Below, one piece after another: positions 1-11,749 of a stretch of 11,749 nucleotides of DNA (within the stretch, counting starts at the first letter, position 1; the number at the start of each line of letters is the position of its first letter). The position numbers and the translations under genes are program-made. This stretch comes from an uncultured archaeon (GTDB lineage: Archaea; Iainarchaeota; Iainarchaeia; Iainarchaeales; 1-14-0-10-31-34). The stretch is from assembly GCA_964608675.1 (NCBI GenBank), contig CAZSOZ010000012.1:1-11749 (forward strand), in the 5' to 3' direction. The notes under the pieces are model-generated. The model was not told the DNA's origin, searched no databases, and worked only from the letters and a program-made list of their open reading frames with translations.

Positions 1-428
1 ATTTTAATCCACCATTTAGGAGGAGCAATTGTCTGCCATGCTTTTTTTGCATTCAAAACAAATTTTTTGCTTATTTTGTTTTTTTTTACTAAAGGGCATA
101 TTTCATCTAATTTCACAGAAATTTTTTCTTTAGTATAATAAGGCACTGCAGGAAAACTTCTGCAGTCCAAAGGCCTTGCATTCCTTTTAATGCATTTGCC
201 AAATTTAAAAAAAGGACAATTTTTTTCTTCTTCCAAAATAACCCATATTTTTTTTCTGTTTATTTTATGATGGTTAGCAAAATTGTTTTTTTTTATTTTG
301 TTTTTTTTACTTAAATATTCCATTTCATTTGGAAGAAAGAGCATATGGCTTTGTTCACATATCTTGCAATTTTTTGGGCAATTCAAATTTTGGTTTACAA
401 GAGCATAAGCTTTTTCAAATTTATTCAT
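1..428 (-). CDS. YkgJ-like (CxxCxxCC / FliB-type) Zn/Fe-S cysteine-cluster protein, 3' end truncated by the window edge
   Basis: Not in the ORF track; translated by hand from ATG at 428: MNKFEKAYALVNQNLNCPKNCKICEQSHMLFLPNEMEYL...NCPFFKFGKCIKRNARPLDCRSFPAVP...ICPL...PPKWWIK, open to the edge. CPF-x-C-x-RPxxCRxFP is the YkgJ signature. It starts 4 nt after the TGA of the upstream fusion gene. Confidence 0.8.
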   Translation of the reverse strand, partial: MNKFEKAYALVNQNLNCPKNCKICEQSHMLFLPNEMEYLSKKNKIKKNNFANHHKINRKKIWVILEEEKNCPFFKFGKCIKRNARPLDCRSFPAVPYYTKEKISVKLDEICPLVKKNKISKKFVLNAKKAWQTIAPPKWWIK

Positions 429-432
429 TTTA

Positions 433-1671
433 TCATTCAACTAAATTTTCAGCAAACTTTGGCAAAACAAAAGCTGATTTATGTATTGCAGGAGAATAAT
501 ACTTTAATTTTCCTTTCAATTTTTTTTCTTTGAATTCTAATGGATTAAATTTTTTGCTTGCAAAACCAAAGCCGATTAAACCTCCGTAAGAGGGAGTTAA
601 AGTGTAATAATACTTTAAAATTGGAAAAACTTTCTTTATTTTTTTTGAGGTTTCTTTTACGAATTCTTTTAATTCAAAAAAATTTTCAAATTGGTTTATC
701 ATTATTCCTTCTGATTTAAGCGAAGCATAAACTAATTCATAAAAATTTTTTTTAAACAAATTTTTTCCTGGGCCTATTGGATCAGTGGAATCAACTATTA
801 TTATATCGTAGTAGTTTTTTTTTCTTTTAAGGAATTTGAAGCCATCTTCATTAAACACTTTTAATTTTTCATTCTTAAATCCTTCTGCTGTAAATGGAAG
901 AAATTTTTTTGCTGTTTCAATTACTTGTTTGTCTAAATCACATAAATGAATTTCTTTTACTTCTGGGTGTTTTTCTATTTCTCTTGCTGTTCCTCCGTCC
1001 CCTCCTCCTATAATCAAAACTTTTTTGGGGTTTGAATGCACATGTATTGCAGGATGCACTATCATTTCATGGTAAGTGAATTCATCTTTTTCTGTTGTTT
1101 GAATTATTCCGTCTAATACAAGCATTCTTCCGAATGCTTTTGTGTCATAAACTTCTATGTTTTGAAAAGAGCTTTTTTTGCTGTAAATTTGTTTTCCTTT
1201 CACTGCAAGAGACTGTCCTTGTTTTATTTCAAGTCTTTCAAAAAACCAGTTTCTTGGATTTGGAAGTTCTTCTTTTTTGAAAGCAGAAGGCATTTTTCTT
1301 ATAAGTAAATTGCTTTCAGTTTTTTTTGCTTCAAAGAATTTTTTTGTGAATTGTTCTGCTTTTTGGGCATCGTAATATTTGCAGGAAAAAATATCTATGT
1401 ATGCAGAATTAGTGTTTTCTGCAAAATGCCCGCTTATTAATGAAGTTTCAATTAATTGAATCATTGAATAACCTTGGACTTTTTTGTCTTGCCCAAATCT
1501 TACTGCAGTGGTTTCTCTGAATCTTTTCATTTCAATTAATTCACATAACTTTTTTGCATATTTTTTGATTTCTTTTTTTGAACGAATTTTTTTTGGATTG
1601 CATTCAAATAAATCTATGCTTGTAAGCAAACCCCATGCTTTTTCTTCTTTGAATTCATTTTTTAACTGCAT
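433..1671 (-). CDS. speE: Fusion of an N-terminal pyruvoyl-dependent S-adenosylmethionine decarboxylase-like domain (about aa 1-127) and a C-terminal spermidine synthase/aminopropyltransferase
   Basis: N-terminus has LIETSLISGHF...AYIDIFSCK (SpeD/SpeH-like Ser, His and Cys). C-terminus has KSSFQNI, GRMLVLDGIIQTTEKDEFTYHEMIVHP, VLIIGGGDGGTARE and YDIIIVDSTDPIGPG, all typical of SpeE. One uninterrupted 412-aa frame; GTGGT lies just upstream of the ATG. Confidence 0.93.
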   Translation of the reverse strand: MQLKNEFKEEKAWGLLTSIDLFECNPKKIRSKKEIKKYAKKLCELIEMKRFRETTAVRFGQDKKVQGYSMIQLIETSLISGHFAENTNSAYIDIFSCKYYDAQKAEQFTKKFFEAKKTESNLLIRKMPSAFKKEELPNPRNWFFERLEIKQGQSLAVKGKQIYSKKSSFQNIEVYDTKAFGRMLVLDGIIQTTEKDEFTYHEMIVHPAIHVHSNPKKVLIIGGGDGGTAREIEKHPEVKEIHLCDLDKQVIETAKKFLPFTAEGFKNEKLKVFNEDGFKFLKRKKNYYDIIIVDSTDPIGPGKNLFKKNFYELVYASLKSEGIMINQFENFFELKEFVKETSKKIKKVFPILKYYYTLTPSYGGLIGFGFASKKFNPLEFKEKKLKGKLKYYSPAIHKSAFVLPKFAENLVE

Positions 1672-1764
1672 TTTTTACCACAAAAAAATTTTAAAAAATA
1701 GCGGTGAATAATTATTCTTTCCTGAAAACATTTTTATTCTTTTGCTATTAATCTCTTTTTTCTC

Positions 1765-1772
1765 TTTAAAAA
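1765..1772 (+). promoter_or_regulatory. Putative archaeal TATA box for the KamA-like gene (leaderless transcript)
   Basis: TTTAAAAA lies 24-31 nt upstream of ATG 1796 and no ribosome-binding site is visible. Weak evidence, because the region is very AT-rich. Confidence 0.35.
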
Positions 1773-1795
1773 CTCTTTTTTTCTTTAGTTTTTTT

Positions 1796-2905
1796 ATGCT
1801 TTGGAAAAAAAAATTAAACCAAAATGTTTGTTCTGTTGATGAATTAAAAAAATACTTTAAGTTAACAAAAAAAGAGGAAGCGAATTTAAGAAAAGTAGTT
1901 GAAATCCATTCTATGAGCATCAGCAAATATTATCTTTCTTTGATTGACAAACAAGATAAAAAAGATCCGATTAGGAATATGGTGGTTCCTTCAAAAGATG
2001 AATTGGATTTGCATGGCACTTATGATACAAGCGGTGAAAAAAGAAGCACTAAGGCTGTTGGATTACAGCATAAATACAAGGAAACTGCATTAATTTTGTC
2101 CACTAACCGTTGTTCTTCTTACTGCAGGTTTTGTTTTAGAAAAAGGCTTGTTGGTTTATCTGATAGGGAAGTCCTTAAACGTTTTGATGAAGCAGTGAAT
2201 TACATTAAAGAGCATGAAGAAATAAATAATGTTTTGATTTCAGGAGGCGATCCTTTAATTCTGCCGACTGAAGTTTTAAGCAAGTTTTTGTTTCGTCTTT
2301 CTAAAATAAAACACTTGGATTTTATTAGAATTGGTTCAAGGGTTCCTGTTGTTTTTCCTTTTAGACTTATTGAAGACAAAAAGTTATTGAAAGTATTCAA
2401 AAAATATTCTGATAAAAAAAGAAGACTGTATGTTGTAACTCATTTTAATCATCCAAGGGAAATCACTTTTGAATCAATTCAGGGAATAAATAATTTAATT
2501 GAATCAAATGTTATTGTAAACAATCAGACTGTTTTATTGAAAGGAACAAATGATTCAGCTGAAACTTTAATTAATTTAATGAATAAACTGGTTTCAGTTG
2601 GAGTTAATCCTTATTATTTGTTTCAATGCCGTCCGGTTAAAAGAGTAAAAAATCATTTTCAGGTCCCTTTTTTTGAGGGCTGTAATACTGTTGATAATGC
2701 AAGAAAGCATTTGAATGGTCATGCAAAAAGATTCAAATATGTAATGTCTCACAATGCAGGAAAAATGGAAATTTTGGGCATTATGAATAATTTTATTTAT
2801 TTTAAGCAGCATGAAGCAAGAAAACCAGAAACAATCGGAAAAATTTTTAAAAGAAAAATAAACAGGAAATCCGGTTGGCTTGACAGTTCCCTTAAATTAT
2901 GCTGA
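1796..2905 (+). CDS. KamA-family radical SAM/PLP 2,3-aminomutase-like protein (substrate uncertain)
   Basis: Motifs GLQHKY, CSSYCRFCFRKR (CxxxCxxC), VLISGGDPL, IRIGSRVPV, THFNHPREIT, NQTVLLKGTND and PYYLFQC, with a candidate PLP lysine in HNAGK. ATG 1796 (MLWKKKL) is preferred over TTG 1742, whose extension is poly-T/Phe low complexity. Confidence 0.92.
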   Translation: MLWKKKLNQNVCSVDELKKYFKLTKKEEANLRKVVEIHSMSISKYYLSLIDKQDKKDPIRNMVVPSKDELDLHGTYDTSGEKRSTKAVGLQHKYKETALILSTNRCSSYCRFCFRKRLVGLSDREVLKRFDEAVNYIKEHEEINNVLISGGDPLILPTEVLSKFLFRLSKIKHLDFIRIGSRVPVVFPFRLIEDKKLLKVFKKYSDKKRRLYVVTHFNHPREITFESIQGINNLIESNVIVNNQTVLLKGTNDSAETLINLMNKLVSVGVNPYYLFQCRPVKRVKNHFQVPFFEGCNTVDNARKHLNGHAKRFKYVMSHNAGKMEILGIMNNFIYFKQHEARKPETIGKIFKRKINRKSGWLDSSLKLC

Positions 2906-3048
2906 AACAAAATTTTAAAGAATTTTCAAATTTTTTCTTGTATTTTTCTAATGCAATTTTTTTAGTATTCAGTTAACCCCACAAATATTTAATGCTGTTT
3001 ATTTTGTGGAGTTAACGCATTCTGGCTGAAAAGCCGAAAATTCAGTTA

Positions 3049-3086
3049 AAAAGACAGGCATCATCAATGCCTGCTTTTGCTTTTTT
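3049..3086. terminator. Hairpin with flanking T/A tracts between convergent genes; probable bidirectional terminator
   Basis: CAGGCAT (3055-3061), loop CATCA, ATGCCTG (3067-3073), followed by CTTTTGCTTTTTT and preceded by AAAAAG. It lies between the convergent stops at 2905 and 3092. Confidence 0.55.
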
Positions 3087-3091
3087 GTTAA

Positions 3092-3319
3092 TTAAAGCCA
3101 TTTTTTGATTTCTTCTGTTGAAGGGATTCTGCCGCTGCAAACAATTTTATCGTCAATTGCCAAAGCCGGTGTTGTCATTATTCCTGCTTCAATTATTTTG
3201 TTTATGTCTGTTACCTTTTCTATTTCTGCTTTTTTTCCTGTTTCTTCCAGTGCCTTTTTTACGTTTGCTTCAAGCTGTTTGCATTTTGGACAGCCTGTTC
3301 CAAGTACTTGTATTTTCAT
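3092..3319 (-). CDS. Small redox-active disulfide protein (thioredoxin family, MTH895-like)
   Basis: 75 aa, MKIQVLGTGCPKC...IEKVTD...GIMTTPALAID...SGRIPS; AGGAGG ribosome-binding site upstream. This family is commonly found next to arsP-type permeases. Confidence 0.92.
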   Translation of the reverse strand: MKIQVLGTGCPKCKQLEANVKKALEETGKKAEIEKVTDINKIIEAGIMTTPALAIDDKIVCSGRIPSTEEIKKWL

Positions 3320-3332
3320 TTTAATTTCCTCC

Positions 3333-4439
3333 TTAAATCATTCCAAAAATTAATCCTGCAATAGAAGAATAAATTACAACTATTGCAAGGTATACAATTG
3401 TTTTTTTGTTGCCTAGAACTTGTCTTATTACAAGCATTGCAGGTAAACTCAAAGAAGGTCCTGCTAAAAGCAATGCAAGTGCCGGCCCCTGATTCATTCC
3501 TTTTGCAATCAATGCCTGCATTATCGGCACTTCAGTCAGTGTTGAAAAATACATTAATGCACCAAAAACTGATGCCAAAAGGTTTGCTTGAATTGTGTTT
3601 GAGCCAACCCATTGAACTATTACTTCTTTTGGAATCAACGGCATTATGAATCCAACAACAAAAACTCCAATGAACAGATAGGGAATTAACAGTTTGCTTA
3701 TGCTCCATGTTTCTGAAAGCCAATTGTTTCTTGTTTTCTTGTTGAATTTTAGTAATGCAATTAGAATAGTTATTATAGCAAAAGCAATCATTAAGGTCCA
3801 TTTAATCATTGAATCAATTTGCAAACCATTCACTATGAGAATTCCAACCATTGAAGCAAAAAATATTGCCATAAAAGTTTTTGAAATTTTTTGTTTAGTT
3901 TCTTCTTTTAATGCAATTTCTTGTTTTGCGCTTTTTTCTTTAAAAATAAAAGCCATTGTCAAGCCCACCGCTCCTGCCAAAGCAACTGCTGCAACTGCTC
4001 TTGCCAATCCAATTTCAAATCCTAAAACGCTTGCAGTCAAAAAAATTGCTGCAACATTTATTGCTGGACCAGAGTAAAGGAATGCTGTTGCAGGTCCCAA
4101 GCCAGCCCCGCGCTTGTAGATTCCTGCAAATAAAGGCAGGATAGTGCAGCTGCAAACTGCGAGAACTGCACCGGAAACAGAAGCAATTGGATAAGAAATG
4201 TAAGGCTTTGCTTTTCCTCCAAGATATTTTAATACGGCTTGTTTTTTTACGAATACTGCGATTGCTCCTGCAATAAAGAATGCAGGAACAAGGCAGGTTA
4301 GAATGTGTTGTGTTGCATATTCATGCAGCAACCCAAAACCGCTTAATAATGCAGAGTCAAGCCATGCACTGCCTGCCGGCATGAAATAAAATGCCAGAAA
4401 CAATGCAACAATTATTATGAATATGTTTTTTTCTTTCAT
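3333..4439 (-). CDS. arsP: ArsP/DUF318-family permease (putative organoarsenical/metalloid efflux)
   Basis: Multi-TM protein with CLVPAFFIAGAI, LAVCSCTILPLFAGIYKRGAGLGPATAFLYSGPAIN and MYFSTLTEVP...GPALALLLAGPSLSLP; ATGA overlap with the upstream ArsR gene. Confidence 0.88.
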   Translation of the reverse strand: MKEKNIFIIIVALFLAFYFMPAGSAWLDSALLSGFGLLHEYATQHILTCLVPAFFIAGAIAVFVKKQAVLKYLGGKAKPYISYPIASVSGAVLAVCSCTILPLFAGIYKRGAGLGPATAFLYSGPAINVAAIFLTASVLGFEIGLARAVAAVALAGAVGLTMAFIFKEKSAKQEIALKEETKQKISKTFMAIFFASMVGILIVNGLQIDSMIKWTLMIAFAIITILIALLKFNKKTRNNWLSETWSISKLLIPYLFIGVFVVGFIMPLIPKEVIVQWVGSNTIQANLLASVFGALMYFSTLTEVPIMQALIAKGMNQGPALALLLAGPSLSLPAMLVIRQVLGNKKTIVYLAIVVIYSSIAGLIFGMI

Positions 4440-4750
4440 TTTTTACAGCTCCTTTTCATGCAACAGTCTTTTTTCAGCAATACATTTTTTTTGTATCCTA
4501 ATGCCTTGAAAATGTCACAGACAACAAAGTCTTTTATTTTGTAAAAAATTTTTTTGCCGTCCCTTCGTGATTCAATCAAACTTGCTTTTTCAAGCGTTGC
4601 CAATTGGATTGAAACAGTTGATTGTGTTCTCTTTACTTTTGGAAAAATTTCGCAGACACATTTTTCGCCGTCCAAAAGCAATTCAAGTATTTTCAATCTG
4701 GTTTCGTCGGCAAACGCCTTTAGTATTGAGATAGGTTTTTTTCCAACCAT
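4436..4750 (-). CDS. arsR: ArsR/SmtB-family transcriptional repressor
   Basis: LKAFADETRLKILELLLDGEKCVCEI...QSTVSIQLATL...LIESRRDGKKIFY winged HTH, with a CVC motif and a C-terminal CC. Confidence 0.92.
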   Translation of the reverse strand: MVGKKPISILKAFADETRLKILELLLDGEKCVCEIFPKVKRTQSTVSIQLATLEKASLIESRRDGKKIFYKIKDFVVCDIFKALGYKKNVLLKKDCCMKRSCKK

Positions 4751-4755
4751 GAAAC

Positions 4756-4780
4756 ATATTGATGCACATCAATATTTAAA
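4756..4780 (-). promoter_or_regulatory. Palindromic ArsR operator overlapping an archaeal TATA box
   Basis: Perfect inverted repeat ATATTGATG-CA-CATCAATAT (4756-4775). On the minus strand TTTAAATA (4780-4773) lies 23-30 nt upstream of the arsR ATG at 4750. Confidence 0.78.
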
Positions 4781-4860
4781 TGTTTTTGGGAGATCTGACA
4801 ACTAATGCGCCAAATCAGTTTATTGTTTGATGGTTTTAATATGAAAATTTTTCCAACCCC

Positions 4861-5493
4861 TTATACTTGCAATTTTTTGATGTGCTCAATGTTATAGGAG
4901 TATAAAACAGGGATTCTGAATTTTTCAATCTTGTTCTGTTTTTCGTCAAGAGGGATTACTAATTCAAGATTTTCCTGAAAATCACTCCATTGAATTAGTA
5001 TTAATTCATTTATTCCTTCTTTGATTGCCAATTCTTTTGAGTCATGGAATATAATTTCGGTTGTTTCAGGAACATATTTTCTTGCGAGTTCTTCACTAAC
5101 ATAAGTGTGGATTCTGTTGTGATGTAATTCAGCAAGGCTTATAGCACGTTTTTCTTTTCCAACAAGAGTTAACCCTTCTCTTAAGGTTTTTTTGAATGCA
5201 TCTTCAATTTCGTTTTCTTTTGCAAGCCTGCCAACCAAAACAACATTTATTTCTCCGTTATTCAGTGATTGAAGTGCCTGGCTTGTAAATTCATATGCTT
5301 TAAGAGAGACATTATTGTTTTTTGATGCTATTTCTTTTGCAATTCCTGACATTGTGGGGCAGTAACCTAAAGTTATGGGTTCTTCAACTTTTGCTTCTTG
5401 CTCAATCGCGGGTTTTTGTACAAAAACAATGCCTGCAGTAACCAAAAATAATGCAACAACAGAAAGCAGTATTACAGTGTTTGTTTTATTCAT
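4861..5493 (-). CDS. Membrane-anchored or secreted hypothetical protein, possibly a type II periplasmic-binding-protein fold
   Basis: N-terminal hydrophobic helix (VILLSVVALFLVTAGIVFV). ITLGYCPTM and TSQALQSLNNGEINVVLVGR resemble PBP2-type motifs. 8-nt overlap with the upstream gene; last gene of the operon. The CDS is well supported but the fold is a guess. Confidence 0.65.
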   Translation of the reverse strand: MNKTNTVILLSVVALFLVTAGIVFVQKPAIEQEAKVEEPITLGYCPTMSGIAKEIASKNNNVSLKAYEFTSQALQSLNNGEINVVLVGRLAKENEIEDAFKKTLREGLTLVGKEKRAISLAELHHNRIHTYVSEELARKYVPETTEIIFHDSKELAIKEGINELILIQWSDFQENLELVIPLDEKQNKIEKFRIPVLYSYNIEHIKKLQV

Positions 5494-5761
5494 TTTGAAT
5501 CTTCCTTAAAGCATTGGCTAGGTCAGTGGCATCAAAACCAACCAATTTTACGTGCTTTTTTTCTATGAAACCATTAACTTTTTCAATAATGTCATTTAGA
5601 TGCGTGCCTGCAAGCAGGGCTTCAATTTCGGTTATTGCTGTTTCAGGATAAACAAAAAAATCCCCGCATATTTTTATTGAATGAACAATGTTTTTATCCA
5701 AATCTGCTTCTAATCTTATCATTTTGCCGTTTGGAACCTTGTAGTCAATGTTTTGTTTCAT
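5486..5761 (-). CDS. lplB: Lipoate-protein ligase accessory subunit (stand-alone LplA C-terminal domain, LplB)
   Basis: YKVPNGKMIR...IKICGDFFVYPETAITEIEALLAG, with the GDFFxxPE signature. ATG 5761 is preferred over 5803 because it forms an ATGA overlap with the ligase stop. Confidence 0.85.
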   Translation of the reverse strand: MKQNIDYKVPNGKMIRLEADLDKNIVHSIKICGDFFVYPETAITEIEALLAGTHLNDIIEKVNGFIEKKHVKLVGFDATDLANALRKIQNE

Positions 5762-6513
5762 TTTAGTTCCCGCCATTCTTTTGCAGAATATTTTTTCTGG
5801 CACAATTTTTCAGCTAATTTTTTTTCTTCAGCTGTGAGTTCCGATTCTTTAAATCTGACTTTAAAAGCTTCTTCAAACCCTTTTATCAGGAACCCTCTTA
5901 ATTCTTCCACAGAAACCTCTTGGCCCAACTCTTTTTTTAATGAAGACACTCTTTCTTCAGCAGTTTGAATCATTTTGTCCTTTATCTTTTCATCAGGCAC
6001 TTTTAAAAAAGAAAACATTTTTTTGATATCCACGTCAATAAGAATAGTTCCGTGCTGCAATACGATTCCCTCTTTTCTTGTTTGCGCGTTTCCGGAAACC
6101 TTTTTTCCGTTGACAACTATGTCATTTATTGGCTTAAATTCAGGATTGATATGTAAGCGCTCCAAACCCTTTGTTAGGGCAGAGCATATTTTTTGGTATG
6201 ATGCAATAATGTCTTGTGGAACATCTCTTTCAGAGACTGCCAGCGAATATGTCAGTTCTTTATCGTGAAAAACCGCGCCTCCACCGGTATATCTTCTCAC
6301 TATATCCACTCCCTGCAGTTCTGTATTTTTGACATCAACTTCTTTTTCAAGAGACTGAAAATAGCCAATGGTCAGGCACGAAGGATTCCATGTAAAAAAT
6401 CGCAGGGTGTTTGGAACACTATTCTTAATCCTAAAAGTCAGTATGGCTTCATCTATTGCCATCTGCATTGCGCCACTTGCTTCAATTGTGTTAATTAGCC
6501 GCCATGCTTTCAT
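5758..6513 (-). CDS. lplA: Lipoate-protein ligase catalytic subunit (LplA N-terminal domain)
   Basis: WRLI...QMAIDEAI, TLRFFTW, IGYFQ, VRRYTGGGAVFHD and KPINDIVVNGKKVSGNAQTR...LQHGT. The start could be 6513, 6519 or 6534; 6513 follows a GTGGT ribosome-binding-like motif. Confidence 0.92.
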   Translation of the reverse strand: MKAWRLINTIEASGAMQMAIDEAILTFRIKNSVPNTLRFFTWNPSCLTIGYFQSLEKEVDVKNTELQGVDIVRRYTGGGAVFHDKELTYSLAVSERDVPQDIIASYQKICSALTKGLERLHINPEFKPINDIVVNGKKVSGNAQTRKEGIVLQHGTILIDVDIKKMFSFLKVPDEKIKDKMIQTAEERVSSLKKELGQEVSVEELRGFLIKGFEEAFKVRFKESELTAEEKKLAEKLCQKKYSAKEWRELK

Positions 6514-7354
6514 TTTCATACCACTTCCTTGCATTATACGAGCTTCTTACTAACGAGCCTGCACTAATTTGATTGATTCCAATTTGTTTGGCTTTTTCTT
6601 CTATTTTTTTGAATTCTTCAGAAGAATAATATTTCTTTACCTTAAAATGTTTTTTGCTGGGCTGCAAATACTGTCCGATTGTCACAATGTCACAGCCCGC
6701 ACCTTTTAGATCAGACATAGTCTGGACAATCTGGTTTATTTTTTCTCCTAAACCCAGCATAAAACCAGATTTGATTTTCATGTTTGGATTGAATTCTTTT
6801 GCTTTTTTCAGCAGGATTAAAGAAACATCATAATTCCCTTCCGGCCTTAATATTGGAAATAATTCTCTTACTGTTTCAATGTTATGGTTTAATACATCCG
6901 GCTTTGCATCGATTATTTGTTTCAGCGAATTCCAGTTTCCTTTAAGGTCAGAAATCAGCACTTCAATTTTGCAGTCAGGATTTAACTTTCTGATTTCTTT
7001 TATTGTGTTAACAAATTGTCCTGCTCCTCCGTCCTGAAGGTCGTCTCTTGTAACACAAGTGATTACAGCGTATTTTAAATTCAGTTTCTTAATTGCTTTA
7101 GCGATTCTTGTTGGCTCGCCAGCATCGACTTTTCTTGGCTTACCGCTTTTGATGTTGCAGTAACGGCAGTTTCTTGTGCATGTGTCTCCAAGTATCATAA
7201 ACGTGGCAGTCTTTTTTGAAAAGCATTCATACTTGTTTGGACAGTTTGCTTCAATGCATACAGTTGTCAAATTATTTTTTTCAATCAGCTCTTTTGTTTT
7301 CACATATGCTGTTCTGTCATAATCAGGAATCTGAATATTTTTGGGAACAAGCAT
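6491..7354 (-). CDS. lipA: Lipoyl synthase (canonical LipA, radical SAM)
   Basis: Auxiliary-cluster motif CIEANCPNKYEC (CX4CX5C), radical SAM motif CTRNCRYC, plus TATFMILG, RDDLQDGGA, HNIETV, IKSGFMLGLGE, TIGQYLQPS and the C-terminal RSSY. Confidence 0.97.
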   Translation of the reverse strand: MLVPKNIQIPDYDRTAYVKTKELIEKNNLTTVCIEANCPNKYECFSKKTATFMILGDTCTRNCRYCNIKSGKPRKVDAGEPTRIAKAIKKLNLKYAVITCVTRDDLQDGGAGQFVNTIKEIRKLNPDCKIEVLISDLKGNWNSLKQIIDAKPDVLNHNIETVRELFPILRPEGNYDVSLILLKKAKEFNPNMKIKSGFMLGLGEKINQIVQTMSDLKGAGCDIVTIGQYLQPSKKHFKVKKYYSSEEFKKIEEKAKQIGINQISAGSLVRSSYNARKWYENESMAAN

Positions 7355-7356
7355 TT

Positions 7357-7632
7357 TCAGGAAAACACCTTCTCGGTTTCTATTAATTCAACAAAACCAG
7401 AATAATCAATAAGCTTGGCGCCTGCATTGTTTTGGATTCCCCGAAGCTCTAAGTCTTCTTTTAATGCCAGCACTTCGACTTTTTTTTCTTTTAGAGCCTG
7501 AATGCCTGAAGTGCTTTTATTTAGTATCAGCACTCCGTCTTGTATCAATAACACTTTGTCTTTAGAATTCAAATGCTTAATCGCGTTTGGTTCTCTTTTC
7601 AGCAAAGATTCTTTTATTATGAATAACACCAT
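7357..7632 (-). CDS. dsrH: DsrH/TusB-family sulfur relay subunit
   Basis: VLLIQDGV, ALKEDLELRGI and IDYSGFVELI. ATG 7632 is preferred because the alternative GTG at 7641 is part of the GAGGTGA ribosome-binding site. Confidence 0.88.
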   Translation of the reverse strand: MVLFIIKESLLKREPNAIKHLNSKDKVLLIQDGVLILNKSTSGIQALKEKKVEVLALKEDLELRGIQNNAGAKLIDYSGFVELIETEKVFS

Positions 7633-7642
7633 TTTTTTCACC

Positions 7643-7993
7643 TCAAAAATTAATGATTACTTCAGCTTCATCAATAAAGCCCCTGATCTCCTGCAAGGTT
7701 GCCTGCTTTACTTCAATTAAACTGTCTTTTTTAAGGTTCCTCTCAGATATGGAGTCAGCATCGGCAAATATTTTTAATCCAAACTCTTCAGCATTGCTAA
7801 ACCCTTCCTTCAAACTGGTCATTTCAAAAATTTCCGGGCGCTGGTTTTTTAAAAGACAGAATACGCCGTCGCCTGAAAAAACAAGCTTTGTCTCCAAGTC
7901 CATGCCTGCAAAAGCAATGCCTGCCCTCAATGCTTCTGCCGCAAAAACGCTTCCAAAAGAAGCCTTGTTAACTATTATTAACACTTTTTTCAT
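7643..7993 (-). CDS. dsrF: DsrF/TusC-like subunit (DsrE/F family)
   Basis: KKVLIIVNKASFGS...EALR...VFSGDGVFCLLKNQ...DSISERNL...VIINF; lies between the dsrE-like and dsrH-like genes and lacks the DsrE active-site Cys. Confidence 0.82.
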   Translation of the reverse strand: MKKVLIIVNKASFGSVFAAEALRAGIAFAGMDLETKLVFSGDGVFCLLKNQRPEIFEMTSLKEGFSNAEEFGLKIFADADSISERNLKKDSLIEVKQATLQEIRGFIDEAEVIINF

Positions 7994-8003
7994 TTTGACA
8001 CCC

Positions 8004-8348
8004 TTATATGCTCACAAATTTGTCGCATTCCTTTATTAAGTCTGCAAGCCCCGGAAGACCTTCAAGCTCTCCTTTTTCTATAAGCTGGTTTCTTTTAATT
8101 CCCCTGTATTGGACGCAGACTCCGCAAATTTTTACTTCAACACCTAATCTTGTCAATTCATCAAGCTTTCCTGCAAGGTTTCTTTCGCTTCCAGAGTTTA
8201 TTTCTTTGTTTGCTGCAATAACACTGTCAACATAAAGAAAAATCTTTACCTCATGCTTTTTTTTCAATGCTGTTTTTGCCAAATAATATGCTGTGTCTAC
8301 ATCCTGATAAGTGTATGGCGGTCTTATAAGCATCAATCCAAGTTTCAT
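8004..8348 (-). CDS. dsrE: DsrE/TusD-family sulfurtransferase subunit with a CxxC motif
   Basis: RPPY, IFLYVDSV and VKICGVCVQYRGI; GAGGTGA ribosome-binding site; ATGA overlap with the yeeE stop. Confidence 0.88.
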   Translation of the reverse strand: MKLGLMLIRPPYTYQDVDTAYYLAKTALKKKHEVKIFLYVDSVIAANKEINSGSERNLAGKLDELTRLGVEVKICGVCVQYRGIKRNQLIEKGELEGLPGLADLIKECDKFVSI

Positions 8349-9355
8349 TGTTTTTCACCTCTCATAAACATAAAATATGCTGTTGTCCATGCTCCAAGCA
8401 CAATAAATGTTCCTGCTGTGATACTGCTTACAGCTAACTGCGGAACCCCGCTTAAGATATGACCTATGTTACAGCCGTCGGCAATCACTGCGCCTAATCC
8501 AAGAAGAGTTCCTCCAAAAAGCGATTGCACGCCCATTTTTATTGGCGGCAATCTTATCTTGAACTCATTAGCTATTAATGCTGCAATAAACGCTCCCATT
8601 ATCAAGCCAATAACTTCAAAAGATTCCCATGTCAAAAAGTTTTTTCCGGCAAAAATTGATTTCACTATAGTTTCAAATCCCATTGTTATGCCTAAAGGAT
8701 AATTTCTGCCTGCAAAAGCAGAAGCAATAAAAGCAGTTATTCCTATTAACCCAATAATTATTCCTGCGCTTTTCCATGTCCATCCTGTTTTGAACCATTT
8801 TTCAAAAAAAGGCTTATTGTTTTCAATAGTTTCCTCTTTTTTTCTGAATAGAAAGTAAAATCCAATTGCTGAAAGCATAACAACAAAAATCCAGTCCGGA
8901 ACCCCTGTCAAGGATGCTAAAGTTATTTTTCCCAAATCAAATTGGTGAACAGATTCTGTAATATTTGACAAGAAACTGTCTTTAAAGAAGAAAGCAGTTA
9001 ATGCAAATGAGAATAAAGCCAGCATAGAGCTTACCATTCCTTCACCTACACGGTAGGCTGTACCGCTGGCGCAGCCTCCTGCAATTACCATTCCACTTCC
9101 AAATACAAATCCTCCAATAATGGCGCCAAGCAAGTAGACTGTTTTTGGAGCAAGGGCAATAATTCCTAGATATGAAAGGAAATGAAATCCAATCATTTGG
9201 ATAATCAATGCTAATGTTACTGCCTTCAAGAGAGTAAAATCTTTGAATACCAATGGGTCGCGGAATGCTGAATTCATGCAGAACCGCCCTCTCTGCAAAG
9301 CAAAACCAAAAATCAATCCAACAAGCAACCCACTGATAACGCCTCCTATTTCCAT
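8345..9355 (-). CDS. yeeE: YeeE/YedE-family sulfur-compound (thiosulfate-type) transporter
   Basis: Multi-TM protein with the three characteristic cysteines: QRGRFCMNSAFRD, GMVIAGGCASGT and IADGCNIGH. Confidence 0.93.
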   Translation of the reverse strand: MEIGGVISGLLVGLIFGFALQRGRFCMNSAFRDPLVFKDFTLLKAVTLALIIQMIGFHFLSYLGIIALAPKTVYLLGAIIGGFVFGSGMVIAGGCASGTAYRVGEGMVSSMLALFSFALTAFFFKDSFLSNITESVHQFDLGKITLASLTGVPDWIFVVMLSAIGFYFLFRKKEETIENNKPFFEKWFKTGWTWKSAGIIIGLIGITAFIASAFAGRNYPLGITMGFETIVKSIFAGKNFLTWESFEVIGLIMGAFIAALIANEFKIRLPPIKMGVQSLFGGTLLGLGAVIADGCNIGHILSGVPQLAVSSITAGTFIVLGAWTTAYFMFMRGEKQ

Positions 9356-9359
9356 TATT

Positions 9360-9596
9360 TCACTTCACTCTAATTAAAATTCTATGGTCTACTCCCTCTA
9401 TTTTTTCAACGGCAATGACTTTATGTCCTTCTTTTTCTGTGTTTCTGGGGATTCTTTCAAGCGATAAAGGGTAATCAGTAAGCACTTCAAGAATTTCGCC
9501 AGATTTCATTTCCTTTAATTTTTTTCTTGTTTTAATATCAGGATAAGGACAAATTTCGCCTCGCACATCAATTGTAGCATTTGGTTTTTCAGTCAT
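9360..9596 (-). CDS. tusA: TusA/YeeD/SirA-family sulfur carrier
   Basis: 78 aa, [11 protein letters not shown]...[18 protein letters not shown] (CPxP motif); GAGGTGA ribosome-binding site. Confidence 0.93.
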
Positions 9597-9607
9597 TTTG
9601 TTTCACC

Positions 9608-10048
9608 TCAGTTTAACTTGTCTCCTGGGTTTGTGCATTGGTTTTCAATGCAGTGTTTGATTTTGTCTTCTATTTCTTTTGCCAGATAGTCTGCGTAGCC
9701 GATCCAGTATTTGTCTCCGATGAAGGTTGTTGGGACTCCTTGTGCTGTTGTGCCGTAAGCTTTTGCGATTTCGTTGAATAGTTTTGCGTTTTCTGGGTTT
9801 TTCCATGTTTCAAACATTTTTATTTCTATTTCTGGATACTTTTTCTGCATTTCTTCAAGGAAAGGTTTTTCGGTAGCACAGTGCGGGCAGCCGTCACCCC
9901 AAAAAAAATAAACTGTTACTTTGCCAGGGGCATCATTGTCAGCCATGACAGCATTGCTTGTTGGCGTTGTTTGCGTATTTGAAGTGCATCCTGTTAATGC
10001 TATTGCTCCCAATATTACTAACCCTAAATACAATTGTGTATATTTCAT
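9608..10048 (-). CDS. Thioredoxin/glutaredoxin-fold lipoprotein (CPHC)
   Basis: Signal peptide ending in the lipobox LTGC (Cys21), a Thr/Ser-rich linker, VYFFWGDGCPHC, the cis-Pro motif GVPTTFIG and a C-terminal CxxxxC. Confidence 0.87.
   Translation of the reverse strand: MKYTQLYLGLVILGAIALTGCTSNTQTTPTSNAVMADNDAPGKVTVYFFWGDGCPHCATEKPFLEEMQKKYPEIEIKMFETWKNPENAKLFNEIAKAYGTTAQGVPTTFIGDKYWIGYADYLAKEIEDKIKHCIENQCTNPGDKLN
9625..9679 (+). repeat. Direct repeat copy 1 (55 nt, identical to 11695-11749)
   Basis: ctgggtttgtgcattggttttcaatgcagtgtttgattttgtcttctatttcttt occurs at both places, offset 2070 nt. Confidence 0.95.
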
Positions 10049-10440
10049 TTTATTTTCGCCTCGTATGTTTTTTTAGCTTCTGTTGAATCCAATAATTTAT
10101 CCACTTCTTTTTTATCTTTTATTTTGACTTTCATTATCCAGCTTCTGTAAGGGTCTTTATTGATTTTTGAAGGCTCGTCAAATAAAGAATCATTCACTTC
10201 TATGATTTCTCCTGAAACAGGGCTTGAAAGATGTCCTGACCATTTCACGGCCTCTAATGAAACATAGTTCTCTCCTTGCTTGATTTTTTTTCCTTTTTCC
10301 GGCAACTTAATAAATACAAATTCCTTGACTTTTTTTGCAGCAGGCTCTGTGATGCCGATGGTTGCAGTGTCTCCATCAATTTTTATCCAAGAATAATCAT
10401 TGTTGTATTTTAAATCAGCGGGTAATTTGTATTCAGTCAT
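10045..10440 (-). CDS. Glycine-cleavage-H-like lipoyl carrier protein (GcvH/LbpA-like)
   Basis: LPADLKY...SWIKIDGDTATIGIT...FIKLP...SLEAVKWSGHLSSPVSGEIIEVN...INKDPY..W, with the lipoyl-Lys in EAVK; GGAGG ribosome-binding site. Confidence 0.92.
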   Translation of the reverse strand: MTEYKLPADLKYNNDYSWIKIDGDTATIGITEPAAKKVKEFVFIKLPEKGKKIKQGENYVSLEAVKWSGHLSSPVSGEIIEVNDSLFDEPSKINKDPYRSWIMKVKIKDKKEVDKLLDSTEAKKTYEAKIK

Positions 10441-11749
10441 TTTTTTCCTCCTTGTTTTTTTTCTGAGTTATTTTTGTGACAACAATTATGGTTCCTGCAA
10501 TAATTATTGCTGTTGCCATTAACCCAAATGAAATAAATATGTTGTTGAGCAATGCAGGGTCTATTAAAAGTATTGAACCAAGGCAAAGCATCATTGTTCC
10601 TGATATCAATTTTAAAACTTTTCCTTGCCATTCAGAGAGCTTTTTGGCGCCCAAAGTAATCACAAACATTAGCACAATTATAATCAAAGGAATTACATAC
10701 ACTAAATTATATAATGCCAGATAAAGATAGTATTCTGTTGCCGGTATGTTGTTAAGGGTTAAAATTCTTGTAAAAACCATTGGAAACCCTGCAGTGCACA
10801 AAAGTTCATAGCTGTTGGCTGCAATAGCTAATACAATAGTTCCAATCATCATTGAAGTAAGAGATGTTGCTTTAAGCAAATTTCTCATTCTTTGGAACAA
10901 TTTCGGTTTTGCGCTTTCAGGGATTACTAATGAAATTCCTTTTTCAAAGAAAAAGAAATCTTTGACATTAATTAATCCTACAACTAATGCGATTACTCCT
11001 GCAATTGTTGTGACCAGCATGATTTCGCCTATTAAAAGGAAAAGATTCAACCATGCAGCCATGAACAAAAAGTACATTAAAGCAGAAACAAACACAAAAG
11101 TAAACCCAATTAAAAGCATTCTTTTTCTGCTTTTGGCATATATCAGCATGCTTAAAAGAAAAAAAAGAATAAAAAAAGCGCAGGGGTTAAAGCTATCAAG
11201 CCCTGCAATTATTATTGTAAATAACGGCAAAGGCATGTTTTCAGTGTCAATCTTGCCAAGCACAGGCAATTCAACAACAGTGCTTTCTTCAGGAGTAATG
11301 TCTTTTGGTTGAGGTGGGTAGGGAGTAAGGCCATTGATTTTACTTGCTGGGCAAACACAAGTTGTGTCCTTGCACTTGGTTATTTCTGAATCAAGATTCT
11401 CTAAAATCGCAGTTTCTCCAGCCAAAAATTTATTGCCTATAAAAACTATTGGAAATCCGGCGTCAGAAAGCGAATAGGTTTCCTTAAACTGTGAGTATGA
11501 TTTTTTTTCATTCTCATCAGAAACATCATGTATTTTTAATTCAATGTCGTGCTTGGCATTTAAAGATTCTATATAAGGGAGAACTGAACTGCACTGAGGG
11601 CAGTCTCCGATGATAAAAACATGAATGCAGGGAACTTCATTTGTAGGGATTGCAGGCGGATTATTTGTTGCGTTGTCTTTTGTCAGCATATCTTCTGGGT
11701 TTGTGCATTGGTTTTCAATGCAGTGTTTGATTTTGTCTTCTATTTCTTT
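10433..11749 (-). CDS. Membrane redox protein with N-terminal thioredoxin/glutaredoxin domain(s) and a CcdA/DsbD-like transmembrane domain; 5' end outside the window
   Basis: CPQC...GFPIVFIG domain followed by roughly 7-8 TM helices containing DSFNPCAFF and YELLCTAGFP. The frame stays open upstream of ATG 11689 to the edge (KEIEDKIKHCIENQCTNPED), so 11689 is probably not the true start. Confidence 0.85.
   Translation of the reverse strand, partial: KEIEDKIKHCIENQCTNPEDMLTKDNATNNPPAIPTNEVPCIHVFIIGDCPQCSSVLPYIESLNAKHDIELKIHDVSDENEKKSYSQFKETYSLSDAGFPIVFIGNKFLAGETAILENLDSEITKCKDTTCVCPASKINGLTPYPPQPKDITPEESTVVELPVLGKIDTENMPLPLFTIIIAGLDSFNPCAFFILFFLLSMLIYAKSRKRMLLIGFTFVFVSALMYFLFMAAWLNLFLLIGEIMLVTTIAGVIALVVGLINVKDFFFFEKGISLVIPESAKPKLFQRMRNLLKATSLTSMMIGTIVLAIAANSYELLCTAGFPMVFTRILTLNNIPATEYYLYLALYNLVYVIPLIIIVLMFVITLGAKKLSEWQGKVLKLISGTMMLCLGSILLIDPALLNNIFISFGLMATAIIIAGTIIVVTKITQKKNKEEKND
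11695..11749 (+). repeat. Direct repeat copy 2 (runs off the window edge)
   Basis: Exact match to 9625-9679; 58 of 59 nt match when extended to 11691/9621. Confidence 0.95.

Follow-up and report, generated by a model that had tools for sequence, protein, structure and literature searches.

What does an archaeon with a tiny genome do with protein-bound lipoate, when its only detected lipoyl protein is encoded, together with dedicated cofactor enzymes, among genes for surface thioredoxins and for thiosulfate import? This question is raised by a window of 11,749 nt (the entire contig), in which twelve ORFs, all on the minus strand, occupy positions 4861-11749. Neighbouring genes overlap by 4-46 nt or sit 1-11 nt apart and, based on Pfam and NCBIfam assignments, encode in 5' to 3' order a thioredoxin/membrane protein (gene 1), a GcvH-type protein, a thioredoxin-fold lipoprotein, TusA, YeeE, DsrE, DsrF, DsrH, LipA, LplA, LplB and a membrane-anchored protein with no family. 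The ORF coordinates and family matches thus confirm the gene content, order and spacing of the original prediction (twelve same-strand genes, overlapping or at most 11 nt apart). On their 3' side follow three further same-strand genes, also members of the conserved neighbourhood: 110 nt away, an ArsR-family repressor (4436-4750; 104 aa; PF01022, 53.7 bits) that has two cysteines in a CVC pair (C31/C33) and more in its Cys-rich tail, then an ArsP_1-family permease (3333-4439; 368 aa; PF03773, 276.2 bits) and a Thioredoxin_3 protein with a CPKC motif (3092-3319; 75 aa; PF13192, 105.5 bits). The lack of genes for sHdr, Dsr partners, the Gcv system or 2-oxoacid dehydrogenases had been remarked on from the start, and Pfam detected none of them among the remaining larger ORFs of the window.

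Gene 1 is incomplete at the contig end: its ORF covers 10433-11689, the frame stays open to 11749, and the 3' 438 codons are present. The terminal stretch 11691-11749, which is the 3' end of the part of gene 1 encoding its first thioredoxin domain (Trx1), is 98% identical to 9621-9679, in the paralogous lipoprotein gene, and this repeat is probably why the contig breaks off here. The missing 5' part lies on another contig of the same assembly (C14, 55-nt end overlap); a public contig (run X3) joins 11694 to 9625-9922, and a second one continues from 9922 into the C14 sequence. Upstream of gene 1, where sHdr or Gcv genes had been envisaged as a possible counter-finding, C14 carries neither, and has instead a gene for a membrane-anchored winged-helix protein, a member of the conserved neighbourhood found at the same place in the related genome G021.

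In full, the product of gene 1 consists of a signal peptide, Trx1 (CPHC), a second thioredoxin domain, Trx2 (CPQC, C30/C33 in the 418-aa numbering), and a seven-helix membrane domain with the invariant motifs D165-x-x-N168-P169-C170 and C298-T299; full-length orthologues of 557-570 aa exist in G021 and L004. Its AF2 model (pLDDT 82.9) combines a thioredoxin fold, with structure matches at Z 9-11, and helices, and the AF2 models place both C170 and C298 at predicted helix breaks within the membrane. The description of this protein as a CcdA/DsbD-like shuttle holds in part. A BLASTP hit (E 1e-14) to a protein passing the PF02683 (DsbD_TM) and PF11139 (SfLAP) thresholds argues for membership of the membrane domain in the DsbD/SfLAP superfamily, and "CcdA-like" is valid at that level only: the domain has no Pfam or NCBIfam match of its own, fails the DsbD_TM model, aligns weakly with CcdA-like sequences in hhalign (probability 1.7%, E 0.03) and matches the CcdA structure at Z 6.5, i.e., in the background range for helical proteins. 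Two other products would face the same side as the thioredoxin domains. The lipoprotein (9608-10048; 146 aa), a paralogue of Trx1 with weak thioredoxin-fold matches to several Pfam and NCBIfam families, has a lipobox (LTGC, C21) and a CPHC active site (C54/C57), and its G021 orthologue is 85% identical. The anchored extracytoplasmic protein (4861-5493; 210 aa) matches nothing in Pfam or NCBIfam and gives no more than weak leads, to the periplasmic-binding-protein fold; its orthologues are lipoproteins, the protein being encoded at 8 of the 17 related loci, and a C45-P-T-M motif is invariant in an alignment of eight members.

The lipoyl carrier itself (10045-10440; 131 aa, no Cys) is a clear GcvH-type protein (PF01597, 127.7 bits; PRK01202, 138.5 against a cut-off of 117; TIGR00527, 115.9 against 115.85), whose invariant E-x-x-K-W-x-G motif contains the lipoyl-lysine, K66 (K66, W67 and G69 being invariant). 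No other protein of the host genome matched PF00364, which makes this the single lipoyl domain detected there. The lipoyl synthase (6491-7354; 287 aa) is canonical, as had been proposed: it exceeds the cut-offs of PRK05481 (392 bits) and TIGR00510 (348.2 against 310.25), scores merely 19 and 33 bits with the LipS1 and LipS2 models, and has the CX4CX5C, CX3CX2C and RSSY motifs. The lipoate-protein ligase is split into a catalytic large subunit, LplA (5758-6534; 258 aa; PF21948, 181.1 bits; 214.6 with NF053750, under its cut-off of 480), and a small subunit, LplB (5486-5803; 105 aa; PF10437, 27.6 bits; 69.8 with NF053749, cut-off 65).

Between these two sets of lipoyl genes lie those of the sulfur relay. 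YeeE (8345-9355; 336 aa; PF04143, 278 bits) is a YeeE/TsuA-type sulfur (thiosulfate) transporter that aligns with 6LEO (E 9.4e-67) over three Cys motifs (C26, C95 and C295), described as the functional ones in passages of PMC11582611. TusA (9360-9596; 78 aa; PF01206, 81.8 bits) is of the YeeD/TsuB type, and its one cysteine, Cys16, belongs to a CPYP motif; it aligns with the S. thermophila YeeD of the YeeE-YeeD fusion 8J4C (E 1.5e-13), the CPxP cysteines being in register. Regarding the remaining subunits, DsrE (TusD-like, 8004-8348; 114 aa; PF02635, 78.8 bits) and DsrF (TusC-like, 7643-7993; 116 aa, one Cys; PF02635, 65.9 bits) stay below the cut-offs of their specific models (TIGR03012, 52.9 against 89.25, and TIGR03010, 60.9 against 94.15), and DsrH (TusB-like, 7357-7641; 94 aa, no Cys; PF04077, 71 bits) passes its own (TIGR03011, 71.3 against 49.2). 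In an alignment with A. vinosum DsrE (2HY5_A), C75 of the window's DsrE falls on the active-site Cys. Judging from the retained YeeE, TusA and DsrE cysteines, the relay is probably competent. Clusters of this kind normally serve DsrC. The original prediction did not recognise the whole combination as a described system, which stands insofar as our literature searches turned up no publication that describes the pairing with lipoyl genes; the yeeE-tusA-dsrE(FH) part, by contrast, is a published type (YTD cluster, or DsrEFH type II, according to passages of PMC13293266).

Could the locus then serve a known pathway? Its GcvH might be an ordinary one, acting in glycine cleavage or passing lipoyl groups to a 2-oxoacid dehydrogenase, or its DsrEFH might act as TusBCD in tRNA 2-thiolation, the neighbourhood being coincidental. 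The scores with the NCBIfam GcvH models agree with this, as do a 31.7-bit 2-oxoacid_dh-like fragment on a 1.3-kb contig (C40), the only E2-like signal in the host genome, and a PP-loop ORF with a 23-bit match to the MnmA family. However, the host genome, with an estimated completeness of 94%, yielded no GcvT, no GcvP above the cut-off (a single match of 18 bits below it), no Pyr_redox_dim (Lpd-type) flavoprotein, no second lipoyl domain and no TusE; Pyr_redox_dim was found in one of the six genomes with the sulfur variant. As the neighbourhood is moreover kept across domains of life, this explanation seems very improbable. Equally improbable is that the genes belong to a dissimilatory sulfur-oxidation pathway of the sHdr-LbpA type with the sHdr genes elsewhere or not assembled, even if, according to passages of PMC11094781 and PMC11582611, the accessory set of sHdr loci consists of TusA and DsrE-type proteins together with a lipoate-binding protein, a split ligase and an importer of the YeeE family. 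Against it are the canonical LipA in place of LipS1/LipS2, the small size of the carrier genomes (0.8-1.6 Mb) and the CCG/HdrB-type domain, which was found neither in the host genome nor in four of the five other carriers. DsrC/TusE was detected in none of the six carriers (completeness being estimated for the host only), and no rhodanese in the host, which does encode cysteine desulfurases and a thioredoxin-reductase-like protein.

The gene neighbourhood gives a more informative picture. Six further small genomes, labelled as archaea, Saccharibacteria and Gammaproteobacteria, share the operon order, the set being kept together in G021, L016, L018 and L019 and partly in L017 and L206, although these are not independent samples, four sulfur-variant genomes bearing labels of one co-assembly. 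A core (membrane thioredoxin protein, GcvH, LipA, LplA/B, anchored protein and ArsR/ArsP/Trx) is present in about 16 loci. Thirteen loci (L096-L107 and L005) encode a GcvH of at least 50% identity, and in 11 of them the gene immediately preceding it is that of the membrane thioredoxin; of the other two, one begins with GcvH and so gives no view of its upstream side, and one lacks the gene. The pairing is also found in G021, L016, L018 and L019. LipA and LplA each occur in 11 of the 17 related loci, ArsR in 6 and the ArsP_1 permease in 5 (plus L206), and ArsR, ArsP_1 and Thioredoxin_3 accompany the core in L016, L019, L096, L097, L101 and L206. In another locus, L006, the membrane protein is paired with ArsR, Trx3 and ArsP without GcvH. 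In the window, G021, L016 and L018 (partly in L017 and L206) the relay genes come after GcvH/Trx and before LipA, and all twelve loci L096-L107 have the core without them. In seven of these sister loci (L096, L097, L098, L100, L103, L105 and L107) the same slot is filled by a CoA-disulfide-reductase (CoADR)-like flavoprotein, which was absent from the five sulfur-relay loci searched (L015-L019) and had no match in the host genome; relay and flavoprotein never occur together in the fetched loci. The twelve genes thus do not make up an inseparable module: the locus is a widespread core into which TusA-YeeE-DsrEFH is inserted. The suggestion that the surface thioredoxins mobilise external sulfur for YeeE gained no support from the analysis.

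How could core and insert work together? We propose, with about even confidence, a transmembrane thiol/disulfide relay whose cytoplasmic partner is protein-bound lipoate, and in which imported sulfane sulfur or thiosulfate here takes the place of NAD(P)(H) in redox exchange with the lipoyl arm. The island would be accessory and horizontally exchanged, with a conserved core and a variant-specific insert. The membrane-thioredoxin gene would be co-transcribed with that of the GcvH-type carrier and with LipA and the split ligase that lipoylate it, and the lipoyl arm would offer its dithiol/disulfide to the membrane Cys pair, taking the role that thioredoxin has for DsbD/CcdA, so that the cytoplasm could exchange redox equivalents with the surface thioredoxins, the extra lipoprotein included. 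YeeE (TsuA) and the YeeD/TsuB-like TusA would bring thiosulfate or sulfane sulfur into the cell and pass it on to DsrEFH. Given the lack of DsrC/TusE in the carriers and the position of the insert in the slot of a CoADR-like NAD(P)H flavoprotein, the lipoyl arm is proposed as the terminal partner of DsrEFH (DsrE-S-SH + Lip(SH)2 -> DsrE-SH + H2S + Lip(S-S)), with bound sulfane sulfur standing in for NAD(P)(H). Surface thiols, Trx1/Trx2, the membrane Cys pair, lipoyl and sulfane sulfur would form the sole complete electron path within the operon; the same path in reverse, with sulfide as electron donor, is the alternative. We lean slightly towards inward flow, with sulfur as an electron sink and H2S also as an assimilable product. 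There are chemical precedents: in rhodanese-type transfer the sulfane sulfur of thiosulfate passes to dihydrolipoate, releasing sulfide and oxidised lipoate, and in the M. tuberculosis Lpd-DlaT-AhpD-AhpC system a CxxC protein receives its electrons from a lipoyl domain. The proposal is also favoured by the pairing of the membrane-thioredoxin gene with GcvH, by the accompanying LipA and LplA genes, by the invariant membrane cysteines and by the host genome showing no classical lipoate role. That the sole lipoic-acid protein and its cofactor enzymes are tied, in an apparently horizontally acquired operon, to a membrane protein with surface thioredoxins and to a relay for imported thiosulfate suggests a role of lipoate that has not been described so far. 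On the other hand, the potential of lipoate is about -0.29 V, and inward flow to it from a CPHC, DsbA-like thioredoxin would be uphill with ordinary substrates; moreover, the thioredoxin-reductase-like gene product could independently reduce the lipoyl arm or the membrane protein.

A different use of the same thiols would be defence against arsenic, other thiophilic metalloids or reactive sulfur species, the lipoyl dithiol chelating or reducing and the two-Cys membrane protein and ArsP permease moving thiol-bound cargo instead of electrons. The DsbD/SfLAP relatives are members of a superfamily rich in transporters. The ArsR with its CVC pair, the permease and Thioredoxin_3, directly downstream and kept with the core, would fit, as would the arrangement in L006, but Pfam detected no arsenate reductase, ArsB/Acr3 or ArsM in the window, tandem exported thioredoxins and two cysteines at helix breaks look more like electron relays than carriers, and the thiosulfate importer and flavoprotein alternative would be left unexplained; we regard this as unlikely. 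A somewhat better, if still doubtful, case can be made for two independent functions on one mobile island, namely YTD-type uptake and relay of thiosulfate or sulfane sulfur (for assimilation or thiolation) and a lipoyl-dependent envelope thiol relay, with no direct exchange between DsrEFH and the lipoyl arm. Both modules do exist apart, as shown by the relay-free core loci and by 80 YeeE loci, of which 79 have TusA, 19 DsrE and just 3 LipA/LplA (15 combine TusA-YeeE-DsrE(F/H) without LipA or LplA); in L019, opposite-strand ABC-transporter genes split the set into two clusters, and the desulfurases and PP-loop protein of the host are possible clients of sulfur carriers. Nevertheless, a coupling of lipoyl arm and relay is favoured by the position of the relay inside the operon, the same in at least four genomes and with no gap wider than 11 nt, by the missing DsrC/TusE and the mutual exclusion of relay and flavoprotein, and by L019 itself, whose relay cluster has its own LipA-LplA-LplB.

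In this operon, a membrane-bound thioredoxin with two membrane cysteines is paired with a lipoyl carrier that lacks its classical partners, and this pairing is conserved; the slot that follows is filled alternately by a flavoprotein or by a sulfur relay, and the usual acceptor of this relay, DsrC/TusE, was not found. The twelve genes of the original prediction are all open reading frames on the minus strand and in the proposed order, and their coordinates give overlaps of 4-46 nt or spacings of 1-11 nt between neighbours. The window is a whole contig (C12, 11,749 bp) of a 1.2-Mb assembly of 53 contigs, with an estimated completeness of 94%. The Trx lipoprotein has a thioredoxin fold, a lipobox (LTGC) and the active site CPHC, while neither the membrane part of gene 1 nor the anchored protein encoded by the last gene (4861-5493, minus strand; 210 aa) matches any Pfam or NCBIfam family. 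For the anchored protein, an Atlas search leads to periplasmic-binding-protein families, all with scores below 0.9; in addition, two of its eight orthologues match PBP_like_2 (E 0.033), and its profile finds an ancestral amino-acid-binding protein in the PDB (E 0.013).

Gene 1, predicted as a thioredoxin/CcdA-like membrane protein, is present as claimed but is longer than was claimed, its reading frame running on to the very edge of the contig. The final 59 bases of the window are a copy (98%) of 9621-9679, which forms the 3' end of the gene for the Trx lipoprotein, and the end of another contig of the assembly (C14) shares 55 identical bases with 9868-9922 before diverging into a signal peptide. 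Public contigs confirm the join of gene 1 to C14: in one (run X3), 11122-11694 continues directly into sequence like 9625-9922, and in another (run X2), the C14 sequence continues from 9922. Intact orthologues have the same architecture, namely a signal peptide, Trx1 (CPHC), Trx2 (CxxC) and the membrane domain; the one in the genome G021, which belongs to the same order, measures 557 aa (92% identity where the two overlap), and that of a Pacearchaeota metagenome-assembled genome 570 aa. Upstream of gene 1, C14 and G021 encode a 178-aa membrane-anchored winged-helix protein, and in both of them this side is free of shdr and gcv genes, as the original reading requires.

The membrane domain belongs to a large, unnamed family (>3,880 homologues at E<=0.001, often with about 70% identity over the membrane part). 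Its invariant residues are D165, N168, P169, C170, C298 and T299, and both C170 (in the motif NPC) and C298 are invariant in sets of 43 and 21 sequences; the residue before C298 is P in the sister subfamily and L in the window protein. In the AlphaFold models (pLDDT 82.9 for the full protein and 77.5 for the membrane domain alone), a thioredoxin fold is followed by seven helices, with C170 and C298 both at helix breaks, and these two conserved, membrane-embedded cysteines belong to the first and fourth helices of an inverted repeat, close to prolines. The designation "CcdA-like" stands as a superfamily-level likeness only, because the DsbD_TM model fails, the profile comparison is weak and the solved CcdA ranks no higher than 32nd, at Z 6.5. 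Specifically, PF02683 (DsbD_TM) matches neither the window protein nor its full-length Pacearchaeota orthologue (L004), even at E<=10, and its profile finds nothing in the host genome. A likeness is suggested by a protein from a related genome (L197): in BLASTP, 252 aa of it align to the membrane domain with 29% identity (E 1e-14) and with both cysteines in register, and this protein itself scores 37.4 bits against PF02683 (cut-off 27.1) and 50.8 bits against PF11139 (SfLAP). The hhalign comparison with a 12-sequence CcdA-like alignment was weak (E 0.03, probability 1.7%), with both cysteine columns in register, and the CcdA structure 5VKV matches the membrane model with an rmsd of 5.1 over 173/224 residues, the top structural matches being unrelated transporters at Z 8.6, within the helical background. 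PF11139 (SfLAP/Sap; gathering score 35 bits) does not match the window protein, and gives 19 and 18 bits for sister-locus orthologues and 33.5 bits for a G021 paralogue. With Foldseek, the full gene 1 model found nothing in the PDB at E<=0.001, only thioredoxin/glutaredoxin domains being recovered, and the model of the membrane part alone had no match at this threshold either; a wide structure search with the full model returned a list filled by thioredoxins, and the membrane-domain profile had 0 matches among PDB sequences at E<=10.

With DsbD/CcdA (and also ScsB), the window protein has in common the attachment, by fusion or linkage, of exported thioredoxin-fold domains to a polytopic membrane domain, and a 3+3-helix repeat in which two essential-looking membrane cysteines adjoin prolines; a homology to them is suggested by an intermediate that passes PF02683. 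The window protein differs from them in having seven helices and a DxxNPC / (L/P)CTAGFP signature, and in failing the DsbD_TM model. Moreover, the cytoplasmic partner of DsbD/CcdA is thioredoxin, whereas in the window the partner linked by its gene is GcvH, a lipoylated protein for which LipA and LplAB are encoded alongside.

Other members of the membrane-protein family occur in diverse settings. One homologue (P0006, 722 aa) carries a VKOR domain (PF07884) ahead of a glutaredoxin-like domain, suggestive of a connection, in some lineages, with disulfide formation that depends on quinones. The host genome encodes a second, distant paralogue of gene 1 (G000:C5:39411-40520, plus strand; about 25% identity), with a signal peptide, a Trx domain (SCPHC) and a membrane domain bearing VNPC and TPCTAGP motifs, and with no lipoate genes nearby; the similar paralogue of G021 (SfLAP 33.5 bits) lies 2.5 kb upstream of the operon (L015:7721-8983). 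The neighbours of the Geobacter homologue (TerC, RecG and CarB) are uninformative. A bona fide DsbD_2/DsbD_TM protein (72 and 37 bits) has its gene flanked by those for the ArsP permease and the anchored protein in a sister locus (L097:2961-3677, minus strand), with counterparts in L016, L096 and L101 (four loci with L097), and is missing from the window.

The carrier is a GcvH (PF01597, 127.7 bits; PRK01202, 138.5 with a cut-off of 117; TIGR00527, 115.9 with a cut-off of 115.85) with an invariant lipoyl-lysine, K66, in the expected motif. LipA is canonical (TIGR00510, 348.2 bits vs. a cut-off of 310.25), with the motifs C33-x4-C38-x5-C44, C59-x3-C63-x2-C66 and RSSY all present, and stays at 19.2 and 33.3 bits against the LipS1 and LipS2 models (cut-offs 230 and 270). 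LplA has the catalytic domain (PF21948, 181.1 bits; LplA_large, 214.6 bits, under its cut-off of 480) and LplB the separate accessory C-terminal domain (NF053749, 69.8 bits vs. a cut-off of 65) of a split ligase. An LbpA-type link of this GcvH to shdr genes and LipS1/LipS2 was not found.

GcvH is the sole lipoyl domain found in the host genome (94% estimated completeness), and its partners GcvP, GcvT and Lpd were not found there: GcvT (PF01571) and Pyr_redox_dim (PF02852; Lpd/CoADR class) have 0 matches and GcvP (PF02347) reaches 18.1 bits only, under the cut-off. CCG/HdrB likewise has 0 matches in this genome, and no rhodanese was found in it. The search of the host that had been proposed for shdr, dsrC/tusE, gcvPT and lpd therefore ended with none above cut-off. 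DsrC/TusE (PF04358) is found in neither the host nor the five other carriers of the sulfur variant (0/6), CCG in 1/6 and Pyr_redox_dim in 1/6, counts in which the completeness of four genomes is unknown; these genomes are not independent, because four bear labels of one co-assembly. The Pyr_redox_dim gene, in G199, adjoins a second LplA gene, whose product is 51% identical to the window LplA and beside which this flavoprotein is encoded (L208; G199:C15:22335-25649), possibly a second lipoate locus. The host also contains a thioredoxin-reductase-like gene, two cysteine desulfurases and a weak PP-loop match. A 179-aa open-ended ORF (G000:C40:801-1337, minus strand) has a likeness (31.7 bits) to the catalytic part of the acyltransferases of 2-oxoacid dehydrogenases; it lies on a 1.3-kb contig (G+C 0.34) where it is followed by a 166-aa ORF, and no lipoyl domain was seen. 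About 35 short contigs of the assembly (C10, C16-C52) have a G+C of 0.39-0.68 vs. 0.29-0.32 in the main contigs and are probably bin contamination, foreign to the organism.

YeeE (PF04143, Sulf_transp, 278 bits) aligns with the S. thermophila transporter 6LEO at E 9.4e-67, including all three functional Cys motifs, the role of which is treated in PMC11582611, and it stays below the NCBIfam TsuA equivalog (309.5; cut-off 400). TusA (PF01206, 81.8 bits), encoded next to yeeE, has C16 (CPxP) in register with YeeD of 8J4C and does not reach the equivalog cut-offs for YedF (72.6 vs. 79) and TsuB (28.8 vs. 147.5). DsrE, DsrF and DsrH follow in E-F-H order (PF02635 twice, then PF04077); C75 of DsrE aligns with the active-site cysteine of A. 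vinosum DsrE, and only DsrH/TusB among the three reaches its equivalog cut-off.

Loci were collected via searches with YeeE, DsrE, GcvH and the membrane protein, and the predicted conservation of the gene set was borne out, as the order membrane Trx, GcvH, Trx, TusA, YeeE, DsrE, DsrF, DsrH and LipA recurs elsewhere. It is found in G021, which is of the same taxonomic order and of another family (proteins 85-96% identical), and also in an uncultured archaeon (L016) and a Saccharibacteria-labelled metagenome-assembled genome (L018); two contig ends (L017 and L206) hold a partial operon, and a Pseudomonadales-labelled locus (L019) has the gene set rearranged into two clusters. The label of the latter ("uncultured Pseudomonadales bacterium"; G198) is doubtful, this genome having about 0.8 Mb with a 725-kb contig. 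Starting from GcvH, 13 loci with at least 50% identity were compared, and the membrane-Trx gene lies directly upstream in 11 of them, one locus being not judgeable and one being without it. Clustering of the neighbours in 17 related loci gave GcvH in all 17, the membrane Trx in 16, LipA and LplA in 11 each, a membrane wHTH protein in nine, LplB and the anchored protein in eight each, a flavoprotein in seven, ArsR in six, ArsP in five, and DUF169, Thioredoxin_3 and DsrE/F/H in four each.

The flavoprotein occupies the slot between GcvH/Trx and LipA in L096, L097, L098, L100, L103, L105 and L107, sister loci without the relay, and is a pyridine-nucleotide disulfide oxidoreductase of 420-450 aa with a single active-site Cys (SPCALPY), closest to CoA-disulfide reductase (310 bits, under the equivalog cut-off). 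A search of five sulfur-relay loci (L015-L019) did not find it, and it has no match in the host genome. Besides the flavoprotein and the relay, DUF169 (PF02596) is another alternative neighbour of the lipoyl carrier: it occurs in L004 (11641-12423, plus strand), L019 (18285-19052, plus strand), L104 and L107, directly after GcvH in three of the four, and in the fourth it adjoins the membrane-protein gene on the opposite strand.

The lipoyl arm would be expected to exchange dithiol and disulfide with the membrane cysteine pair, and to connect it either to NAD(P)(H) through the flavoprotein or to protein-bound sulfane sulfur through DsrEFH. In the second case, a persulfide and the dihydrolipoyl group would yield a thiol, H2S and the lipoyl disulfide, a reaction that is classical rhodanese/dihydrolipoate chemistry. 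In the window, the operon offers no complete path other than one between surface thiols and imported sulfur, in either direction, and a search of the genome found no Lpd-class reductase. A DsbA-like look, given by the CPHC sites and by the Val that precedes the cis-Pro of Trx1, favours an inward electron flow, while the low potential of lipoate speaks against it, and the balance leans only slightly to the inward direction. The complex prediction of the membrane domain with GcvH, run without controls, scored 0.01. In its most explicit form, the proposal is that in ultra-small archaea and bacteria without quinones or classical lipoate enzymes a dedicated lipoylated H-protein may be the cytoplasmic terminal of a new transmembrane thiol relay, and that in the window variant this relay may stand in for DsbB/VKOR without quinones, coupling the oxidation of thiols at the surface to the reduction of thiosulfate or sulfane sulfur imported through YeeE-TusA-DsrEFH, with lipoyl replacing DsrC as the acceptor. 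Taken with all these details, this is an unlikely reading, to be held tentatively.

Other readings have to be weighed against the same gene neighbourhoods. That the relay and the lipoyl genes are independent modules sharing one island is itself rather doubtful; in its favour, among 80 YeeE loci, TusA is found in 79, DsrE in 19, DsrF in 13, DsrH in nine and LipA/LplA in only three, and the Asgard and Bathyarchaeia loci have the relay without adjacent LipA or LplA, with a GcvH-like gene within a few kb in three of them; the recurrence of the whole order in several genomes stands on the other side. A defence against metalloids or reactive sulfur would be in line with the co-conserved triad of ArsR (with CVC), ArsP and Thioredoxin_3, and appears improbable. 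The sHdr-LbpA systems (PMC6067878) also combine a GcvH-like lipoate-binding protein, a split ligase and a lipoyl synthase with TusA, DsrE-family and YeeE-family proteins, associations described in PMC11094781 and PMC11582611; rhodanese is part of their relay, and SoxT of their importers. They differ from the window in LipS1/S2 and DsrE3, where the window has a canonical LipA and a heterotrimer-type DsrE+DsrF+DsrH, in exported thioredoxins and the two-Cys membrane protein, which the window adds, and in the hosts, here with 0.8-1.6-Mb genomes; with CCG genes at 0 in the host and present in one of the five other carriers, a hidden sHdr system is very hard to credit. Equally remote are ordinary GcvH or TusBCD roles, for which GcvP, GcvT, Lpd and DsrC/TusE were sought in the host and not found above cut-off.

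The nearest described systems differ in their wiring. The synteny of YeeE-like, TusA and DsrE/F/H genes, with the DsrE active-site cysteine kept, is that of the YTD cluster (DsrEFH type II), reported in PMC13293266 from 985 genomes in 20 phyla, including sulfate reducers, disproportionators and cable bacteria, with reductive dsrAB in 73.9% of carriers and a sulfur route from TusA to DsrEFH to DsrC. As described there, the YTD cluster feeds DsrC, whereas the window variant is embedded in a lipoylation operon of carriers in which DsrC/TusE is found in 0/6. With YeeE(TsuA)-YeeD(TsuB) uptake (6LEO, 8J4C; PMC11073785) the window shares the three YeeE cysteines, the TusA CPxP cysteine and the gene adjacency; the genes that follow here are those of DsrEFH and lipoate, not of cysteine synthesis. 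In M. tuberculosis, the Lpd-DlaT-AhpD-AhpC system reportedly uses a lipoyl protein as a thiol reductant outside the classical complexes. A role of GcvH-L in oxidative-stress resistance is reported for S. aureus (PMC12440151). Both resemble the window in having a lipoylated carrier as a redox dithiol for CxxC proteins or stress defence; they are cytoplasmic and recharged by Lpd/NADH or tied to a sirtuin/macrodomain, unlike the window carrier, in whose genome no Lpd-type enzyme was found and which is linked to a relay in the membrane and to another for sulfur. All the component families are known but their wiring is not: full-text searches of the literature, supplements and subscription journals aside, found no paper in which a DsbD-like membrane protein is paired with a lipoyl carrier and none in which a DsrEFH relay ends on lipoate without sHdr.

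The carrier, the synthase and the ligase are kept in one operon by an organism without a detectable classical lipoate enzyme. To our knowledge, the established roles of lipoate are few: it serves the 2-oxoacid dehydrogenases and glycine cleavage, to which sHdr sulfur oxidation was added in 2018. If the lipoyl arm did join a membrane cysteine relay to NAD(P)H or to sulfane sulfur depending on the lineage, this would be a new physiological function of lipoate, and would give a role to the unnamed family of thioredoxin-fused two-cysteine membrane proteins and a new acceptor to DsrEFH-type relays, bearing also on the way in which episymbionts that have no respiratory chain handle envelope thiol redox and sulfur supply. 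This can be put to a direct test, all parts being either small and soluble or expressible in E. coli.

The operon is accessory and is exchanged among genomes labelled as DPANN archaea, Saccharibacteria and other tiny-genome bacteria; the DNA data sets that contain it are labelled as microbial-mat and hot-spring metagenomes and come from two studies, and no RNA data set is listed for it. Among 196 genomes of the order, YeeE is present only in the host and in G021, apart from one 17-bit match at chance level, and it was found in 0/5 same-genus genomes. In G021, the operon lies at the end of a 91-kb contig and has a G+C of 0.40-0.43 vs. about 0.50 alongside; in the window, the operon has 0.33-0.40 and the left 3 kb 0.27-0.30, as the genome. 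A mis-binned contig was considered and rejected, given this genomic G+C of the left 3 kb and the 65-69% identity of its proteins (an AdoMetDC-spermidine synthase fusion and a KamA-like protein) to those of same-genus genomes, where no island lies alongside. The fusion (433-1671, minus strand) is a 412-aa ORF joining S-adenosylmethionine decarboxylase and spermidine synthase (PF02675 + PF17284 + PF01564), with 66-67% identity in three of five same-genus genomes. On the same native side lie a CxxCxxCC-type putative Fe/Zn protein (3-440, minus strand) and the KamA-like radical SAM protein (1742-2905, plus strand), with PF04055 matches only. In G014, KamA also adjoins the spermidine synthase gene, in a relative orientation that differs from that of the window.
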